In this document: piece after piece, positions 1-64,000 of the stretch | Layout of the letters: each line of letters starts with the position of its first letter | Position numbering within the stretch: the stretch's first letter is position 1 | Sequence record: MN850605.1 | Reading direction: 5' to 3' (one strand) | Origin: Escherichia phage fjerdesal | DNA: 64,000 bases | Made by a program: the position numbers and the translations under genes | The notes under the pieces: model-generated | The model's input: only the letters and a program-made list of their open reading frames with translations | Database searches by the model: none | Told to the model about the DNA's origin: nothing

Positions 1-79
1 TGTAGGTAAAGAGCTTGACATTGTAGATGCAAAGACACAGAGGTATATAGCTACTGTTAAGTTTCTTGGAATTAGTGAT

Positions 80-418
80 ATGAGTGATGGTTATCCTCTC
101 AACTGCATAGTACTAGACAAATTTAAGGTTTGTGGTATTAATTTTAATGAGGATAACTTTATAAGCTTTGATAAGGACGGTTTCTGGCGTGGTAAGAGCC
201 ACCCTCAGGCAAATGAGTTTGATATGCGTCTAGTAATACCACAAAAAGGTAACCCACAAAACGTAAAAGATATCCTTGTAGAAGCCTATGAAGAAGGTAT
301 AATTGATATTGTGCATGATGTTGAAAAAGCTTTAAAGCTTGTTATGCCACATTTAGAATCTGGAAAGCTGACTTTAGAGATGCTTAATAGGGTTATTCGG
401 AGAGCTTATGAAGGTTAA
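80..418 (+). CDS. hypothetical protein (frame stays open back to nt 2, so may be the 3' part of a larger gene truncated by the window)
   Basis: ORF in track; same frame has no stop between nt 2 and 80; no recognisable motif. Confidence 0.4.
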   Translation: MSDGYPLNCIVLDKFKVCGINFNEDNFISFDKDGFWRGKSHPQANEFDMRLVIPQKGNPQNVKDILVEAYEEGIIDIVHDVEKALKLVMPHLESGKLTLEMLNRVIRRAYEG

Positions 419-872
419 AGAGATAGTACAAAGAGCAATGCTTGACAACTCGACTAAAGATGAGATGTACACAGAAATCTGTGATAAGTTGAACTGTTCA
501 AGACATGCTGCTAAGATTCTTGTACATTGTTTTATTTGGGAATGTTCAGAAGCTTATATGAAACACGTAGCTTTTGAGAGTTCTCATTTACTCGGTGATG
601 CAAAAATAGGTGTAGCACTAAAAGAGCCTGAGATGAAAACAGTACCTAAAGTTGGTAATGTGTATAAACTAAAAAATTTTATTACAGGCGAGATTGTTGC
701 AGAAGGTGAAGTGCAACAGGTTTATCATGATGGTAAATATCTGTTTAAGATATTCGAGTATGATAGTCGTTACAGACACTTATGTGGGATTACATTTTTA
801 GTTTCAGAAGATGACCTCATCAAGAACAATAGTAATAAATTCGCAGTACCAGAATATCAAGTTTTACGATAA
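408..872 (+). CDS. hypothetical protein
   Basis: ORF in track; GGAGAG upstream of ATG; overlaps previous stop by 11 nt. Confidence 0.4.
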   Translation: MKVKEIVQRAMLDNSTKDEMYTEICDKLNCSRHAAKILVHCFIWECSEAYMKHVAFESSHLLGDAKIGVALKEPEMKTVPKVGNVYKLKNFITGEIVAEGEVQQVYHDGKYLFKIFEYDSRYRHLCGITFLVSEDDLIKNNSNKFAVPEYQVLR

Positions 873-885
873 TGGTGTGATAGAT

Positions 886-1434
886 ATGGAAAAAGATAAC
901 TTAAAAGATGTTGAAGGTAACTATCTAGTACTTGACTGGAGTGATGTTCGAGAAGCACTCTCCGAAGAAAATCTTGACTGGTTCGAACAAATTATCTTTG
1001 CAGTACGGCATAACAGAGAAGTTGAAAATGGTAAAGAGCCACTTGAAGGAATCTTTGTAGAAAGGTCTTATCCGTTCTATGAAGACACTTTGCAGAAAGT
1101 TAAAATGTACTTTAGACAGAAGAACCGTAAAGTGGTCACTATGGTATCTCTTGGTGGACAGAGTATGTCTGTGATGGAAGATATCAACCCTAAGAGACCG
1201 AGTAAAGGCGTTTGTATAAAAATCACAGGACATGAAGAGTATATCTCAGTTGATGACTTTAGTGCATTCTGTAATGGCTCTTGTGTCTTTAATGGTTTTC
1301 ACTATGATATCCGAGTTTACCCAATCAAGGGTGATGATATCATGATGCAGGTATTCGATAATAACAATGGATTTACTCATTTTTATCAGACAACCAAGTC
1401 ATCATTGAAAACAGTTCTGGAAACACTGATTTAA
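886..1434 (+). CDS. hypothetical protein
   Basis: ORF 811-1434 trimmed to internal ATG at 886 (MEKDNLK...) that follows the stop of the previous ORF. Confidence 0.4.
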   Translation: MEKDNLKDVEGNYLVLDWSDVREALSEENLDWFEQIIFAVRHNREVENGKEPLEGIFVERSYPFYEDTLQKVKMYFRQKNRKVVTMVSLGGQSMSVMEDINPKRPSKGVCIKITGHEEYISVDDFSAFCNGSCVFNGFHYDIRVYPIKGDDIMMQVFDNNNGFTHFYQTTKSSLKTVLETLI

Positions 1435-3092
1435 AATATCTTAAGAGCCTCCTTAATTGGGGGCTTTTTAATTTTTATAAAATTTTATCGGTTGTCCCAA
1501 CCTCTGGGTCACCATCATATGTGAATAAAATATCTATCCTTCTTAACAACCTTCTTAATCTTACTCTCTATATAGTTATATAGTACTATATAGTATCTTA
1601 GTAACTATCTAGTGGTCTTAATAGCCCTCTGTATAGCCCTTCTAAATAGCCATCTAAACACTCTTCTAACAAGCCTTCTAAACAACCTATACAATCATCT
1701 TAACCATCTCTCTATATCCTCTTAGAAGCTCCTATACACCTCTTAATCTCTAGGTTAGCTATGTTACTCTCTATAGGTGTTCACTAGGTACTACTAAGCC
1801 TCTATATAGACTGTTTTAACAAACTTAACAGGAATATCTTCACAGACCTTATCTCACAAGGTCTAACACGGTACTAACAAGGTATCTTATAAGCCTGTTA
1901 TTACCTGTATTTTTAAAAGGCTGTATAGGTAATTATTCAGAATCTTAAAATTTTTATAAAATAGGGCTATCAAGTCATTTTTTAGGGTCTTTGAAGGAAC
2001 TGAAAAATATCTGATTAGGATGTATATCTGCTTGGTAGCCCTTAACAGCCCCTTAACACCCCCTTTGCAAAATTTTAAAATATCCTTAACAATCTCTTAA
2101 CAGTTCTCACATCTTCTTAACAACCCTTCAAAGGTCTTAACAGATTCTTAACAGAACTAACAAGGCTGTAACAGTTTTCTAACAAGTGCTGAATAGGCTT
2201 TACAGAATCTTAACAGATGACTAACAAGAGCTAACAAGTTAATTTTAAAGAGTTATTTTGTTAAGATAATTAACAAGTTCCTAACAAGTGTTTAATCTTT
2301 TTAACAAGCTATTAACATGGTCACTATCTCTTGGTCTATAGTTCCCTTTCCCTCTTAGTGATTCTTTAAACATACCTCTTAAAAGCTCTCTATAGCTCTT
2401 TATAAGCTCTTTTAAGTCTCTTCCTAGTAGTTACACCCCAACTATACAGAAAGCTTTTTATAGGGCTTTACAGGAGCTTTTAAGGCTATGTCAAAGGCTC
2501 TTACAAGGCTTTTACATGGTCTTAACAGAGATTTAACAAGGGGCTAACAAGTCTCTAACAAGTGCCTTAAAAGCATAACTATGTAGGGATTGTTAAGAAA
2601 TTGTTAAGAAAATGTTAAGGGGGCTAGCATTTACGTAACTTTTAAGCTACTTTATATCCCCTATAACATACTTTTAAGACACTAACAAGCCCTTTTTAGA
2701 TATTCACAAGATAGCTAACGAGATGATAAAGCTTACACCCTTATAAGATTCTTTTAAGGCTGTAGGAAGCTTTATAAAGAGCTTTTAAGGGTGAGTTAAT
2801 GCAATCCCTTAAGTTAGGTTGATAAGGCTGTTATAGAGCTTTATAGAGCGTTTAAACGGTTGCCCTTCCCTTTCGGGTTATGGGCTTTTATTTAAGTTGA
2901 TTTGATAAGAGATTATAGAGTAGACTATAGAGTTATTGCTTTTAAGGTCTGGTAAGATTCTATCGAATCAGTAGGGTAGATTCTGGAAAGGAAAGGAAAG
3001 GGATTGTATAGAGGTTATTACATAGACGTAAAAAAGCCCCTATGAGAAGGAGCTTTGCAGGTATCTGGGGCTATTTAGCCCCGTTGCGTCGA
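1435..3092. repeat. 1.65 kb ORF-free region densely packed with short YTAACAR motifs (CTTAACAA, CTAACAAG, TGTTAAG) in both orientations; G-poor top strand
   Basis: no ORF of 60 aa or more on either strand; motif recurrence read directly; lies between convergent gene ends. Confidence 0.6.
1447..1469 (+). terminator. hairpin (GCCTCC-TTAATT-GGGGGC) followed by T5
   Basis: seen in sequence directly after the stop at 1434. Confidence 0.45.
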
Positions 3093-3341
3093 TTAGTTGT
3101 AACCTTGTTTATTGTAGTACAGTGAGATAATCAAGTCACCCCAGTAATGATAGTGATGCTCGTCGTTTAATGCCTCTTTTACAGCGTCTTTCCAGAAGTC
3201 ATCAGTAGGGTTATAATCTGGGATAACTTGCTTGATAACTGTCTTCACTAATGAAAAGCATTCATCAGTTCCACCGATATCAAATTTAACGTCCAGAGTA
3301 TAACAGCCATAAGCATTGACAGTTGCGCGGATAGTTGCCAT
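3093..3341 (-). CDS. hypothetical early protein
   Basis: ORF; start immediately follows a conserved intercistronic module with SD AGGAGA. Confidence 0.5.
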   Translation of the reverse strand: MATIRATVNAYGCYTLDVKFDIGGTDECFSLVKTVIKQVIPDYNPTDDFWKDAVKEALNDEHHYHYWGDLIISLYYNKQGYN

Positions 3342-3418
3342 TTTTTGAATCTCCTAGTTTAAGGACTTTACTTAGTGGGGAAGGTCATTCCCTCCCCGTT
3401 GATTAGTAATTTACTGCA
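3342..3418 (-). promoter_or_regulatory. conserved intercistronic module, variant A (stop codon - GGGGAAGG/CCTTCCCC hairpin - CCACTAAAT - AGGAGA - ATG)
   Basis: near-identical copies at 4269, 4831, 6054, 6925, 8451. Confidence 0.55.
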
Positions 3419-3674
3419 TGTTGGCGTATGTTGCAAGCCTTTTTTCGTTGTATTTTGTCAGAATCTCACAAGATAAAACATCATATTTTGTAACCGCTTT
3501 GCCTTTGTCGAGGTCAAAGAATCCGAACGCTTTACCATCTTTGAATCCGACAACTTCGTAAGATTCTTTGATGATTTCACCATTGAACAAATCACTTTCG
3601 ATACGGTGAAATAATGCTACATCTTCTTTGTCGGTTGCAATTTGTAAAAGTGTGGTTAATTCTACGTTTTCCAT
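3411..3674 (-). CDS. hypothetical early protein
   Basis: ORF; stop codon lies inside the conserved module. Confidence 0.5.
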   Translation of the reverse strand: MENVELTTLLQIATDKEDVALFHRIESDLFNGEIIKESYEVVGFKDGKAFGFFDLDKGKAVTKYDVLSCEILTKYNEKRLATYANMQ

Positions 3675-3745
3675 CTTGATGCCCCTAGTTTAAGGATTTT
3701 ATTGAGTGGGGGAGGTCATCCCCCGTTAATGAGTAATTTACAGAT
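3675..3745 (-). promoter_or_regulatory. conserved intercistronic module, degenerate variant A
   Basis: ctagtttaaggatttt...ggggaggtcatcccccgttaatgagtaatttac. Confidence 0.45.
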
Positions 3746-4268
3746 TTTTGATTGTCTCGTCAATGTCTTTTTCAATAGCTTTTAAAGTTTTTTCTAAGTT
3801 CTTGATATTGAAAGATAAACCCTCTCCCAATGTTTTGCTGTAACCACTAGGGCGCAAGTCATGCAGTTCGATTTCTTCCACTTCGAAGAGACTAACCAAC
3901 TCACCGCTTACACTGTAAGCCATTGAAACAGTATTTACAGGGGCTTTATAGAACTTGTTTAAGGACTTGATAGAACGCTCATAAGCCATTTTATAACCGT
4001 TTAAAAGGTCTTTAACGTGGTTGCGAACGTTTTTACACTCATCTAAGTAAATCCCTAAGAATAGCGGTAATAACTCTGCTACAGCTTGCATAAAGTGAGA
4101 GACTACAACGGTTGCAACATTACGACGATGTACATAATAAGCCCCATTTTCTGATTTAGTGATGGTTGCAAAGTGTACCCCATTGCAGCGAAATTCGTAG
4201 GTATCTTTAACAGGCTTAGCCATTACAGCATTTGAACGAATGTAGTTGATAGCTTGAAATTTGTTCAT
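3738..4268 (-). CDS. hypothetical early protein
   Basis: ORF 3738-4313 trimmed to ATG at 4268 (MNKFQ...) which directly follows the conserved module and SD. Confidence 0.5.
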   Translation of the reverse strand: MNKFQAINYIRSNAVMAKPVKDTYEFRCNGVHFATITKSENGAYYVHRRNVATVVVSHFMQAVAELLPLFLGIYLDECKNVRNHVKDLLNGYKMAYERSIKSLNKFYKAPVNTVSMAYSVSGELVSLFEVEEIELHDLRPSGYSKTLGEGLSFNIKNLEKTLKAIEKDIDETIKNL

Positions 4269-4345
4269 TTTTGAATCTCCTAGTTTAAGGACTTTATTTA
4301 GTGGGGAGGTCATTACCTCCCGTTGATTAGTAATTTACTTGTTTT
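4269..4345 (-). promoter_or_regulatory. conserved intercistronic module, variant A
   Basis: catttttgaatctcctagtttaaggactttatttagtggggaggtcattacctcccgttgattagtaatttac. Confidence 0.55.
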
Positions 4346-4488
4346 GATATCTGATTGCAAGCAATTTTTTAAGTTTATCTATAAAGAATCTTTTAAGTTA
4401 ATCCCTTTTAGATAAACCCCCTCGAACAAATCTACCAATGTCAAGGGGCGTTGTCAATACTTTTTGAAAGTTTTTTGTAAGTTATTGA

Positions 4489-4830
4489 TTAACTGATGAA
4501 TATTTTTTCAGGTTTTACATAGCTGATACGCTGACTTTTTAGCAGGTCATCCCAGATTAACGCGGCGATATGGGCATAACCGGATTCACGTAAAAGCTTC
4601 ATTGTTTTACTTCTCGTTTCAAAACGGCTTGCGTAGTACTCACTATTTAAAACCGTTTTATTCCCTTCGTTATCTACATGGATAATCTGCATCACTTGAA
4701 AGGGGCTTGTGTCCTCGCCTTTGTTCCACTGTTCAAAGTATTTTAGGCACTGCATAGGTGACATCTTATCACTTACTTGAGTTGACCAAGATGAATTTTC
4801 TTTATCGGTAATTACGGTTACATAAGCCAT
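4489..4830 (-). CDS. hypothetical early protein
   Basis: ORF preceded by module variant A. Confidence 0.5.
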   Translation of the reverse strand: MAYVTVITDKENSSWSTQVSDKMSPMQCLKYFEQWNKGEDTSPFQVMQIIHVDNEGNKTVLNSEYYASRFETRSKTMKLLRESGYAHIAALIWDDLLKSQRISYVKPEKIFIS

Positions 4831-4910
4831 TTTTGAATCTCCTAGTTTAAGGATTGTACTTAGTGGGGAAGGTCATTCCCTCCCCGTTGATTGACAATTT
4901 ACAGATTTTT
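4831..4910 (-). promoter_or_regulatory. conserved intercistronic module, variant A
   Basis: sequence identity to the other variant A copies. Confidence 0.55.
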
Positions 4911-4921
4911 ATCAGGCTTGT

Positions 4922-5155
4922 CTAGTCTTTTTCAATGATAATTTCATACTGACCATCTACGCTGTCAAAATAGATACCGTCTTCATCTTCTGTCTTAAAG
5001 TAACATTGTATATCATCACTAGCGGGATAGTCTTGTCTTGCTATCTGACAGACCTGAACAGCATTTTCTTTACTTCCTGTAAACTCCTCAAGCCCTTTAA
5101 AATCACATGAATGACCATTACAAATAGAAAGGATAAGATAAACGGTTGTAAGCAT
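4922..5155 (-). CDS. hypothetical small protein with hydrophobic N-terminus (possible signal peptide)
   Basis: MLTTVYLILSICNG...; preceded by a hairpin rather than the standard module. Confidence 0.4.
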   Translation of the reverse strand: MLTTVYLILSICNGHSCDFKGLEEFTGSKENAVQVCQIARQDYPASDDIQCYFKTEDEDGIYFDSVDGQYEIIIEKD

Positions 5156-5172
5156 GATTTAAGCCTCTTAAA

Positions 5173-5189
5173 AGCCCCTGTGAGGGGCT
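5173..5189 (-). terminator. hairpin AGCCCC-TGTGA-GGGGCT followed by T-run on the minus strand
   Basis: seen in sequence after the stop of 5222-5764. Confidence 0.5.
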
Positions 5190-5221
5190 AATCAGTGTTT
5201 ATAAGGTGATTGCATAGGTTT

Positions 5222-5764
5222 TTAGAAAAAGCTCTTTAAATCTCTCTCTGTGATGTTTCCCGCTAGTGTATCCATGATGTCACAAAAAACCTGAATACTA
5301 TCCGACTGTTGAATACTTTTAGCAAGAAGCTCCAGAGACTCATCAAGATAATTTAAATTTGGGTTATCCAATGAAGGAAGACAAAAAGGCGAAAACATCG
5401 CATTAAACTCGGTTACGTAAACCTTTTTAATCCAATTTAAATCGAAGTATTCTGTAAAACTTGCTACGCCAGACATATTATCACAAGAATAATCATCATT
5501 CAGGTCATCCTCTGGGATATCAAGTTCTAAGATAACAATATTTTGGGTTTTCATCTGGAAAGCGGCCGTAATAGTGGCATTACCTAACGCTTGCTGGATG
5601 CCTTCGGCTGTTATCTCTTCCTCATCGTCGCCATAGATTTTATTTTCTGGATACACGTAAAAATTGCCGTCCATGTCCGAACAATTCCATGCACCTGATG
5701 GCTTGTCACCGTTATTAATCAGGTTGAGGAAATTTTCTTGAGTAGTACCGTGAAAGCATTTCAT
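5222..5764 (-). CDS. hypothetical acidic early protein
   Basis: ORF; D/E-rich. Confidence 0.5.
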   Translation of the reverse strand: MKCFHGTTQENFLNLINNGDKPSGAWNCSDMDGNFYVYPENKIYGDDEEEITAEGIQQALGNATITAAFQMKTQNIVILELDIPEDDLNDDYSCDNMSGVASFTEYFDLNWIKKVYVTEFNAMFSPFCLPSLDNPNLNYLDESLELLAKSIQQSDSIQVFCDIMDTLAGNITERDLKSFF

Positions 5765-5849
5765 TTTTGAATCTCCAGTTTAGGATTTAGTGGTAAAGCT
5801 CTTTATCTGGGGCTTACTTTATCGAACTATAAGCCCCTTGTAAAGTACT
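5765..5849 (-). promoter_or_regulatory. conserved intercistronic module, variant B (hairpin GGGGCTTA...TAAGCCCC - CTTTACCACTAAATCC - GGAGA - ATG)
   Basis: copies at 6581, 7635, 7999. Confidence 0.55.
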
Positions 5850-6053
5850 TTATTTGTTATTTTTTACTACTTTTAAAACCGCACGATAGCCTAAGCAATA
5901 GGAATCACCGAAGAGCGACCGACCCATGAAGGAGTCCTCTGTAATATCTTTCGCCGTGACGGTTTTTTCTACGCCGTGAAAGAGAACTACATCACCGACT
6001 TTAATATCTTTGATGTGTGTAGTTTCAATGGTTAAACCGTTAATAATAGCCAT
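5850..6053 (-). CDS. hypothetical early protein
   Basis: ORF preceded by module. Confidence 0.45.
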   Translation of the reverse strand: MAIINGLTIETTHIKDIKVGDVVLFHGVEKTVTAKDITEDSFMGRSLFGDSYCLGYRAVLKVVKNNK

Positions 6054-6128
6054 TTTTGAATCTCCAGTTTAGGACTTTATTTAGTGGGGAAGGTCATTCC
6101 CGCCCCGTTGATGTGTAATTTAATCTAT
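6054..6128 (-). promoter_or_regulatory. conserved intercistronic module, variant A
   Basis: sequence identity to other variant A copies. Confidence 0.55.
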
Positions 6129-6160
6129 CTGAAAACCAATGTCAACAATTTTTTTTTTTT

Positions 6161-6580
6161 TTAGAGTTCTGCATAAATTGCATCACAGATACCACGAAAA
6201 TCATGATTTGTCAAATTACGTTGTAACCAAGTGGCGAAAAAGTCAGCGATTGCAAAGTTAGCGTCATACTCGACAGATAGCCACACTTTAACAGCAAACC
6301 GAAACATTTTCAAATCAAGCTCTTTATTCATTACCTTAGATTTGCCTAACATGTCGGACATTTCATATTGTGCACCGTCTAGCGTGATACCTGCTGCAAC
6401 GTCAGCCAATGAGTTTTTTACGTTTTCAACGTCTAAGATAACGCTTTGAATCTTCCCAATAATGTTGTGCAATGTTTCGTCCGGTGCTGATGACGTAATA
6501 ACATTAATCCGGTTAACGGTCAAACGTGCTTTTAAGATTGATAACTCGCGATTATTAATAGCCATTTTTAAGTTCTCCAA
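6161..6580 (-). CDS. hypothetical early protein (N-terminus MENLKMAI shared with 7726-7998)
   Basis: ORF; first 8 codons are part of the repeated module. Confidence 0.5.
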   Translation of the reverse strand: MENLKMAINNRELSILKARLTVNRINVITSSAPDETLHNIIGKIQSVILDVENVKNSLADVAAGITLDGAQYEMSDMLGKSKVMNKELDLKMFRFAVKVWLSVEYDANFAIADFFATWLQRNLTNHDFRGICDAIYAEL

Positions 6581-6651
6581 TTTAGGATTTAGTGGTAAAG
6601 CTCTTTATCTGGGGCTTACTTTATCGAACTATAAGCCCCTTGTAAAGTACT
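6581..6651 (-). promoter_or_regulatory. conserved intercistronic module, variant B
   Basis: near-identical to 7999-8069. Confidence 0.55.
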
Positions 6652-6924
6652 TTATACTAAATGCAGCTTTTTACCTTTTACTATGATGTAACTCGATGCG
6701 CTATTGCTTTGCACATCCTGATAAATTCTGCGCAAACGGCCTTCGTAGTATACTTTCCAACTGGTTGGAATCTTTTTCCCGTATCCTGTAGCAGTTTTTT
6801 GTAGTCCTGCAAGTTGCCAATCTAAGATATGTTGTTCGGCTTGTAAATCCTCGAAGTGCATTACACCGTTCACATAGTGACGAAGGGTTACGTTTAAGGT
6901 GCGACCGTTGTTAGTAGTATACAT
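6652..6924 (-). CDS. hypothetical early protein
   Basis: ORF preceded by module variant A. Confidence 0.45.
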   Translation of the reverse strand: MYTTNNGRTLNVTLRHYVNGVMHFEDLQAEQHILDWQLAGLQKTATGYGKKIPTSWKVYYEGRLRRIYQDVQSNSASSYIIVKGKKLHLV

Positions 6925-7000
6925 TTTGAATCTCCTAGTTTAAGGACTTTGTTTAGTGGGGAGGTCATTACCTCCCGTTGATTAGTAATTTACTTGTTTT
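6925..7000 (-). promoter_or_regulatory. conserved intercistronic module, variant A
   Basis: sequence identity to other variant A copies. Confidence 0.55.
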
Positions 7001-7011
7001 AAAAACCAAAA

Positions 7012-7344
7012 TCAAGAGAAATTTTTTCGTTTGCTCAATTCTTGAACAATTACAGCGTAGTAGTCTTTTAAGTCACTGACATTTAAAGCATTTATCAGAG
7101 AATTATAATCATCGACTAACTGAAAATCATCTTTGAAAATGTCGCTGATTTGATAAGTTTTTGATTGAAATCTGAAGCTCATTTCTAACCGTTTTATTTG
7201 TTCATCACTTAAACGCTCCAGAAAGCTCATTACAAGGCTATTATTGACCTGTTGCGTGATTGCCTTATTTGCTAGATTATAGGCTTTATATGCCTTATAT
7301 AGCGCGAAAATGGCAATGATTGCAGTGATACCAGTCATTAACAT
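7012..7344 (-). CDS. hypothetical membrane protein (N-terminal transmembrane helix)
   Basis: MLMTGITAIIAIFALYKAY... Confidence 0.45.
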   Translation of the reverse strand: MLMTGITAIIAIFALYKAYKAYNLANKAITQQVNNSLVMSFLERLSDEQIKRLEMSFRFQSKTYQISDIFKDDFQLVDDYNSLINALNVSDLKDYYAVIVQELSKRKNFS

Positions 7345-7634
7345 GGTGTTTCCTCTTTACGTGATACTTTGCCATTTACAGTTATCTCATAAGAATCTAG
7401 TAAGTCACTTTTAGATTTTACTGGACTTTTAAAAGTATCATCATAAATATTTACTTGCAATACAGGTTTTTTATACTCCCTGCAACTATTCCATAAACAA
7501 ATCACTACACGACGGCCTTTTATTTTACCGTGCAACCATTCCATAACATCATGATTATTTCTTGATGTCTCGATAAAATCAATTTTGTTGAGTAACTTGC
7601 TTAGATTTTCACGAACTTTATTGGATAATTTCAT
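7338..7634 (-). CDS. hypothetical early protein
   Basis: ORF preceded by module. Confidence 0.45.
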   Translation of the reverse strand: MKLSNKVRENLSKLLNKIDFIETSRNNHDVMEWLHGKIKGRRVVICLWNSCREYKKPVLQVNIYDDTFKSPVKSKSDLLDSYEITVNGKVSRKEETPC

Positions 7635-7725
7635 TTTTGAGTCTCCTAGTTTAAGGGTTAATTTGATAAAGCTCTTTATCTGGGGCTTAAGATATCAACT
7701 TTTAAGCCCCTTGTAAAGTACTTTA
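7635..7725 (-). promoter_or_regulatory. conserved intercistronic module, variant B-like
   Basis: hairpin GGGGCTTAAGATATCAACTTTTAAGCCCC plus conserved leader. Confidence 0.5.
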
Positions 7726-7998
7726 TCAGATTAAATTGCCAGTTAATGATAAGTGCATTTTGTAACCTTGTTTAGTGAATACGTTCACTTTACCGAGTGT
7801 TTTTACACCTTTAAAAAGGTTATTTGAACTGCGTTTTAAGGTTAAATGTTTATCAGCCTTCACGCCCCACCTTACATTAGATTGTTTTCCGTTGTCAACC
7901 ACTTTCCCGCATAACTTTTTAGCCATAACGCGAGCGTCATCACGAGTTTTTGCAGCAATTACAACGTTTTTGATAATAGCCATTTTTAAGTTCTCCAA
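7726..7998 (-). CDS. hypothetical basic early protein (N-terminus MENLKMAI shared with 6161-6580)
   Basis: ORF preceded by module variant B. Confidence 0.45.
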   Translation of the reverse strand: MENLKMAIIKNVVIAAKTRDDARVMAKKLCGKVVDNGKQSNVRWGVKADKHLTLKRSSNNLFKGVKTLGKVNVFTKQGYKMHLSLTGNLI

Positions 7999-8069
7999 TT
8001 TAGGATTTAGTGGTAAAGCTCTTTATCTGGGGCTTACTTTATCGAACTATAAGCCCCTTGTAAAGTACT
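7999..8069 (-). promoter_or_regulatory. conserved intercistronic module, variant B
   Basis: near-identical to 6581-6651. Confidence 0.55.
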
Positions 8070-8450
8070 TTATTTAATTTTGAAGATAGTTACGTAACCA
8101 TCACTACCGATTATTTGAGACACTCCAGCTTTTTCTACTTGATAGCCCATATTTTCAAGATGATAAACAGCATCATCATAACCATATGCGCCACCCTGAT
8201 AACGTCTCTTATCGCATTTTATCAGGTTTTTACCACGTCCCGCAAGTGCATGCAAAATGGCTTTTTCACTTGAAAGAGTACCATCTAGCATTGTCGCCGT
8301 GTAATGGTTGATTTTATTCCCGTTAATATCATACTTGAAATTGAACGAGTGAACAACAATAACGTTACCTTTAAAATTCTCATCAAGTGACTTCTCCAGT
8401 ACGCTACGAAAGTTGTCTTTGTTGATGAATTTAGGTGCACGATATTTCAT
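8070..8450 (-). CDS. hypothetical early protein (first gene of the leftward early cluster)
   Basis: ORF preceded by module variant A carrying a poly-C tract. Confidence 0.5.
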   Translation of the reverse strand: MKYRAPKFINKDNFRSVLEKSLDENFKGNVIVVHSFNFKYDINGNKINHYTATMLDGTLSSEKAILHALAGRGKNLIKCDKRRYQGGAYGYDDAVYHLENMGYQVEKAGVSQIIGSDGYVTIFKIK

Positions 8451-8520
8451 TTTTGAATCTCCTAGTTTAAGGACTTTAATTTTTGGGGTCCGGCATTTCC
8501 CCCCCCCCCCCGTTGATGCA
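8451..8520 (-). promoter_or_regulatory. conserved module variant A in which the hairpin is replaced by a 13-nt homopolymeric C tract (8499-8511)
   Basis: seen in sequence. Confidence 0.5.
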
Positions 8521-8727
8521 AATACTAGATAACCCCGTTCAAAGAGTCAAGAAAATTTTAAAAATATTTTTGGGAAAACTGTAATGAAACGTGCGCACAC
8601 GACTACCACAAAACAGAACACAAATCAAGAATTATTTTTCAATCCGCTACAAATTTTTCTCTTGACTTTTGGGGAGAGGGGGAGTAAGAGGGGGAGAGGG
8701 GTTGGTCTGGCTCTCTATAAAAACCTA

Positions 8728-8905
8728 CCTGCACAATTCTAAAATGATTTTTCTTGCCCGACCTGAGCGGGGTCTGCACGTTTTGAAAATGAAAAAGCTC
8801 TTTGGAGATTACCTGCACAGTTTGAAAATGAATTTTTCTCTTTGGAGTTCAAAATACTCTCTACAGATTTCTCTATAGAGATATACCTGCACAATTCTGA
8901 AATGA
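8728..8905. repeat. four direct repeats of about 20 bp (CCTGCACARTTYTRAAATGA) at 8728, 8774, 8812 and 8886, plus a perfect 12-bp palindrome TCTCTATAGAGA (8870-8881)
   Basis: seen in sequence; the region has only a low-complexity 69-aa ORF. Confidence 0.55.
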
Positions 8906-8978
8906 AAAAGCCCTCCTTACCTGAAAAATTTACCAGATAAGAAAGGCTTAGTCTATTGTGAATATCCTACGAAGTTTC

Positions 8979-9764
8979 TTAGTTCTTTGCGGCTAAGAAG
9001 GTAACTTCTGGCGAAGAGAAAACTGTCTCGATATCCTCATCAGTTCTTGCATAGATGTAAGTATCTGCATCACTGCCAAATGTTACTGCAATCCTGTGAT
9101 TGCTCTTCGACAGGTGGGTAACTAGAGCGTTACTTAGAGACATCTTTTCAACCGGAGGGTTACTTTGATGTATCTTACCTTTTCTTCGTCTGAAGAGGGT
9201 AACTGCATTATCCGTGAACACAACTACACCTGCGAAGTATTCTGGTTCACAGTAGTTCTTCCAACCTGAGCGTAACTTGTGGTACATCTCTCCTTCATAG
9301 ACATATAGATAAACATCTACGCTCTTCATTACCTGATTGATGATAACTGTGACGGCTTGAGGGTCCAACCCACCGATACCTGCACCAATCATAGGTAAAC
9401 CAACTTTCTTCAACTGATTAACTTCACAGTATCTGTTAAGTTGCTTCAAAGATGACTCTAAAGCACTGTATCGGGCATCTTTACCAGTCTTAAGCTGAGT
9501 GTAAAGGTTAGCTATACGACCTTGTTTTAAACGTGCTACGGAGAAATTACCTAGTAAATTTTCACAGGGTTTGTGGCCTATACCACCTGCATATAGATAA
9601 ACTTCTGTATCGGTCTCATATGCTTCTGGGTAAAGTTTAGAAATCTTGTCAGCGATACCTGCACCCATTAAATTCATACAGTTGCAACCGTGACCAATGA
9701 TGTCAAACTTACCTTTATCAAATGCAGCAAAGATGTCACCATTGATGATTTTTACAATACCCAT
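8979..9764 (-). CDS. macro-domain protein (ADP-ribose binding or processing) with C-terminal extension
   Basis: N-terminal pattern GDIF...DIIGHGCNCMNLMGAGIA and later PMIGAGIGG resemble macro-domain motifs (GDIT...IVNAAN...GGGV; A-G-I-Y-G). Confidence 0.5.
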   Translation of the reverse strand: MGIVKIINGDIFAAFDKGKFDIIGHGCNCMNLMGAGIADKISKLYPEAYETDTEVYLYAGGIGHKPCENLLGNFSVARLKQGRIANLYTQLKTGKDARYSALESSLKQLNRYCEVNQLKKVGLPMIGAGIGGLDPQAVTVIINQVMKSVDVYLYVYEGEMYHKLRSGWKNYCEPEYFAGVVVFTDNAVTLFRRRKGKIHQSNPPVEKMSLSNALVTHLSKSNHRIAVTFGSDADTYIYARTDEDIETVFSSPEVTFLAAKN

Positions 9765-9965
9765 TTAACATCTCTCCCAAGATTCTTTATCTTCTGAAGG
9801 TTTTACACGTTGCCCTTCATGGTCTACCCAGATGCACCCACAACCTTCACAGATTACTGGCATTGCATAACCAGCTTTAAAGTCATCTTCAGTGATGAGA
9901 CCTTTTAAGTCACCTGTATCACGTCCGAACATTTCGATAGAACAATCTTTGCAGAAGTCAGCCAT
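9765..9965 (-). CDS. small cysteine-rich (zinc-ribbon-like) protein
   Basis: ORF 9765-10043 trimmed to ATG at 9965 with GAGG SD; CxxC...CxGC. Confidence 0.4.
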   Translation of the reverse strand: MADFCKDCSIEMFGRDTGDLKGLITEDDFKAGYAMPVICEGCGCIWVDHEGQRVKPSEDKESWERC

Positions 9966-10185
9966 TGATAATTGCCTCTTGAATGATGATACCTTTACCA
10001 CAACGACTTTTAAAGTCTTCCAATGGCTGGGAGATAAAGCCACGTAAGCAATAACTGAATGCTAATTTTTTCCTGTAGATTATCACATCATTTGCTGTAA
10101 AAGGAATCACTTCATTTCTTCCAATGGATACTGCTGACCGGATAATTTTCCGTGTCTTTTTATCTCTGGCTAGTATTACTTTCAT
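9958..10185 (-). CDS. hypothetical protein
   Basis: ORF. Confidence 0.35.
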   Translation of the reverse strand: MKVILARDKKTRKIIRSAVSIGRNEVIPFTANDVIIYRKKLAFSYCLRGFISQPLEDFKSRCGKGIIIQEAIING

Positions 10186-10525
10186 AGTTTACCTTCTCAG
10201 TTAGTTCATATAAATCAACATGCTCAATACTATCAATGTTGATACCAATCTTTTTGAAGCGTTCTATCACTTCGTTGTCAGTCATCCATATCAGACACCA
10301 ATGATTGTGGATGGATTCTTCAAGAAGGTCAACACAATCTTTAAAAGTTTTTGTATCACTTCTTGTTCCAACTACTGCGATTGTTCCATATAACCACTTA
10401 CCATTACCATAAGTTACTTGTGCTACACCAACTTCTTTATCGTTCTCGTAGTAAACGGCTACAAAGTCTCTTCCATTAAGCTGCATTTGTAAGTTCCTCT
10501 GTTGGTAATTCACCATTTTCAGCAA
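10160..10525 (-). CDS. hypothetical protein
   Basis: ORF. Confidence 0.4.
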   Translation of the reverse strand: MLKMVNYQQRNLQMQLNGRDFVAVYYENDKEVGVAQVTYGNGKWLYGTIAVVGTRSDTKTFKDCVDLLEESIHNHWCLIWMTDNEVIERFKKIGINIDSIEHVDLYELTEKVNYESNTSQR

Positions 10526-10790
10526 AGTATTGAAGGTACGGCAACAGTTCTTTTACCTGTTCTTGATTGAGTTTCATTCTTTGGTTACCTACAAAATCTT
10601 TGCCTACTAATGCTGGGATATCAAGTGTTTTCCAGCCACCATCTAGGTACTGAACAGAGACCTCTTTAGCGCCTAACCAGATACATGGTTCATATGATGA
10701 ACTTTCTTGTAAAGTACAAATCTCTCCTTTAGCATCTTTAAATTCTGCATAAGAAAATCCACGATTTGTTGGCTGGAATTGCATAATCAT
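10476..10790 (-). CDS. hypothetical protein
   Basis: ORF. Confidence 0.4.
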   Translation of the reverse strand: MIMQFQPTNRGFSYAEFKDAKGEICTLQESSSYEPCIWLGAKEVSVQYLDGGWKTLDIPALVGKDFVGNQRMKLNQEQVKELLPYLQYFAENGELPTEELTNAA

Positions 10791-11056
10791 TTCCTCGTTT
10801 TTAGAACTGCTAAGATTTCTTTAGAGTCTGGTAAGAACCATGTGTAGTGATTCTCTTTGATTTCTGGATGAGTGTCAACCTTTATTTTGCACTCTTTACC
10901 AACATGCTTAAGTTGTGCTGTGACACCTTGCATAAAGATATGACACATCACGTTATCCATAATGGTTGGTGAGAAATCAACCCGCATATAAGTTTCTTTT
11001 GGTCGTGGTAGCAGTAAGTACCCTTCTACATAGAAAGTATCTTCGTTCTCTGTCAT
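10787..11056 (-). CDS. hypothetical protein
   Basis: ORF. Confidence 0.4.
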   Translation of the reverse strand: MTENEDTFYVEGYLLLPRPKETYMRVDFSPTIMDNVMCHIFMQGVTAQLKHVGKECKIKVDTHPEIKENHYTWFLPDSKEILAVLKTRK

Positions 11057-11322
11057 TGCTGCTTATTCCCTAATAAAATCATGTCAATAAGGTTATTAGC
11101 TTTGATTGTACACTGGTAAAATCCGTCACGGTAGAACTCAAGTGCTGCTGCTACATCACTACCTGTGTTGCCTTTGATGATATACCGTGATTCTTCTTGA
11201 GTGTACTTATCACTCTCACTTACTTGGGAGTTTTTGAATGTACTGCTCACTTTGTTCGTTGAACACCCTGACATAATTATCAGTAACACAAACATTATAA
11301 AACTCTGGCTTAGTTTTTTCAT
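11053..11322 (-). CDS. putative o-spanin (Rz1-like outer-membrane lipoprotein)
   Basis: signal peptide with lipobox-like IIMSGC; start lies inside the 3' end of the i-spanin candidate in another frame. Confidence 0.4.
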   Translation of the reverse strand: MKKLSQSFIMFVLLIIMSGCSTNKVSSTFKNSQVSESDKYTQEESRYIIKGNTGSDVAAALEFYRDGFYQCTIKANNLIDMILLGNKQQ

Positions 11323-11563
11323 ATGTTAGTACCTCTTTTGTGTGCTTATTCTTAGCAAGCACATCTTTCAAATCATTTTTGTAATTGGTGCTCAGTGTAG
11401 CTAATCCTTCCTGATAAGCGTCTTTAGCTACACTTATCAGCTTCTCATTGTTTAGCTCAGTTTCAGCAACTTGGTAGTCTCTGTAAGAGTATCCTCCCCA
11501 GACACCTGCCCCAACTAAGAAAACAATTATGAAAGTAGCTTGACAGAACTCTTTAAATGTCAT
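11216..11563 (-). CDS. putative i-spanin (Rz-like)
   Basis: N-terminal transmembrane helix FIIVFLVGAGVWGG followed by a charged, probably coiled-coil domain; overlaps the lipoprotein ORF. Confidence 0.45.
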   Translation of the reverse strand: MTFKEFCQATFIIVFLVGAGVWGGYSYRDYQVAETELNNEKLISVAKDAYQEGLATLSTNYKNDLKDVLAKNKHTKEVLTYEKTKPEFYNVCVTDNYVRVFNEQSEQYIQKLPSK

Positions 11564-11587
11564 TTAACAATCTCCTAAAATGAAAAA

Positions 11588-11603
11588 GGCTCCCGAAGGA
11601 GCC
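11588..11603 (-). terminator. hairpin GGCTCC-CGAA-GGAGCC with flanking T-run on the minus strand
   Basis: seen in sequence; same hairpin family at 17864 and 50399. Confidence 0.6.
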
Positions 11604-11615
11604 TGTATCTTAACC

Positions 11616-12095
11616 TTAACCGAGGACTTTAGCAAGGATATTCGCAGCCATCGAAGAAGCTTTTGCAGCAGCAACTACGCCAGCTTTGACAGTGCTATCC
11701 TTAATAGCAGATACCGTTGCAGCATCAGTAAAGAGATAAGTGATTGTTTTGGAACCACTTGTAAAGGAAAGCATAAGAGTAGTTTCCAGATTGAAAGAGC
11801 GATACGGAGCACCTTCTTTAACGATACCTTCAGCACCTAACTCTGAAGCCTTACCCATATCATAGATAGTCATCAGGTTTTCTTTGTGTGCAGTCGTTGA
11901 ACCAACACCTTTTACGTGCTTCTTAACGTTCAACAATGCACGATATTCACGAATGCTACCATCAGCTTTTACATTAACAGCACGGAAAATTTTACCTTCA
12001 AAGTTGCCTTGAATCATTTTACGAACTACTTCAGATTTGTTTGCCGTATCGTCCAGTGCTACCGTAATGATATTGTTCATAAGTTCTTCTCTCAA
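11616..12095 (-). CDS. hypothetical protein
   Basis: ORF. Confidence 0.45.
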   Translation of the reverse strand: MREELMNNIITVALDDTANKSEVVRKMIQGNFEGKIFRAVNVKADGSIREYRALLNVKKHVKGVGSTTAHKENLMTIYDMGKASELGAEGIVKEGAPYRSFNLETTLMLSFTSGSKTITYLFTDAATVSAIKDSTVKAGVVAAAKASSMAANILAKVLG

Positions 12096-12787
12096 TGTTT
12101 AACTAACATAGTTTTAATGTGTGGAAGGATTCTGTTTACCTTCTGAACATTATTCTCTGTATCTTCTATAAAGCATACTATATTAAAGTAAGGAAGAATG
12201 CAAGACTGAATCATCCTCACTTTCAAACTTTCTGCACTTATAGAGTTAGTTCCAAAACCACGCATAAAAAGCAAGTAATCATGCTCTATATTGTGCCTTA
12301 AAAACATCTCAGTAGGTATTCTCTGAGATTCACCTCTTGCTGTCAAGAGTCCAACTGCTGCATGATTTGCAATTGCATCAATAATGTTGAAAACATATGT
12401 TGGCTTTGCTCTTACAGAATCAAGAAGATTAGTGTACTGTGAGAATGACCCATCAGTCAATTCCGTTGAGCAATCTTCGTGATTAAAATTTGTAAGAACA
12501 CCATCAATATCTGCTAAGATGAGGTTACCTTTTTCTACAAGCTCTTTATTGACTATGACTAAACTATCACGCCTTACACCTATAGTTTGTCCAGTCTCTT
12601 TGTCCACAACGTTCACAATTGGTTCTGCTGTGTGGAACTCTTCCAGTGAACATACAACTTCTCTTGCAGTGTCTTCAAAATCCCTGAACTGTTCTGGAGT
12701 CCATACACAGGAATCAAGACCTAACTCATGAGGATGCAAGTCATAAGCGTGGCACAGGACTTCATCAGACTTTCTTAATTTTTTCAT
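12092..12787 (-). CDS. HAD-superfamily phosphatase-like protein (possible nucleotidase)
   Basis: motif I LILADIDGVL, then LLTARG, K in SLKVRM, acidic FIEDTENN. Confidence 0.4.
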   Translation of the reverse strand: MKKLRKSDEVLCHAYDLHPHELGLDSCVWTPEQFRDFEDTAREVVCSLEEFHTAEPIVNVVDKETGQTIGVRRDSLVIVNKELVEKGNLILADIDGVLTNFNHEDCSTELTDGSFSQYTNLLDSVRAKPTYVFNIIDAIANHAAVGLLTARGESQRIPTEMFLRHNIEHDYLLFMRGFGTNSISAESLKVRMIQSCILPYFNIVCFIEDTENNVQKVNRILPHIKTMLVKH

Positions 12788-13313
12788 GATTTACCTTAGA
12801 AATGTTTGTTGCAAATTCACATTGAGCGATAACTTTCATATTGTTATAGACATCTTGAGAGTATTTCTTAGCTTTAGGGATTCTGTACGAATACCCAGCA
12901 TTATATGATGCTAAAACTTTTTGTAAAGTCTTCTTTGACTTTGGGTGACCATGTACCTTCGTCCAAAACTCAAGCTCTTTATGTGTTTCTTTTGCGGCAT
13001 AGTCAAAATCTTTTAAGAGTTTCTTTTTAGCAACATTAGGACTAATTTTGTTACGCTTTACAACAGTCTTCAAGTGATTCTGGAAGATACCGTAGTCATG
13101 GGTCTTTTTATTTTCTACCTTCAGACCTAACTCTGACTCTTGTAAGGCTATAGCTGCTAGAGTGATACCCCAACCTTTACCCATGTTATTCTCACCATAC
13201 TGGTAAGCTTTTAACATGTTCACTTTTTGGCTAATTGATAGCTCTGGGCAGTCAACTGCATAAGATAAGTGTGCTGTAAACATTAAGCACAAACCTAGAA
13301 TCAATTTCTTCAT
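12765..13313 (-). CDS. secreted lytic transglycosylase (putative endolysin)
   Basis: cleavable-looking signal peptide MKKLILGLCLMFTAHLSYA; SLT catalytic pattern QESELG...GIFQ. Confidence 0.6.
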   Translation of the reverse strand: MKKLILGLCLMFTAHLSYAVDCPELSISQKVNMLKAYQYGENNMGKGWGITLAAIALQESELGLKVENKKTHDYGIFQNHLKTVVKRNKISPNVAKKKLLKDFDYAAKETHKELEFWTKVHGHPKSKKTLQKVLASYNAGYSYRIPKAKKYSQDVYNNMKVIAQCEFATNISKVNHEKIKKV

Positions 13314-13380
13314 TGGTTCTCCTGTTTAGTTTATCGTGACAACAATTATACAGCACTCTGCACAAAATACAAATAAAAAA

Positions 13381-13396
13381 GGCCGCCGAAGCAGCC
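13381..13396. terminator. hairpin GGCCGC-CGAA-GCAGCC flanked by A6 and T4
   Basis: seen in sequence after the rIIB stop. Confidence 0.45.
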
Positions 13397-13413
13397 TTTT
13401 AAGAAATTACTTA

Positions 13414-14523
13414 TTAGATTTCACGTTTACGTTGAGAGATAAGTTCACCAGCAGTGCCAACGATGACATGCAAAGCTTCAGTCTTACCGTCCCATGCTTC
13501 CAGCACTTTACGTTGATTATCAACGATTGCTGCAACTTCATAACGAGAGGAACGCATCTTCATATCGTTGTAATCAGTTGGAACAGATACAACATCTCGT
13601 GGGTGGACACGAACTTTCAGGATTGTATCACCTGAGAAGCTGCGAACATAATCCCAAGCACCAACATGAAGACCTTGAGAGCAAGTCACGTTACGGTTAT
13701 TATCAACCATCCAACGTGGCATCTCTACAATGTTACCCAAATCGTTAGGAACTTTGTAGGTGTGGGAGTCAACCAGCTTACCTTCACGAGTAGAGACTTT
13801 CTTCCAACCAATGATGTAGCCTTCTTCATCAATCTCAACATCGAGATGAGATATGAATCCCCAAAGCTGTTCTACAGAGTCTTTTGATGGGTTTTCCATC
13901 AGTTTTTCGAAGAACATTACAAGTCGTTCAAAACCTTTATCACCAGTCTTCATCATGTGAAGAATACGGTCAACCAGAGTAGAACGCATCTCAACAGCAC
14001 CGTAGAAGAGCTTGTCACCTTTGATTGTGATAGCACCCTGAGTGAAGTTTTCGATAGACTTACGAATGTTCATCAGTTCAAATGCTTTCTTGAACTCACC
14101 TTTCACAACATGAACTACAATCTCTTGATAGTTTGGATGAGTAGACTCAACAATTTCAGATTCTGAACCATAAGTCATAATTACAGAATCACCAGTAATC
14201 ATGTACTCAATCTTGTCATCTTTCTGCATAGCTTCGTGCAGTTTATTTACTGGAGCTTGCTGTACAGTGTCTTTAACGACCTTTTCAACTGGTTTGCCAG
14301 CTTTCTTTTTAAAAGTCTTAGCAACTTGTTTCAAAGTCTTCGTAGCTGGTGTAGAAGTTACCTTTTTATTCCCTTTTAGGGTTGCTTCATGACGCTCTAC
14401 AGCACGACCAACTGAACGGGTTGAAGTGTTAAATTTCTGTGCAATAGCTGTTTTGGTCAGCTTACCTTCTTTAACCAGTTTGTAAATTTCTGCGTCAATC
14501 TGTGCTTTAGTTTTAGTAGTCAT
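13414..14523 (-). CDS. rIIB: rIIB-like protein
   Basis: conserved blocks LVDRIL, ENPS, CSQGLHV and VHPRDVVSVPTDYNDMKMR match T4 rIIB as recalled; adjacent to rIIA. Confidence 0.8.
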   Translation of the reverse strand: MTTKTKAQIDAEIYKLVKEGKLTKTAIAQKFNTSTRSVGRAVERHEATLKGNKKVTSTPATKTLKQVAKTFKKKAGKPVEKVVKDTVQQAPVNKLHEAMQKDDKIEYMITGDSVIMTYGSESEIVESTHPNYQEIVVHVVKGEFKKAFELMNIRKSIENFTQGAITIKGDKLFYGAVEMRSTLVDRILHMMKTGDKGFERLVMFFEKLMENPSKDSVEQLWGFISHLDVEIDEEGYIIGWKKVSTREGKLVDSHTYKVPNDLGNIVEMPRWMVDNNRNVTCSQGLHVGAWDYVRSFSGDTILKVRVHPRDVVSVPTDYNDMKMRSSRYEVAAIVDNQRKVLEAWDGKTEALHVIVGTAGELISQRKREI

Positions 14524-14574
14524 CTTATTACTCTCTCTTGTTAGTTAATCAATCAATTTGTGAGGCTATTTTAA

Positions 14575-14590
14575 GGGGCTTTGAAGCCCC
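14575..14590 (-). promoter_or_regulatory. intercistronic palindrome GGGGCTTTGAAGCCCC embedded in a possible sigma70-like promoter (minus strand TTGACA-17/18-TTAAAAT)
   Basis: seen in sequence between rIIA stop and rIIB start; same stem family at 19697 and in module variant B. Confidence 0.4.
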
Positions 14591-14602
14591 TTGTCAAACA
14601 CT

Positions 14603-16969
14603 TTAATCGTAAATTGTAGTCCCTTCTGGAACACACTTCACATCAAAGCCTAAAAACTTACTCACTTCGATAGGTGATACTTTATTCCAATCTAAGTGTG
14701 AAAGCAAGAAGTTTTCTTGTTTTCTTTTTGAAAGATAGTTTGTCAGCTTAATAACCATGCGGTCACCCGCTTTCTTAATCTTTTTGTACAGTTTTGTGTC
14801 ATTATCAAGGCATGACTTCAAATCCTGAAGAACACTGATAGTGTAAGTGTATGCAAACGGTGCAGCCACATACTGAATCTTACCAAACATTGCCTCAACA
14901 GCATCTTCATTCCCTTCTAAGAAGATTGTCTTAATAGTATCCCTTGAATAACAATACCCGCGAGAAATCTTCCTGTTATTAAACGTAAAGTTTCTGGCAA
15001 TAATCCAACTGCTTGTAAGGTCAAGGACACCATTCATATAGATACGTGTCATATATCTGTTATGGTTAATCCAGTGAACATCAGTTAAGCTGTCGTTCAA
15101 GAGTTTCTCATCTACTTCAATCCAATCTTCTGGTATCTTTTTCCAATTTGCTTTTCGGAAAACATAGACTGTCTTACCTGTAACATTAGCAACTGACTTA
15201 GCTACATCTTCTGGAGATGAGCAAAAACATCTACCATCAACTGTGTCACCAACTGCCTTAATATAAAGCTGAGGTTCTTCAATTGTGTCTAAGTCCTCTG
15301 AAACCTCTTTATAGGAAGCTACAGATTCTGCTGGAACAGCTTTCCAGAGTTTTACAACACCTCTCACAGCCTCTTTACGCTGATAATGATGCTCCTTATC
15401 AGACATTTTCACAATCTTTAACAAGCTTTTATCAAGTTTGTGTAGATTGATTAAATCATCTAACTCTTTTTCAGTCGAGAATACAAACACAATACCATTG
15501 TATCTGTGGAACAGGCCTGACTCGTTAGCGTAGTCTCGACATGCACCACGCAAGATTTGATTTCGTCCTACAGTCTTCTCAGTACCGTTTTTATTGCGAC
15601 GGTCATTAATCACGAACAAAAACTGTTCAATTTGGCTTTTACGCATTGCACCAAAGATATTGAACATACTTGCCTCTTGAGTGTAGGAAAGTGCTGTTGC
15701 ACGAATCTTACTCTCTAAAGAGTTGAACTTGACATAAGCAACTGGGTCATAAAGGTAATCTACTTTAGGGATGTTGTTTCCGTTCCTATCAACCTTAATA
15801 TTACCTTTACCGTCACGTTCATAAATGACTGAGCCGTCTTCTGCGTAGATAATCCCACGACGAATGTTTAGCAATTCTTCTTCCAGAGAATCAAGCTTAA
15901 CGCCTCCCCACTCTAGCTTTGGACACACAGCATTAAACATCTCTCGTGAGTTCAAACGTAACTCAGCATAAGCCTGTGCAGCATCCATGAGTGTAGGTTG
16001 GCTATTAACTTTCTTGATAACATCCTTTGTAATGGCTTCAGTTATCTTTTTAGTAGCCTCAATGATAACATTTTTTGTCGTGTCATTCATCTGCAATGCT
16101 TCACGAGAAGCTGCAATAGCAACTGAACCAATAGGCATGTAGATGTTTACAAGGTCTACGCTCCTACGGAAAAATTCTGGCAATACTTTGAAGAAATCAT
16201 CACCAAGTAATGCTTCCATATTAACAGGGTAGGCAATGTTACCCATCACCACATTAAACTCTGTCCTGTTACCACTAGAACGCCAGCTTTGCTTATGAAT
16301 CATGGCATCATAAACACCTTCTTCACGGGCAATGACGTTCATATCTGCTAATACATCGTCGTACTCAATATTACTTTCTGGTTTTACAGTGAAGTATGAG
16401 TACACATTCCCAGCTTCTTCAAAGAACTTTGAGATACGGTGGTCAGCAACTGCCACACGTACAGCTAAACCATTAGGTTCTTTTGTTGGGTTAGTTGTCA
16501 GCTTAGTTACTTGAGGGATACCATTCTCAAGATAAACAGAGTACTTATTAACAACACCGTCAACATAGCTAGATACTGTGAATGACTGAGCAATTGCAAA
16601 TGGTGACTTTGAGCCGATACCCATTGCACCAATGTAGTCATTAGAGTCATTCTTCGTAGAAGCTCCATAGTTTAGGTACAAACTCATAACTTTATCATGA
16701 GTCAATCCAGTTCCAAAATCACGAACTTCGAAGTAAGGCTCAAAACGAGTAGGTAAATGCACATGGAATGGAATGTTCTCTTTTCCAGCTTCTTTCTGAG
16801 CATCTACTGCGTTACATGACAGTTCACGAATCACTGCCCTTTCTTTAAAGGTGTATACACCAGAACTCAAAAGGCTGAACATCTCAGGTGTCATTGTAAT
16901 CTGTGCTTGAGACGTCTCTAAAGAAGTTGAACTCTTAATCACTTCTGCGTGGTCATTTACCATGCGCAT
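14603..16969 (-). CDS. rIIA: rIIA-like protein (GHKL/HATPase-type N-terminal domain)
   Basis: AVIRELSCNAVDA, VRDFGTGL and NDYIGAMGIGSKSPF match the T4 rIIA N-terminal region as recalled. Confidence 0.85.
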   Translation of the reverse strand: MRMVNDHAEVIKSSTSLETSQAQITMTPEMFSLLSSGVYTFKERAVIRELSCNAVDAQKEAGKENIPFHVHLPTRFEPYFEVRDFGTGLTHDKVMSLYLNYGASTKNDSNDYIGAMGIGSKSPFAIAQSFTVSSYVDGVVNKYSVYLENGIPQVTKLTTNPTKEPNGLAVRVAVADHRISKFFEEAGNVYSYFTVKPESNIEYDDVLADMNVIAREEGVYDAMIHKQSWRSSGNRTEFNVVMGNIAYPVNMEALLGDDFFKVLPEFFRRSVDLVNIYMPIGSVAIAASREALQMNDTTKNVIIEATKKITEAITKDVIKKVNSQPTLMDAAQAYAELRLNSREMFNAVCPKLEWGGVKLDSLEEELLNIRRGIIYAEDGSVIYERDGKGNIKVDRNGNNIPKVDYLYDPVAYVKFNSLESKIRATALSYTQEASMFNIFGAMRKSQIEQFLFVINDRRNKNGTEKTVGRNQILRGACRDYANESGLFHRYNGIVFVFSTEKELDDLINLHKLDKSLLKIVKMSDKEHHYQRKEAVRGVVKLWKAVPAESVASYKEVSEDLDTIEEPQLYIKAVGDTVDGRCFCSSPEDVAKSVANVTGKTVYVFRKANWKKIPEDWIEVDEKLLNDSLTDVHWINHNRYMTRIYMNGVLDLTSSWIIARNFTFNNRKISRGYCYSRDTIKTIFLEGNEDAVEAMFGKIQYVAAPFAYTYTISVLQDLKSCLDNDTKLYKKIKKAGDRMVIKLTNYLSKRKQENFLLSHLDWNKVSPIEVSKFLGFDVKCVPEGTTIYD

Positions 16970-17155
16970 AATACTTTCCTCTTAGTTTACTGTTAAATTA
17001 CTTATTAAACATTTTACCAGAACCACCACACACAGGGCAACAACCTGCTCTTGTATACCCTTCCCCATTGCAGTAGTCACACTTCTTGTGTTCTGCAAAG
17101 TACTTGCAAAGAAGGTAAACAAATACTGCTACGCTACCGAGTGACAGTAAAATTT

Positions 17156-17509
17156 CTATCCAATATGCTTGCATGACTCACCTCTCATATTTTTGTAAAG
17201 GATAAAGCTTCTGTCATGAACGATACTTGTAGATACTGCAAAGTTACTTTCAAGCATCTGTTTGTTTGGATTGTAGAAGCTTTTTTTAAACTCGTCAAGT
17301 GCAAATTGGTGATTATCTGGAAGACCTTTTACGCAAACCTTTATCGTGATTGCTGCTGCGACCTTGCCAGTCAGTTCTTCTTTAGCTGCTACTAAAATTT
17401 TGTTAAGGAATTTATGACCATCTTCCGGCTTCTTAATGTTCTCCCAACGTTCTTCTAAGACAATGTTGATGTTCATCTCTTTGATTTTCATAGTATTCAC
17501 CAAGTCCAA
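17156..17509 (-). CDS. hypothetical protein
   Basis: ORF. Confidence 0.4.
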   Translation of the reverse strand: MDLVNTMKIKEMNINIVLEERWENIKKPEDGHKFLNKILVAAKEELTGKVAAAITIKVCVKGLPDNHQFALDEFKKSFYNPNKQMLESNFAVSTSIVHDRSFILYKNMRGESCKHIG

Positions 17510-17841
17510 TTAACTAATATGCCATCAAAACCTTTTGCTAAAGGTACACCCTCGTGTTCATAAAATTCAGGGTTAACTTCGAATCCACGATTTTCAATAT
17601 ATTCTATCATGTATTTCATCACAAAGCTAACCTCTTCATAGTTATCTGGGTCTCGACCAAAGAACTGCTCTATGACAAACATGCCTTCTTTTGTAGCAAA
17701 TTGGCAGTGGTGGTTATAGATGCCTTCACAAAACTTTTCAAACTTTTCTTTACCTAAAACTTCTAAGATGTCTGTGTAGGCAACTTGTAAGTATTTAGGT
17801 TGGGTAGGTTTCTTATTAAACCATATAGAAAGGTTATCCAT
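17497..17841 (-). CDS. hypothetical protein
   Basis: ORF. Confidence 0.4.
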   Translation of the reverse strand: MDNLSIWFNKKPTQPKYLQVAYTDILEVLGKEKFEKFCEGIYNHHCQFATKEGMFVIEQFFGRDPDNYEEVSFVMKYMIEYIENRGFEVNPEFYEHEGVPLAKGFDGILVNWTW

Positions 17842-17863
17842 AGCATTCTCCAGAAATTAAAAA

Positions 17864-17879
17864 GGCTCCCGTAGGAGCC
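17864..17879 (-). terminator. hairpin GGCTCC-CGTA-GGAGCC with T-run on the minus strand
   Basis: seen in sequence after the NAMPT stop. Confidence 0.6.
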
Positions 17880-17894
17880 TCTTATCATATACTT

Positions 17895-19676
17895 TTAAAG
17901 CTGCTTGTCAATATTATTTCGAATATCACCAAGAGTTGTGTAACCGTACTGCTCAGAGTCGCTAAAGACTAAACGTAAAGCACAAGCTGGATGTTCAAGT
18001 GCATCTGCAAAGCTCTGGAATCCATAGCCATCTACAGCTTTCAAATTCTCACCATCCCACATAGGTGCTACACCACCAAAGGCAGATTTCTTAACACCAC
18101 TATCTGTTTTAGGGTCTTTTGCAAGCATAATCTCTTTGCCACCAATGCTTGCAAGAGTTGCTTTGACAGCAAATGCAAAGGTGTCACGAGTCATGTACTG
18201 GTAAGTGTAAGAGCCTACACCAAACACCACGTTAGAGCTTGCAAACCCCATTTCATACAGACGCTTTAGGATTTCGTTTGCACGTTCCAACGTGATAGAG
18301 TCACCATAGATAAGTCCAATGTGCTCATCCAGTACCTTAAAACCTTTAGAGTTGATAGTTCCTCCAAAGATGTTATACAATGTCTTAATAGCTCCATCAA
18401 TCTCTGCTACAGGGCGTGTTACAACGTTTGCAGAGCCAACCATATAAGCGTTCTTCAACATCACTGTGTCAGCAACTTCAAAGTCTTCTCTGTCAACAAC
18501 CATTTCGTAGCCTTCTGACAGTAGCCATCCAGCAATACCATAGCTGACGTTTTCAAGCTTCATGTTCAGAACAGCATTCAGCATTGTGTCACTGGCTTCC
18601 AGCTTACTAAGGTGCTCATAATAAGCCTTTTTAGCGCACTCTAAGTGGATTGCTTTATAACCTGTGACAATGTGTACAGGGTCTCCAGAGTCAGGACGAA
18701 TTACCAGTTTGCCATCACGTTCCATAATTTCTTTACGGAGTGCTGGTAAGATTTCTGACACAGTTCTCCAGAAGTTATAAGTATCTGAAACAATACTTGC
18801 AATACCCGTTGGGTAAGTTTCTGTTAAGAAACGACGGAAGGTTTGTAACTCACCTTTAAAGCGTCTTTCTTCTTCAATCAACTCATTGCCACCTTCCCAA
18901 GCAATGTTTGCACACATTACAGAGTGCTCAGTGGCTGGTACAGAGCTACCAATATCAGAGATTGGGTAGGACTGTCCATAGATTCGTTTAGCCGTATACA
19001 CAGCAGGGAAGCTATCAGTTCCTTTAAAGCTGGTTAAGTGACCTACAGCGTTAAATGCGTCATCAGTAAAGCCGGACATACCACGCATAGCAAAATCATG
19101 GCACTGATAAGGTAAATGTAAGTCATTGTCACAAGTAAGGTCAGCCCACTTCTTACAGATGCGTTTGTAATGCAATGCAATAGTTGCAATGGTGCAAGCC
19201 TTCCAAATTTCAGCAGAGAAAGCATCTTCCAGATAACCTGCTACCCAATGAAAACCTGAAACAGTGTTCTGAAAGACAATCATCGGGACACGCATTGGAA
19301 CAACTGTGCCTTCTTCTACAGCGTATACTTCAACTGGTAGATAACCTAAGTCGTGAAGTGCTTCCCAATGCTCTCGACCGATAGCATCTTTACCCAGAAC
19401 ACCATTCATGACTTCTAAGATTTCATCAATGGCTTCTTTTTTATCACGTTCAAAGAAAGTGGCATTCCAGTGGTCTATCAAGTAATCTTTAACAAAACGT
19501 TGAATACCAAAAGCCACTACACCGTCAATTGCTAAAGGGCTGTTAAACCATTTATCACTACGTGGTGTTAGGTTGAACATCAAGTACTCTGTTGCGCTAG
19601 GATACTGGTAAACATGACCAGATTTGTAAGCATCTGCATTTAAACCTGCTGGTACTGCATAAAGTGATTTAGTCAT
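17895..19676 (-). CDS. nadV: nicotinamide phosphoribosyltransferase (NAMPT)
   Basis: DAYKSGHVYQYP, HDFAMRGMSG...FKGTDS, VPATEHSV, SIVSDTYNFW, IRPDSGDPV match NAMPT signature blocks. Confidence 0.85.
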   Translation of the reverse strand: MTKSLYAVPAGLNADAYKSGHVYQYPSATEYLMFNLTPRSDKWFNSPLAIDGVVAFGIQRFVKDYLIDHWNATFFERDKKEAIDEILEVMNGVLGKDAIGREHWEALHDLGYLPVEVYAVEEGTVVPMRVPMIVFQNTVSGFHWVAGYLEDAFSAEIWKACTIATIALHYKRICKKWADLTCDNDLHLPYQCHDFAMRGMSGFTDDAFNAVGHLTSFKGTDSFPAVYTAKRIYGQSYPISDIGSSVPATEHSVMCANIAWEGGNELIEEERRFKGELQTFRRFLTETYPTGIASIVSDTYNFWRTVSEILPALRKEIMERDGKLVIRPDSGDPVHIVTGYKAIHLECAKKAYYEHLSKLEASDTMLNAVLNMKLENVSYGIAGWLLSEGYEMVVDREDFEVADTVMLKNAYMVGSANVVTRPVAEIDGAIKTLYNIFGGTINSKGFKVLDEHIGLIYGDSITLERANEILKRLYEMGFASSNVVFGVGSYTYQYMTRDTFAFAVKATLASIGGKEIMLAKDPKTDSGVKKSAFGGVAPMWDGENLKAVDGYGFQSFADALEHPACALRLVFSDSEQYGYTTLGDIRNNIDKQL

Positions 19677-19696
19677 CTTTTAATCTCTCTCAAAAT

Positions 19697-19712
19697 GGGG
19701 CTTGGAAGCCCC
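19697..19712 (-). terminator. intercistronic hairpin GGGGCTTGGAAGCCCC
   Basis: seen in sequence between prs and NAMPT. Confidence 0.45.
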
Positions 19713-19721
19713 TATAAAGTT

Positions 19722-20618
19722 TTAATCAAGGTTTGCTACAGTAACTTGGCTATAATGTGTTAAGCCACGGTCTTTAGCTTCTCCTAAAGAGTTTGTAGTG
19801 TAGATATGGTCAATACCATTGTCAAGCAAGTTTTCAACATCTTTAGAGAAGATACCATGTGTTACATAGAGTTCCACACGTTTTGCACCTGCTTCACGAA
19901 GATGCTTAGCTGCTTCTATGAAGGTTCGACCACCATCACAGATATCATCCAGAATCATGACTGTTTTATCTGTCAAATCAACATCATCAAGGATTCGCAT
20001 ACCAGTAATTTCACCAGTCTTAAGGTTACGCACCTTAGACATTGTGATATATGGTTTATCCACCTCTTTAGCGGTCTCTGCAACCTTCTTAGCAGCACCT
20101 GCATCTGGGGCTACTAAGTAATCAACCAGTGGGTCATTTGCATAGTGGACTGCAATCTCCTTTTGAGGAATACTCTGGAAGCAGTTAAACAGGTTATCTG
20201 GAACGTAACTGTGAGGGTCAACTGCACAGACTGCACCAAACCCCATTGCATTTATCTGTTTAGCAAAAACCTTTAAAGCTGCTGCGTCGCCTTTAAACAT
20301 GTGACGGTCATAACGTGCATTTGGTAAGTAGTAAAAGATGACAGTCTTTAAAGCATAATCATGAGGAATTAAATCATCAATTGCTTCTTTAGCAAGTGCC
20401 ACAGCAAACAATGTATCCTTATCATAACCTTTTACAATCATAATCACATTGTTGATGGATGATGCTGCATAAGCAGTGAAATCAACAAACTCTGGCGAAA
20501 AGTGTCCACCAATCTCACCAGAAGGAAATTGGATGATGTTAAACTCATCTTCATGAGTTCCTTTAGTTGGTGAATGAACTGTAACACGGATAGATGTTTT
20601 CATAGTTTTCTCTCTCAA
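19722..20618 (-). CDS. prs: ribose-phosphate pyrophosphokinase (PRPP synthetase)
   Basis: FPSGEIGG, YLPNARYDR, VAPDAGAAK, PRPP-binding VMILDDICDGGRTF, AGAKRVELYVTHGIFS parallel bacterial Prs blocks. Confidence 0.75.
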   Translation of the reverse strand: MREKTMKTSIRVTVHSPTKGTHEDEFNIIQFPSGEIGGHFSPEFVDFTAYAASSINNVIMIVKGYDKDTLFAVALAKEAIDDLIPHDYALKTVIFYYLPNARYDRHMFKGDAAALKVFAKQINAMGFGAVCAVDPHSYVPDNLFNCFQSIPQKEIAVHYANDPLVDYLVAPDAGAAKKVAETAKEVDKPYITMSKVRNLKTGEITGMRILDDVDLTDKTVMILDDICDGGRTFIEAAKHLREAGAKRVELYVTHGIFSKDVENLLDNGIDHIYTTNSLGEAKDRGLTHYSQVTVANLD

Positions 20619-20893
20619 TCAAAAGTTACGTTTGTTACTGCCATTGCAGATTTGCATTTTGCAGGGTCTACAACGTGATAAAGTACACTACAGTTACCTG
20701 TGCTGTCTGGTACAGGTTTAACCCATTGTTGCTTGACAGTTGGTTCGCCTAAGTCTTTGTAAGAACCATCTGTAAAGTTGTTTACCATCTCAAGTGCAAT
20801 TGGCTCTGGAACATGACCACGTATCATGTACATTTCACAACCATTACCTCCTTCACTGACTAATGGTAAAATCTCCCACTTTTCTTTAGCCAT
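20615..20893 (-). CDS. hypothetical protein
   Basis: ORF. Confidence 0.4.
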   Translation of the reverse strand: MAKEKWEILPLVSEGGNGCEMYMIRGHVPEPIALEMVNNFTDGSYKDLGEPTVKQQWVKPVPDSTGNCSVLYHVVDPAKCKSAMAVTNVTFD

Positions 20894-21401
20894 TATAAGT
20901 TGCCCTATAAACTGTCTCGAACTTCAACAGGAGAGATATTGCCAAATCTGTATAGTTGTTGTCAAGCACATCTGGCATATTATTTTTGATATATCTCTCT
21001 TGCTCTTCATAGGTCATCTTAGGGGCACTTAAAAGGCTATCTCCTTGCTTCTGGTTATCAGCTTTAGTCTGAATAAACCAGTTTGCACAGTGATGTTCAC
21101 CACCTTTTGTAACAGGTTTGTGGTGGCCTAATGTGAAGGATTGACTGCCTGTGTATCTGCAAAGTTTATTGAGTACTGTAATGGTGTTCTTCACAACAAA
21201 ACATTCATACAGGTTGTCTATGGTGTAGTATGGATAATATCGAAATAATGCTCTTTCACGAGTACTCTCACGATTCCAGAGAATCATGTGATTGGAGTTG
21301 GAAGGGTCGTATTGGTGGGAGTCAATGAACTCTTGACGTTCCTCAAAACTGAGTCTTAACACTGACATTGCAGCAGAACGTTTCAGATTTGACAGATACA
21401 T
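20886..21401 (-). CDS. hypothetical protein
   Basis: ORF. Confidence 0.4.
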   Translation of the reverse strand: MYLSNLKRSAAMSVLRLSFEERQEFIDSHQYDPSNSNHMILWNRESTRERALFRYYPYYTIDNLYECFVVKNTITVLNKLCRYTGSQSFTLGHHKPVTKGGEHHCANWFIQTKADNQKQGDSLLSAPKMTYEEQERYIKNNMPDVLDNNYTDLAISLLLKFETVYRATYNG

Positions 21402-21420
21402 ATTATCTCCAAAATAAAAA

Positions 21421-21439
21421 GGGAACCTTTACAGTTCCC
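21421..21439 (-). terminator. hairpin GGGAAC-CTTTACA-GTTCCC with T-run on the minus strand
   Basis: seen in sequence. Confidence 0.5.
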
Positions 21440-21452
21440 TTATAGTATCTGC

Positions 21453-21773
21453 TTACTGAGCTACTTTCAAGATTCTTGTGAATGGAATTTCACTTTCTTC
21501 CATTAACTCTTTAGTTTCTTTGGTAACTTTCACAAAGTTATCTAGGCAGATAATCTTCTTATCTTTCTTACTATAGGTTAATTTAACCTTTTCAATATCT
21601 TTCTCAGAGCTTTTCTCTTCATTGAAGAGTTTTACAGCCTCTTTGAATGGGAGATATGAGCCATCATTATCACTAATGAATCCTGTACCACAATAGTAGG
21701 AGTTATGCTCTCTAGCCATAAACTGGCACAGTAAGAAAATCTGTAATTTACGAGTGTTATAAACTTTGCTCAT
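21453..21773 (-). CDS. hypothetical protein
   Basis: ORF. Confidence 0.4.
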   Translation of the reverse strand: MSKVYNTRKLQIFLLCQFMAREHNSYYCGTGFISDNDGSYLPFKEAVKLFNEEKSSEKDIEKVKLTYSKKDKKIICLDNFVKVTKETKELMEESEIPFTRILKVAQ

Positions 21774-21775
21774 GA

Positions 21776-22060
21776 TTATTTAGCCTTCTTATTACGTTTA
21801 CGGTTACGAGCTTTCTTAGCTGCTCGTTTAATAGCTGCTGCACCAGACGGACGGTGGGCTTGTTTCTTACCACCTTTGCCACGGCCTACATAGATGTAAG
21901 GCTGCTGTTCAATTTGGCTTGTAATAACCTGTGCAACCGCTGAAGCATCTACACCGACCTGCTTTCCAGTCATAGAAACAATTGCTGCTGCTTTTGCCAG
22001 TGCCTTCAAGAATCCAGCTTTCATATTACCTAAAATTCCCATTTTTAGTCTCTCTCTCAT
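21776..22060 (-). CDS. hypothetical protein with very basic C-terminus
   Basis: ORF; K/R-rich tail. Confidence 0.4.
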   Translation of the reverse strand: MRERLKMGILGNMKAGFLKALAKAAAIVSMTGKQVGVDASAVAQVITSQIEQQPYIYVGRGKGGKKQAHRPSGAAAIKRAAKKARNRKRNKKAK

Positions 22061-22140
22061 TAAAGTTTAATACAGGGCTTATGAAGTTCTTCTTCAGTGA
22101 TACCAATTGGAGTTATACCTTAGTCCATTTGCCAGAATAA

Positions 22141-22626
22141 TCACTCTGCTCTCCACTGGCAATCACCTTGCCACCCATACTCTTTTCTCCAGAGGTTTTG
22201 GTTATCAGAACCACGATATGGTTTAACTGTTGGTTTAGATGAATCATACTTACCATCAATCACCACGTCAACATATTTCATCACATCAAGGTGAATTTTT
22301 TCATGTAACTGAAAACCTGTCCATAGCCAGATAGATTTCTCTGGATAGATTGATTTAACCTTCTGACAAATCTTAGTGACTTCTCCAATGTTACGGTCAT
22401 CCAATGGTTCTCCACCGAGGATAGACAGCCCACTTAAAGAGTCATCTTCCAAAAGTCTTAGAATGCCATAAAGGTTTGCATAAGTGAACTCTTTACCAGC
22501 ATTAAACTTCCAAGACTCCCTGTTAAAGCAACCTTCACAGTGATGTTTGCAGCCAGCTACGAAGAGACTTACACGGACCCCTTCACCATTAGCTGTGTCA
22601 AATGGCCTAATCTCCATGTAATTCAT
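22141..22626 (-). CDS. nrdG: anaerobic ribonucleotide reductase activating protein (radical SAM)
   Basis: CKHHCEGC (Cx3Cx2C); start moved to ATG at 22626 (MNYMEIRPF) 8 nt after GGAGG; next to nrdD. Confidence 0.75.
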   Translation of the reverse strand: MNYMEIRPFDTANGEGVRVSLFVAGCKHHCEGCFNRESWKFNAGKEFTYANLYGILRLLEDDSLSGLSILGGEPLDDRNIGEVTKICQKVKSIYPEKSIWLWTGFQLHEKIHLDVMKYVDVVIDGKYDSSKPTVKPYRGSDNQNLWRKEYGWQGDCQWRAE

Positions 22627-22748
22627 TAGTTTAACCTCCAAATCAAAGGGTTTGGTAATCCAATTACTGACGCTACTAATGTATATACAAATGCCACCAT
22701 TAAGAAAATGACAAACGCACCTATAACCCTATACATTCACAAATTACC

Positions 22749-23048
22749 TCACCAATACATATAAGTGTTCTTAGCGGCTTTCTTTGGAGACTTGCTATCA
22801 ATATCAAAATCTTCATCTAAGAAGGATGTCTTAGAAAGCTGCCTTATTTGTGTTCTTGTAAGACGTTTAGTGGCCTTCTTAATCTCTCTACAAGGCTGAC
22901 TTGTAAAGTCATAAGAGCCACCTTTTCTGGACATCATATCAGAATGGAAGTAGACATCTGAAGCATTTTCTCTGTTACGTACCTCATTCCTCCACTCATA
23001 GAGTCCGTGAACGTTCTTTAAACCTTTTCTTCGAATTGTTTTACTCAT
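22749..23048 (-). CDS. hypothetical protein
   Basis: ORF. Confidence 0.4.
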   Translation of the reverse strand: MSKTIRRKGLKNVHGLYEWRNEVRNRENASDVYFHSDMMSRKGGSYDFTSQPCREIKKATKRLTRTQIRQLSKTSFLDEDFDIDSKSPKKAAKNTYMYW

Positions 23049-23440
23049 TCAAACACCACCTGACAAGGAACCTGTTTAGTAATAAACTCTTCACAATGCT
23101 CTTTAATGAAGTTTTGTAATGGTACACAGTCTTGTGCACAAGTCATTAGCATAATGTACTCTGGATTCATAATATTTTCAAGACTGTAGAAGACAACATC
23201 GTCAGATAGCTCGTGACCATCTTCTTCAGACCAAGTTCCAGTGACTACAGCTAATTTGTCAAGTAATTCATTAGGCAAAGCTACACCATCTTCTACGGAA
23301 TCACTCAGAACATTGTCGCCAATATACAATGTGAAGGTCGTATGGAATGTTGAATATCTTACGTGATTCTTTTCGCAAGAGCCACACTCTGAGGCATAAT
23401 CTTTAATCCACTCTAACTGTTTTTTGTTCAACTTAATCAT
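23045..23440 (-). CDS. hypothetical protein
   Basis: ORF. Confidence 0.4.
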   Translation of the reverse strand: MIKLNKKQLEWIKDYASECGSCEKNHVRYSTFHTTFTLYIGDNVLSDSVEDGVALPNELLDKLAVVTGTWSEEDGHELSDDVVFYSLENIMNPEYIMLMTCAQDCVPLQNFIKEHCEEFITKQVPCQVVFE

Positions 23441-23637
23441 AATTTCACCTTAGTTGGCAATGCACTGAATGCTATGACTAACCCTAAAAATGGTTTGAAG
23501 CATGACCATAAATCCATCTGACCCTGATATGCGAAACTCCATTGTGGGTCTGAAAAACCCCATACCATAACACTAACCCCAAAGAAGAAGATTAGAATGT
23601 GGAGAATGTATATCAACGCTTTTGATATTTTAAACAT
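23437..23637 (-). CDS. small membrane protein
   Basis: two hydrophobic segments. Confidence 0.35.
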   Translation of the reverse strand: MFKISKALIYILHILIFFFGVSVMVWGFSDPQWSFAYQGQMDLWSCFKPFLGLVIAFSALPTKVKL

Positions 23638-23791
23638 TTTAACTTGCCTCTTAATTCACAATAAGAGAGTCCTAAAAAGAACCCTAGTAAGACAGAACCT
23701 ATGAACAACCCAATAATACTCTCTGCCATATCTAACATCCAATAAAAAAGGTGATGTAAGCCTATCAAGACTCACATCACCATGTCAAGTT

Positions 23792-25936
23792 TTACATAGA
23801 AACTCTGTCACGAATCTCAGCGATTTTTGCATCGTTCATTCGGGATTCACCTTTAATCTTAGTCCATCCAAGATACCCACACACCCTGTTAATCACAGAG
23901 ATATCATGTGAGTGACAAACTTCACACTCTTCAATATCTGATTTTGGTCTGTTACCACAATGCTCACAGATTGCTAAGTCAAAGTTAAGTCCCTGATAGA
24001 AACCTTTCAACATCCCTCTTGTAATACAACTTTTAAGTGCTGATAAGTTTTCTGGGTTAGCTACTCTTACATACTGGATTCTACCGCCTCTACAGATATG
24101 GAAGAATGGTTCTTCTAAGTCCTGCTTCTCAAATGGTGAGATGTCTGCTGCAACATTCATATGGAAACTGTTTGTAAAGTATTCCTTATCAGAAACGCCT
24201 TTGATAACGCCAAACATATCTCTGAACTGTTTTAGTTGAGTTCCGCAAAGTGATTCTGCTGGAGTACCATAGACGGCATATAAGAAGCCATCTTCATTTT
24301 TAAACTCTTCGGTTTTCATGTTGATGTATGCCAGAACATCATATGCAAAACTATAGCTTCCAACTTCATGAAGTCGTTTACCTTCAGCAAGAACAGACAA
24401 CTCATCAAGCGCAGTAACACCAAAAGAAGCTGTGAAGGACTTCACAATATCCCAACCAACCTTGTCAGTAGGTTTCTTAGTTCCTTTGTACAGACCACCT
24501 TGTGTGAATGCAAGAGGGTTAGAACTTGCTGGCATATTAGCAATCATTTCGTAGCGTTTCTTATGGAAACTACGAATCATCTCTAGGTACTTATCAAGCT
24601 CTTTCCAGAAATCTAAACCATTCTCTTTAGAATACTGGTAAATCATTGGTAAGTTCAAAGATACAGCACCAATGTTAGCACGACCAACGTAGAACTCTTC
24701 TCCACCCTCATTAAGATATGGAGATAAGAAAGCTCTACAACCCATCGGTGAAATTACCTTACCAGAACGCTCAAAAGCCTCTGCTACAGCACCATGACCA
24801 GACACACTTAAGAAATCTGGGTACATTGCTTTAGAGCAACACTCAATAGCTTTACTGTACAGTTGACCTTGACAGATATTCTCATCATGTCTCTTCTGGT
24901 CATAAATATAAACCAGTTTAGGGAATACAACAGGTTTTTTGCTCTTGCCTTGTCCATTCATACGAACATCTAGGAGAGTACTTGCAATCATGTATTGGAG
25001 TCGATTATCCTCATTAGACATATCTGAGTCAAGTAAACCAAATGTTAAAGTTGTGAATGCAAAATCACCACGGCTACAAGGTACGGTATTTAGTTTCATC
25101 TCAAGTGACTGAAAACCTTGAGTCAGTTCAATTTGTAACTGCTCCATTACATAATTGTGGTAATGCTCTTTAGGAATACCATAAGATGATGCTTTCTCAG
25201 CATGATAGCGTAGAGACTTCTTAGCATACGGTACAAGTACCTTATCAATCTCTGCTAAAGTAAAACCACCAAATTGCTGTGCAGTTGCTGAAAGTACTAC
25301 GTCACCAATAACCTGCAACGCTGACAGTACAGATTTAGGTTCACAGTACTCAATGCCGGACATTTCAAAGCCACCTTTTAGTACTTTACCAATGTCAAAC
25401 AGGCAACAGTTAATACCACCAAAAATCAGGTCTCTCAAATCGTGGATATAGATAAAGCCTTTCTCAATGGCTTCAAGTTCCTCTGGTGTTAGATGATACT
25501 GTTTAAAGATTTCTTTAGTCAGGTAACCACGGATAATTGAACCTTTCGTAGAAATTAAACTGCTGTCAAAGTTAGCATTTTCACGGTCACCTAAGAAGAG
25601 TGTGTCTCTAGTCTTTTGGTAAAGTTCATCCCAATTTTGAGCAACCTCTTTACGGTAATTTCTGTATGTTGAGTAAGACTCGTAAATCTCGTGATTAACT
25701 TCTGCCAAAGCACCCTCAACAATACTGTGAATATCATTTACTGAAATGAGCAAATTATTCTGCTTAGTGGACTTTACCAGAATCCTCATGAATGCTGACT
25801 CAAGAGCTTGGGTAACATCTGGTGGCAGTTCTTTATATCCAACCCTGTTAGCTGACTTTGTTACTGCCGCTAAAACTTTTTTGATATCAGGTTCTTCAAG
25901 TGAGCCATTCTTTTTAATAATCTGTACTTTGTTCAT
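23792..25936 (-). CDS. nrdD: anaerobic ribonucleoside-triphosphate reductase (class III)
   Basis: C-terminal glycyl-radical motif RVCGYLG and Zn ribbon CEHCG...CEVC; size; adjacent nrdG. Confidence 0.9.
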   Translation of the reverse strand: MNKVQIIKKNGSLEEPDIKKVLAAVTKSANRVGYKELPPDVTQALESAFMRILVKSTKQNNLLISVNDIHSIVEGALAEVNHEIYESYSTYRNYRKEVAQNWDELYQKTRDTLFLGDRENANFDSSLISTKGSIIRGYLTKEIFKQYHLTPEELEAIEKGFIYIHDLRDLIFGGINCCLFDIGKVLKGGFEMSGIEYCEPKSVLSALQVIGDVVLSATAQQFGGFTLAEIDKVLVPYAKKSLRYHAEKASSYGIPKEHYHNYVMEQLQIELTQGFQSLEMKLNTVPCSRGDFAFTTLTFGLLDSDMSNEDNRLQYMIASTLLDVRMNGQGKSKKPVVFPKLVYIYDQKRHDENICQGQLYSKAIECCSKAMYPDFLSVSGHGAVAEAFERSGKVISPMGCRAFLSPYLNEGGEEFYVGRANIGAVSLNLPMIYQYSKENGLDFWKELDKYLEMIRSFHKKRYEMIANMPASSNPLAFTQGGLYKGTKKPTDKVGWDIVKSFTASFGVTALDELSVLAEGKRLHEVGSYSFAYDVLAYINMKTEEFKNEDGFLYAVYGTPAESLCGTQLKQFRDMFGVIKGVSDKEYFTNSFHMNVAADISPFEKQDLEEPFFHICRGGRIQYVRVANPENLSALKSCITRGMLKGFYQGLNFDLAICEHCGNRPKSDIEECEVCHSHDISVINRVCGYLGWTKIKGESRMNDAKIAEIRDRVSM

Positions 25937-25960
25937 TATTGCCCCTTTACATGCTAAAAA

Positions 25961-25976
25961 GGTCTCCGAAGAGACC
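25961..25976. terminator. hairpin GGTCTC-CGAA-GAGACC flanked by A5 and T3
   Basis: seen in sequence. Confidence 0.5.
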
Positions 25977-25984
25977 CTTTCATT

Positions 25985-26191
25985 TTAAATCTTTTTAGAA
26001 AACTTCGAAACGAGTTTTCTTAGTTTTTCAGTGATGCCTAACTGTATCTCTAATATTTCAAAGATAACCCATAGTAACATGGCCCCAAACAATGAACCTT
26101 GTTCAAAATCAGTAAATAGGTTAACAATCAGCATACCAATCACAATAGCTGGTGCATCAACAACCAAACCTTCCCAAATGCGTTTAAGCAT
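25985..26191 (-). CDS. small membrane protein
   Basis: two hydrophobic segments. Confidence 0.35.
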   Translation of the reverse strand: MLKRIWEGLVVDAPAIVIGMLIVNLFTDFEQGSLFGAMLLWVIFEILEIQLGITEKLRKLVSKFSKKI

Positions 26192-26426
26192 TATTCACCT
26201 CTGCCATAAAATTCTGTAGCGTCCCAACAGGCCTTAGGTTTTGTCCATCAGTTTTCATGATGAATGGCATCTGACGAACTGGCATCTGTGCAATATCCAT
26301 CAGGTCTGACAGTTCATAATCCTGCCCTAACATTCTCACAACATGGTCAATACCACGAGCTTTTGCAAAATTCTTTGCAGTCTCACACTGAGGGCATCCA
26401 GTTTTGGAGTAAATCACATAAGTCAT
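26184..26426 (-). CDS. glutaredoxin/thioredoxin-like redoxin (likely RNR hydrogen donor)
   Basis: N-terminal CPQC active site in an 80-aa protein; immediately precedes nrdB. Confidence 0.65.
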   Translation of the reverse strand: MTYVIYSKTGCPQCETAKNFAKARGIDHVVRMLGQDYELSDLMDIAQMPVRQMPFIMKTDGQNLRPVGTLQNFMAEVNNA

Positions 26427-27499
26427 TAAGGAACCTCTAAAAATCCACTATTCAAATCATCTACAACAGTATTCAATAGGTACGCACCGTTCTGTTGCTC
26501 CTGATTAGCATTCTGCTCTTTATCAATTTCCATCTTCTTAATCATGTACTTCAAAGGTGGTTCTTTAGGAGCTACAAAATCTCTGGGAATGCCAAACATA
26601 TCATACAGTGGGGCAGCATTATAGTAAACCCACTCATGAAGAAGCTTTGTATTTAAGCCAACTACAGCACGTCCTTCGGAGAAGATATAATACGACCATT
26701 TCTCTTCACTTTCAACTACTTCATCTAAGATTACTTTAATCTCTGGAAGAATTTGTTGAAAAGCTTTCTGCCACTCATCATCTCTTAAAGTTTCTTTTAA
26801 AACTTCAATATCAATTTTAGTGTGAAGGATTTCATCAAGCATAATCTTCTGCACAGCTTGAGCAATACCCTGAAATTTATCTTGAGCATCAAGTGCAAAA
26901 GTACATGCAAAGGATGCCATAAAAGATATACCTTCAAGTGCAGTCACTGCAAATAGCCCTTTCAGAATCACTTTATGGAAGTGTAAAGGGTCTTTGTCCA
27001 GAAGTGAATCACGCACATAACTCAGACGATAGTTTATACCTTCATCCAGTAATTCTTCAAGAACACGATTCACAGTTTTTAATCGGTCTTGCACAGCAAC
27101 ATTCTGGTTAATCTCATCTAAGATTGTTTCAGGGTTTTTAATACATTGCCTTACAATCTCTGAGTAAGTAAGGGCATGTAGGTTTTCAATCTCAGACTGC
27201 TTCATAATTGCAGTTGCATAGATGTCATCAGAGATAAATGGTGCAAAGGCAAATGCCAAGCTCTTAGCAACTTGAGTATCCGCTTCCCATTGCCACTTAA
27301 GAATCTCAAGCATTACACCTGACATTGATGCTGGGACACTCTCAAAATCAAGACGTGATTGTTCAAAAGGGAACTCATCTTCTGACCAGTCTTGTGCTTT
27401 TTGTTGTTTATAAAGTTCAAAGATTTTTGGGTAGTGCTTGTTAAGTGAGTCAAAAGTTTTTCTCTCGCCACCTAAAAAGATTGGGTGCTGGTTAATCAT
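26426..27499 (-). CDS. nrdB: ribonucleotide reductase class Ia beta subunit
   Basis: size and position next to nrdA; start moved to ATG at 27499 (MINQHP) after AGGAGA. Confidence 0.8.
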   Translation of the reverse strand: MINQHPIFLGGERKTFDSLNKHYPKIFELYKQQKAQDWSEDEFPFEQSRLDFESVPASMSGVMLEILKWQWEADTQVAKSLAFAFAPFISDDIYATAIMKQSEIENLHALTYSEIVRQCIKNPETILDEINQNVAVQDRLKTVNRVLEELLDEGINYRLSYVRDSLLDKDPLHFHKVILKGLFAVTALEGISFMASFACTFALDAQDKFQGIAQAVQKIMLDEILHTKIDIEVLKETLRDDEWQKAFQQILPEIKVILDEVVESEEKWSYYIFSEGRAVVGLNTKLLHEWVYYNAAPLYDMFGIPRDFVAPKEPPLKYMIKKMEIDKEQNANQEQQNGAYLLNTVVDDLNSGFLEVP

Positions 27500-27753
27500 A
27501 GTGTGATTTCTCCTTTCTTTATCATTTCTAAGGCTTGTTTTCTGTCTAAAACTTCCCAATTTTCTTTGTTAAACATCTCATAAGGTCTTGCGTAGATTTT
27601 ACCATCTGCTGTAGAGATGTAAGAGGCTCCAGTGACCCATAAGTCATCATTCTGCTTTATCATGATACCTGTGCTACTCACATAGTACAATGTTTTGCGG
27701 GGTTTGTAGAGCAAGTATATTGGTCGCTCATGTTTTTCTATTAAATCTTTCAT
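27496..27753 (-). CDS. hypothetical protein between nrdA and nrdB
   Basis: ORF 27496-27837 trimmed to ATG at 27753 after GGAGAG. Confidence 0.35.
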   Translation of the reverse strand: MKDLIEKHERPIYLLYKPRKTLYYVSSTGIMIKQNDDLWVTGASYISTADGKIYARPYEMFNKENWEVLDRKQALEMIKKGEITL

Positions 27754-27808
27754 GGTCTCTCCAAAGTTATTTTTAGAGGGTCTTTTACGACCCTCATAGT
27801 TGTTAAAA

Positions 27809-30043
27809 CTAAACACCACAACCCTCGCAATAAGCATCTTGCAGTGCAGATTTACCTACACCAATGCGACTGTTAAGGTAGTACATGGTTTTCATACCTA
27901 CCGAGTTGGCATAAATCATGTACTTCAAAGCTTGAGACAATGATACCTTCTTAGCTTTTGCGTAGTCAACATAGAAATCTGAAGAGATAGCTTGACCAGT
28001 GAACTTTTGAACAATTGCATAACAATCAATCATATCAAAGGTGTCAATATCCCAAGCAATTTCATAGACATACTTCAACTCTTCATAATCTGGAACAATA
28101 AACAGTACGTTACCAGTTGCAGACTTTTTAGTTAAAATAAAGTCACGAATTGGATACAAGCCATTTGTCGTATTAGTTGCTAGTGAAGAACTCTCATTAG
28201 GCATGTAAGCTTCTAATACAGAGTTTCGGATTCCACCATTTTCTTTGATACGTTGTGCTAAGTCATCCCAATCATATCGTAGTTTTGCATCATGCTTTTC
28301 ATCAATCTTCTTGTTAGCTGTCTTTGGAGGAACCCAGCCTTCAGGATACTTAGTGAACTTCATGTATTCTGGAACACCACGCTCTTTAGCAAGTCTCAGA
28401 GAGGCTTCATGCAGATAGTAAGAGTGCATTTCAGCAAGCGCATGAAGCTTCGTTTTACCTGCTCGTGAAGAGTAGTTCACGTAGTTCTTCGCAAGGTAAT
28501 GAGCCACATTTGTAAGGCCAATCCCAACAGAACGACGCTTCTGAACATGGTTACGCATCGACGGATACGGATAATCCATAAGGTCAATAACGGAGTCAAC
28601 CATTGCAAGAGCATAATAAGCAACGTCAGCGTATTCATCTTCTGAAATTCTCCCTGCAACCAAACTAGCTAGGAAGCAAAGAGCCACCTCACCATCCTCT
28701 TTCACAGCATCGTCTCTGTAAAGGTCTGTCTCTTTCTCAAAACCATACACTGGCAATACAATTTCCATACAAAGATTTGACATCTTCAATGGTTCTTTAA
28801 ATGGTGTATGTGTGTTTGCATTGTTAGTGAAGAATGGGTACACACGACCTGTAGCATAACGCTGTTGAATAAACAGCTTAGCAATTTCACGAGCCTTTAC
28901 CCGTCTGTGCTTAACACCTGAATGTACTGCATGACCAACTGCCATAGCAAACTCATCAGCAGATGCTGTGTAGAACATGTCATAGAGTTTTGGTGCATCT
29001 TTGTAAGAGAATAGCAACCAATCTGTATCATACTGAACGCACTGCCAGAAATAATCGTTTGTGCCGAATGAGTAGTCCATCTCGTTAATACGTTTAGAAG
29101 GAACCGTTGTAGGGTGCTTCAAACGCAGTAAATCTTCAATCTGCGGGTCTAGAGCAGTGTAGAAGTTATTAGCTGAACCACCACGACTCTTCTGTTTGTT
29201 TGCCTCTACAGATGAACGTACAAGCTTGTAATAAGGTAGCTTACCCATGTGCTCAATAGTATTTTGACGGATACCATCACCAATAGTGCGAGTCTCCATC
29301 AGCATACCAATACCAGCTTGCTTTGTAGTCATATCATAAGCAACCTTTGCAGCAATACCAAGAGATTCAGCAGTATCATTTGCCTTAATCAAACAGCATG
29401 ACGCATAACCCGATTTAGTTGCTCTTAAACCGTTTAAATAAGGCGTAGGAGCGTTAATCTTCAGGTCAGATAGGTAAGTGTACAGTTTGATAACATCTTG
29501 CAGTCTACGGTGCTTTGGTTGCTTCTCAAAGGCTTTCATAGCCATACCCATAAACATAAATTGTGGTGACTCAAACAGTCTTCCCGTTTTAATATCACGG
29601 ATGCCGTACTTGTCTCTGAACTGTTTCAAGACTGCATAACCGTAAGAGATATCTTTTGAGTGCACGATGTAACCTTGCAGGTATTCAAGCTCTTCCTGTG
29701 AATAATCCATCTTCTCCCAAAGTCCTGCTCTCTCCATATTTTTAACGAAGGTAATCAGCGTAGGAACCTTAGTAAAGCCTCCAAAGGCTTCTTTGTAGAT
29801 AATCCCTAGAAGTAGCCGCCCAGCCATATCTGAGTACTCTTGAGTTTGTTTGTCAACACAAACATCAATCATGGCTTGGTGCATCTCTTTTGTGGTACAA
29901 CCTTCATAGACACGTTTCATAGCTTCCATAGTGACTTCTGACCAGATAATTCCACGCTTATCTGCCCATGATGCCCATTTATTCAATCTTTCTGGGTCAA
30001 AGCTTACTACTGTACCGTTTGATTTTTTAATTGTCTTAATCAT
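27809..30043 (-). CDS. nrdA: ribonucleotide reductase class Ia alpha subunit
   Basis: 744 aa; RNR large-subunit-like blocks (NLCMEI, C-terminal CEGCGV); adjacent nrdB. Confidence 0.9.
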   Translation of the reverse strand: MIKTIKKSNGTVVSFDPERLNKWASWADKRGIIWSEVTMEAMKRVYEGCTTKEMHQAMIDVCVDKQTQEYSDMAGRLLLGIIYKEAFGGFTKVPTLITFVKNMERAGLWEKMDYSQEELEYLQGYIVHSKDISYGYAVLKQFRDKYGIRDIKTGRLFESPQFMFMGMAMKAFEKQPKHRRLQDVIKLYTYLSDLKINAPTPYLNGLRATKSGYASCCLIKANDTAESLGIAAKVAYDMTTKQAGIGMLMETRTIGDGIRQNTIEHMGKLPYYKLVRSSVEANKQKSRGGSANNFYTALDPQIEDLLRLKHPTTVPSKRINEMDYSFGTNDYFWQCVQYDTDWLLFSYKDAPKLYDMFYTASADEFAMAVGHAVHSGVKHRRVKAREIAKLFIQQRYATGRVYPFFTNNANTHTPFKEPLKMSNLCMEIVLPVYGFEKETDLYRDDAVKEDGEVALCFLASLVAGRISEDEYADVAYYALAMVDSVIDLMDYPYPSMRNHVQKRRSVGIGLTNVAHYLAKNYVNYSSRAGKTKLHALAEMHSYYLHEASLRLAKERGVPEYMKFTKYPEGWVPPKTANKKIDEKHDAKLRYDWDDLAQRIKENGGIRNSVLEAYMPNESSSLATNTTNGLYPIRDFILTKKSATGNVLFIVPDYEELKYVYEIAWDIDTFDMIDCYAIVQKFTGQAISSDFYVDYAKAKKVSLSQALKYMIYANSVGMKTMYYLNSRIGVGKSALQDAYCEGCGV

Positions 30044-30065
30044 TTTTGAATCCTACAGATGAAAA

Positions 30066-30083
30066 GAGCCTCCGAAGAGGCTC
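30066..30083 (-). terminator. hairpin GAGCCTC-CGAA-GAGGCTC
   Basis: seen in sequence. Confidence 0.5.
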
Positions 30084-30089
30084 CCTAGT

Positions 30090-30428
30090 TTAAATCTTGA
30101 AAATTTGCTCATTCTGCCACATATCGTAAAACTTATCACTTACTTTTGTGACTGAAGAAGTGTGCATACAGTTCAGGGAGAACCATGATGATGTATTATC
30201 ATCCATAATTGTTTCAAGTTTTTGTGTAACGTTCACATCCATGTCTGCAACAACGTAATTACCTCGCATCTTGCAAACAATTCTTCCAAACAAGATTGCA
30301 CTTCTCCCTCTTCGGTCATCACAGTACATAACTGTGTCTCCGTGCTTAACGTCTTGTCCGATGCTGTCAACACCTAACTTAGCACCTGAGATAATGTCAT
30401 CATAAGATAGCTTTTTTGCTTTAGACAC
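30090..30428 (-). CDS. hypothetical protein
   Basis: ORF. Confidence 0.4.
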   Translation of the reverse strand: MSKAKKLSYDDIISGAKLGVDSIGQDVKHGDTVMYCDDRRGRSAILFGRIVCKMRGNYVVADMDVNVTQKLETIMDDNTSSWFSLNCMHTSSVTKVSDKFYDMWQNEQIFKI

Positions 30429-30753
30429 GGTATTTCTCCAAGTTTCTTTTTAGATATAACCAACCGTAGTCAGTCCTTTCTACACCCATAAAGAGTGGAG
30501 CCATCACAACTTTACCGAAAGTATTCCTGTGTTGGCAGATTTCAAAGGAATACTCTTTCTCAATATCAATCCCGTATTTGTACAGGACTGCTTTTAAAAC
30601 TTGTTCATTGTCCAGAAGAGTATCTGGAGTCTCACCATACTTTTCTAGTAACGGGTCATTCATAAACACCGTCATAGAAATATTGTAGTTTGAGAAGTGG
30701 CTCTTCTGAGCCACACCCTCTTTATTAATGTTCTGTGAATCCATTATAACCAA
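30421..30753 (-). CDS. hypothetical protein
   Basis: ORF. Confidence 0.4.
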   Translation of the reverse strand: MVIMDSQNINKEGVAQKSHFSNYNISMTVFMNDPLLEKYGETPDTLLDNEQVLKAVLYKYGIDIEKEYSFEICQHRNTFGKVVMAPLFMGVERTDYGWLYLKRNLEKYRV

Positions 30754-31480
30754 CCCCTTTTAACCAACACTTCAGGTTATTAGCATCATAATTCAGTTTC
30801 GGGTATGAGGTTACATGGAGCTGCTCACCATCATAGTAGATAATATCTGCAATCCATAGTCCATTCTCTTTACAGAAGTCTTTATCTGCTTTAGAGGTAA
30901 TTGGATTAACTTCTACAAAACCATCTACACCCAAATCCTTTAAGCTATCTACAATACCTTTGCAGATAACGCATGTCTCAGATACTACCACAAAAAGTTC
31001 TTGGCTTTCAAGTTCTACAATGTATTCACCAAGCTGTACTTTAGGGAGATTTGATTGCTTTATAATCTTCCCATCGGCTGCACGGACAATCGCATACCAC
31101 TCTTTACCATCAACTACTGACATTCTGATAACACACTCTTGACCAGTACGCTTTTCAATGTCTGCAAGACGTTTTAAAGCTTCTTCATAGTCATCTGTGT
31201 ACTTCAGGTCATTATTATGGCAAACAGCTTCCATAGCACCGTTATGGTCATGTTGTGACAGGTAAATCAAACCGTCAAGAACATATTGTAAATCTGCCTG
31301 AGCATCCAGTGTCTCAATGGGGTCTTTCTCTTCAATTGCTTTTACAAGCTCTTTTGCTTCTTCAAGCATACACAGAGATTGAGATTTTAAAGATTCCCAA
31401 TACTCATCACTGTAAGGTTGCTTTTGAGTGTTTCCACAACGAAGGTTCCAGTTTTTTACTGATTCTCTTGAGTTAAACAT
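30725..31480 (-). CDS. hypothetical protein (N-terminal region weakly MazG-like)
   Basis: LEEAKELVKAIEE...DAQADLQYVLDGL is only suggestive. Confidence 0.35.
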   Translation of the reverse strand: MFNSRESVKNWNLRCGNTQKQPYSDEYWESLKSQSLCMLEEAKELVKAIEEKDPIETLDAQADLQYVLDGLIYLSQHDHNGAMEAVCHNNDLKYTDDYEEALKRLADIEKRTGQECVIRMSVVDGKEWYAIVRAADGKIIKQSNLPKVQLGEYIVELESQELFVVVSETCVICKGIVDSLKDLGVDGFVEVNPITSKADKDFCKENGLWIADIIYYDGEQLHVTSYPKLNYDANNLKCWLKGVGYNGFTEH

Positions 31481-31719
31481 TCGGACTCCTTAAAATATTT
31501 GTTAACCTTTAGCTCTCGTGTTTCAATATACTCTAGATGCTCACGTAGCTCTTGACGTTTAAGCATTAGGTGCTGCATTTGAGATTCAACAGCTTCAACT
31601 TCTTTAATTATTGACTCTCTAGCATTTGCAAGAACGCGCTCAAGTTCTTCAATCTTGCTGTCAACTTTTGCTACATGACTCACAGCTTTACTTTTGTTAA
31701 ACATTTTATTCTCTCTCAA
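31456..31719 (-). CDS. hypothetical coiled-coil protein
   Basis: ORF. Confidence 0.35.
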   Translation of the reverse strand: MRENKMFNKSKAVSHVAKVDSKIEELERVLANARESIIKEVEAVESQMQHLMLKRQELREHLEYIETRELKVNKYFKESECLTQENQ

Positions 31720-31725
31720 TAGTTA

Positions 31726-32226
31726 TCAAGCACAATTTGCTTTCATGACCTTATGGATTCTTTTTTCAGCATCTTCATAAGTTTCTTTAGTAATAAACTT
31801 AATTGCTGCAATATTGGCATTGTAGAAGAGTCTGAGCTTCGAGTCAATCCTTTTTGTCATTACATCGAATTTATGTTGAAGGTTTGCTTCACCATAGACT
31901 AGGCCACCTTTTGTGTAGTAGGTCTGAATAATGTAAAAGTCAAAAAATTCTTTTCCAAAGCTTTCAATATCTTTTTTAATATACTCAGAAGAAGTCTCAT
32001 AAGTCATCCAATCACTTTCCTTAGTGACTACCTTCTTCCGAGTCTTGCCAGCAACTTTTCTTTTGGTCACACTGTTAAGCTGTTTCTTACCCAAATAGTA
32101 CTGTCCAGTCTTTTTGCAGTACACTAGGTAGACAAAACCAAAGTGCTTTGCTGGGTCAACTTCACCACATAGTGAAACCCAATGTCCATATTCAGGACAA
32201 TTGCCAAAACCTTTTATTTTTCTCAT
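31726..32226 (-). CDS. GIY-YIG-like nuclease (putative homing endonuclease)
   Basis: FGFVYLVY...(10 aa)...YYLGKK fits the GIY-(10-11)-YIG spacing. Confidence 0.45.
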   Translation of the reverse strand: MRKIKGFGNCPEYGHWVSLCGEVDPAKHFGFVYLVYCKKTGQYYLGKKQLNSVTKRKVAGKTRKKVVTKESDWMTYETSSEYIKKDIESFGKEFFDFYIIQTYYTKGGLVYGEANLQHKFDVMTKRIDSKLRLFYNANIAAIKFITKETYEDAEKRIHKVMKANCA

Positions 32227-32747
32227 TCATAAGCTTCTCCGTGATTTGTAAACTCTTTATGGAGTTCTTCTCTTTTCTTTTTGACAACTAATTCAGCCTC
32301 AGCGATAGAGTCAAATAAACCTAGATGATAGCAAACTTTATTATGCTTGACTTGTGCAGCCCATCTACCTCTTTGCTTATGGTAATATACACCCTTCACA
32401 CCAGATTTATTATCTCTTCTTTTGGCTGCATTACAGTTATTATCTGACCTGCTACACTCTCTCAAATTGTCGAACCAGTTGTCGTGCCTGATACCATTCT
32501 TATGGTCAACAAATTTTGGTAGGTATCCTTTCATATACAAGAATGCCAGTCTGTGTGCTGCATATCTTTTCCCGAAGAGTTTTATGTAGATATAACCACT
32601 ATGATGTTTAAGACCCGCTACTGAGCCAGCTTTGGCCTTACCTTTTCTATTAACTAACCAAGTAAAGACCCCTGTTTCGGGGTCATAGTGCAGGTATTCT
32701 TTAAGAGTTTGTTGGGTTAACATTTGGTGTCCATCCATACTTATCAA
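32223..32747 (-). CDS. HNH homing endonuclease with AP2-type DNA-binding domain
   Basis: HNH block YAAHRLAFLYMKGYLP...VDHKNGIRHDNWFDNLRECS...N; AP2-like SGVKGVYYHKQRGRWAAQV. Confidence 0.65.
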   Translation of the reverse strand: MISMDGHQMLTQQTLKEYLHYDPETGVFTWLVNRKGKAKAGSVAGLKHHSGYIYIKLFGKRYAAHRLAFLYMKGYLPKFVDHKNGIRHDNWFDNLRECSRSDNNCNAAKRRDNKSGVKGVYYHKQRGRWAAQVKHNKVCYHLGLFDSIAEAELVVKKKREELHKEFTNHGEAYE

Positions 32748-33747
32748 AAGTGAAATCGTCTTTCTTATTTCTTTCCTGATAAGCTAAGAAAAAGTGTTGC
32801 TGCATTAACTCTAAAGGTGTTCTGGTAATTGTTTGACCATCCCACGAGACATAAGTGTATGACTCTTTCTTAGCATAAAGCTCATAAATTGCATCAAGAC
32901 ACTCTTTGTAAGTGGTTTTACCTTCAAGGGCTTTCATTATAGTAACCTTACCAACACCCTTTAAACCGAAATAATTATCCGCATTATCACCAGCCACGGC
33001 TTGATAGCAAAGAAATTTAAAACCTACCCCAACTGTCTTCTTAGCTTTGGGTGTCGATTTTATTGGGCAATCCCAAATTTCACCAACGTTGTTATCAGCA
33101 ATGAAAATCAAAGGTGACTTTTCATAGGTCATATCAATGCAGTAAGTCCCTTCAGCTTGGCGAAGGTCTTTATCAATACTCATCAAGGCAGCCTTTTTAC
33201 CCATCTTTTCAGCTTTAGCAATAACGATAGAGTCAGCTTCGAATCCATCAAGAATTAGCTTGAACTCTGGCCTTGACAGAAGATACTCGCGACAAGCAAC
33301 TAAGTGTGTTGGTGTGACAGCATCTTTACGGTTACCTTGATATTGGTGCTCAAGACCTTTAATGTCTTTATGTTTATGCACACCTTTCTCTGTTAAATAA
33401 CCTACCCAAGTTCTTTCTTTACCAACAACCTTAAGCCATTCCTGAAGCACCTGTTGAGTAGCCATGATAGCTTCTTTTTCACTCTTAGCTTCTTTCCAAG
33501 TCTGTCTTTCCCATTCATCTTCATCAAATGTCAGGCCAAGCTCTTCCACAAGGATTCTCTGGTCTGCTAACCATCTTGCAGCATCTTTCGCATTATCAAA
33601 CGAATCAGATTCTTCTGCTGTGAGTTTATTGACATATTTATATTTTGCTTTCTCAACTACACAAGCACCTTTATAGGCAATACTGTCAGAGTCAATAAAA
33701 ACATGTGTAACTGAATCGGGAAGTTTTGTTAATGTGTACTTCTCCAT
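32701..33747 (-). CDS. rnh: 5'-3' exonuclease / flap endonuclease (RNase H-like)
   Basis: H3TH-type motif AVAGDNADNYFGLKGVGKVT; acidic clusters VFIDSDS and ILDGFEADS. Confidence 0.65.
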   Translation of the reverse strand: MEKYTLTKLPDSVTHVFIDSDSIAYKGACVVEKAKYKYVNKLTAEESDSFDNAKDAARWLADQRILVEELGLTFDEDEWERQTWKEAKSEKEAIMATQQVLQEWLKVVGKERTWVGYLTEKGVHKHKDIKGLEHQYQGNRKDAVTPTHLVACREYLLSRPEFKLILDGFEADSIVIAKAEKMGKKAALMSIDKDLRQAEGTYCIDMTYEKSPLIFIADNNVGEIWDCPIKSTPKAKKTVGVGFKFLCYQAVAGDNADNYFGLKGVGKVTIMKALEGKTTYKECLDAIYELYAKKESYTYVSWDGQTITRTPLELMQQHFFLAYQERNKKDDFTFDKYGWTPNVNPTNS

Positions 33748-33767
33748 TATGGCTCTCCATATGAAAA

Positions 33768-33792
33768 AGCCCCATACTAAGTACAGGGCTTT
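33768..33792 (-). terminator. hairpin AAGCCC-(13 nt)-GGGCTT with T-run on the minus strand
   Basis: seen in sequence. Confidence 0.4.
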
Positions 33793-33809
33793 AAAGTAAC
33801 TTTTAGAGA

Positions 33810-34667
33810 TTAGTCTTCTGTGTCGAAGTCTTCATCTTCTTCGTCATCTGGGTCTGGCAAATCTTCATCATCACCATCATCAGAAGTATTCGAAGATTTA
33901 TGGTCTGTTGCGTCTTCTTCAGTGATTTCACCGTTATCTTCAACACCATCAAGACCAAGCATAGCCAGTTCATCTTCATCCAGTTCAGGTTCACCATTAG
34001 CACCGTTACCACCAGTGTAAGGTACAAGGGTATCAATGATAAACTGTTCCTGAATAGGTTTTGTCAGAACATTGTTCTCAAAAGTGTAGAAGTGAGTAGA
34101 AAGAATCACACTACCAAAAGAACCGTTACCAACTGCGATATCTGGATGAATTACATCATAGTTCTTGTCATCTTCATGTTTATCAGATGCTTGAGCTTTG
34201 ATTTTCTTCATCGGCTGCTTAACAGCTACACGCTTACCATTTACTTCTTCAATCAGCATTACAGGGAATGACTGTTTAGCTGTCCATACAGCACCATCTT
34301 TATAAGCTGCTGCACGACTTACTTTCAAGATGTAGTAGGTGTCTGCTTCAAAAGGTGGTTTACAACCAAACTTCTCTTCGAAGTCATCTGCATCAACTGC
34401 TTCAGTAGTAACTTTGTCCCAGCCTTCTGGGTTTTTCTTAGACTTAGTAAACTCTTTAAACAGCTTGTTACCATCTTCTGCCAGAATTGACACACTGTAG
34501 TTACAGTCTTTGCCTGGGAATTTCTTATCAATAGACTTACCTTTCCCCGGACGTGGTGAAGTATTCAGGTAATAAAACCAGACATCTTTCAGCAGGTAAC
34601 GCAGAGTTTGACGTTCAGTACCGTTGTATTTCTCTACCGGAGCTTTCATTTTAACAACTTTAGACAT
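33810..34667 (-). CDS. putative single-stranded DNA-binding protein
   Basis: strongly acidic C-terminal tail (DDGDDEDLPDPDDEEDEDFDTED) and position in the replication module. Confidence 0.45.
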   Translation of the reverse strand: MSKVVKMKAPVEKYNGTERQTLRYLLKDVWFYYLNTSPRPGKGKSIDKKFPGKDCNYSVSILAEDGNKLFKEFTKSKKNPEGWDKVTTEAVDADDFEEKFGCKPPFEADTYYILKVSRAAAYKDGAVWTAKQSFPVMLIEEVNGKRVAVKQPMKKIKAQASDKHEDDKNYDVIHPDIAVGNGSFGSVILSTHFYTFENNVLTKPIQEQFIIDTLVPYTGGNGANGEPELDEDELAMLGLDGVEDNGEITEEDATDHKSSNTSDDGDDEDLPDPDDEEDEDFDTED

Positions 34668-34739
34668 TATTTAAACCTCTATCTCAATTTATGAAGAGTA
34701 CCAATTCTAATTTGTTGATACTCTATTGTCAAATACTAA

Positions 34740-34889
34740 TTACTGGAAGTTGTGCTTATCTTTAGAAGCTGCTTTACGTGCAGTTTTTCCAGTTCTTACA
34801 CGTTTCTCTTCATAGTATTTTGCTGGTTTTCCAGCAGTGGCTTTTAAGGAATCCCCAAAAACTTTTTCAAATGCTTTAGAGTGTTTCAT
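34740..34889 (-). CDS. small basic protein (49 aa, below the ORF-track cutoff)
   Basis: ATG preceded by GGAGAA; translated by hand. Confidence 0.25.
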   Translation of the reverse strand: MKHSKAFEKVFGDSLKATAGKPAKYYEEKRVRTGKTARKAASKDKHNFQ

Positions 34890-35140
34890 GATATTCTCCG
34901 ATATACTTGATATTCAAACACATTTTCTTTAATTATAAACAGCCAGCTAATATTATGCTGAGGCAGCGCAATGATGACTGTAATCATGCTCTGGTGGAAA
35001 TCTTGTTTTATCTCAACTTCCCCATCGCATTTCATGTGGAGCATTCTATAGAACCTATCAATCTTTGTCAAACACTCTTCCTGAAATTTATTTAAACTTT
35101 TTCTTCAAAGAAGGGTGTGAACCCCTCTCTTTTATAACTA

Positions 35141-37132
35141 TCACTCAGTTTCAAACGGGCAGTCATCTGCATCCTCACTTAATACAGGTGGAATCGTTGA
35201 GCTTTGACGTTGTTCTTCAGTATAGACTTCACCAGTCTCACGGTCAAACACTTCATCCTCATAATGAGGCAAAGAGTCATCATAATGGTCTTCAGCTTCA
35301 CCAATACCAAACTGTTGACGAATATTTTCTGCTGCGCCATCAATGTCAACACCACATCCAGAAGCTTTAATAAGACGTCCTGTATCTGGATTATACCAAG
35401 TATGGCCAGCAATACCTGTTGACTTACCATGACGACGACACTTAGTTAACTTGATTTTTGTCAAGTTTTTCTTAACTGGGTCTGGGTCAACCTTGTTACG
35501 CATTAACAGAATGTTATTCATAGAAATCTGAAAATACGCACCAGAACCTTTGATATCCTCTTCAGAGATATCTCCACCTTCAGAGTTAGCTTTCTGACCA
35601 CCTGCACTCTTACGAACGTGACATACGTTTACCTGCGCATACTGGTAGCGTTTGCAACGACGCAATAGCTCAGACAAAACTTCTTCTTCATCCGTATCAG
35701 AACGTGACAGGGCTAACGTGATAGGGTCAAGAATGATAATCTTACAGTCTAAACTGTTAACAAGATAGTCAACAAACTCTAGCAGGTTATCTTGGTCAAT
35801 TGCCCCTTGATGGTCAACGATATGGATACGACGGCCTTTAGATAGTTCTGCGTGTGCTCCTTTTAATTCATCCCAATCCCGTTCATCATAAGGAATCTCA
35901 GAAATCTGCTTGCTCAGGTGGATTGCACAGAGCATCTCCATCAACTCTTCATAGGTATCTTCTACAGGAATTACACCGATATTATAATCAGTTTCTTTCC
36001 AAGCTGAGTAAATCATCTCACGAGTGTAAGCTGACTTACCTACTGAAGATGGTGCTGCAATAGTTGTAATCTCACCTAGACCATAACCACCATAAGTCAG
36101 CCTGTTCAAATCTCCGAAAGATTCTGGGAAAGGAATCAATGGAATCTGACCACGATTCTTCATTGCCTCAAAACCATCTGCAAAGTTCTTGATACCAGCA
36201 GGACAGTAACGAGGTGCATTGTAGATACGCTGCTTAAATCCTTCCAGAACTGTATCTTTCTCTTTATAGAACTTTGTCCACCACTCGTTAAGGTCTTTTA
36301 CGCCTTCTGGATACTGGAATAAGCGAACCTTCTCAATAGGTAGGATACCAGCAGCCTCTTTGGTAGCTTTAGCACCTGCTTCATCGTTATCAAAGCACAA
36401 GTAAATCTCATCAAATGATGTGATGTACTGATAGTTGTCTTTGATAGACTTAATGTTTGCACCTGATGGAACAGATACGTGACAGTAATTCTTACGACGA
36501 GACTTGTCCTTAATCGCAAGAGAAGTCATATAGATTGCTGTCGCACATTCCATCTCACCTTCCCAGATGAATAGACGGTTACCACCTTCTGGAGCAATCC
36601 ATGAACCGAACATTGCTAGTTCACCTTTAATGTCTCCAACACCACCAGAAAAGTCTTTTAGCTTACCACGTAGGTGCTCTTTTGGATGGTCTTCTGGGTA
36701 ACGGTGACGAACACGGTAGCCAACATGTTCTAGCTTACCATCTTCATTACGTTTGTAAGTTGGATAGAAGTGCGCATCAATTTCACCGTCACTGTCAATG
36801 TCAACCTTGATACCTAAGCGTTCAAGGACTTTTGCAGGAATCTTCCTATCCTTTAAGTCCATTGCTTCAAGGTTTTCTTTCACATCGTCTAAATCCATTC
36901 CACGGAAAGTACGGTTTTTATTGTCTGAACCAGTAGAATAAGTGCTCACGATTTGTCCTTTATCAAAATCCCACTCTGGGAAACCTTTGTTACAACTAAA
37001 GCAAGTCATTGAATAAGAATCATCGTCATGATGATAGATTGAACCAGCATCTGATGAACCACAACGTGGACATGCGCAATGACCAACAAACTGACCAGCC
37101 TCTTTCAATTTACGACCTTTAGACATTAGCAC
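35141..37132 (-). CDS. bifunctional DNA primase/helicase (T7 gp4-like)
   Basis: N-terminal Zn ribbon CACPRCG...CFSCNKGF; Walker A APSSVGKS in a DnaB-like C-terminal domain. Confidence 0.85.
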   Translation of the reverse strand: MLMSKGRKLKEAGQFVGHCACPRCGSSDAGSIYHHDDDSYSMTCFSCNKGFPEWDFDKGQIVSTYSTGSDNKNRTFRGMDLDDVKENLEAMDLKDRKIPAKVLERLGIKVDIDSDGEIDAHFYPTYKRNEDGKLEHVGYRVRHRYPEDHPKEHLRGKLKDFSGGVGDIKGELAMFGSWIAPEGGNRLFIWEGEMECATAIYMTSLAIKDKSRRKNYCHVSVPSGANIKSIKDNYQYITSFDEIYLCFDNDEAGAKATKEAAGILPIEKVRLFQYPEGVKDLNEWWTKFYKEKDTVLEGFKQRIYNAPRYCPAGIKNFADGFEAMKNRGQIPLIPFPESFGDLNRLTYGGYGLGEITTIAAPSSVGKSAYTREMIYSAWKETDYNIGVIPVEDTYEELMEMLCAIHLSKQISEIPYDERDWDELKGAHAELSKGRRIHIVDHQGAIDQDNLLEFVDYLVNSLDCKIIILDPITLALSRSDTDEEEVLSELLRRCKRYQYAQVNVCHVRKSAGGQKANSEGGDISEEDIKGSGAYFQISMNNILLMRNKVDPDPVKKNLTKIKLTKCRRHGKSTGIAGHTWYNPDTGRLIKASGCGVDIDGAAENIRQQFGIGEAEDHYDDSLPHYEDEVFDRETGEVYTEEQRQSSTIPPVLSEDADDCPFETE

Positions 37133-37319
37133 CTCTTCGTTGTAGTTCTGCCTTCAATCCATTTTCAATCTTGTCCAGTTCATGAATTTCATCTGCAATC
37201 TCTTTCCTTCGTGATTCAACTCTCTTAAGACGTTCAATCATTACCTCATTGGAAAGAGATGAGAGTTCCACTAAACGGTGGTCAATAACTTTAAAATTGT
37301 CTTTTACTCTCATCTTCAT
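37119..37319 (-). CDS. hypothetical coiled-coil protein
   Basis: ORF. Confidence 0.35.
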   Translation of the reverse strand: MKMRVKDNFKVIDHRLVELSSLSNEVMIERLKRVESRRKEIADEIHELDKIENGLKAELQRRGANV

Positions 37320-37327
37320 TCTCTCTT

Positions 37328-38071
37328 TTAAACTTTAATGATGGCTCTTAGCTTGTTCTCAAGGTCTGCAAGAGTACCATTATTATGAATAATGTCACGC
37401 TCATATTTTGTAGAAATCCCATTTTCTGAAACATGTGATGAAACTTTGTCCACATTGTCTCTTTTTACTTCAATAGTTTGGTGTGCAAATCTACTCAGCC
37501 ATTCAGCTTCAGAGTCAAATCTTAAATCACTGATTAAGACAAAACCATATTGGTTTCTAAGTGAGCACATTTCATGGAATCTAACCATTCTTTTTTCAAG
37601 GTCTTTAGACCAGAACTTGTCGCCCATTACTTTACGGACAACTTCAGTACCCCAAATCTGTTGAATTTGTCTTGATGAGAATTTATACTTTTTACTAAAC
37701 CCCAGACGTGTCAATAGAGTCGGTTTAGCAACCTTCTTAAGCTCCATGATTAATCGTCCGGTTAACTCTGACATAAGCTTGAAGTCCATATGGTAACGTT
37801 CATCTCTGAAGGTGAACTCCATAGCTTCCGTAACTTTAAACATCAGTTCAGAGTATGATAAGTCAAAAACCTGTGGAGTCTCTTTAGTTTCACCGTACAG
37901 GTCATTCCAAGTCAAGTCAAATATCTTTGATGCAGATAGTTTAAGGTTGTCTGCAAAGGCCATTACAGCAACATTGTAGCCATACTCATCCTCTAAGATG
38001 TTCTTCACAATAGAACATGAGGTGTCTTTTCCAGAACGTGCCTTTCCAGTAAATGCGATAATATTACTCAT
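37328..38071 (-). CDS. deoxynucleoside monophosphate kinase
   Basis: N-terminus IIAFTGKARSGKDT and C-terminal NNGTLADLENKL parallel T4 gp1 (FLSGVKRSGKDT ... NDGSLEEL). Confidence 0.7.
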   Translation of the reverse strand: MSNIIAFTGKARSGKDTSCSIVKNILEDEYGYNVAVMAFADNLKLSASKIFDLTWNDLYGETKETPQVFDLSYSELMFKVTEAMEFTFRDERYHMDFKLMSELTGRLIMELKKVAKPTLLTRLGFSKKYKFSSRQIQQIWGTEVVRKVMGDKFWSKDLEKRMVRFHEMCSLRNQYGFVLISDLRFDSEAEWLSRFAHQTIEVKRDNVDKVSSHVSENGISTKYERDIIHNNGTLADLENKLRAIIKV

Positions 38072-38132
38072 TTTATCTCCCTTAATTACTAAAAAGCCCC
38101 CAACTAAGGAGGCTTGTAAGATTTATAAAGAC

Positions 38133-38933
38133 TTAGTGCAGTTGCTCAGCAGACTCTTTTTCAGCCATAGCTGAGATTTGCTTCACAAAATCATCACCGA
38201 AGTTAATGCGTAGTTTTTCTTCAATGATTGAAGCACCAATGTTCACCAAAACATCATTGATGGCTTGCATACTAACGCCACCAGTCATCTCCTCAATGAA
38301 CTCAATACTTACACCCATCATCTGTGAAAGTTGGATTAGTGCAACGATATTCATCATCGTAGAGATAGCTGGAATCATCAGTGCAACTTTCACCTGAAGT
38401 GGTTCTATATCAGCTACAGAGTCATTTTCAACAGCTTCTTCCAAAGAATCTTTGGTTTGCTGGATAATTTCTTGGATTCGTGGGTTTAGTTCTTCTACCC
38501 CCCAATCAAGTTTTTCATATCGTGACAGCTTCTCTTCCATTCGCTTCTCAAGAGCAGCCATAACAGCACTTGTTGATGAAATTATCATGGAAATTAACTC
38601 ATTATTACCTAATGACAGTAATAAGTCCTTTTCTTCAGAGTTAAGGGAGATATAGTCATTTTTCTGCATCTCCTTAAAAATGAACTCTGCAAGAGCATCA
38701 ACACCTACGACTATAGATGCTAAAGCAAGTGTAGTGTCTGTCAACATCATGTTAACCTGTTCTGCAAAAGCACCGTTATCAGACTTGTCTTCAGGCAAGT
38801 TATAGCTTGAAGGCATAAACTGTTCTGTGTAGTTGTTCCCACGAAGAATCATAGCCATGCTTTCTACGGCATTGATTAAAAATGCTTCGTCAATACCTTT
38901 TTCTTCAAGCATCTTTTCTACATCGATATTCAT
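38133..38933 (-). CDS. hypothetical protein
   Basis: ORF. Confidence 0.4.
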   Translation of the reverse strand: MNIDVEKMLEEKGIDEAFLINAVESMAMILRGNNYTEQFMPSSYNLPEDKSDNGAFAEQVNMMLTDTTLALASIVVGVDALAEFIFKEMQKNDYISLNSEEKDLLLSLGNNELISMIISSTSAVMAALEKRMEEKLSRYEKLDWGVEELNPRIQEIIQQTKDSLEEAVENDSVADIEPLQVKVALMIPAISTMMNIVALIQLSQMMGVSIEFIEEMTGGVSMQAINDVLVNIGASIIEEKLRINFGDDFVKQISAMAEKESAEQLH

Positions 38934-38934
38934 A

Positions 38935-39357
38935 TTATTTCTCTCTCAGTTGGTTAAGTTTCTTTCTAGAACATTTTAAGTTTTCGGATGAAGAAAAGTC
39001 AAGTGTCTTTTCAGAACGTGGATAATAGTGCCTATCCCAAGAAGTTTCAACATCGTTAATCAGTGACGCTAGATTACACAGGTCTGTACCACTTTGCAAC
39101 CTCTTTTTAAGAGAATCTAGTAAAGCAACTGTGTCTTTAGCTTTACGTCTCGCTGTAGCAACATCTTTCATATGCTCAAATACAGAGCATTTTAAGTCAT
39201 CTTCATAGTTTTCAGACAACTCTATTTCATGTTGTATATCAACCATTCTCCTGTGATGGTGAGCATATTCCCGCTGAGCAGCAATGTCAAGTTCTTCCAA
39301 CTTCTGCAAAGCTCTAACAAAGTCAGCTATGTCTGGGTGAACAAACATTTTCTGCAT
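38935..39357 (-). CDS. hypothetical protein
   Basis: ORF. Confidence 0.4.
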   Translation of the reverse strand: MQKMFVHPDIADFVRALQKLEELDIAAQREYAHHHRRMVDIQHEIELSENYEDDLKCSVFEHMKDVATARRKAKDTVALLDSLKKRLQSGTDLCNLASLINDVETSWDRHYYPRSEKTLDFSSSENLKCSRKKLNQLREK

Positions 39358-39613
39358 GTAAGCCTCTTTTAAGTAACTATTAAGTTTTAATCTTTTATCT
39401 TAACGTATTCTATACGTTATACTTTAAAGCTTTTTAAAAGCTATTAAATAATCTTTTAAGAGTTTTAAAGTATCTGTATAGTTAAACTGTTAAGTAACCT
39501 TTTAAGTAAAACCCACTTCGCAAAGATTAACACCTTGTCAAGTACATTGTCAACTTGCTTTTTATAATTTTTTGCAGTAATGTATGAGGTTAATGATTTT
39601 AGAGGGAGTAAAA
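39358..39613. promoter_or_regulatory. divergent AT-rich switch region between leftward and rightward transcription units; TTGTCA/TATAAT-like hexamers
   Basis: seen in sequence; no ORF. Confidence 0.4.
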
Positions 39614-42313
39614 ATGGAAAACGTAGATTTTAAAAACTTACATTTGGTTGGTGATACAGAAACTGATGGTTTACTCCTTGAGTTCACTAAAGTTCACGTA
39701 ATGGCCTTTGCAGACTATAAATCTGACGATGAAGAGCCACCTGTATGGGTCTTTACAGATGAGCCTATCCTCGGTCACAAGTACACTAAGTACATTAAGG
39801 GTGGCTTACGAGAAGGTATTGAGTTTGCGTTAAAGGCAAAACGTCTTTGCATCCATAATGGTCTCGGTTATGACTGGTGGGTTTTCAATCACATTGCACC
39901 TGATTTATGGAACTTTGATAATCCAAAGTGTAAACCGTGGAGTAATTTCTTTCAGGACTCTCTTATCCAGTCTCGTGTTCAGTGGATGGATAGACCAACT
40001 CCAAAGGGTTATAAAGGTGCTCATGGTTTGGCTGCATGGGGTGCTCGTGTCGGTGTTCGTAAACCAGAGATTGAGCATTGGGGTGTGTGGAATGCAGAAA
40101 TCTTCACGCGTGTTGTAGAAGATATTCGTATTAACGCCAAAACTAAACGGGCACTTGATAATGAGTATCTCAAGCTTAAGAAGTGTGGCATAGACACTTA
40201 TGAAACCTACATGCGAGCTAAAGAAACATCTTTCTGGATGAGTCAACAAGCTATCAATGGTTGGAAAGCTGATAAAGAGCTTATGGAGTTCCATGTAAAG
40301 GAACTTGACAAGTTGACTAATGAGCTTGCTTCAGAGGTTGAACCACACCTTCCTCCAACTATTAAGACCAAAGGTAAAGTCACTGGAGAAGAGTTTGCAA
40401 AAGCTTGGAATGAGTATGTTGAAACATTTGGTCATGCAGATGGACTGAAGAGAATTACCAAGTATCCTAAGACAAAGTATCGTCAACAGGTGCGTAACGG
40501 TGAGATGCAGACATACGAAATCAAGCCATTTGGTAAGCCAACTACAAAGATTTTTAACATTGAAAAGAGGAATTGCTATACACCAACCAACTCTGTAACT
40601 GGCGAAGAGTACAAGGAAGGATTTGTAGCAATGAAGGATGCTCGTGCAATTTGCAATGAGTTGAACGCAAAGATTGGTAAGAAATGCAAAGACTGGAAGC
40701 CAGTAAAAACAGTTAAAACTGTGAAGTACTATAACAGTCATGTTGTTAACCACTTTGAACTTGAGTCAAGTCGCTACACAGGTTTGATTGATGCACCATA
40801 TACACCAATTGAGTTTGAAGTTTCTCGTATGACTCAGGTAGCAGTTGTTAAAGACTACTTGAAATCAGTTGGTTGGATTCCAGATGACTGGAACTACAAG
40901 AAAGACTCAGATGGTCGTCCTGTCAAAGTTTGTCGTTTCAAAGACAATAAAAAGATGATTACAAAACATCCTAAGTGGCAGGAGATGGTTGAACGGTGTG
41001 GCTTGAGTTATGTTGAACATGAAGGTGTCCAGTACATTGAGCATAACTGGTCTGTAAAGAAATACACAGATTTGCTTGAGCCTTGCTTAATCCGTACTTC
41101 ACCAAAACTTACTGAATCATCTTATGATACGATTGAAGGTGAACTTGGACAGAAGATTGCAAAGTACTATACCTTGATGCACAGACGCAGGACTATTGAG
41201 AACTCAAAGGATGATGAAAAAGGTTGGTTGAACCAGATTCGTCCTGATGGTCGCCTTAGTGCTGGTGCAATGGTGTTTGGTACTTCAACTGGACGTATGA
41301 CACAATATGGTATTGTAAACGTACCGTCTGGTGCTGCTGTCTATGGGGAACCAATGAGGGCAGTGTGGATTTGTGAGGAAGGTACTAACGTTGTCTCTGT
41401 AGATATGAACTCAGCCCAGCTAGTTCTTCTTTGTAACTTTATGGGTGATAAAGACTTCACCAAAGCGGTAACGCAAGGTAAAGAAGAAATTGAGTTCATT
41501 CGTCAAGAAGATGGACGCTATTACTGCAAACACTTTGATGAGTACCTCAACCCAGAGATTGATAAGTACCTTCGTTATGACTCTGAGAATGACCTGTATG
41601 TTGTCTATTCAGGGACTGATGCGCATACACTGAATAGTATTTACTTTAGCTTGAATGATGAGCAGGACATCTTGACTTGTCGTGCTACTCAGGATGAGAA
41701 CCTTCTCCATGAGATTAGTAAGGGTCGTAAGAAAGCTAAGAATGGTATCTATGCACTGCTGTTCGGTGCAGGTGATGAGAAGTTTGCTAAGACGATTAAA
41801 GCTGCAACTACTCAGGAAGGCGCACTAACTAAACAGACTTACTTTATTCGTTTGCCTAAAATTAAGAAGCTGCTAGATGACTTGGAAGCTGACTACAAAG
41901 CAACTAAAAAGGCACTTGAAGAGGTGTTTGGTAAGACTGCTGCAATCTCTAAAGGGGGTTTTGTAAAGGTTGCTGGAGCTTGGTTGTGGTGTAAATCTCC
42001 ACACAAACTGTTGAACTATCTTTTGATGGGTTCAGAGGCTCAGATTCAAAATGAGGCAATTAACCTTGCTTGTCGTCGTATGATTGACGAAGGTTTGATG
42101 AAGTTGAATGGTCGTCAACCAGCTATTGGTGCTCGTTTGCTCTGCGCATATCACGATGAAACAAGTTGGGAATGTCCAGAAAGTATGACGGCAGAAGTGA
42201 AAGCAGTTACTGACTGGTATTATGGACAAGCTTCTAAAAACTTAGGTCTTAAGAAAGAAACACTTGTTACAGGTACTGGTAAGGTTGGTAAAAGCTGGCT
42301 TGAGGTTCACTAA
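39614..42313 (+). CDS. DNA polymerase, family A, with 3'-5' exonuclease domain
   Basis: Exo I DTETDG; RKKAKNGIYALLFGAG (motif B-like); AYHDE (motif C); start set at ATG 39614 after GAGGGAG. Confidence 0.9.
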   Translation: MENVDFKNLHLVGDTETDGLLLEFTKVHVMAFADYKSDDEEPPVWVFTDEPILGHKYTKYIKGGLREGIEFALKAKRLCIHNGLGYDWWVFNHIAPDLWNFDNPKCKPWSNFFQDSLIQSRVQWMDRPTPKGYKGAHGLAAWGARVGVRKPEIEHWGVWNAEIFTRVVEDIRINAKTKRALDNEYLKLKKCGIDTYETYMRAKETSFWMSQQAINGWKADKELMEFHVKELDKLTNELASEVEPHLPPTIKTKGKVTGEEFAKAWNEYVETFGHADGLKRITKYPKTKYRQQVRNGEMQTYEIKPFGKPTTKIFNIEKRNCYTPTNSVTGEEYKEGFVAMKDARAICNELNAKIGKKCKDWKPVKTVKTVKYYNSHVVNHFELESSRYTGLIDAPYTPIEFEVSRMTQVAVVKDYLKSVGWIPDDWNYKKDSDGRPVKVCRFKDNKKMITKHPKWQEMVERCGLSYVEHEGVQYIEHNWSVKKYTDLLEPCLIRTSPKLTESSYDTIEGELGQKIAKYYTLMHRRRTIENSKDDEKGWLNQIRPDGRLSAGAMVFGTSTGRMTQYGIVNVPSGAAVYGEPMRAVWICEEGTNVVSVDMNSAQLVLLCNFMGDKDFTKAVTQGKEEIEFIRQEDGRYYCKHFDEYLNPEIDKYLRYDSENDLYVVYSGTDAHTLNSIYFSLNDEQDILTCRATQDENLLHEISKGRKKAKNGIYALLFGAGDEKFAKTIKAATTQEGALTKQTYFIRLPKIKKLLDDLEADYKATKKALEEVFGKTAAISKGGFVKVAGAWLWCKSPHKLLNYLLMGSEAQIQNEAINLACRRMIDEGLMKLNGRQPAIGARLLCAYHDETSWECPESMTAEVKAVTDWYYGQASKNLGLKKETLVTGTGKVGKSWLEVH

Positions 42314-42368
42314 TTAGTATTGACAAGGTGCTCATGGAAGAGTACCTTATACTGTATCTTATATAGGA

Positions 42369-42584
42369 GTGATTATGAGCCACCGTGGAAGAACCCATGC
42401 AGCAATGATGAAAGGTGCTTCAAAGGAAACCATCAAGAATCGTAAGCAGAAGTTGTTTGAGAGAATGAACAGGCTAATTGATAATTCATCTCTTTCAGGT
42501 TCTGAGAAGGTTTTCTTGAAAGGTAATCTGAAAAGCATTGCACAAGAGCTTATTGACATTGAATATTGGAGACATCAAAAATGA
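42369..42584 (+). CDS. hypothetical protein
   Basis: ORF. Confidence 0.4.
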   Translation: MIMSHRGRTHAAMMKGASKETIKNRKQKLFERMNRLIDNSSLSGSEKVFLKGNLKSIAQELIDIEYWRHQK

Positions 42585-42799
42585 CACTTGCAGACGTTAT
42601 TCAGCAACTTCATGATAACTGCTACACTCCAGAGTTAATTCAGGAGATGTCCATTGTAGTCATGCCTAGCAAGTTCGTAAAAACCTTTAACAACGACGCT
42701 TTAAGGTCTACACACATCCTTATCGTTGACGGTAAGATTGCAAAAGACCGTACTGGAGTACTCAAAGGTGAACGTATTGATATTCTGGAGTTGCTATGA
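42581..42799 (+). CDS. hypothetical protein
   Basis: ORF trimmed to second ATG (MTLADV). Confidence 0.35.
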   Translation: MTLADVIQQLHDNCYTPELIQEMSIVVMPSKFVKTFNNDALRSTHILIVDGKIAKDRTGVLKGERIDILELL

Positions 42800-42931
42800 A
42801 GAAGATGTACAGTCTCTGGGGAAGGGTTGGTAAAGGTTTTGACTGGACACTTCTTTGTTCAAACGTTAAACGTAGTGAATTACCAGAACTCATCACTCAC
42901 TATTTAAAAACATACAGAGAGGTAGACTATC

Positions 42932-43189
42932 GTGAACAATAAGGTTAAGAGTTGTGTGAAAGCAATGGTTGCACTTGGAGTAATTTTTCTGGCTGGCTGC
43001 AACCCATCTTATGAAAACAAAGATGCTTCTTACAGCCTCCCTCCAGAGATGCAAGACTGCAAAATCTACAAACTCAATGGTGATGCTATAAGTAGAGATA
43101 TTGTTGTTGTCAGATGCCCAAACTCTCAAACAACAACATCTTATAGCTATGGCAAAAATGGTCAATCACATACCACGGTTATTGAGTGA
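42932..43189 (+). CDS. putative lipoprotein
   Basis: signal peptide with lipobox LAGC. Confidence 0.4.
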   Translation: MNNKVKSCVKAMVALGVIFLAGCNPSYENKDASYSLPPEMQDCKIYKLNGDAISRDIVVVRCPNSQTTTSYSYGKNGQSHTTVIE

Positions 43190-43199
43190 GGTTTTTACG

Positions 43200-43406
43200 A
43201 TGGAAGTATTAGTAAACTATATCTATCGTTATGATGTTGTTCACTCCACTACAACTGTAGCTCAACGCAATCCAATAGTTCCACGAGAAGGTGAGCTTGT
43301 TCGCATTGATGGTTGGACTTACACTGTGGAAAGCATCATTCATAAGTTTGATGTTGCTGGTGATGTTCAAGTTATCGACGTGGAAATTGGTGGTAAGAGA
43401 AAATGA
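43200..43406 (+). CDS. hypothetical protein
   Basis: ORF 43101-43406 trimmed to ATG at 43200. Confidence 0.35.
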   Translation: MEVLVNYIYRYDVVHSTTTVAQRNPIVPREGELVRIDGWTYTVESIIHKFDVAGDVQVIDVEIGGKRK

Positions 43407-43562
43407 AATCTAAGCAAACAATGACAGATGCAATCTTCACAGTACACAGTTTCGAAAGGTTGCACATTAAAGATGTAAAAAATACACCAAAATGCGTTGT
43501 ACATTTCATTAAAAGACGTAGTGAGAGGTCTTATATAAAATCTGACACAGGCGAGAGTACAA

Positions 43563-43781
43563 ATGGGTAAAGATAATAAATTTCAGAACGCAGTTCTTAC
43601 AGAAGATGGTGAGCTTGAAACATTCATTCTTCGTGTTGATGGTAAGTTATTCCGGTGTCGTTGTGGGTCAAACTGTTTCCATAAACCAGATAAAAACGAC
43701 TTAGAGCTTTACGCATGTAATGCTTGCAACACTTGGTATCACTCAGAGGTTAAAAATGACAATTCTGTACAAACAAAATAA
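43563..43781 (+). CDS. small zinc-finger protein
   Basis: CRCG...C and CNACN cysteine pairs. Confidence 0.4.
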   Translation: MGKDNKFQNAVLTEDGELETFILRVDGKLFRCRCGSNCFHKPDKNDLELYACNACNTWYHSEVKNDNSVQTK

Positions 43782-44859
43782 AGATGGTTCCTTCAACGTC
43801 TGGTCATGTGTTGCTGTAGGTGACAAAGTTATCACAACCTATGGTAAAGAAAATGGCAAGATGATGTTTGAAGAGTACACAGCAGAGCCTAAGAACATCG
43901 GTAAAAAGAATGAGCGTAATGCTGAACAGCAAGCTCTCTTTGAAGTTGCTGCTAAGTATAAAAAGCAAGTTGACCGTAAAGGTTATGCTTACACAAAAGA
44001 GTCTGCACAGAATACTGAGAAGGTAGGTGTACAGCTTGCTCATGATGCTGCAAAGGTTAGTCATGCAAAGTATCTGAAGTTCCCTGCTGATGCTCAACCA
44101 AAACTTGATGGTGTCCGTTGTAGAATTTCAAGACACTTGAGTATTGGCAGTGTATTTACAGCATATTCTCGTGAGAATACTGTTTACAAAATCCCTACTG
44201 AGCTAATACCTGACATTATGGCAATGTTAAGGCTCCACAAAGATGTTGATGAATTTGATGGAGAGATTTATGCTCATGGGTGGGACTTAGAAGATATCGT
44301 CTCCATGATTAAAAATGAAGACAATCCTGACAGACACTTACTCAAGTTTTACTGGTATGATATCTGTGACAGTACTAAGACGTGGCCTGAGCGTAGAGAT
44401 ATTATTGAGACTTCACCATTGAATGACTTCAGAGACGGCTGTAAAGTTGTTCCTGTTAAGTCTCGTCGTGTGAACTCTTGGGAAGAGTTTGATGAAGCTC
44501 ATGATAAGTGGGTTGAAGCTAAGTTTGAAGGTGCAATGTACCGTTCAATCTCTGAAGAATCTTTCTATGAGTGTGGTCACCGTTCATACTTCTTGATTAA
44601 GCACAAGAAGATGCACACTGAAGAGTTTAAAGTGACTGGTGTCAAGACTGATAAACGTGGCCACGGTAAGTTCGTTGTAGAGACTCTTCCTAATGTCTTT
44701 GTAGATGTCTCATGGAAGACTACTCATGAGAAGAAACAGTATCTTGCTGAACATCCTGAAGAGTTTATCGGGAAACCTTTAACTGTTCAGTTCCAGAAGA
44801 TGACTCGTAAGGGTTCTTTACAGTTCCCTGTCGGGCTAGTTATTAGGGATTATGAATAG
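43756..44859 (+). CDS. ATP-dependent DNA ligase
   Basis: adenylation motif I KLDGVRC; size typical of small phage ligases; start at ATG 43756 after GAGG. Confidence 0.75.
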   Translation: MTILYKQNKDGSFNVWSCVAVGDKVITTYGKENGKMMFEEYTAEPKNIGKKNERNAEQQALFEVAAKYKKQVDRKGYAYTKESAQNTEKVGVQLAHDAAKVSHAKYLKFPADAQPKLDGVRCRISRHLSIGSVFTAYSRENTVYKIPTELIPDIMAMLRLHKDVDEFDGEIYAHGWDLEDIVSMIKNEDNPDRHLLKFYWYDICDSTKTWPERRDIIETSPLNDFRDGCKVVPVKSRRVNSWEEFDEAHDKWVEAKFEGAMYRSISEESFYECGHRSYFLIKHKKMHTEEFKVTGVKTDKRGHGKFVVETLPNVFVDVSWKTTHEKKQYLAEHPEEFIGKPLTVQFQKMTRKGSLQFPVGLVIRDYE

Positions 44860-45101
44860 TGAAAAGAGAGATTATCAAGTTTACAAATACGGGTAGTTGT
44901 TGTCCGGTTCATGATAAGTACCCTAGCAACACTTACAAGAATAGGCGCTCTATCAAGAAGAGGTCACTCTTTATTAAGAAAGAGCACAGGCATGTGAGGC
45001 GGGTTGTTAAGCAAAATCTTCATAAAACTTTATTAGAAAGTTGTTGACATAGAAAATTTGGTGAGTATACTGAGCAGCATAAACCAACGGGTACTCACCA
45101 G

Positions 45102-45400
45102 CATCACTTAAGAGTCTTCTAAGAGGGTTTTTAAGTGATGTCCGGTAGGGCGAGGTCGGGTTTGGTATTGTCCGGTATGGTCGGGTAAAGTACAGTACGG
45201 CAAGGTAAAGTAGGGTATGGGTAGTTAATCGGAGCTACATTAAAATTCGATTGCATCACTTAAGAGCCTTTAAATTATACTCGATAGGTTATCTCATAGG
45301 GTTTTTAAGTAATGTTTGGCAAGGCAAGGTGCAGCCCGGTCGGGTAAGGCGCGGTGAGGTATGGTAAAGTGTGGGTGGATGGTAGTAGCCACGTTAAAAA
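45102..45400. repeat. composite repeat copy 1: palindromic hairpin (45102-45140), 10-bp-phased GGT decamer array (45141-45225), 53-bp conserved core (45214-45266), degenerate hairpin, second GGT array (45315-45385)
   Basis: seen in sequence; core matches 46623-46675 with one mismatch. Confidence 0.6.
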
Positions 45401-45464
45401 TCTACCAAGTTTCTAAAGAGTCTTCTGTTGAGGGTTCTTTACAAACAACTTAACAATCAACTAA

Positions 45465-46070
<606 letters not shown>

Positions 46071-46072
46071 TT

Positions 46073-46513
46073 ATGAATACAAAAGCATTAGCAGCAAAGT
46101 TTAGTTACGGTGATACTGTATCACATTCTGAGATGGACACCTTCTTAGGTATTGTGAAGCCAACTTATCAAGGTGACATTGTTAAGTACGAAGATGAAAT
46201 GAAGGCTTATGCACTTACACGTCTAAACCGACTTGAGAAGTTTATTGAAAAGCTTCTTAAAGAAGAGAAGATTTATCTGGTTGCTTCAATGGGTGTTGGT
46301 TATCGTGTGGTTGAACCTAAGCATCAAGCAACTATTGCAAAACGTAAAATGTCTGGTAAGATTGGTCGTGCTTTAAAGCAAGCCACTCAAGCGATTGAGA
46401 ATGTGAACACTATGGCACTTAGTCATCAAGAACGTTCACGACTGATTGAACAGCAAAACCATTTAGCTGCTATGAAAGCTAACATTAACAAGCAACGTAG
46501 AAAACCTTTCTAA
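46073..46513 (+). CDS. hypothetical protein
   Basis: ORF. Confidence 0.45.
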   Translation: MNTKALAAKFSYGDTVSHSEMDTFLGIVKPTYQGDIVKYEDEMKAYALTRLNRLEKFIEKLLKEEKIYLVASMGVGYRVVEPKHQATIAKRKMSGKIGRALKQATQAIENVNTMALSHQERSRLIEQQNHLAAMKANINKQRRKPF

Positions 46514-46524
46514 GTTGACTAGGA

Positions 46525-46540
46525 AGCCTCTTCGGAGGCT
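46525..46540 (+). terminator. hairpin AGCCTC-TTCG-GAGGCT followed by CCTTTTT
   Basis: seen in sequence. Confidence 0.6.
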
Positions 46541-46576
46541 CCTTTTTAAAAGGTCTTTAAACAGGGTCTTTTAATA

Positions 46577-46857
46577 AGGTAGGATAGGGTGGTGTATGGT
46601 TTGGTAAGGTTGTGTAAGGTAAGGTATGGGTAGTTAATCGGAGCTACATTAAAATTCGATTACATCACTTAAGAGTCTTCTAAGAGGATTTTTAAGTGAT
46701 GCTCTGTCGGGTTTGGTCGGGTTTGGTAGGGTTTGGTAGGGTGTGGCTCGGTATGGTGTGGTTTGGTGTGGTAAGGTATGGAAGGATGGCAGTAGCCTTA
46801 TAAAAAATCTGCCAAATAAGCTATAAAATCTGTTGACAAGTCAGGTGTTATAGCTTA
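46577..46857. repeat. composite repeat copy 2: GGT decamer array (46577-46632), conserved core (46623-46675), hairpin CATCACTTAA...TTAAGTGATG (46663-46701), second GGT array (46702-46795), then palindrome AAGCTATAA...TTATAGCTT around a TTGACA box
   Basis: seen in sequence. Confidence 0.6.
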
Positions 46858-46905
46858 TTTTTATACTCAATGTAATACAAAATTTAATATAACTTTGAGG
46901 TCATT

Positions 46906-47289
46906 ATGAAAAAGATTTTATTAGCTGCTGCAATGGTTATGGCAATGAATTTACCAGTCAATGCAACAGAACTCCCAAATGTGGACTTATCAGGTGTTCC
47001 AGAAGACACTTGCCAGATTGTTAAAGGTGTTGCTCTAGCTAATGGTGAGCTACTTAAACCAATCTCTGAAGAGTCTTTGACAGAGATGACTGATAAGGTA
47101 ACTGACTATCAATATCGCGTTCTTGCAGAGTATTTCCTGCAATCTGCAAACATTAAAGAGAAACACCATGATGATATTGATGTACAGGCGATGCTCAACC
47201 ACCGTATCCAGTTTAAAGAAGATTTGATGCAAAAAGCTATGTACGGTGTTGAGTATTTCTTAGAAAACAGAAGCTGCACAGGTATTTGA
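46906..47289 (+). CDS. secreted protein of unknown function
   Basis: N-terminal signal peptide MKKILLAAAMVMAMNLPVNA. Confidence 0.45.
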   Translation: MKKILLAAAMVMAMNLPVNATELPNVDLSGVPEDTCQIVKGVALANGELLKPISEESLTEMTDKVTDYQYRVLAEYFLQSANIKEKHHDDIDVQAMLNHRIQFKEDLMQKAMYGVEYFLENRSCTGI

Positions 47290-47290
47290 T

Positions 47291-47503
47291 ATGGCTCTTA
47301 AAAAGTTACATCCCAGAAGCGGTTATGGTAAGATAATTGACGATACAGATGGCTTTACAGTCTTTACAGTTATCTGTCAAGATGATTCACAGATTGAAAA
47401 GGCTCTTGATGATTATCTTAACGATGAACGTGAAAAGGTTAGGGCTACAAACATAGATTCATTGATTGACACTTCACGCAAACGGAAGAAGAAAGATGAA
47501 TGA
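47291..47503 (+). CDS. hypothetical protein
   Basis: ORF. Confidence 0.4.
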   Translation: MALKKLHPRSGYGKIIDDTDGFTVFTVICQDDSQIEKALDDYLNDEREKVRATNIDSLIDTSRKRKKKDE

Positions 47504-47795
47504 GGTTTTTGACCCTTATGCCCCACAAGATGATTGGGAGGCTGATAGAGAGACTGAAATGGAGAGTTATATTTGTCCAATGGATGTAGACGAAATGAGA
47601 GGCTTCGTTGCACATCGTTTTAAGAGAGAGATTAAATCCAGAGGTCTTTCTCAAGAGCAAGTTGCTAAAATTTGTGGTATCTCTCAAGCTCGTGTATCCA
47701 ACATAATCCACCTCACTGGGAATGTTTCTCTTGAGTATATGTTGGAAGTATGTGAAAAATTTGGTGTTAATTTCAATTTAAGGTTGGCAGATTAA
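47496..47795 (+). CDS. helix-turn-helix DNA-binding protein (XRE-like)
   Basis: LSQEQVAKICGISQARVSNI resembles an HTH; start set at ATG 47496. Confidence 0.45.
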   Translation: MNEVFDPYAPQDDWEADRETEMESYICPMDVDEMRGFVAHRFKREIKSRGLSQEQVAKICGISQARVSNIIHLTGNVSLEYMLEVCEKFGVNFNLRLAD

Positions 47796-47796
47796 T

Positions 47797-48156
47797 ATGA
47801 AACGTGAAAACATTATCCACTCTGAAAACTTCGCATTAGGCTTTTATGGTGTACCTACTCACCTTGAAAAGTATTATGGTGTAAAGATTCTTTCCAATCT
47901 CATTACGGCTTACAAAGATGGTAAGATTAAGCATACTGAGAAGAAACGTGTCATGGGTTATATGGCTGTAGGTTCAGCAATCTCGAACATTAAGTTGGAA
48001 ACAACTAGCAGTCAGATTGTAAAAGACCACTTCATCAAAGAGCTTTACCAAAATCTTGATGGTGTAGATGTTCAGGCTGTTTGGCTGGATGTTGATGGTC
48101 ATAACTACACAAGTTTTGTTTTCAAAAACGATGACATTAAGTGCTTGTTCCCATAA
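47797..48156 (+). CDS. hypothetical protein
   Basis: ORF. Confidence 0.4.
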   Translation: MKRENIIHSENFALGFYGVPTHLEKYYGVKILSNLITAYKDGKIKHTEKKRVMGYMAVGSAISNIKLETTSSQIVKDHFIKELYQNLDGVDVQAVWLDVDGHNYTSFVFKNDDIKCLFP

Positions 48157-48169
48157 TAGGTGATTAACT

Positions 48170-48685
48170 ATGATTGATATCTTCTTACAAGATGCTCATG
48201 CAGATTTCCTTAAAGAGATGCTTAAAAAGTTTATGGCTTCACAGTATGAGAATGAAGCATCTTTTAAAATAGTTACATGTGGCGATGAAGCTGGTTTTGT
48301 TGAGATTGAGCATGAAGGTACTGGAAAGACTGTTTGTAAGTTACCTGATAGTATGTTCTCTAAAACGTTCTTAACAAAGACTAGTATAAATGTTAAGCTT
48401 GTACCACAGATTGAAACATACTCTGGTACAGATTACCCTAAAGGGTTTAAGTCACTGATGAAGTACTTCTTAGATGACTTTGTGGGTAATCTTCTGAGGG
48501 AGGTAAAAGAAAGTCGTACAGTGTTAACTGTAGAGAACATGGGAGGAACTATAAAGGTTACTTCTGACTGTTTTGTTATGAGCCTCTTCGACTTCGTTCC
48601 TAAGAACTTTGATGGTATTCTGGATGAAGAAGATGACTGTGTAGACTTTATATTGGTTCTTGAGCCAGTTTTTGAGGTTAAATAG
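48170..48685 (+). CDS. hypothetical protein
   Basis: ORF. Confidence 0.4.
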   Translation: MIDIFLQDAHADFLKEMLKKFMASQYENEASFKIVTCGDEAGFVEIEHEGTGKTVCKLPDSMFSKTFLTKTSINVKLVPQIETYSGTDYPKGFKSLMKYFLDDFVGNLLREVKESRTVLTVENMGGTIKVTSDCFVMSLFDFVPKNFDGILDEEDDCVDFILVLEPVFEVK

Positions 48686-48946
48686 ATGAAAATTGAACAC
48701 TGCTATGAGTCTGATGGAACACCTATCCGATGCCCACATTGTGGATGTACAGACTTACAAGGTGAAGTTCATGTGATTGTTAATGGTCATATAGCTGAAG
48801 AGAGTACAACATGTGTTGGTTGTGGTGAGCATCTATCATTCTGGGCTTATGGTTCATACCAACCTACACCACACTTAATCTACCATAGCAATAAAGCTGT
48901 GAAGAATGTTATCAACTGGTTTATTAAGAAAGGATTTACAAAATGA
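48686..48946 (+). CDS. small zinc-ribbon protein
   Basis: CPHCGC...CVGCG. Confidence 0.4.
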   Translation: MKIEHCYESDGTPIRCPHCGCTDLQGEVHVIVNGHIAEESTTCVGCGEHLSFWAYGSYQPTPHLIYHSNKAVKNVINWFIKKGFTK

Positions 48947-49488
48947 TTAAATTAATCTTTGCAAGTGGTGAAAATGGTGAGTTTGGTACTCCAACTGGTA
49001 TGCCGTGGCCTCGACATAAACAGGACATGCAAGAGTTTAAGAGACTCACTAAAAATAACTTAGTAGTCATGGGTAATGAGACTTTTAAGACTCTGGGTAG
49101 TAAACCTTTACCAGAACGTGCAAACCTCATCTTAACAAATTCTGTACCATACTTAGGCATAGACTTTGGCAAAGATGATGTAATGTATGCTAAAGCCAGT
49201 AAAGAGTCATTTGGAGCATTTTTGAAGTATCTTGATAGCTCTATTGATGAAGATATCTTTGTAATTGGTGGTGCAGGTATCCTTGTCAACGCTTTACCAT
49301 ATGCTAGTGTGGTGTTCCATACTGTTTTCCATAAAGTTACTGAAGAGGCCACTGTGCATTTACCTTTTGAAAACTTCTTTGAGAAGCTGTATGATAACCG
49401 TGTATTTACAAAGGTACAGTCAAAACCATCAGAGGATGGTAAAGCAACCTTTGAAATTTATGTTCCACAAGTAAAAGGGCACTTTTAA
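48943..49488 (+). CDS. frd: dihydrofolate reductase
   Basis: MIKLIFASGENGEFG...GMPW...VVMGNETFKTLG fits the DHFR N-terminal pattern; immediately upstream of thymidylate synthase. Confidence 0.75.
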   Translation: MIKLIFASGENGEFGTPTGMPWPRHKQDMQEFKRLTKNNLVVMGNETFKTLGSKPLPERANLILTNSVPYLGIDFGKDDVMYAKASKESFGAFLKYLDSSIDEDIFVIGGAGILVNALPYASVVFHTVFHKVTEEATVHLPFENFFEKLYDNRVFTKVQSKPSEDGKATFEIYVPQVKGHF

Positions 49489-49489
49489 T

Positions 49490-50389
49490 ATGTCACAAGC
49501 AGATACAAGCTACAAAAATATCCTGAACCATGTTTTATCAGTTGGTGAACTGCGTACTACACGAACTGGAGATGTTATCTCTGCATTTGCTCCACCTAAG
49601 TTTCGTTTTGATATGCGAACTGGTTTCCCGCTCTTAACATCTAAACAGGTGTTTACACGGCAAGTTATTGGAGAAGCTTTATGGTTCCTGAACGGCGAGA
49701 ATAAGCTTGGTGAACTCCGTTACCGTACTTGGGGTGAAAATGATGGAGTACGCTGGACTATCTGGTCAGATGATTTTAAACGTTGGCTAAGCTCTAACTA
49801 TTCTTCTGAACAAGACTGGTTAGAAGATGCAGGTGGGAGAATCTACGGGGTTCAGTGGAGAAACTTTGAAGGTCATAATGGTTGTGTTGTAGACCAGTTA
49901 GAGACCTTAGTAACGAAGATGAAGGGTGATATTACAGACCGCTACATGCTTGTTAATGCTTGGAATGCAGCAGATATTGCATCCAACTCGATGGCTTTAG
50001 CACCTTGTCATGTTCTGTTTCAGATTTATATCACTAACGAGGGTGAAGTTGACTTACAATGGTATCAACGTTCTGTAGACACCTTTTTAGGACTTCCGTT
50101 TAACATTGCATCCTATGGTTTTATTCTGGAAGTTCTTTGTAAGATGACTGGATACACTCCACGATACTTGATAGGTGTCTTTGGAGATACTCAGATTTAT
50201 CAGAATCATATGAAGCAGGTTTATGAACTGATGAACAATGAAGAGTTCCATGCACCTACTTTTGAGATTGGTGTGCAGCTTAACACGCTAAGTGACCTAA
50301 AACACCTTACCGCAAGTGATTTTATTGGTGGTATTAACAACTACCAACATGCAGGAAAGATTGAAGCACCTTTGTCAGTAGGTAAGTAG
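49490..50389 (+). CDS. td: thymidylate synthase
   Basis: YKNILNHVL...GELRTTRTG...FRFDMR..GFPLLTSK; active-site block ALAPCH. Confidence 0.9.
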   Translation: MSQADTSYKNILNHVLSVGELRTTRTGDVISAFAPPKFRFDMRTGFPLLTSKQVFTRQVIGEALWFLNGENKLGELRYRTWGENDGVRWTIWSDDFKRWLSSNYSSEQDWLEDAGGRIYGVQWRNFEGHNGCVVDQLETLVTKMKGDITDRYMLVNAWNAADIASNSMALAPCHVLFQIYITNEGEVDLQWYQRSVDTFLGLPFNIASYGFILEVLCKMTGYTPRYLIGVFGDTQIYQNHMKQVYELMNNEEFHAPTFEIGVQLNTLSDLKHLTASDFIGGINNYQHAGKIEAPLSVGK

Positions 50390-50398
50390 AAACAAAAA

Positions 50399-50418
50399 GG
50401 CTCCCGTAAAAAGGAGCC
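50399..50418. terminator. bidirectional hairpin GGCTCC-CGTAAAAA-GGAGCC between convergent genes
   Basis: seen in sequence. Confidence 0.6.
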
Positions 50419-50425
50419 TTAAACT

Positions 50426-50797
50426 TTACTTTTCAGTACTCTTTGTGTTCTTTTCAGTAATAGCTTGGAGGGCTGATACTGACTGAGCCAGATTGTTCAC
50501 ACTATCAGAGAATTTATCAAGAGTCTTAGTGAGTTTTGCGTTCTCCCCCTTAACATTCTCTAACTGGACTTTCTGGTTCTCCATCCCTAGCTGAAGCAGC
50601 CTCATATCAGACTGTAAATCACGAATAGCTGAATAATTACTTTTGGAATAATTATCTAGCTGCTGTAACTTTGTTGTGATAGACACTTCTTGCTTACCAC
50701 TTGAAACTTGCATGGTGGTATACATCCCAATAACACTAAAAATACCAACAACAATTGCACCAATATTGTTTTTAAAAGCTTCCTCTAGCCACTTCAT
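50426..50797 (-). CDS. membrane-anchored coiled-coil protein (holin-like candidate)
   Basis: N-terminal transmembrane helix IGAIVVGIFSVIGMYTTM then coiled coil; sits directly after the tail-fibre genes. Confidence 0.3.
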   Translation of the reverse strand: MKWLEEAFKNNIGAIVVGIFSVIGMYTTMQVSSGKQEVSITTKLQQLDNYSKSNYSAIRDLQSDMRLLQLGMENQKVQLENVKGENAKLTKTLDKFSDSVNNLAQSVSALQAITEKNTKSTEK

Positions 50798-50992
50798 TTA
50801 TTTCTCCCCCTTAAAAGCTTTTTCTAAGTTGTCTACGAACTCATCATCGATAGGTGTGTCTGTTTTACTCGCAAGATATCTTGCAAGCCTAAAGAACACT
50901 TTCTCAATCATGTATTCACTCAGAAGGGATAAAATGAGTTTCCAGAAGAAACTACCTAGATTTTTTAGAAGAATTGCTAGGATTGTAGGCAT
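50798..50992 (-). CDS. small membrane protein
   Basis: one hydrophobic helix, charged C-terminus. Confidence 0.3.
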   Translation of the reverse strand: MPTILAILLKNLGSFFWKLILSLLSEYMIEKVFFRLARYLASKTDTPIDDEFVDNLEKAFKGEK

Positions 50993-51071
50993 TTAATCAC
51001 CTCATCAGCCAAGATGGTGAGAATACCCATAAAGAATATTAACACCATCTTAACAATCAGTCAACAAGGGA

Positions 51072-53423
51072 TTAAGCAGTTCTCACCCAAGCCATTAACT
51101 TATAGAACTGGTTAGTAACACTAAATGCTGAACCAGAACCTGTACCACCAGTGTTACCACTAACTGTATGACTGTGAGCACCAATACCAACACTGTGAGC
51201 ATGGTTACCAGCAGAAGTAGCAGTACCAGAGATTGTGTGGGTGTGCGCACCAGCAGCATTAGTGTAACCCGGACCTGTACCGATTTTACCACCACCACCA
51301 CCAGAATAGTGTGTAGAGTTCTGACCAATCCACGAGATAGCGTGGTTGTGGTTACCAGCAGATGAAGTAGAACCACTTACAGAGTGTGTGTGAGCACCAG
51401 TCGTGTTAGTGTTTTTTGTTCCGTAGTCAAACGATGAGGTAGTCGCAGAAAAACTGTGAGTGTGTGAAGGCAAGTTCCCAACAGCTAACGTCACAGAGTC
51501 TGAACCACCAGTTGTAGCAACATCTGAACCGTTTGCTGCTGCAATTCTGATAGTTCTACCAACACCATTGTTCAGATACGTCCAAGTTAGACCAGGCAGT
51601 GCTGTATTAGGGTTAACATTACTGTTAAACCACGTCACAATACCCACTGGATAGATTTTGTTAAGGTCTGTAGAGTCACTTACTGCCTGTGCAATCTTCT
51701 GGTCAGTTTCAGCTTTAGTGTATGCACCAAGCTCTGAAGGGGTTGGTTTCTGAGCCTCTGTGTAAACCTTAGACCACTTAGCCTCAAAACCTTTACTGTC
51801 TACAGATGTTCTGTACCACATCCCACCATTTTTATACTGGAACTTTAGTTGCGCACAGGCAGTAGAAGAGGACACTCCCTGATACATTTGAAATACAAGT
51901 GATGTGTAATCACCATTTGGTGATGTTACATTATATAAGCCTGTTTTAGCGTTCCATGCCACACCATCTGCATTCTGCTCTGTAGCTTCTCCTGTAGAAC
52001 CTGCAACCATGAATCTCTGATTAGCTGCTGACTGAGTGAAGTATCTAGCATCTAAGTTAGACCAATCAGAAGGTTTTACCTGTCCAGTAATCTGTAGAGA
52101 TTTAGACAGAAGAATTTCGTCAGCTAAATCGAGTCTTGCACCAGTCAAGTAGTTATGGAATGATGCCGTACCAGAACCATTAGTACCACAACCGATAAAC
52201 CACTTATTTGTGTTATCAGTATTCTTACCAACAATGTAAGAAGAATTATTCTGAGCCTTGCTGTAGATTCTTAATGCTTCACCATCAGATTGAATATTCT
52301 GCTGTAAAGTGAATGTGTTAGCTTCATTCTTCTTAGCAAGATTTGCGTATGAACCAATAAGAACATAACGAGAGTCAATGTTAGTCCAATCAGAAGGTTG
52401 TACTTGACCAGTGATTTTTACACCCTTATTAAATGTTACACCAGACGCGTTTAATTTAATAGAAGTGTCACCATTATAATCATAAATCGTGATATTAGAG
52501 GTTACATCACCTTTACCAATATACCACAAATTATTGTTTTCACTGTCTCTTGCTAGGATGAACAGAGTATCATTGGCCGTTTTATTTTTTAGAATGATAG
52601 CAGCACCATCAGAGTTCACATTAACATTATTACTGAATGTGTTTAAACCACTGAAGGTATTATTACCAACTAACTGCGCAAATCTCTGATTAGCTGCTGT
52701 CTGAGTAAAGTATCTAGCATCTAAGTTAGAGAAGTCAGAAGGCTGAACTTGACCAGTGATTGCTAAAGACTTATTAACAGAGATATTGCTTGCAACAATC
52801 ACTGCTGAGTTGTATTTGCTGTTATACAGGCTTACTGCATCCTCGCCATTGCTACCAATACCAACCCACCATCTAGCTGAACCATCTAGGTTTACACCCT
52901 CAATGTATTGTGCATTATTTGCAATCTGGTTTCTAAGGCGAAGTGCATTACCATCACTTTGAATGTTCTGATTTCTAGAGAATGTGTTTGTTACAGCCAA
53001 CCTTGCATATCTTGCATCATTCTCTTCATTAGTTCTCATCCCAAGTTCATTAGGGCTTGGCTTATTAAGAGTATGGTAAACAGTTGCAGACCTTGAAGCA
53101 TCTGCAATAGTTAGTTTAAGACCATTTGCATTGATTTTAAAAGCCTTTAAAACATCCCCCATAGTAATCTCAGAAGAACCTGTAGGGTCAAATACTGCCT
53201 TACCACCATAAAGTAACTTGACAATTCCTAAGTCACCCGTCATAGTGCTACCAGCAATCTGGACAAACCTTTCTAGTTTAAAAGATGCTAAGAAGTCTTG
53301 ATAGGTCATTCGACGGTCTTCATCACCCAGCATTTCAGGTCTCTTTTTAACCCTGACATGAAGAAGGTCGTCTGAACGAATTGTATCAATTGAGTTTAAT
53401 TCACTCAACTTGTAATCTGCCAT
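51072..53423 (-). CDS. tail fibre protein with C-terminal His-box (HxH) repeat domain
   Basis: repeated blocks ([17 protein letters not shown] x3) and C-terminal HTHS.., [29 protein letters not shown]. Confidence 0.75.
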
Positions 53424-53469
53424 TATAAATTTTCCTCTTAAAAGGGGCTATAAAGCCCCTGTAAAGAAA

Positions 53470-54618
53470 TTAAGCTGTTCTCTGCCATACATACAATACG
53501 AAGGATGGCTGTTCAACGCTAAATGCTTGACCAGAACCAGTTGTGCCAGTTGTGCCAGAGTGCGAATGCTCACCTGCTCCGGTTACTGTTACTGTTGCTG
53601 AGTGGTTGTGGGAACCAATTGCAACAGAATGGCTATGAGCACCAATACCAACTGTGTGATTATGCGCACCAATTGCTACAGAGTGAGTGTGGTTGTTAGC
53701 TGTTGTCAGCGTAGCTCTTGGGTCATAGCTTGCCCCCTCAACTGATAAACCTCTCCAACCACCATCAGCATAACCACGATTAATGAATGTTGTTTGTGTT
53801 AAACCAGCAGCACTGGTTGTTCTGTTACCATAGTCATAAGTAGATACAGTCTTTGTTCCATAGTCAAACGTTGTAGTCCCTTTAGTACCGTAGTCAAAAG
53901 CACTGATAGAGGCCGTTGCACCGTGTGTGTGACCACCACCAGTGACGTATACTGAGTGAGTATGTGCAGGAATGTTGTTAACTGTCAGTGCAGTAGTCTG
54001 CGAACCAAACGTTGAACCAACTGGCCTAGAAGCACTATCATAACCTACAAGTGCTCTTCCTTTTGAAACTAACTCCCAAGTACCTCCACAAATTAAATAT
54101 GTAGAAGGGTTTGCAGGATTCATAGAGAGATGGATAGTACCTACTGGATAAGAAGCCTGAACAGCCTTGTACAAGTTATTTACTGCTCTTGCTGTAGCAT
54201 ACTTATCTGCATCCTCATTATAAAGGTTAGATGTCACCCAGTTCTGAACATTACTTAACCCAACCTGTGCCTTAGTGGTGTTGTGTGGGTTGCTCTTATC
54301 ATCAATATGTTGTTGAATAAGATTGTTAACCTCTTCTGAAGACATAATCTGTAGATTTGCTCTTGCCTCAGCTACATTAACAATGTCTGATAAGTTATTT
54401 TCAGCAACTAACTGTAGAGCATTAATAACGTTATCTAAACCAATTTGTGTCTTAGTAACACCATGAGGATTATTTCTTAGGCTTGAGTGTGGGGCAAGTA
54501 ATTGCTCAAGAGTACATCTCTTATCCTCGATACCCTGTTTAAGATGGAAGATATCACTAAGGTCAATTGGTAAGGCTGCTTGAGGCAAGGCACTAATTTG
54601 AATTTCACCTACTGCCAT
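53470..54618 (-). CDS. tail fibre protein with His-box (HxH) repeats
   Basis: [45 protein letters not shown]. Confidence 0.7.
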   Translation of the reverse strand: MAVGEIQISALPQAALPIDLSDIFHLKQGIEDKRCTLEQLLAPHSSLRNNPHGVTKTQIGLDNVINALQLVAENNLSDIVNVAEARANLQIMSSEEVNNLIQQHIDDKSNPHNTTKAQVGLSNVQNWVTSNLYNEDADKYATARAVNNLYKAVQASYPVGTIHLSMNPANPSTYLICGGTWELVSKGRALVGYDSASRPVGSTFGSQTTALTVNNIPAHTHSVYVTGGGHTHGATASISAFDYGTKGTTTFDYGTKTVSTYDYGNRTTSAAGLTQTTFINRGYADGGWRGLSVEGASYDPRATLTTANNHTHSVAIGAHNHTVGIGAHSHSVAIGSHNHSATVTVTGAGEHSHSGTTGTTGSGQAFSVEQPSFVLYVWQRTA

Positions 54619-54620
54619 TA

Positions 54621-62636
<8,016 letters not shown>

Positions 62637-62637
<1 letters not shown>

Positions 62638-62876
62638 TACATTTTTCCTGCTCTTCTAAGTTCGTTGTAAGCAATTTCCTCTTTATACGACCTCTGAATC
62701 TCAAGAAATTGTCTCAATGATAATAAATCAGAGAATGTCATAGCAAAGAGTTGGTCAAGTGTTTCTTTACACCCTTCCATACCATAAATAGCAAGCACAA
62801 ATTTCATCTCGTCTGCTTCTTCATAGGTTGCCTCTACAGCAGCATCAGTCAGTGGTGTCTGTAGAGTATTACCCAT
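62637..62876 (-). CDS. tail assembly chaperone, downstream (frameshift-extension) ORF
   Basis: position between tail tube and tape measure; reached in the -1 frame from the upstream chaperone ORF. Confidence 0.5.
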
Positions 62877-62878
62877 GT

Positions 62879-63277
62879 TTACTGAGAAGTTAGGCTTTTG
62901 AAAATGCTTGCTTCGAAAAAACTTCCGAAGTTTGCCTCCAGCGCAAATGCTAGGTAATCAATAAATTCACCGTAGTTTGCTTGGAAGTACGTATCAATAT
63001 TAAGTGGGAAGTCATCAACAGTTGCCCCTTGAAATAACAGGGTTGCCATCTCTTCAAGGTTAATTTCTTCAATTCTGTCAAAACAAGCTTCAACAAGTTC
63101 TTTAAATGGAACCATTGGAGCTTCTTTCTTATCCTTGTCAGTCAGACTTGATAGCATCTGTGCAAAGGTTGGAACAACAATTTTACCCAACTTCATAGAC
63201 ATCTTAATACCATCTCTTGCCCCAAGCAGAACGATATTTACTTTCTTACCATTAATTACTCTAGATTCTGTTTTCAT
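62879..63277 (-). CDS. tail assembly chaperone
   Basis: position; contains slippery heptamer T_TTT_TTC near its 3' end. Confidence 0.5.
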   Translation of the reverse strand: MKTESRVINGKKVNIVLLGARDGIKMSMKLGKIVVPTFAQMLSSLTDKDKKEAPMVPFKELVEACFDRIEEINLEEMATLLFQGATVDDFPLNIDTYFQANYGEFIDYLAFALEANFGSFFEASIFKSLTSQ

Positions 63278-63312
63278 TGTGATTCCTTAATACTTTTAAA
63301 AGAAACAAAAAA

Positions 63313-63338
63313 GGGGAAGACCTTTTAAAGTCTCCCCC
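63313..63338 (-). terminator. hairpin GGGGAAGAC-(loop)-GTCTCCCC followed by T7 on the minus strand
   Basis: seen in sequence after the tail tube gene. Confidence 0.5.
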
Positions 63339-63350
63339 TTATAGGATTTA

Positions 63351-63797
63351 TTAAACACTTGACGCTGGAATTGTAGAAGTGTAGTCTAACTTCTCACAAC
63401 CAAAAATCCAAGTTTTAGAGTTCTGGTCACGACCAAGTTCAATCTGTGGTAACTCCTGCAACCAAGCGTTAATACCAGTTGCCAGAACAGAGCCTGATGG
63501 GTCGTAGATTACGAAGTTAGAAGAGATATCTTCTTCAAGTTCCATATTGTCTTGTTTAGCTTGAATTGCAGAAAGCATCTGGTTAGAGAGAGAAGTCTGC
63601 ATTAACTCAATCTCAATAGTGCCTGTCTTGTCTGCATTTCTTGTCAGAGCAACCTGACCACCTGCACCAACAACTGGTGTCACAAGTGGTGATGTTCTCT
63701 GTAGACGCAAGAATGAGTCTGGAGCAAAGCCTTCAATAGCAATGCCGTTCCAGCTACATACAACGTCTTTAGGGGAATATTGCTGATACATAGCCAT
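63351..63797 (-). CDS. tail tube protein
   Basis: 148 aa; position immediately upstream of chaperones and tape measure. Confidence 0.5.
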   Translation of the reverse strand: MAMYQQYSPKDVVCSWNGIAIEGFAPDSFLRLQRTSPLVTPVVGAGGQVALTRNADKTGTIEIELMQTSLSNQMLSAIQAKQDNMELEEDISSNFVIYDPSGSVLATGINAWLQELPQIELGRDQNSKTWIFGCEKLDYTSTIPASSV

Positions 63798-63802
63798 TCC
63801 AA

Positions 63803-64000
63803 TTTACCTCTATTATTCGTAAGCCACTGTACCTTTCAAGTCAACATCCAAGATAGCCCCTGCTAAGATACCTGCGAAGGTAACATCTTTTAGGATACGC
63901 GCTTTCTTGTCTGCTAAAGCAACTTGAGAGGCTTTAGGAACATTAACTGTGTAAGATGACAGGAAGTTTCTGTTGACTGCTCTTTGCAGAGAGGTTTCAA
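63803..64000 (-). CDS. partial CDS (3' end only), probably tail sheath
   Basis: open frame running off the window, translated by hand (...AGILAGAILDVDLKGTVAYE*); position upstream of tail tube. Confidence 0.35.

Follow-up and report, generated by a model that had tools for sequence, protein, structure and literature searches.

A probable NARP1 operon of the Felixounavirus type in Escherichia phage fjerdesal

Two adjacent genes of Escherichia phage fjerdesal (MN850605.1), at positions 17895-20618 of the 64,000-nucleotide stretch analysed here (the window), belong to families whose names in public records, Pfam, NCBIfam and PHROGs are still 'ribose-phosphate pyrophosphokinase' and 'nicotinamide phosphoribosyltransferase', which suggests an NMN pathway minus its last step. 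A sequence-only reading had taken them for a PRPP synthetase (Prs) and a NAMPT that together convert ribose-5-phosphate and nicotinamide to NMN, the final step being left to a host enzyme or another gene. This raises the question of whether the locus encodes a truncated salvage route or a complete pathway of a different kind. The assignment to the Prs and NAMPT superfamilies and the two-gene unit stand, but the enzymes are better identified as an ADP-ribose pyrophosphate synthetase (Adps) and a nicotinamide ADP-ribose transferase (Namat), and comparison of sequences indicates, with a probability of about 0.9, that the pair is the Felixounavirus version of the NARP1 operon (NAD+ reconstitution pathway 1). 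This operon is already described, and the sister phage Bas63 carried the discovery case.

The two genes are intact neighbours on the minus strand, adps first, separated by a 45 nt spacer:
19722..20603, minus strand: adps, predicted ADP-ribose pyrophosphate synthetase, Prs-like, 293 aa from ATG (homology, motifs)
17895..19676, minus strand: namat, predicted nicotinamide ADP-ribose transferase, NAMPT-like, 593 aa (homology, model)
A mechanical list of open reading frames gives 17895..19676 (593 aa, ATG) and 19722..20618 (298 aa, TTG) on this strand. The ATG at 20603 (293 aa) is favoured over the TTG at 20618 (298 aa) as the most likely start of adps, because it gives the length annotated in Bas63 and because the motif TTGAGAGAGA then sits just upstream of the ATG of both genes. 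The window is of Felixounavirus, with 91-96% nucleotide identity across 4.5 kb to the best-matching records of that genus, and the gene order of Bas63 (JohannRWettstein, MZ501086), which runs nrdG, small genes, gene 79, gene 80, small genes and rIIA, is the same. On one strand, a NAMPT-family gene directly adjoins a Prs-family gene that belongs to the Adps clade, an arrangement syntenic with Bas63 genes 79-80, ICP1 gp228-229 and one Pseudomonas phage pair. In PHROG 12872 (547 positions) the first half matches the Prs-like and the second half the NAMPT-like protein, a profile suggestive of fused versions of the two. The four flanking small genes (92, 171, 114 and 117 aa) gave no informative Pfam, Macro or RyR match; among PHROGs a weak HNH-like match was obtained for the one of 171 aa. 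No tRNA was found in a scan of the window. The wider neighbourhood is one of nucleotide metabolism, with nrdA, nrdB, nrdD and nrdG near and thymidylate synthase, DHFR and dNMP kinase also in the window.

In the NARP1 scheme a defence NADase (a SIR2, TIR or SEFIR effector) would cut NAD+ into ADP-ribose and nicotinamide. Adps, a repurposed PRPP-synthetase fold, would then take the beta-gamma pyrophosphate from ATP and attach it to ADP-ribose at the 1'' hydroxyl of the distal ribose, yielding ADPR-PP and AMP, and on Namat, a repurposed NAMPT fold, nicotinamide would displace the pyrophosphate of ADPR-PP to give NAD+ in one step. An adenine clamp formed by K42/W43 and Y490/Y494 of Namat would pick ADPR-PP over PRPP; NMN would not be an intermediate and an NMN adenylyltransferase (NMNAT) would be unnecessary.

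Orthology, synteny, catalytic and specificity residues and predicted fold were established in this analysis. The family matches of both proteins are far above chance. Those of the 593-aa protein are PHROG 448 (E=2e-202), NCBIfam NF006629 (469 bits) and, in Pfam, NAPRTase PF04095 (E=7e-35) with NAMPT_N PF18127; it is 98% identical (584/593) to Bas63_0080 without a gap. Its best sequence matches in the PDB are the SpbetaL1 Namat entries 9w5w and 9w5x (E=6e-128), and its AF2 model (pLDDT 94.5) retrieves 9w5x/9w5w as the best Foldseek hits (TMt 0.95), followed by H. ducreyi NadV and human NAMPT. The Nampt-like catalytic core, comprising the nicotinamide stacking pair, an Asp, the catalytic His and the Arg and Asp of RPDSGD, is present, with D15, Y17, F195, R198, D221, H251, R327 and D329 conserved in the alignment and two core substitutions (S190 to A196 and A362 to S460 of the window protein). 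The residues that distinguish a Namat from a Nampt lie in two further elements:
18183..18215, minus strand: selectivity-clamp helix motif GSYTYQYMTRD of Namat, residues 488-498 (alignment)
19527..19568, minus strand: selectivity-clamp loop TPRSDKWFNSPLAI of Namat, residues 37-50, with K42 and W43 (alignment)
The helix supplies the aromatics Y490 and Y494 expected of a Namat, and the aromatic version occurs in 70/70 aligned homologues, whereas true Nampts have GGALLQKVDRD (Xcc) or GAQTYQRNTRD (HdNadV) at this site, without those aromatics. In the loop, which reads RSDKWF, K42 is aligned to R40 of SpbetaL1 and the stacking residue W43 adjoins it; the published rule is that the third residue is Arg, or else Lys/Tyr followed by a stacking residue, and Lys followed by a stacking residue is the arrangement described for Bas63 (PMC12774641). 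The clamp motif, the K42-W43 loop and the best sequence and structure matches together argue that the NAMPT-like protein is a Namat. It is predicted to prefer ADPR-PP over PRPP and to form NAD+, by analogy with the SpbetaL1 Namat, the only one for which this preference has been assayed (10.1101/2024.02.11.579819; PMC12774641).

The Prs-like partner departs from its family in a similar manner. Its 298-aa reading frame matches Pfam Pribosyltran PF00156 and Pribosyl_synth PF14572 and PHROG 619 (E=4e-97), and passes the generic subfamily model TIGR01251 (125 bits, cut-off 113), but it fails all NCBIfam Prs equivalog cut-offs, the best score being 105.7 bits vs a cut-off of 296. It shares 77% of its residues with Bas63_0079 (ungapped), 34% with the biochemically validated Adps of ICP1 and 24% with the Prs of E. 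coli. Two motifs support the assignment:
19920..19949, minus strand: PP loop DDICDGGRTF of Adps, residues 219-228 (alignment)
20004..20045, minus strand: catalytic beta-hairpin TMSKVRNLKTGEIT of Adps, containing Lys190 (alignment with ICP1)
The ribose-5-phosphate loop of a canonical Prs, DDxIDTGGT, is replaced by DDICDGGRT; the DDICDG form is common to four phage Adps (the window, ICP1, Bas63 and a Pseudomonas phage), whereas E. coli Prs has DDMIDTGGT, and in ICP1 Adps a loop of this type holds the ATP pyrophosphate donor (PMC13586617). A PDB sequence search with Adps returned only canonical Prs matches (best 4twb, E=2e-18) and no ICP1 Adps structures, and the comparison with ICP1 was an alignment to its gene sequence from GenBank. 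In it, K190, R97, H131, D167, D219, D220 and D223 correspond to ICP1 K185, R87, H121, D161, D212, D213 and D216, of which K185, H121, D161, D212 and D213 were tested by mutagenesis, K185A abolishing ADPR-PP formation (PMC13586617). At its end Adps also falls about 25 residues short of E. coli Prs, with a gap in the alignment there, and has no Prs C-terminal alpha11-alpha12, a module that serves regulation and filament formation in Prs and is lost in Adps (PMC13586617). In the ICP1 enzyme F18' and F92 stack on the adenine of ADPR (PMC13586617); these positions align with K14 and M102, with F103 adjoining the F92 column, in an N-terminal region where the alignment is unreliable. By analogy with the SpbetaL1 and ICP1 enzymes, in which this activity was demonstrated, the window protein is predicted to pyrophosphorylate ADP-ribose and not ribose-5-phosphate.

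In the N-terminal domain of Adps, fjerdesal and Bas63 differ:
20064..20603, minus strand: N-terminal domain of Adps, residues 1-180, divergent allele (identity to Bas63)
Residues 1-180 are 67% identical to Bas63 and residues 181-293 are 95% identical; nucleotide identity falls to 63-76% only at about 20650-20150, the flanks being mostly at about 90% or more, and two N-terminal allele classes were found among 28 related loci. The divergence of the fjerdesal allele would count against a simple carry-over of Bas63 behaviour, and that this allele and this phage behave as the studied homologues do is expected by analogy.

Namat, in turn, carries two insertions:
18396..18659, minus strand: lineage-specific inserted subdomain of Namat, residues 340-427, 88 aa (alignment, model)
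18861..18908, minus strand: second, short variable insertion of Namat, NIAWEGGNELIEEERR, residues 257-272, just after the catalytic His251 (alignment)
The larger sits between the RPDSGD and YGD motifs and is missing from SpbetaL1, ICP1 and all solved Namat/Nampt structures. It is modelled with confidence both alone (pLDDT 91, pTM 0.80) and within the full-length protein, and no fold relative was found for the 88-aa subdomain. A tblastn search with the segment matched 253 phage records, almost all infecting enterobacteria, and the matches listed are NAMPT-annotated genes in genomes of about 85-90 kb; other Namat lineages have different insertions at the same site. Residues 257-272 stand opposite gaps in SpbetaL1, ICP1 and homologues of about 496 aa, and differ in length and sequence among the long Namat forms. 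If functional, the 88-aa insertion might serve, for example, in docking Adps for direct handover of the labile ADPR-PP, or in regulation, and such a property would be absent from the SpbetaL1 enzyme.

A further gene of the window bears on how far the pathway may extend:
8979..9764, minus strand: candidate accessory Macro-domain protein, 261 aa, about 8 kb downstream of the pair on the same strand (Pfam)
It is possible that this protein acts in trans as an ADPR-1''-phosphate phosphatase (Adpp) that feeds Adps, in which case fjerdesal would have a dispersed NARP1-AP resisting the RES-type (aRES) NAD+ phosphorylases. Residues 25-141 match Pfam Macro PF01661 above its cut-off (32.1 bits vs 22), the protein equals Bas63_0095, a 'putative phosphatase', in length and relative position, and Felixounavirus matches at 96-99% identity bear the same annotation. 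Pseudomonas phage SW_PA2862_14_24 has a homologue of it (31% identity, E=2e-22), a Macro gene that lies two genes downstream of namat, and the published survey covered two genes on each side of NARP1, leaving unlinked copies uncounted. Nevertheless, this is unlikely for several reasons. First, NARP1-AP as described has its Macro gene inside the operon or at most two genes away, whereas the only one found in the window is separated from the pair by about 8 kb and over 20 genes and the four flanking genes have no Macro match. Second, the family occurs in about 2,800 phage records vs about 1,260 with an Adps homologue, and is also common in phage groups in which NARP1 was not seen here, with matches annotated Tk.4. 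Third, the nearest solved relatives are of the TARG1/OARD1 type (E about 1e-5), Poa1p not being among the matches, and the protein has a 100-aa C-terminal extension without known function. That at least one of the two additions holds, a property conferred by the 88-aa Namat insertion or a Macro phosphatase in trans, so that the Felixounavirus NARP1 goes beyond the minimal two enzymes, is itself only a tentative proposal, somewhat less doubtful than the phosphatase taken singly.

The reading on which the pair consists of a genuine PRPP synthetase and a genuine NAMPT that produce NMN, to be converted to NAD+ by a host enzyme or an unseen phage NMNAT as in NARP2 or KVP40-like salvage, is very improbable. 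It agrees with the names Prs and NAMPT in Pfam, NCBIfam and PHROGs and in the public annotations of relatives, and Namat homologues do keep an in vitro NMN-forming activity with PRPP (PMC12774641), such that a minor NMN route may exist beside the main reaction. The production of NMN as the purpose of the pair is, however, disfavoured by Bas63 orthology, by SpbetaL1 enzymology and by the Adps and Namat signatures, the adenine-clamp motif standing where a Nampt-type sequence would be needed. Deletion of Bas63 genes 79-80 renders that phage sensitive to SIR2-HerA, with NAD+ lowered; its counter-defence is independent of the host NMN-using enzymes PncC and NadR, which speaks equally against a final step left to the host, and ADPR-PP was detected in infected cells (10.1101/2024.02.11.579819). 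ADPR is pyrophosphorylated by the purified Prs-like enzyme of SpbetaL1, for which the Prs control reaction yielded no product, and the NAMPT-like enzyme forms NAD+ from ADPR-PP and nicotinamide, using only ADPR-PP with both donors present; the same authors found no phage with both NARP1 and NARP2 (10.1101/2024.02.11.579819). The Bas63 enzymes failed to purify, and it is on the SpbetaL1 and ICP1 homologues, which are 33-40% identical, that this chemistry was worked out in vitro. The enzymatic activities and the counter-defence phenotype of the fjerdesal pair would be those of the orthologue and homologues in the literature. The earlier observation that no NMNAT is recognisable in the window is borne out: Pfam scans of 72 window ORFs, of about 85 aa or longer and with about 23 kb of the genome lying beyond the window, detected no CTP_transf_like (NMNAT), NUDIX, NadR or PnuC family, and none of NMNAT, Nudix, NadR or PnuC is annotated in the complete Bas63 genome. 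Given the NARP1 chemistry, as it follows from Bas63 orthology, published enzymology and the signatures of both proteins, this absence is to be expected and is not a gap.

Least probable of all is that the NARP1 pair is a general booster of nucleotide metabolism that provides phage DNA synthesis with PRPP and pyridine nucleotides and does not serve counter-defence, for although it lies in a nucleotide-metabolism region near the nrd genes, the Bas63 deletion phenotype is reported on SIR2-HerA hosts, ADPR-PP forms only with the defence present and NARP1 phages do not raise NAD+ in defence-free cells.

Two RNA structures delimit the genes of the operon:
19697..19712, minus strand: intergenic hairpin GGGGCU-UCCA-AGCCCC in the 45-nt spacer (fold, conservation)
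17860..17883, minus strand: intrinsic terminator after namat, 12 nt past the stop codon (stem and T run)
The hairpin between the genes had been noticed from the sequence and is indeed present, followed by AUUUUG and then by the namat ribosome-binding site. Its centroid fold of -11.5 kcal/mol is modest alone (z = -1.7), and across 22 short-spacer relatives the loop changes but the stem hardly at all. The stem occurs in 4 copies in intergenic spacers of the window vs 0 expected, and a role as a NARP1-specific regulator was rejected, three other spacers carrying the identical stem. A role as a promoter part is unsupported, the NARP1 copy having a poor -10 element by eye; the copy at 14575 lies within a good TTGACA-18-TAAAAT match. 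Just 4 T residues follow the stem and the hairpin was not called a terminator. It is most likely a partial terminator or an mRNA-stabilising element that is not specific to NARP1. In the terminator after namat a stem of 10 bp, 5 of them G-C, precedes a T run, and the centroid fold is at -16.6 kcal/mol with z = -2.1.

Among known systems the closest is NARP1 of Bas63 (10.1101/2024.02.11.579819), from the same genus, with the same gene order, neighbours, 45 nt spacer and hairpin stem, and with both insertions included in the 98% identity of its Namat and the C-terminal domain of its Adps at 95%. It differs in the N-terminal domain of Adps, and in nrdD, which in Bas63 is two joined pieces around a homing-endonuclease gene and in the window one ORF. 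The SpbetaL1 Namat (9W5W/9W5X; PMC12774641) shares the fold and the catalytic core residues, but is about 38% identical, has Arg in place of the Lys-Trp of the window clamp loop and is without the two insertions (16 and 88 aa). ICP1 Adps (PMC13586617) has the same catalytic lysine, acceptor-site Arg/His/Asp, DDICDG PP loop and THGIFSKG motif. The C-terminal helices of Prs are missing from it too, and it is likewise encoded directly upstream of Namat; its F18, F92 and cap F223 are not conserved in the alignment. NARP2 of KVP40 (Nampt and a bifunctional Nmnat) resembles the locus in having a NAMPT-family enzyme and in countering NAD+-depleting defences, but starts from PRPP, proceeds via NMN and requires Nmnat, whereas the window has no Nmnat that was found, an adjacent Prs-like gene and a NAMPT-like enzyme with an ADPR-PP clamp. 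In Vibrio phage Gary, NARP1-AP (10.64898/2026.01.28.702374) consists of Adps, a Macro Adpp and Namat; an Adps-Namat core and a Macro protein are common to both genomes, with the difference that the window Macro gene is about 8 kb from the operon and is a putative phosphatase only.

In summary, the apparent gap of a missing step disappears once the two proteins are recognised as Adps and Namat. The locus adds nothing fundamental, since NARP1 was discovered in this very operon of a sister phage; the Namat insertion, the two Adps N-terminal alleles and the unlinked Macro gene are modest leads, and if the Macro protein were an Adpp in trans, a dispersed NARP1-AP would have been overlooked by operon-based surveys. 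That such a pair counters NAD+-depleting defences, as had been proposed from the sequence, is supported by the orthologous operon of Bas63. It is predicted that fjerdesal would resist defences that release ADP-ribose and nicotinamide (SIR2-HerA, type I Thoeris, DSR1, DSR2 and SEFIR) and would be susceptible to aRES, a defence that releases ADPR-1''-phosphate, if the Macro protein does not compensate.

The locus is, as judged from its sequence, a standard, intact NARP1 (NAD+ reconstitution pathway 1) operon orthologous to the discovery case of the pathway, in which Adps makes ADPR-PP from ADP-ribose and Namat joins ADPR-PP and nicotinamide to give NAD+. The features concerned are as follows.

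Features of the NARP1 locus and of the Macro-domain gene (window positions)
20886-21401, minus strand: small gene upstream of adps, 171 aa, weak HNH-like PHROG match
20615-20893, minus strand: small gene directly upstream of adps, 92 aa
19722-20618, minus strand: adps ORF, 298 aa counted from TTG
19697-19712, minus strand: intergenic hairpin GGGGCU-UCCA-AGCCCC, 6-bp G+C-rich stem in a 45-nt spacer
17895-19676, minus strand: namat ORF, 593 aa, ATG start
18396-18659, minus strand: second Namat insertion, 88 aa, between RPDSGD and YGD
17860-17883, minus strand: strong intrinsic terminator after namat
8979-9764, minus strand: Macro-domain protein, 261 aa (PF01661, 32 bits), about 8 kb downstream of NARP1

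The sequence-only reading had placed two adjacent genes of the Prs and NAMPT families here, and the ORFs and profile matches agree with this and are not due to chance. Profiles hit by the 593-aa protein are NAPRTase PF04095 (E=7e-35) and NAMPT_N PF18127 in Pfam, NF006629 (469 bits) in NCBIfam and 'nicotinamide phosphoribosyl transferase' (PHROG 448, E=2e-202). For the 298-aa protein they are Pribosyltran and Pribosyl_synth in Pfam, TIGR01251 (125 bits vs a cut-off of 113) and 'ribose-phosphate pyrophosphokinase' (PHROG 619, E=4e-97). Because TTGAGAGAGA, a few bases and then an ATG are found upstream of both adps and namat, and because the adps orthologue of Escherichia phage JohannRWettstein (Bas63) is annotated as 293 aa, the true start of adps is most likely the ATG at 20603. 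Separately, a single PHROG family, 12872 (547 profile positions), covers the Prs-like protein with its positions 48-224 and the NAMPT-like protein with 236-534. This double match suggests that Adps-Namat fusions exist in some phages.

The order of the two genes, Prs-like and then NAMPT-like, is that of NARP1, whose founding case is genes 79-80 of the BASEL phage Bas63 (Osterman et al., 10.1101/2024.02.11.579819). The Bas63 genome (MZ501086) is that of a Felixounavirus with a gene order identical to that of the window, and both proteins align to their Bas63 counterparts free of gaps, with 584/593 residues (98%) of the NAMPT-like protein identical to Bas63_0080 and 227/293 (77%) of the Prs-like protein identical to Bas63_0079. 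Without genes 79-80, Bas63 plates about 20-fold less well on SIR2-HerA cells and NAD+ depletion is deeper (10.1101/2024.02.11.579819). The functional theme proposed from the sequence, the countering of NAD+ depletion, is right.

The route that had been proposed, from ribose-5-phosphate and nicotinamide to NMN with a missing NMN adenylyltransferase (NMNAT) as a puzzle, is superseded by the published NARP1 work on Bas63 and SpbetaL1. Wild-type Bas63 still defeats the defence in a host mutated in both pncC and nadR, and therefore NMN salvage is not its route; furthermore, ADPR-PP was seen only in SIR2-HerA cells infected with the wild-type phage (10.1101/2024.02.11.579819). The Bas63 protein failed to purify and the SpbetaL1 homologues were assayed instead: Adps converted ADP-ribose and ATP to ADPR-PP and yielded nothing in the Prs control reaction, and Namat converted ADPR-PP and nicotinamide to NAD+, which was also the sole product when ADPR-PP and PRPP were offered together (10.1101/2024.02.11.579819). 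The absence of NMNAT from the window was itself correctly noted, as a Pfam scan of 72 window ORFs (all those of at least about 85 aa without obvious identity, plus ten large ones) returned no CTP_transf_like nucleotidyltransferase, Nudix, NadR or PnuC match, and the full Bas63 annotation likewise holds no NMNAT, Nudix, NadR or PnuC. This absence is what NARP1 predicts, and no phage was found by the authors to carry NARP1 together with NARP2, the Nampt plus Nmnat route via NMN (10.1101/2024.02.11.579819).

The assignment to NARP1 is also consistent with the residues of both enzymes. In the Adps of ICP1, K185 is essential, the acceptor site comprises R87, H121, D161, D212, D213 and D216, the remodelled PP loop C215-S220 forms the ATP-donor site, and the C-terminal alpha11-alpha12 module of Prs is lost (PMC13586617). 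Alignment to the ICP1 gene, the residue letters of which match this numbering, places K190, R97, H131, D167, D219, D220 and D223 of the window Adps at these active-site positions. The C-terminal segment of Prs is missing from the window protein as well. The motifs DDICDG and THGIFSKG are common to the Adps of the window, ICP1, Bas63 and a Pseudomonas phage, whereas E. coli Prs has DDMIDTGGT and THPIFSG at those sites, and the window protein scores below every NCBIfam Prs equivalog cut-off. Two aromatics that stack on the adenine of ADPR in ICP1 are unmatched, in a part where the alignment is unreliable.

For Namat, a 2026 structural paper describes a two-part 'selectivity clamp' by which the adenine of ADPR-PP is recognised, one part being a variable loop that contributes a further stacking residue (PMC12774641). 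The window Namat has GSYTYQYMTRD, including Y490 and Y494, at residues 488-498, whereas the true Nampts of Xanthomonas and H. ducreyi (NadV) have GGALLQKVDRD and GAQTYQRNTRD at the clamp-motif site. Its clamp loop, RSDKWF, with K42 and W43, presents a lysine and then a stacking residue, the arrangement given for Bas63 in PMC12774641. The nicotinamide and ribose-phosphate core is kept (D15, Y17, F195, R198, D221, H251, R327, D329), and the AlphaFold2 model (pLDDT 94.5, pTM 0.92) best matches the Namat crystal structures 9W5X and 9W5W (TMt 0.95), with HdNadV and human NAMPT ranking lower. Homologues of ~496 aa (P0069, P0071-P0120) annotated on the chromosomes of Klebsiella, Cronobacter, Kosakonia and other enterobacteria carry a Namat-type aromatic clamp, GSFTYQYNTRD, in agreement with bacterial NARP1 as already reported (PMC12774641).

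Over 4.5 kb around the locus, identity to the best-matching Felixounavirus genomes is 91-96%, and the gene order runs nrdD, nrdG, small ORFs, adps and namat, small ORFs and orthologues of the genes annotated rIIA/rIIB in Bas63. The nrdD gene (23792-25936, minus strand) is a single, uninterrupted 714-aa ORF, whereas that of Bas63 is annotated as two joined pieces flanking a homing-endonuclease gene. No terminator was called between the 171-aa and 92-aa genes and adps, and these genes may be co-transcribed with NARP1; terminator-like and promoter-like sites lie near the 171-aa gene, at about 21419-21470. Elsewhere, a 1.66-kb stretch at 1434-3093 holds no ORF of at least 45 aa and no tRNA, and Bas63 has an unannotated stretch of similar length. 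It contains 27 copies of YTAACAR (16 per kb vs 1.2 per kb elsewhere), mostly on the plus strand and many at 11-nt spacing, and in this it looks like an iteron or binding-site array.

The hairpin noted between the two genes is present. Comparison of 22 short-spacer relatives shows a stem with almost no variation and a loop whose four bases differ freely, which suggests that the structure is under selection. The window has four copies of the motif GGGGCT-N4-AGCCCC (0 expected), at 3067-3082, 14575-14590, 19697-19712 and 53444-53459, always in intergenic spacers of minus-strand genes. These identical stems rule out a device specific to NARP1 and make the hairpin a general punctuation element of the phage, with leaky termination or stabilisation of 3' ends as its probable role. 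The copy at 14575 lies inside a promoter-like match, TTGACA-18-TAAAAT. In six of 28 related loci (L014, L016, L022, L023, L031, L033) the adps/namat spacer holds, at about 5880-6400, an ORF of 163 aa with a motif of HNH type; this ORF probably encodes a homing endonuclease and is missing from the window spacer.

Two insertions, at residues 257-272 (directly after the catalytic histidine) and 340-427, give the window Namat about 100 aa more than the enzymes that have been studied; PMC12774641 makes no mention of an insertion. The second is confidently predicted to be an autonomous fold, with no significant relative in the PDB; whether modelled within the whole protein or by itself, it forms a compact alpha/beta subdomain (pLDDT 91). 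By tblastn it turns up in 253 phage records, nearly all of them from enterobacterial phages, the listed ones having genomes of about 85-90 kb, and other Namat lineages have unrelated insertions at the same site.

Residues 1-180 of Adps (20064-20603, minus strand) exist as two Felixounavirus alleles, 67% identical, which share a C-terminal domain of 95-100% identity. The window allele differs from that studied in Bas63, and nucleotide identity to Bas63 falls to 63-76% only at about 20650-20150 (~500 nt). Across the related loci, the allele classes of Adps and Namat are reassorted.

In some NARP1 operons there is also a Macro phosphatase, Adpp, which converts ADPR-1''-phosphate, the product of the aRES defence, to ADP-ribose and in the absence of which NARP1 fails against aRES (2026 preprint 10.64898/2026.01.28.702374); the survey of such NARP1-AP operons extended to two genes on either side of NARP1 and no further. 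The Macro domain of the window is homologous to that of a NARP1-adjacent gene of a Pseudomonas phage, and the protein has a C-terminal extension of roughly 100 aa beyond it; Bas63_0095, a 'putative phosphatase', matches the window protein in length and relative position. Phage records with this family (Tk.4 in some annotations) number about 2,800, over twice as many as those with an Adps homologue, and its nearest solved relatives are TARG1-type enzymes. It is possible that the Macro protein acts in trans as an unlinked Adpp. The operon is already known; what remains of interest at the locus is the insertion in Namat, the allele of Adps and the unlinked gene for the Macro protein.

Follow-up and report, generated by a model that had tools for sequence, protein, structure and literature searches.

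A probable free-standing HNH-AP2 homing endonuclease gene beside a probably fixed GIY-YIG nuclease gene in Felix O1-type phages

Two short nuclease-like genes lie in tandem between an exonuclease gene and the nrd genes in the window, the 64,000-nt stretch of phage DNA analysed here. The initial annotation took both for homing endonuclease genes that had invaded intergenic space. Is each of these genes mobile, and where exactly did an insertion occur? As first described, the two open reading frames stand back to back at 31726-32226 (ORF A, GIY-YIG) and 32223-32747 (ORF B, HNH-AP2); both are on the minus strand, head to tail, and the TGA stop of ORF B overlaps the ATG start of ORF A (ATGA, 32226-32223). 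The features of the region are as follows.

27809-30043: nrdA, downstream of ORF A with four small genes in between, one of them MazG-like
31726-32226, minus strand: ORF A, SegE-type GIY-YIG gene, 166 aa, ATG start, catalytic domain only
32223-32747, minus strand: ORF B, HNH-AP2 gene; longest reading frame 174 aa from TTG 32747; stop TGA at 32225-32223
32701-33747, minus strand: 5'-3' exonuclease/FEN gene, conserved host gene with the insertion site in its 3' end
33810-34667, minus strand: gene of a 285-aa protein
34704-34732 and 35043-35071, minus strand: two strong sigma-70-like promoter matches

The 5-kb stretch around the two genes shows 98.7% identity to Escherichia phage dune, which places the window in Felixounavirus. 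The same stretch matches 258 phage records, nearly all of them Felix O1-type myoviruses (Felixounavirus and Mooglevirus, subfamily Ounavirinae). Every gene of the stretch is carried by the minus strand, and the order of transcription runs from primase/helicase through small ORFs, the 285-aa protein with an acidic tail, the 5'-3' exonuclease, ORF B and ORF A to an 87-aa coiled-coil protein, a MazG-like pyrophosphatase, two small ORFs and nrdA. The exonuclease product matched phrog_107 (1.2e-65), and its counterparts in relatives are annotated as exonuclease; Pfam 5_3_exonuc matches were below the cutoff, and NCBIfam matches to 5'-3' exonuclease/Pol I N-terminal models were weak. Of the initial label "RNase H/FEN" for this neighbour, the FEN part stands, and "RNase H" is loose.

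The 285-aa protein, encoded between the primase/helicase and exonuclease genes, belongs to phrog_3877, to which no function is assigned, and ends at its C-terminus in a very acidic stretch (...DDEEDEDFDTED). This tail and the place of the gene suggest that the protein binds single-stranded DNA. The two sigma-70-like matches have identical hexamers (TTGACA, 17-nt spacer, TAGAAT; 11/12) and stand upstream of the small ORFs and of the 285-aa gene. Felixounavirus-related sequence also appeared under unrelated host names, in MG065664 and MG065668 ("Campylobacter phage A132/A126", about 96% identity to the window) and in protein P0008, labelled "Methanobrevibacter gottschalkii"; OK283618 ("Listeria phage LPML1") matched the window at about 70% identity over part of the query only. 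These records are probably mislabelled or contaminated.

The domains initially proposed for both genes were recovered by HMM searches, with all three Pfam matches above their cutoffs. ORF B matched PF13392 (HNH_3; E 9.6e-13, 48.0 bits, cutoff 24.8) and, at its C-terminal end, PF00847 (AP2; 4.3e-08), where 33.8 bits is barely above the cutoff of 33.3. It contains a beta-beta-alpha-metal finger (VDHKNG...DNWFDNLR...SDNN) in which D73, H74, N86 and N98 occupy positions that do not vary among 40 homologs, H74 being the catalytic His in the 166-aa numbering, and it aligns with the I-HmuI core. From these features, ORF B encodes a complete HNH nuclease of the I-HmuI type that ends in an AP2 domain. 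The NCBIfam search gave no match for either ORF A or ORF B. A terminase-associated HNH protein of the HK97 type was considered for ORF B and ruled out by its location and dispensability. The sequence of ORF B is 100% identical to a gene of phage adrianh that is already annotated in GenBank.

The 47-nt overlap with the exonuclease gene, part of the initial description, holds if ORF B starts at TTG 32747. With ATG 32738, the start annotated in phage dune, the product has 171 aa and the overlap is 38 nt; with ATG 32723, it has 166 aa, which fits the usual homolog length of 161-170 aa (166 modal), and the overlap is 23 nt. Either ATG is a likelier start than the TTG, and from all three the gene overlaps the exonuclease 3' end. 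No strong Shine-Dalgarno sequence was found at any of these candidate starts; ATG 32723 has GGA six bases upstream.

Synteny with relatives that lack the HNH gene defined the insertion points. Alignment with JK55, Michonne and 16 further empty loci delimits a 491-bp insertion with the following parts.

32240-32730, minus strand: putative mobile insertion of 491 bp, present here and absent from empty-site relatives; boundaries ambiguous by a few bases
32701-32730, minus strand: substitute exonuclease tail and stop (TPNVNPTNS, then stop), nine residues that come with the insertion; the start of the HNH gene overlaps this segment
32223-32240, minus strand: last HNH codons (GEAYE) and TGA stop, in DNA aligning with the old exonuclease tail of the empty site

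With slashes marking the edges of the insertion, the empty junction reads TGG/GAGCCGTGTATGAATGAAGATTAA and the occupied one TGG/ACACC...CACG/GAGAAGCTTATGAATGA. In full, the empty site is ...TTT AAG AAA TAT AAT TGG / GAG CCG TGT ATG AAT GAA GAT TAA, and the occupied site is ...TAT GGA TGG / ACA CCA AAT GTT AAC CCA ACA AAC TCT TAA ... CAC G / GA GAA GCT TAT GAA TGA. The exonuclease of empty sites has 346 aa and ends in ...FKKYNWEPCMNED before its stop, and that of all occupied loci has 348 aa and ends in ...FDKYGWTPNVNPTNS. At empty sites, the GIY start codon lies 11 nt inside the exonuclease gene (11-nt overlap). At the HNH 3' end, GGAGAAGCTTATGAATGA of the occupied sequence aligns with GGGAGCCGTGTATGAATGA of the empty one, and the HNH frame appears to leave the insertion here and to read the DNA of the old exonuclease tail in a different frame. 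Because the cassette brings a substitute tail and stop, and borrows its own last codons and stop from the old tail, both neighbours, exonuclease and GIY, stay intact after the insertion. As aligned, the insertion falls within the final exonuclease codons, where two genes overlap, and not in intergenic space; the idea of an intergenic invasion must be given up.

The empty junction, as in JK55 or Alf5, includes TTTAAGAAATATAATTGGGAGCCGTGTATGAATG. It contains GGGAGCCG, a GC-rich island within an AT-rich gene that is split by the insertion. AP2 domains have been reported to favour GC-rich targets, and we put forward GGGAGCCG as a suggested target of the HNH-AP2 protein.

To describe the distribution of the insertion, distant blastn searches were done with 31200-33300 as the query. 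Coverage was full in 91 records; about 170 Felixounavirus and Mooglevirus records cover only 76% of the query with a span 494 bp shorter, lacking the HNH gene and keeping all else. The site is thus occupied in about 91 of about 261 related records, i.e. about a third, and empty in about two thirds. Among 34 aligned loci (the window and 33 related loci, 5 from GenBank and 28 from IMG/VR), 18 are empty and 16 are occupied. The occupied loci carry three alleles of the HNH gene: the window type, W (6 loci), A (6 loci, with ekra, wV8 and Moogle among the carriers) and B (4 loci, with VpaE1 and EC6). The alleles share 56-60% protein identity and one common site, and the catalytic motif is kept in all of them. 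Within each allele, the dN/dS of 0.05-0.13 indicates that intact copies are under purifying selection, and one decayed copy was found, in Si3, where a 1-nt deletion within a hairpin near the 5' end of the gene leads to a frameshift after about 23 codons. Two outgroup phages, Erwinia phage Rouille (Kolesnikvirus) and Hafnia phage SarahDanielle, have the end of the exonuclease gene directly against the start of the GIY gene or running into it, which indicates that the empty state is ancestral, and outgroup genera never carry the HNH gene. Presence/absence polymorphism, precise boundaries, three alleles, a decayed copy and empty outgroups all speak for the initial assignment of the HNH-AP2 gene to free-standing homing endonucleases.

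The HNH-AP2 family is widespread in phages. The homologs of ORF B occupy 4560 places in 2818 phage records, including T5-, T1-, Jersey- and Kuttervirus-type phages, and among them is a T5-group gene annotated as "nicking homing endonuclease F-TflVIII". Other Felixounaviruses have an HNH paralog that overlaps the 3' end of their DNA polymerase gene or lies against it, as in JK55 (locus L036, 777-1328), REP10 (L037, 739-1272) and L27 (L059); the DNA polymerase gene of REP10 is annotated as two pieces. No HNH paralog of the DNA-polymerase type was detected in the window, and no paralogs of ORF A or ORF B were found elsewhere in it. The Felix O1 genome paper of 2010 counted six HNH copies (PMC3185647), and later comparative work found variable HNH numbers (PMC8300805).

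Does the GIY-YIG gene share this behaviour? ORF A matched PF19835 (SegE_GIY-YIG; 8.9e-27, 94 bits, cutoff 25), and the GIY-YIG fold was backed by fold comparison; searches of solved structures by sequence, with the single protein or a 40-sequence profile, found no nuclease, and the fold comparison alone did. None of G30, Y33, Y44, G46, K48, W73, Y76, S79, E113 and N136 varies among 40 diverse relatives, and no unambiguous Arg equivalent to I-TevI R27 was identified in ORF A. From these residues, ORF A is very probably an active nuclease. Residues about 50-70 (KRKVAGKTRKKVV) make up a strongly basic hairpin insertion. A HMMER search of 1.84 billion representatives returned 1304 relatives, with the match spanning residues 12-160 of the 166; they comprise short forms of 135-200 aa, which are common, and long forms of 225-390 aa with NUMOD3-like C-terminal repeats. 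ORF A lacks the C-terminal DNA-binding module (NUMOD, HTH or zinc finger) of its longer relatives, which does not prove that it lacks specificity, short forms being common in the family. The label "NAD synthetase" that this gene bears in phrog_447 and RefSeq, in Ounavirinae and cyanophages, was rejected, with no support from Pfam, NCBIfam or the fold.

At the DNA level, ORF A was found in 297 records at 297 places, Erwinia, Hafnia and Cronobacter phages of the Ounavirinae included. In all of them, Kolesnikvirus and Hafnia phages too, it is located between the exonuclease (or HNH) gene and the 87-aa gene. A tblastn search extended this to 696 records and 699 places, the extra records being mostly T4-like cyanophages with one short copy each; the short form is single-copy in all Ounavirinae and in several hundred T4-like cyanophage records. 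Between Felixounavirus and Mooglevirus, its dN/dS is 0.03-0.05, with dS saturated between these genera. ORF A is probably a fixed core nuclease, conserved in Ounavirinae and not mobile.

These data bear on the reading in which both genes are homing endonucleases and form a two-gene island, the GIY gene being an old invader fixed in Ounavirinae that still homes into, or excludes, other phages. No absence allele of the GIY gene exists in the 297 records, which cover at least four lineages with one copy per genome and the same boundaries. The dN/dS of 0.03-0.07, over saturated dS, equals that of the exonuclease gene and would be unexpected for a purely selfish gene after fixation. The SegE-type domain does have intact catalytic residues, its closest long relatives are Seg-like with NUMOD3-type tails, and nuclease genes cluster in other phages (PMC10448857), but ORF A itself is without a DNA-binding module. 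GenBank annotators also named it "GIY-YIG homing endonuclease"; its ancestral overlap of 11 or 8 nt with the exonuclease gene rather suggests an integrated operon member. We consider the two-gene island unlikely, and the initial assignment of ORF A to homing endonucleases is not supported, in view of the lack of polymorphism, the missing module and the strong purifying selection.

The window and VpaE1 are 98-100% identical on both sides of the HNH gene, yet their HNH proteins share 59% identity (W versus B allele). Allele W was seen with three GIY 5' haplotypes (MKIKG, MRKIKG and MIKVKG). The presence of one allele in three downstream haplotypes and of different alleles in near-identical flanks points to repeated recombination exactly at the junctions. 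A hybrid exonuclease tail was found in locus L012. Covariation with the insertion is confined to approximately 60 nt at the exonuclease 3' end and to 60-120 nt at the start of the GIY gene, and even this linkage is not strict: the GGT/GGA codon typical of occupied sites is also found in some empty loci of Mooglevirus type. The window itself is mosaic at 32107-32226: its HNH gene is of type W, yet the first approximately 120 nt of its GIY gene (MRKIKG) match B-type carriers at 98-100% and other W-type carriers at only 77-82% (compared loci L008 (VpaE1), L009 and L011). Between ekra and JK55, identity drops over 600 bp in the 3' half of the exonuclease gene. This block was rejected as a co-conversion tract, its haplotype being found also in empty-site phages (L016) and with another allele (L012).

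Could the HNH-AP2 gene instead be an ancient accessory gene that is not currently mobile, inherited vertically and lost by repeated deletion, with alleles that are old lineages reshuffled by ordinary recombination? The dS of type-A HNH genes between Moogle and ekra, about 1.4-1.7, is comparable to that of flanking genes between the two genera, so part of the polymorphism could reflect ancient inheritance and loss, not recent homing. The purifying selection on the alleles and the large exonuclease 3' haplotype block, unlinked to occupancy, are also compatible with this history. It would require, however, that all 18 of the 18 empty sites, which share one precise junction and an intact 11-nt overlap and are arranged as in the outgroups, arose by identical clean deletions that also restored the original exonuclease tail, which is implausible. 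The occurrence of one allele in three flank backgrounds and of different alleles in near-identical flanks runs counter to it as well, as does the fact that the family is multi-copy at other conserved-gene 3' ends. We regard this history as improbable. That the GIY-YIG protein descends from a nuclease but now binds DNA or regulates without catalysis, as I-TevI does when it acts as a repressor, is very improbable: its small size and strongly basic hairpin insertion would suit such a role, but the tyrosines and glycines of GIY and YIG, E113 and N136, invariant in the 40 relatives, are all present in ORF A.

The reading that we favour, and hold with good though not full confidence, is that the two genes differ in nature, the HNH-AP2 gene coding for a free-standing homing endonuclease and the GIY-YIG gene for a fixed, non-mobile nuclease. 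By analogy with studied systems, we infer homing by the HNH protein. In the ancestral state, the exonuclease and GIY genes overlap by 11 nt, and it is there, at the very end of the exonuclease coding sequence, that the 491-bp cassette was inserted. During mixed infection, the AP2 domain would position the I-HmuI-like HNH domain, which would nick or cut the exonuclease/GIY junction of a competing Felix O1-type genome whose site is empty. Repair by recombination, with the occupied genome as template, would then copy the cassette with short flanks into the empty one; in the occupied allele, the target site is split by the insertion, which would make this allele immune. For the GIY nuclease, the most plausible role is one in DNA metabolism that is useful to the phage, co-expressed or translationally coupled with the exonuclease. 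It could nick host or competitor DNA to feed the exonuclease, or process recombination intermediates; this proposal is based on the gene context (SSB-like protein, exonuclease, GIY nuclease, MazG, Nrd) and on analogy with T4 EndoII and T7 gp3/gp6. A search for literature on host DNA degradation by Felixounaviruses found nothing usable.

The 5' end of the HNH gene contains a further conserved element.

32667-32684, minus strand: GC-rich hairpin GACCCC-GAAACA-GGGGTC (GACCCCGAAACAGGGGTC), followed by TTTAC; perfect 6-bp stem in HNH codons 14-19 (DPETGV)

The hairpin was flagged as terminator-like by the scan and occurs once in the window. Around it, 31 nt are unchanged across alleles W, A and B and the DNA-polymerase-side paralogs, with the surrounding DNA only about 50% identical, and exact matches to the hairpin 23-mer in IMG/VR were solely in Ounavirinae contigs. 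Its folding energy is -12.6 kcal/mol, versus -2.7 for nearly the same peptide in a Jerseyvirus homolog, which has no hairpin. The hairpin may act as a brake on expression, serve as a processing site or provide homology through which paralogs convert one another. We also advance, as a tentative possibility, that the GIY protein is a domesticated homing-endonuclease domain, now a core DNA-metabolism enzyme, and the hairpin a cis-acting control or recombination element shared by paralogs. If so, the domesticated GIY nuclease and the adjacent 5'-3' exonuclease would degrade host or competitor DNA, in a role like that of T4 EndoII or T7 gp3/gp6.

The finding is ordinary, since public records already carry annotations for both genes. 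For Felix O1-type phages, HNH homing endonuclease genes have been on record since the genome paper of 2010, and the result matters little beyond annotation hygiene. It corrects one annotation, ORF A being neither demonstrably mobile nor an NAD enzyme, but a conserved nuclease; this correction and the conserved hairpin are two modest by-products. The exonuclease/GIY junction is a natural, well-sampled homing site (empty and three alleles) that could serve as a simple HNH-AP2 homing system. For therapeutic Felixounaviruses, such elements shape recombination between co-infecting phages.

Among known systems, ORF A is nearest to T4 SegE and the other Seg-type enzymes (PF19835) and to the catalytic domain of I-TevI (PDB 1LN0). 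It differs from Seg-type enzymes in having no C-terminal DNA-binding region, no sporadic distribution and strong long-term purifying selection. T4 endonuclease II (DenA, PDB 2WSH) is a small, non-homing GIY-YIG nuclease that nicks host DNA; it has no detectable sequence similarity to ORF A, and the two may be functional analogues.

The closest known proteins to ORF B are I-HmuI of Bacillus phage SPO1 (PDB 1U3E) and the F-Tfl nicking enzymes of the T5 group. The C-terminal modules of I-HmuI are helical/HTH, and ORF B has an AP2 domain instead; I-HmuI is intron-encoded, whereas ORF B is free-standing and overlaps two coding genes. With its N-terminal HNH and C-terminal AP2 domains, ORF B is an ordinary member of the HNH-AP2 homing endonuclease family (Magnani et al. 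2004, as cited in PMC10448857), with no architectural difference. The T4 enzymes SegF, SegG and MobE, the last described in PMC2790892, are examples of intronless homing. Like ORF B, their genes lie between or overlap conserved replication and nucleotide-metabolism genes, and show presence/absence among close relatives and flank exchange. Unlike for these enzymes, homing by ORF B is deduced, and its insertion replaces the last codons of the upstream gene in place of occupying a spacer.

Follow-up and report, generated by a model that had tools for sequence, protein, structure and literature searches.

What is encoded by the repeat-rich stretch at positions 45102–45400 of Escherichia phage fjerdesal? 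The window analysed here, meaning the whole stretch of 64,000 nt from sequence record MN850605.1, belongs to a Felix O1-like myovirus (Felixounavirus), and its segment 44900–46900 matches 230 phage records, the top one being Escherichia phage allfine with 99.4% identity. A sequence-only reading had taken the repeats for duplex DNA in which GGT motifs at exact 10-bp phasing occupy one face of the helix, suggesting cooperative protein binding or intrinsic curvature. The repeats are a genuine feature, far from random and important for function, and here we replace the DNA-phasing interpretation with one of RNA guides. Positions 45102–45406 almost certainly belong to a type II VIPR locus and comprise two of its four vrRNA genes, a level of confidence that includes the silencing scheme proposed below.

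According to the preprint that describes it, VIPR is a phage-borne, CRISPR-like system of RNA-guided DNA silencing composed of Vipr (a minimal RAMP), Vap and vrRNAs (bioRxiv 10.64898/2026.04.26.720920). A vrRNA has 9–16 YNNGG repeats, with GGY conserved and NN hypervariable, and an invariant 3′ tail, which in the SUSP1 clade is a pseudoknot; in the model phage SUSP1, RNAs of approximately 100 nt that co-purify with Vipr were sequenced (bioRxiv 10.64898/2026.04.26.720920). The mechanism of VIPR is taken from this one preprint, which is not peer reviewed. The locus is an orthologue of a system that was already described in June 2026, and the feature is thereby explained.

Repeat unit and RNA structures

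The periodicity of GGT was measured in 60-nt windows. Period-5 power, which can be at most 12, reached 7.0, 6.4 and 11.0 in 45105–45243, 45294–45402 and 46549–46819, respectively. The rest of the 64-kb window stayed at or below 3.75, which bears out the statement that the unit is unique there apart from a second copy, and 50 shuffled windows did not exceed 4.1. Tandem Repeats Finder returned a period-5 unit, GGTTT. The period-10 power of GGT is an unremarkable 4.0; the fundamental period is 5 nt rather than exactly 10 bp, and the "decamers" are paired pentamers. Because a 5-bp period on B-DNA alternates between helical faces, the argument that GGT lies on one face fails.

The repeat consists of Y-N-N-G-G pentamers with GGY constant and NN hypervariable. 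Across 77 unique tracts, which hold 8–19 units (mode 12), the position matrix gives Y (T 0.89, C 0.11), N, N, G 0.82 and G 0.98, with information contents of 1.49, 0.09, 0.12, 1.16 and 1.85 bits; any of the four bases, not just C, can follow GGT. Comparison of the window with Felix O1, ASO1B, AYO145A and 16 IMG/VR relatives defined a module composed of a 5′ hairpin (H or K), a pentamer tract and a 32-nt tail, and the predicted vrRNAs of the window, whose tracts have 16, 12, 11 and 16 units (vrRNA1 to vrRNA4), are 87–112 nt long (Table 1). Copy 1 (45102–45406) contains two tandem vrRNA genes and copy 2 (46575–46813) two more, with vipr and vap between the pairs. The two copies are units of the same kind, as had been supposed, and their 53-nt core (45214–45266 and 46623–46675) differs by exactly one mismatch. 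The sequence-only reading had also proposed a check of conservation in related phages; when this was run, the modules recurred in the relatives in varying number.

Table 1 Features of the VIPR locus in the window.
Feature	Position	Strand	Remarks
Putative sigma-70-like early promoter, TTGACA-16-TATACT	45044–45071	+	11/12 consensus; kept in 20/20 related loci
5′ hairpin H before vrRNA1 (palindrome of the sequence-only reading)	45102–45140	+	−20.8 kcal/mol, z = −4.9
vrRNA1 tract, 16 YNNGG units	45141–45220	+	NN = CC AG GA CG TT AT CC AT CG AA AC AC AA AA AG AT
vrRNA1 3′ tail, 32-nt H-type pseudoknot	45221–45252	+	GTAG TT AATCGGA G CTAC ATTAAAA TTCGATT
H′, long variant of H with insertion of ~22 nt, before vrRNA2	45254–45314	+	−17.8 kcal/mol, z = −3.8
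vrRNA2 tract, 12 YNNGG units	45315–45374	+	
vrRNA2 3′ tail pseudoknot	45375–45406	+	GTGG AT GGTAG TAG CCAC GTTAAAAAT CTACC
Small G-U-rich hairpin between vrRNA2 and vipr ribosome-binding site	45414–45441	+	−10.2 kcal/mol, z = −2.7
vipr, 195 aa, RAMP (Cas7/Csm3/Cmr4-like)	45483–46070	+	Predicted fold
vap (vipr-accessory protein), 146 aa	46073–46513	+	
Intrinsic terminator 3′ of vap	46525–46550	+	
5′ hairpin K before vrRNA3	46546–46574	+	−6.1 kcal/mol; conserved in related loci
vrRNA3	46575–46661	+	11 YNNGG units 46575–46629; pseudoknot tail 46630–46661
Second hairpin H copy, before vrRNA4	46663–46701	+	
vrRNA4	46702–46813	+	16 YNNGG units 46702–46781; tail 46782–46813
vrRNA4 tail pseudoknot sequence	46782–46813	+	AAGG AT GGCAG TAG CCTT ATAAAAAAT CTGCC

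The palindrome arms described earlier, CATCACTTAA at 45102–45111 and TTAAGTGATG at 45131–45140, are present and form hairpin H. Folded as RNA over its full 39 nt, H reaches −20.8 kcal/mol on the + strand and −15.6 kcal/mol on the − strand, the better folding on the + strand being due to G-U pairs. All four tracts are preceded by such a G-U-rich, strand-specific hairpin, the 3′ arm of which is in register with the pentamers. The predicted degenerate copy of the palindrome exists as well, in the form of H′ with its insertion, and the second array follows directly; the H′ variant also occurs in three relatives (L012, L013 and L017). Hairpins H, H′ and K, which the accessible part of the preprint does not describe (bioRxiv 10.64898/2026.04.26.720920), may be processing or boundary signals.

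The tails comprise several sequence types that share one H-type pseudoknot, with a helix 1 of 4 bp, a helix 2 of 5–7 bp and an A-rich third loop. Pairing is found in 92% of cells (100% for helix 1 and 87% for helix 2), and 9 of the 11 pairs show changes on both sides. None of 500 shuffles attained the observed values, and slid controls were 27–38% paired. Searches of Rfam gave no match at gathering thresholds for the whole window, and only chance-level matches at E-values up to 10 for 44950–46950.

These structures bear on the possibility that the locus is a set of duplex DNA sites with 10-bp helical phasing, which either curve the molecule or let a regulator bind cooperatively along one face, and which thereby control the downstream genes. 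Such sites would agree with the 10-nt spacing of GGT, which corresponds to every second pentamer, and with the position of the unit between a promoter and genes. Against them stand the true period of 5 nt with its alternating faces, hairpins that favour the + strand through G-U pairs, a covarying pseudoknot, hypervariable NN dinucleotides that are informative, since a specific gapped code aligns them with foreign genes (see below), and the homologous RNAs sequenced in SUSP1 (bioRxiv 10.64898/2026.04.26.720920). Taken together, the 5-nt period, the strand-specific G-U structures, the covarying pseudoknot and the foreign-gene matches argue for an RNA product and not a DNA binding site, and regulation of the downstream genes through duplex DNA is very improbable. 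What survives of the earlier proposal is the idea of a multi-subunit protein bound periodically to a phased motif, on RNA instead of DNA.

There is likewise very little chance that the stretch is a G-rich, transcribed replication origin, in which an R-loop or G-quadruplex forms and the displaced strand offers T7-type primase sites (NGGTC pentamers). The primase sites of T7 are GGGTC, TGGTC and GTGTC. The non-template strand is G-rich and lies 3′ of a strong promoter, and the phage has T7-like polymerase and primase-helicase genes. However, neither a strict 5-nt phase nor a conserved pseudoknot nor hypervariable NN is required of an origin; the base after GGT can be any of the four and not C; the number of arrays is variable, and some viable phages have lost them along with the cassette; and the content of NN is accounted for by the targeting code. 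Several further candidates were considered and rejected, namely G-quadruplex arrays, pairing with tRNA CCA ends, Shine-Dalgarno mimicry, RfaH ops-like or pause-site arrays and Chi-like sites, all of which fail to explain NN, the pseudoknot and the RAMP gene together.

The vipr–vap cassette

The sequence-only reading had placed the unit directly upstream of rightward genes starting at 45468. Genes do follow closely downstream, with the true ATG at 45483, and the supposed functional tie to them was correct: they are the vipr and vap genes of the VIPR system. Vipr (45483–46070) is 96.9% identical to Vipr of SUSP1, and Vap (46073–46513) is 99.3% identical to the SUSP1 protein encoded at the same position. 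The AlphaFold2 model of Vipr, built from a 45-sequence alignment, has a pLDDT of 95.3, and by this predicted fold Vipr is a minimal RAMP/Cas7-like protein. The locus thus has an adjacent vipr gene for a RAMP homologue of approximately 20 kDa and, directly 3′ of it, a vap gene for a protein of 146 aa; type II Vap is a predicted DNA-binding protein in the preprint (bioRxiv 10.64898/2026.04.26.720920). Pfam searches with Vipr, Vap and the adjoining ORFs gave no family above threshold.

The identity of the neighbouring protein also bears on whether the transcript could be a protein sponge or attenuator, in which a ring-shaped RNA-binding protein of the TRAP kind is titrated or recruited and NN is uninformative. 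The TRAP ring binds 11 (G/U)AG repeats. The tracts share this layout, with a fixed triplet and a 2-nt spacer repeated 11–16 times. However, target information resides in NN, the neighbouring gene encodes a RAMP rather than a TRAP-like ring and tracts range from 8 to 19 units, leaving the sponge a negligible probability.

Two other stretches were noted. The ligase stop codon is separated from the promoter by approximately 170 bp (44860–45030), which contain a 62-codon, GTG-start ORF that has no Pfam match; in Felix O1 the promoter is located directly 3′ of the ligase stop, without these approximately 170 bp. Elsewhere in the window, positions 1568–3000 form approximately 1.4 kb dense in short tandem repeats of period 10–12 (of the CTATATAGTA, TCTAAATAGCCA and CTTAACAG types, among others), probably another non-coding regulatory region.

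Satellite targets and the one-base skip

In the preprint, NN pairs with dsDNA, one unpaired skip base separating successive dinucleotides (xNNxNN...); the skip base falls mostly on the codon wobble position, a PAM is not needed, and target binding represses transcription (bioRxiv 10.64898/2026.04.26.720920). The majority of SUSP1-clade guides are reported there to be aimed at a phage satellite in E. coli genomes (bioRxiv 10.64898/2026.04.26.720920).

A BLAST search of copy 2 against E. coli genomes gave only two weak matches, which pointed to a satellite island. In E. coli 2013C-3492 this island (L139 5330–16050; variants L140–L148) spans approximately 11 kb with recombinase genes at both ends, and contains tape-measure, baseplate, HNH and sometimes Dam methylase genes in addition to a 2-kb non-coding region. 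Of 5,426 complete E. coli genomes, 567 have related islands, which occupy several integration sites. The island has a vrRNA of its own (L139 14968–15074) with a covarying pseudoknot tail, and the satellites have no Vipr or Vap. It is presumably the satellite of the preprint (bioRxiv 10.64898/2026.04.26.720920).

The code was tested by ungapped comparison of 51 unique clade guides with 10 satellite variants at skips of 0–3, with unit-shuffled guides as the null. Matches of at least 80% of NN positions that also exceeded every shuffle were obtained for 25 of the 51 guides, and at skip 1 only, not at 0, 2 or 3. Where matches fell within annotated genes, the skip base was at codon position 3 in 15 of 17. 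The published 1-nt-skip code is thereby reproduced independently from raw sequence.

Among the guides of the window, vrRNA1 alone has a clear target in the 10 satellites. It matches L139 13316–13363 at 27 of 32 positions (shuffled maximum 22/32), with the skip base on the wobble position, in a gene of 185 aa that is the first of the satellite's main operon; the satellite sequence with the predicted vrRNA1 target is ACCGAGGGAACGTTATATGCCAACCAGAAAGAGCACAAAGAACACTAT. The best satellite score of vrRNA2, 19/24, is inside the shuffled range of these 10 satellites, and that of vrRNA3, 19/22, is borderline, barely over the highest shuffled score. Also borderline is vrRNA4, with 24/32 in a recombinase gene, in wobble phase and with near-perfect central units; this score exceeds all shuffles and is under the 0.8 cut-off. 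As the 10 satellites are a small sample of the 567, absent targets are not evidence against function.

No self-targeting was detected, the best skip-1 scores of the four guides within the 64-kb window being 0.62–0.73, inside the shuffled range. With its YNNGG tracts, pseudoknot tails, wobble-phased targets at skip 1 and lack of self-targeting, the locus agrees with VIPR. Separately, the guide of one cassette-less relative (L019) matches 14875–14910 of the window at 20/24, in a minus-strand gene of 788 aa with the skip base at codon position 1; this match is probably chance, because the skip base is off the wobble position and 77 guides were tested.

In the silencing scheme that we propose, the early promoter at 45044 would transcribe H, vrRNA1, H′, vrRNA2 and probably vipr–vap, and the precursor would be cut into separate vrRNAs at or near the hairpins. 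The promoter of the window, the steps of processing and the ends of its RNAs are predictions from sequence. Vipr subunits would coat each vrRNA, with the GGY triplets held and the NN pairs exposed; the preprint likewise proposes that Vipr coats the vrRNA and that GGY is the non-pairing, protein-held part (bioRxiv 10.64898/2026.04.26.720920). The complexes would then bind and silence satellite genes in the E. coli chromosome, vrRNA1 being aimed at the first gene of the main operon, and the satellite would otherwise exploit the phage.

Orphan guides and relation to known systems

Approximately half of the sequenced Felixounaviruses, including Felix O1, are without vipr and vap and retain one conserved orphan vrRNA. 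GenBank holds 230 records with the region and approximately 117 with a close Vipr (Salmonella phages, 75 vs 17). In Felix O1 the ligase gene and the gene after it are separated by a single module without a cassette, and the junction there is the product expected from recombination between two H hairpins. Neither tblastn nor a profile search found Vipr or Vap in the complete Felix O1 genome, the one vipr-less phage for which the whole-genome Vipr profile search is complete, and the list of Vipr-bearing contigs includes none of six cassette-less IMG/VR genomes. The guides of cassette-less genomes match satellites about as often as others do.

The orphan vrRNA is promoter-driven (Felix O1 L001 3097–3196; also L018 and L175–L179). 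Its NN series, AT AC AA GA GA CT (CT or TT) AT GT CT, is conserved in at least 40 vipr-less phages besides Felix O1, while scaffold positions drift. The series matches codons ~157–166 of the relatives' vipr at 20 of 22 positions, and the skip base lies at the wobble position; the mismatch is confined to the tail-proximal unit and the other 10 units are perfect. In 252 kb of Felixounavirus sequence, 1 of 3,000 shuffles scored 20. The guide variants CT and TT match the vipr leucine alleles CTG and TTG, respectively. At the corresponding site of the window's vipr (45950–45982), a Lys-to-Arg change relative to most alleles lowers the match by two, to 18/22, and may be an escape mutation.

An orphan vrRNA with a guide that matches the relatives' vipr is a new observation, and its sequence is suggestive of a guide-only locus aimed at the effector gene of a rival. 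In a mixed infection, the orphan vrRNA would load onto the Vipr of the rival and turn it on the rival's own vipr gene. We put forward only tentatively, as a somewhat doubtful extension, that the vipr–vap cassette, which its own vrRNA repeats flank, is polymorphic for presence or absence, and that vipr-less phages are not simply degenerate but guide-only hijackers of a rival's Vipr, directed against the rival's vipr. If true, this would be an anti-VIPR weapon that needs no effector gene from its own genome.

VIPR, proposed to be ancestral to CRISPR, is a recently described class of RNA-guided DNA recognition. The identification of guide RNAs explains a conspicuous and previously unannotated non-coding region in approximately 230 sequenced Felix O1-like phages, many of which are being considered as candidates in therapy or biocontrol; the repeats go unmentioned in the Felix O1 genome paper. 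New leads are the guide-only loci in effectorless phages and the guide that targets the effector gene itself. Beyond these phages, an exact scan for (GGTNN)6GGT found more than 100 unrelated viral contigs (L020–L138, IMG/VR) with degenerate (GGTNN)n arrays, often several in tandem and with family-specific punctuation (for example, ...GGTAAGGCTA in L022 and L138). A Vipr-like ORF is present in the sequence examined at 40 of the IMG/VR array loci (profile E-values 1e-8 to 1e-66), and others are plain microsatellites.

The closest known system is the type II VIPR of SUSP1, with which the window shares the vipr–vap pair (97% and 99% identity), YNNGG vrRNAs and their pseudoknot tail types, a position 3′ of the DNA ligase gene, an E. 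coli phage satellite as target class and the 1-nt-skip, wobble-phased code. The layout differs, with two vrRNAs upstream and two downstream in the window compared with one upstream and three downstream in SUSP1. The guide sequences of the window also differ, and the window has H′ and carries the Lys-to-Arg vipr allele at the Felix O1-type orphan-guide site.

In the class 1 CRISPR systems (Cascade, Csm and Cmr, with a Cas7 backbone), the crRNA has a period of 6 nt with 5 pairing bases, whereas VIPR has 5 nt with 2 pairing bases. VIPR is phage-borne, has its guide inside the repeat and is without a repeat-spacer array, Cas1-Cas2 or a PAM; the window has pentamer tracts only, no repeat-spacer array, and one RAMP gene with vap. 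The (G/U)AG repeats of the Bacillus trp leader, read by TRAP, resemble the tracts in their fixed triplet with a 2–3-nt spacer, repeated approximately 11 times, and in their multi-subunit reader protein. Unlike in VIPR, the TRAP spacers are uninformative, the fold is unrelated and the role is attenuation rather than DNA targeting.

For the orphan vrRNA of Felix O1 type, the best analogue is provided by the orphan mini-CRISPR arrays of archaeal viruses, which turn host Cas proteins against rival viruses. Both are guide-only, effectorless and aimed at close relatives. The mini-CRISPR arrays use the Cas proteins of the host, whereas the effector of the orphan vrRNA would come from the rival phage.

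Follow-up and report, generated by a model that had tools for sequence, protein, structure and literature searches.

Systems similar to the locus described here include the tail assembly chaperone pairs of phages lambda and P2. In lambda, the genes encoding gpG and gpGT are flanked by those of the major tail protein and the tape measure protein; the long form, which is rare, has an additional domain at its C terminus, and the virion contains neither product. The lambda frameshift takes place on the heptamer G_GGA_AAG and needs no strong RNA stimulator; the pair has reportedly been the subject of studies by Levin, Hendrix and Casjens in 1993 and by Xu, Hendrix and Duda in 2004, 2013, and 2014. 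In the contractile-tail phage P2, the equivalent pair gpE/gpE+E', reportedly described by Christie et al. in 2002, is flanked by the genes for the tube (FII) and the tape measure (T), and is expressed through a −1 shift on the T-run heptamer T_TTT_TTG, with tRNA-Phe in the P site. A summary of the lambda gpG/gpGT mechanism has been published (PMC5009743). Simultaneous slippage on X_XXY_YYZ heptamers on Escherichia coli ribosomes is also used by dnaX and by IS911/IS3, where a downstream hairpin or pseudoknot, with or without an upstream Shine-Dalgarno, is needed for high efficiency.

Much closer to our locus are the Citrobacter phages Moogle, Michonne, and Mijalis, of the genus Mooglevirus. According to the genome announcements of the three phages, a translational frameshift is used for the tape measure chaperone, and the −1 frame is named in the Michonne paper. 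The Moogle record contains a joined CDS at the same site as the one analyzed here, with a fusion product of 212 aa (UniProt A0A0A0RQ75) versus 213 aa in our window. The genes are orthologous (about 81% DNA identity in the region and about 75% protein identity for the upstream frame, ORF A), the heptamer T_TTT_TTC falls on the same codons, and the junction peptide is FFR[SG]KHFQKPNFS. These phages differ from ours in that they belong to another genus; in Moogle, ORF A is three codons longer, and the downstream frame has an ATG with a good Shine-Dalgarno. Barry and the other Felixounavirus records that we checked annotate two separate ORFs instead of a join.

The window of our study is the whole stretch of 64,000 nucleotides from Escherichia phage fjerdesal (MN850605.1). 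The region of interest shows 100% identity with Escherichia phage Barry and with phage Tribble, and about 98.6% with Salmonella phage Felix O1, so that, by sequence identity, the phage, which has a contractile tail, is assigned to the genus Felixounavirus (subfamily Ounavirinae). Along the minus strand, the tail tube gene comes first, then ORF A, ORF B, and the tape measure gene. The tail tube protein gene (63797..63351, 148 aa) matches the PDB entry 9mt4_P, 'Tube protein', with E=2.9e-96; in phage Bas63, the tube protein is gp14 (PMC12609058). It is followed by ORF A (63277..62879, 132 aa in the ORF list), the putative short tail assembly (tape measure) chaperone equivalent to gpG and gpE, and by ORF B (62876..62637, 79 aa), which is contained in a longer −1 frame extension. 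The tape measure protein gene (62637..60409, 742 aa) was recognized by Pfam TMP_3 (E=2.3e-17) and PHROG 4036 (1530 bits). The −1 frame ends at 62637, where its stop meets the tape measure ATG in the junction ATGTAATGG with an overlap of 1 nt. As in systems of the G/GT type, two overlapping ORFs are therefore found here between the tube and the tape measure genes. No tRNA genes were detected in the window by a tRNA scan.

The family assignments of both frames agree with this position. ORF A matches the Pfam family PF21822, Phage_TAC_15, with E=1.2e-19 and 71.5 bits against a cutoff of 22 bits, as well as PHROG 1613, 'tail assembly chaperone' (E=7.9e-49), and PHROG 3840, and its start is preceded by the Shine-Dalgarno AAGGA (−6.1 kcal/mol). 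The AF2 model of ORF A (pLDDT 74) retrieved tail assembly chaperones in a Foldseek comparison with viral models, the best of them being the 212-aa 'Tape measure chaperone' of Moogle; neither this model in a Foldseek comparison with the PDB, nor the fusion in a sequence search of solved structures, gave a significant match. ORF B matches only PHROG 4963, also a 'tail assembly chaperone' (E=2.8e-55). On the basis of these sequence matches, ORF A is assigned to the tail assembly chaperone family. ORF A belongs to Phage_TAC_15, and its likeness to the lambda pair is drawn from the arrangement of the genes. It has been reported that the virion proteome of Felix O1 includes Gp63, Gp64, and Gp67, while Gp65 and Gp66 are not listed (PMC3185647), and in the cryo-EM paper on Bas63 a chaperone appears only in the title of a cited reference and not as a virion component (PMC12609058). 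Judged from this literature, the products are missing from mature virions, as are those of G/GT-type systems. Some other records in our hit list label these genes as head closure or tail completion proteins.

On the minus strand, the end of ORF A and the beginning of ORF B read GGA AGT TTT TTC GAA GCA AGC ATT TTC AAA AGC CTA ACT TCT CAG TAA AC ATG GGT. This stretch contains the heptamer T_TTT_TTC (U_UUU_UUC in the mRNA, 62921..62915, minus strand) in the X_XXY_YYZ register of ORF A, on codons 119-121 (Ser-Phe-Phe): it opens with the third base of Ser119 and goes on through Phe120 and Phe121. The coordinates and the frame of the heptamer given in the earlier note, which can be read directly from the sequence, are correct, and so is its distance of about 14 codons from the stop of ORF A if it is counted from the first codon of the heptamer; after its TTC, 11 sense codons and the stop remain. 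In the dual-coding overlap (62921..62879, minus strand), frame 0 reads FFEASIFKSLTSQ followed by the stop codon, while frame −1 reads FFRSKHFQKPNFSV. The −1 frame continues through FFRSKHFQKPNFSVN into the M of ORF B without a stop, in the same frame as ORF B, just as the earlier note had stated; the stretch RSKHFQKPNFSVN in it lies upstream of the ATG of ORF B. The whole −1 frame extension (62921..62637, minus strand), the putative equivalent of the gpT and E' domains, includes ORF B and comprises 94 open codons and a stop. By frame arithmetic, the shift is predicted to yield join(63277..62915, 62915..62637), minus strand, a protein of 213 aa whose residues 1-121 come from ORF A and are followed by RSKHFQKP... 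in the −1 frame. Peptides predicted from the fusion over the junction and the region upstream of the ATG of ORF B are HFQKPNFSVNMGNTLQTPLTDAAVEATYEEADEMK with trypsin and ANFGSFFRSKHFQKPNFSVNMGNTLQTPLTDAAVE with GluC.

With its contractile tail, its position between tube and tape measure, its T-run heptamer, and tRNA-Phe in the P site, the locus resembles that of P2; it differs in the protein family and in the last base of the heptamer, which is C here and G in P2, giving a Phe instead of a Leu tRNA in the A site. Lambda differs in being a siphovirus and in having tRNA-Lys in the A site, as opposed to tRNA-Phe in both sites here.

To place this heptamer among others of its kind, we conducted a census of in-frame XXXYYYZ heptamers across the window, whose 78 gene-like ORFs total 17,988 codons. 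A total of 69 were found (0.0038 per codon), among which the one at 62921..62915 is the sole T6 heptamer. At the other 68, the −1 frame runs into a stop after 2-37 codons; T_TTT_TTC is alone in being followed by 94 open codons.

The conservation of the site was examined in 12 frameshift-bearing lineages, down to about 27% protein identity. In all 12, T_TTT_TTY is found at the same NF-x-[S/T]FF motif, which is invariant, and the wobble positions are fixed as NNT TTT TTY. T_TTT_TTC occupies the matching codons in all the Felixounavirus loci that we fetched, in Suspvirus (SUSP1), in Mooglevirus (Moogle, Sf17), in Kolesnikvirus (Erwinia phage phiEa21-4 and Salmonella phage SE5), in Yersinia phage P778, and in the uncultivated lineages L031/L033, L051, and L052, and the distant viral contigs L039-L043, whose ORF A is 27-35% identical to ours, have T_TTT_TTT at the homologous [S/T]FF codons. 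An extension of 93-97 aa in the −1 frame is present in all the lineages examined, and these extensions align with one another. The residues just past the slip are kept as well, as FFR[SG]KHFQKP in the close genera and as FFYxKxY in L039-L043. In several lineages the −1 frame has a stop 0-5 codons before the heptamer, and the shift site is therefore tightly bracketed. The earlier note had named the lack of conservation of the heptamer in relatives, together with the absence of a detectable fusion product, as a reason to abandon its proposal; for the heptamer, the outcome was the opposite. As a small additional result, the comparison of these sequences identifies the U-run at NF-x-[S/T]FF as deeply conserved across the Phage_TAC_15 family.

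The synonymous sites of the region also carry a signal. Among pairs of sequences with the same residue, the frequency of identical codons rises from a mean of 0.62 over ORF A to 0.95 in the nine-codon window GSFFEASIF and is 0.89-0.95 across the dual-coding overlap, with a rise that begins exactly at the heptamer. Between clades, nucleotide identity increases from 0.56 to 0.87-0.88 over the overlap stretch, and blastn matches Kolesnikvirus only over a 41-nt island (62892-62932, 92.7% identity) that has the heptamer at its centre. This is the pattern of constraint to be expected, at the sequence level, of two frames translated from the heptamer onward.

A search of the databases with the 213-aa fusion retrieved only proteins of ORF A length (55-61% coverage) and no full-length fused homologue. 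A fused homologue was found through the neighborhood of one of the hits (P0086), on the chromosome of Buttiauxella noackiae, in what is apparently a prophage, with tape measure and Dit-like genes located downstream. In this locus, the short chaperone encodes NFGSFF as AAC TTT GGC TCA TTC TTC, without a T-run, and the gene next to it is one uninterrupted ORF of 201 aa. The N-terminal half of the 201-aa ORF is a paralogue of the Buttiauxella short chaperone (E=7e-10), and the fusion predicted in our window aligns with the 201-aa ORF across the junction (residues 81-208, E=5e-13). The single Buttiauxella ORF supports the view that the fusion of A and B is a genuine protein architecture. Because the only lineage that needs no frameshift is the one without a T-run, the comparison also suggests that the T-run is not required by the protein motif itself.

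With regard to elements that could stimulate the shift, the earlier note had proposed the prediction of a downstream structure. Three segments were folded, namely the first 45 nt and the first 95 nt past the heptamer and a stretch of 91 nt spanning it. The 45 nt downstream (−3.2 kcal/mol, z=+0.59) fold no better than shuffled sequence, so that no such structure was found within this distance (z about 0), and in seven further Ounavirinae-type relatives the corresponding 45 nt gave z values from −0.97 to +0.94. No stable hairpin or pseudoknot of the kind used by dnaX and IS911/IS3, located 5-9 nt past the heptamer, was found. Only one hairpin is significant (62877..62822, z=−2.55); it begins more than 38 nt past the heptamer and was rejected as being too far away for a classical stimulator. 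Another candidate, in which the heptamer falls within the loop and the 3' arm of a hairpin, was discarded, given that Yersinia phage P778 and Kolesnikvirus do not conserve it and that it is a consequence of the codons. An Rfam scan of 62500-63400 returned no family at the gathering score, and its sub-threshold hits all fell on the terminator hairpin upstream of ORF A.

Upstream of the heptamer, at a distance of 13 nt, there is a Shine-Dalgarno-like GGAGG (62939..62935, minus strand), a candidate stimulator whose role might be similar to that of the dnaX upstream element. Felixounavirus, Suspvirus, and Mooglevirus all have this GGAGG, and GGGAG or AGGAG is found 11 nt upstream of the heptamer in L039-L041 and L043. 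The element is weak in L042, absent or weak in Yersinia phage P778, and absent in Kolesnikvirus, and its role is uncertain because it is missing in the last two. It has been reported that U_UU.U_UU.C and U_UU.U_UU.U are measurably shift-prone in E. coli even without stimulators, that H_HH.U_UU.Y heptamers are among the most efficient classes, and that IS elements contain U_UU.U_UU.C, among other heptamers (Sharma et al. 2014, PMC4066793). Because no stimulatory RNA structure was found within 45 nt downstream, the efficiency of the shift in our phage may be low.

Taken together, the sequence evidence makes it very probable that this Felix O1-type myovirus expresses the tail assembly chaperone pair encoded at the locus through a programmed −1 ribosomal frameshift. 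The earlier note had proposed for the locus the classic chaperone frameshift between the tube and the tape measure genes, and the gene context, the protein family, the conservation of the site, the synonymous constraint, and the fused homologue all speak for it. Most ribosomes would read ORF A to its stop and produce the 132-aa chaperone. A minority, with tRNA-Phe on UUU in the P site and on UUC in the A site, would slip back one base on U_UUU_UUC, both tRNAs would re-pair on UUU in the −1 frame, and translation would resume at CGA (Arg) and continue over 92 further codons to end at the start of the tape measure gene, giving the 213-aa fusion of A and B. By analogy with lambda gpG/gpGT and P2 gpE/gpE+E', the N-terminal domain shared by both forms would coat the tape measure protein, and the C-terminal extension of the rare long form would recruit the tube protein to start tail polymerization. 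The virion would be expected to contain neither form, and the efficiency of the slip would determine how much long protein is made relative to the short one. The most likely form of this process is a low-efficiency −1 ribosomal frameshift driven by the heptamer only, with a skewed short-to-long ratio as in lambda gpG/gpGT. In this description, we infer the ribosomal nature of the shift and its efficiency, and the binding partners of the proteins are taken from the analogy.

Other explanations of the same arrangement were considered. The fusion could be dispensed with altogether if ORF B were translated alone, as a free 79-aa protein, from its ATG at 62876 through termination-reinitiation. This ATG is only 2 nt past the TAA of ORF A, nine Felixounavirus records, RefSeq included, annotate two ORFs, and in Moogle-type phages the ATG, a few codons further on, has the Shine-Dalgarno GGAAGG (−7.2 kcal/mol). 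In our window, however, the ATG of ORF B has no Shine-Dalgarno (+0.7 kcal/mol versus a median of −6.05 for the ORFs of the window, only 6% of which are as weak) and is predicted to be base-paired in a hairpin. Moreover, the location of this ATG varies, as in other genera an ATG comes some codons later or is lacking. In a scan that took in 11 lineages, five (Kolesnikvirus, L051, L052, L040, and L042) have an extension whose first 40 codons or more include no start codon, the first start-capable codon being located 42-64 codons in, well inside the conserved domain. Reinitiation as the sole mode of expression would also leave unexplained the conserved −1 peptide FFRSKHFQKP upstream of the ATG, the synonymous constraint from the heptamer onward, and the single-ORF fused homologue, and we consider it very improbable. 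As in G/GT-type systems, the downstream ORF is without independent initiation signals, though the window does hold an ATG, and by these sequence features ORF B does not qualify as an independent gene. Since the ATG follows the stop of ORF A by 2 nt, termination-reinitiation could nevertheless add a free 79-aa product alongside frameshifting. A further account, a functionless Ser-Phe-Phe T-run that happens to precede an overlapping frame, might appeal to the AT-rich genome and to the frequency with which in-frame XXXYYYZ heptamers occur in it, but a long −1 extension follows just one of the 69, the codons NNT TTT TTY are fixed in every frameshift lineage, and the lineage that has the fusion as a separate gene uses TCA TTC TTC. 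The comparative data effectively refute this coincidence, to which we assign a negligible probability.

More difficult to set apart from ribosomal frameshifting is transcriptional slippage, in which RNA polymerase would add an extra U on the T6 run and the resulting U7 mRNAs would encode the same 213-aa fusion; the protein product is identical, and sequence analysis cannot separate the two processes. The site is a homopolymer, T6 here and T7 in L039-L043, and a weak hairpin followed by the T-run, similar to a terminator or pause signal, is located at 62941-62925. In E. coli genes, U7 runs are avoided, possibly owing to slippage of this kind (Sharma et al., PMC4066793). Selection for transcriptional slippage should, however, have lengthened the run. 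Efficient slippage by bacterial RNA polymerase is said, for example by Baranov et al. in 2005, to need runs of about 8-9 or more, and by this measure six T, or the seven of L039-L043, are short. The run is always found in the X_XXY_YYZ register, although this is weak evidence since the SFF codons are homologous, and U_UUU_UUC has been validated as a site at which ribosomes shift without the help of a stimulator (PMC4066793). For these reasons, transcriptional slippage appears unlikely, and the −1 ribosomal frameshift is the reading that we retain.

The frameshift is already known in kind and at the orthologous site: it is the frameshift conserved among tail chaperones (Xu, Hendrix and Duda 2004). 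Our literature search found no explicit report of it for Felix O1 or Felixounavirus and no experimental demonstration of the fusion in Ounavirinae, the published statements being annotations. It is not mentioned in the genome paper of Felix O1 (PMC3185647) or in the cryo-EM paper of Bas63 (PMC12609058), and the main text of the PhageMaP paper on gene essentiality in Bas63 contains nothing on the chaperone genes. In the nine Felixounavirus records inspected (the Felix O1 RefSeq, garuso, Barry, ESCO45, GEC_vB_NS7, BPS17S6, and LinBro, together with the hit-list annotations for EC6 and JH2), two separate ORFs without a join are annotated in every case.

The locus does not introduce a new biological principle; it is another case of the lambda G/GT strategy, already noted in sister genera. 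Its value lies in the annotation, as the Felixounavirus records that we inspected leave out the 213-aa fusion. A correct joined CDS matters for the engineering and refactoring of these therapeutic and biocontrol phages, in which synonymous recoding of AGT TTT TTC, or separation of the two ORFs, would probably abolish tail assembly. At the level of the family, we put forward a more tentative proposal, which we hold to be possible but somewhat less probable than its opposite: Phage_TAC_15 may be a family with a very old, stimulator-free U6/U7 signal in NF-x-[S/T]FF, from which at least one lineage, that of Buttiauxella, would have been freed of recoding by duplication into a short gene, whose T-run decayed to TCA TTC TTC, and a pre-fused gene. 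If both Buttiauxella genes are functional, they would constitute a natural experiment in which the stoichiometry set by frameshifting has been replaced by control of the expression of two genes.

The slippery heptamer of the tail assembly chaperone gene, ORF A, takes the form T_TTT_TTT in the more distant relatives. In L039, L040, and L041 (at L039:1848, L040:1854, and L041:1854), folding of the approximately 45 nt downstream identified a modest hairpin, which begins 1-4 nt 3' of the heptamer (-9.5 to -10.2 kcal/mol, z about -1.9 to -2.3). No hairpin like this one was found downstream of the heptamer in the Ounavirinae sequences that were folded. Another distant homologue (25% identity), located at positions 1197-1810 of L044, a GC-rich IMG/VR sequence (UViG_3300035050_000006), presents NFGDLF at the position of NF-x-SFF. 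Its last 45 codons were searched for an XXXYYYZ heptamer and none was found; its -1 ORF overlaps by 81 codons.

A two-gene arrangement was identified in Buttiauxella noackiae (L050:3001-3986; JPRU01000001.1, a 1.88-Mb contig), where the chaperone genes apparently form part of a prophage. The short chaperone, of 126 aa, lacks the T-run (TCA TTC TTC), and its gene lies next to a paralogue, a separate single ORF of 201 aa that is homologous to the frameshift fusion of ORF A with the downstream ORF B. Such an arrangement would need no frameshift.

In two GenBank records, LR597658.1 (VpaE1_ev108) and OK040807.1 (C600M2), the features listed for the region homologous to positions 62600-63300 bear either the names "Hc1 head closure protein", "Tc1 tail completion protein", and "Tail sheath protein" or the name "head closure protein". 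Such names give the impression of mis-annotation, perhaps through a shift of the labels.

On the minus strand, a hairpin is predicted at 62822-62877 (z=-2.55). The ATG of ORF B is paired in its outer stem (CAUGGGU with ACCUAUG), and the inner stem, CUCUACAG/CUGUAGAG, is of 8 bp. The distance of this hairpin from the slip site, more than 38 nt, rules it out as a classical frameshift stimulator, but it could suppress the independent initiation of ORF B. By eye, relatives seem to present small hairpins at the same place that differ from that of the window: CCCCAU...AUGGGG in SUSP1 and CCCCG...CGGGG in Moogle.

Two terminator-like sites were also identified on this strand. The weak one, found by a pattern scan at 62925-62941, consists of a 6-pair stem that includes G-U pairs, CTGGAGGCAAACTTCGG, followed by the slippery T-run, AAGTTTTTTC; this places a weak hairpin directly 5' of the U-run, which is relevant to transcriptional pausing and to transcriptional slippage, a rival explanation to ribosomal frameshifting. 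The strong one, at 63311-63340, resembles an intrinsic terminator, with a 13-bp stem containing 6 G-C pairs and then a T-run. It stands in the interval that separates the tail tube gene from that of the chaperone, and it is recorded as "Potential terminator" in the annotation of phage Barry. This hairpin probably attenuates transcription, which would lead to lower levels of the chaperone and the tape measure relative to the sheath and the tube.
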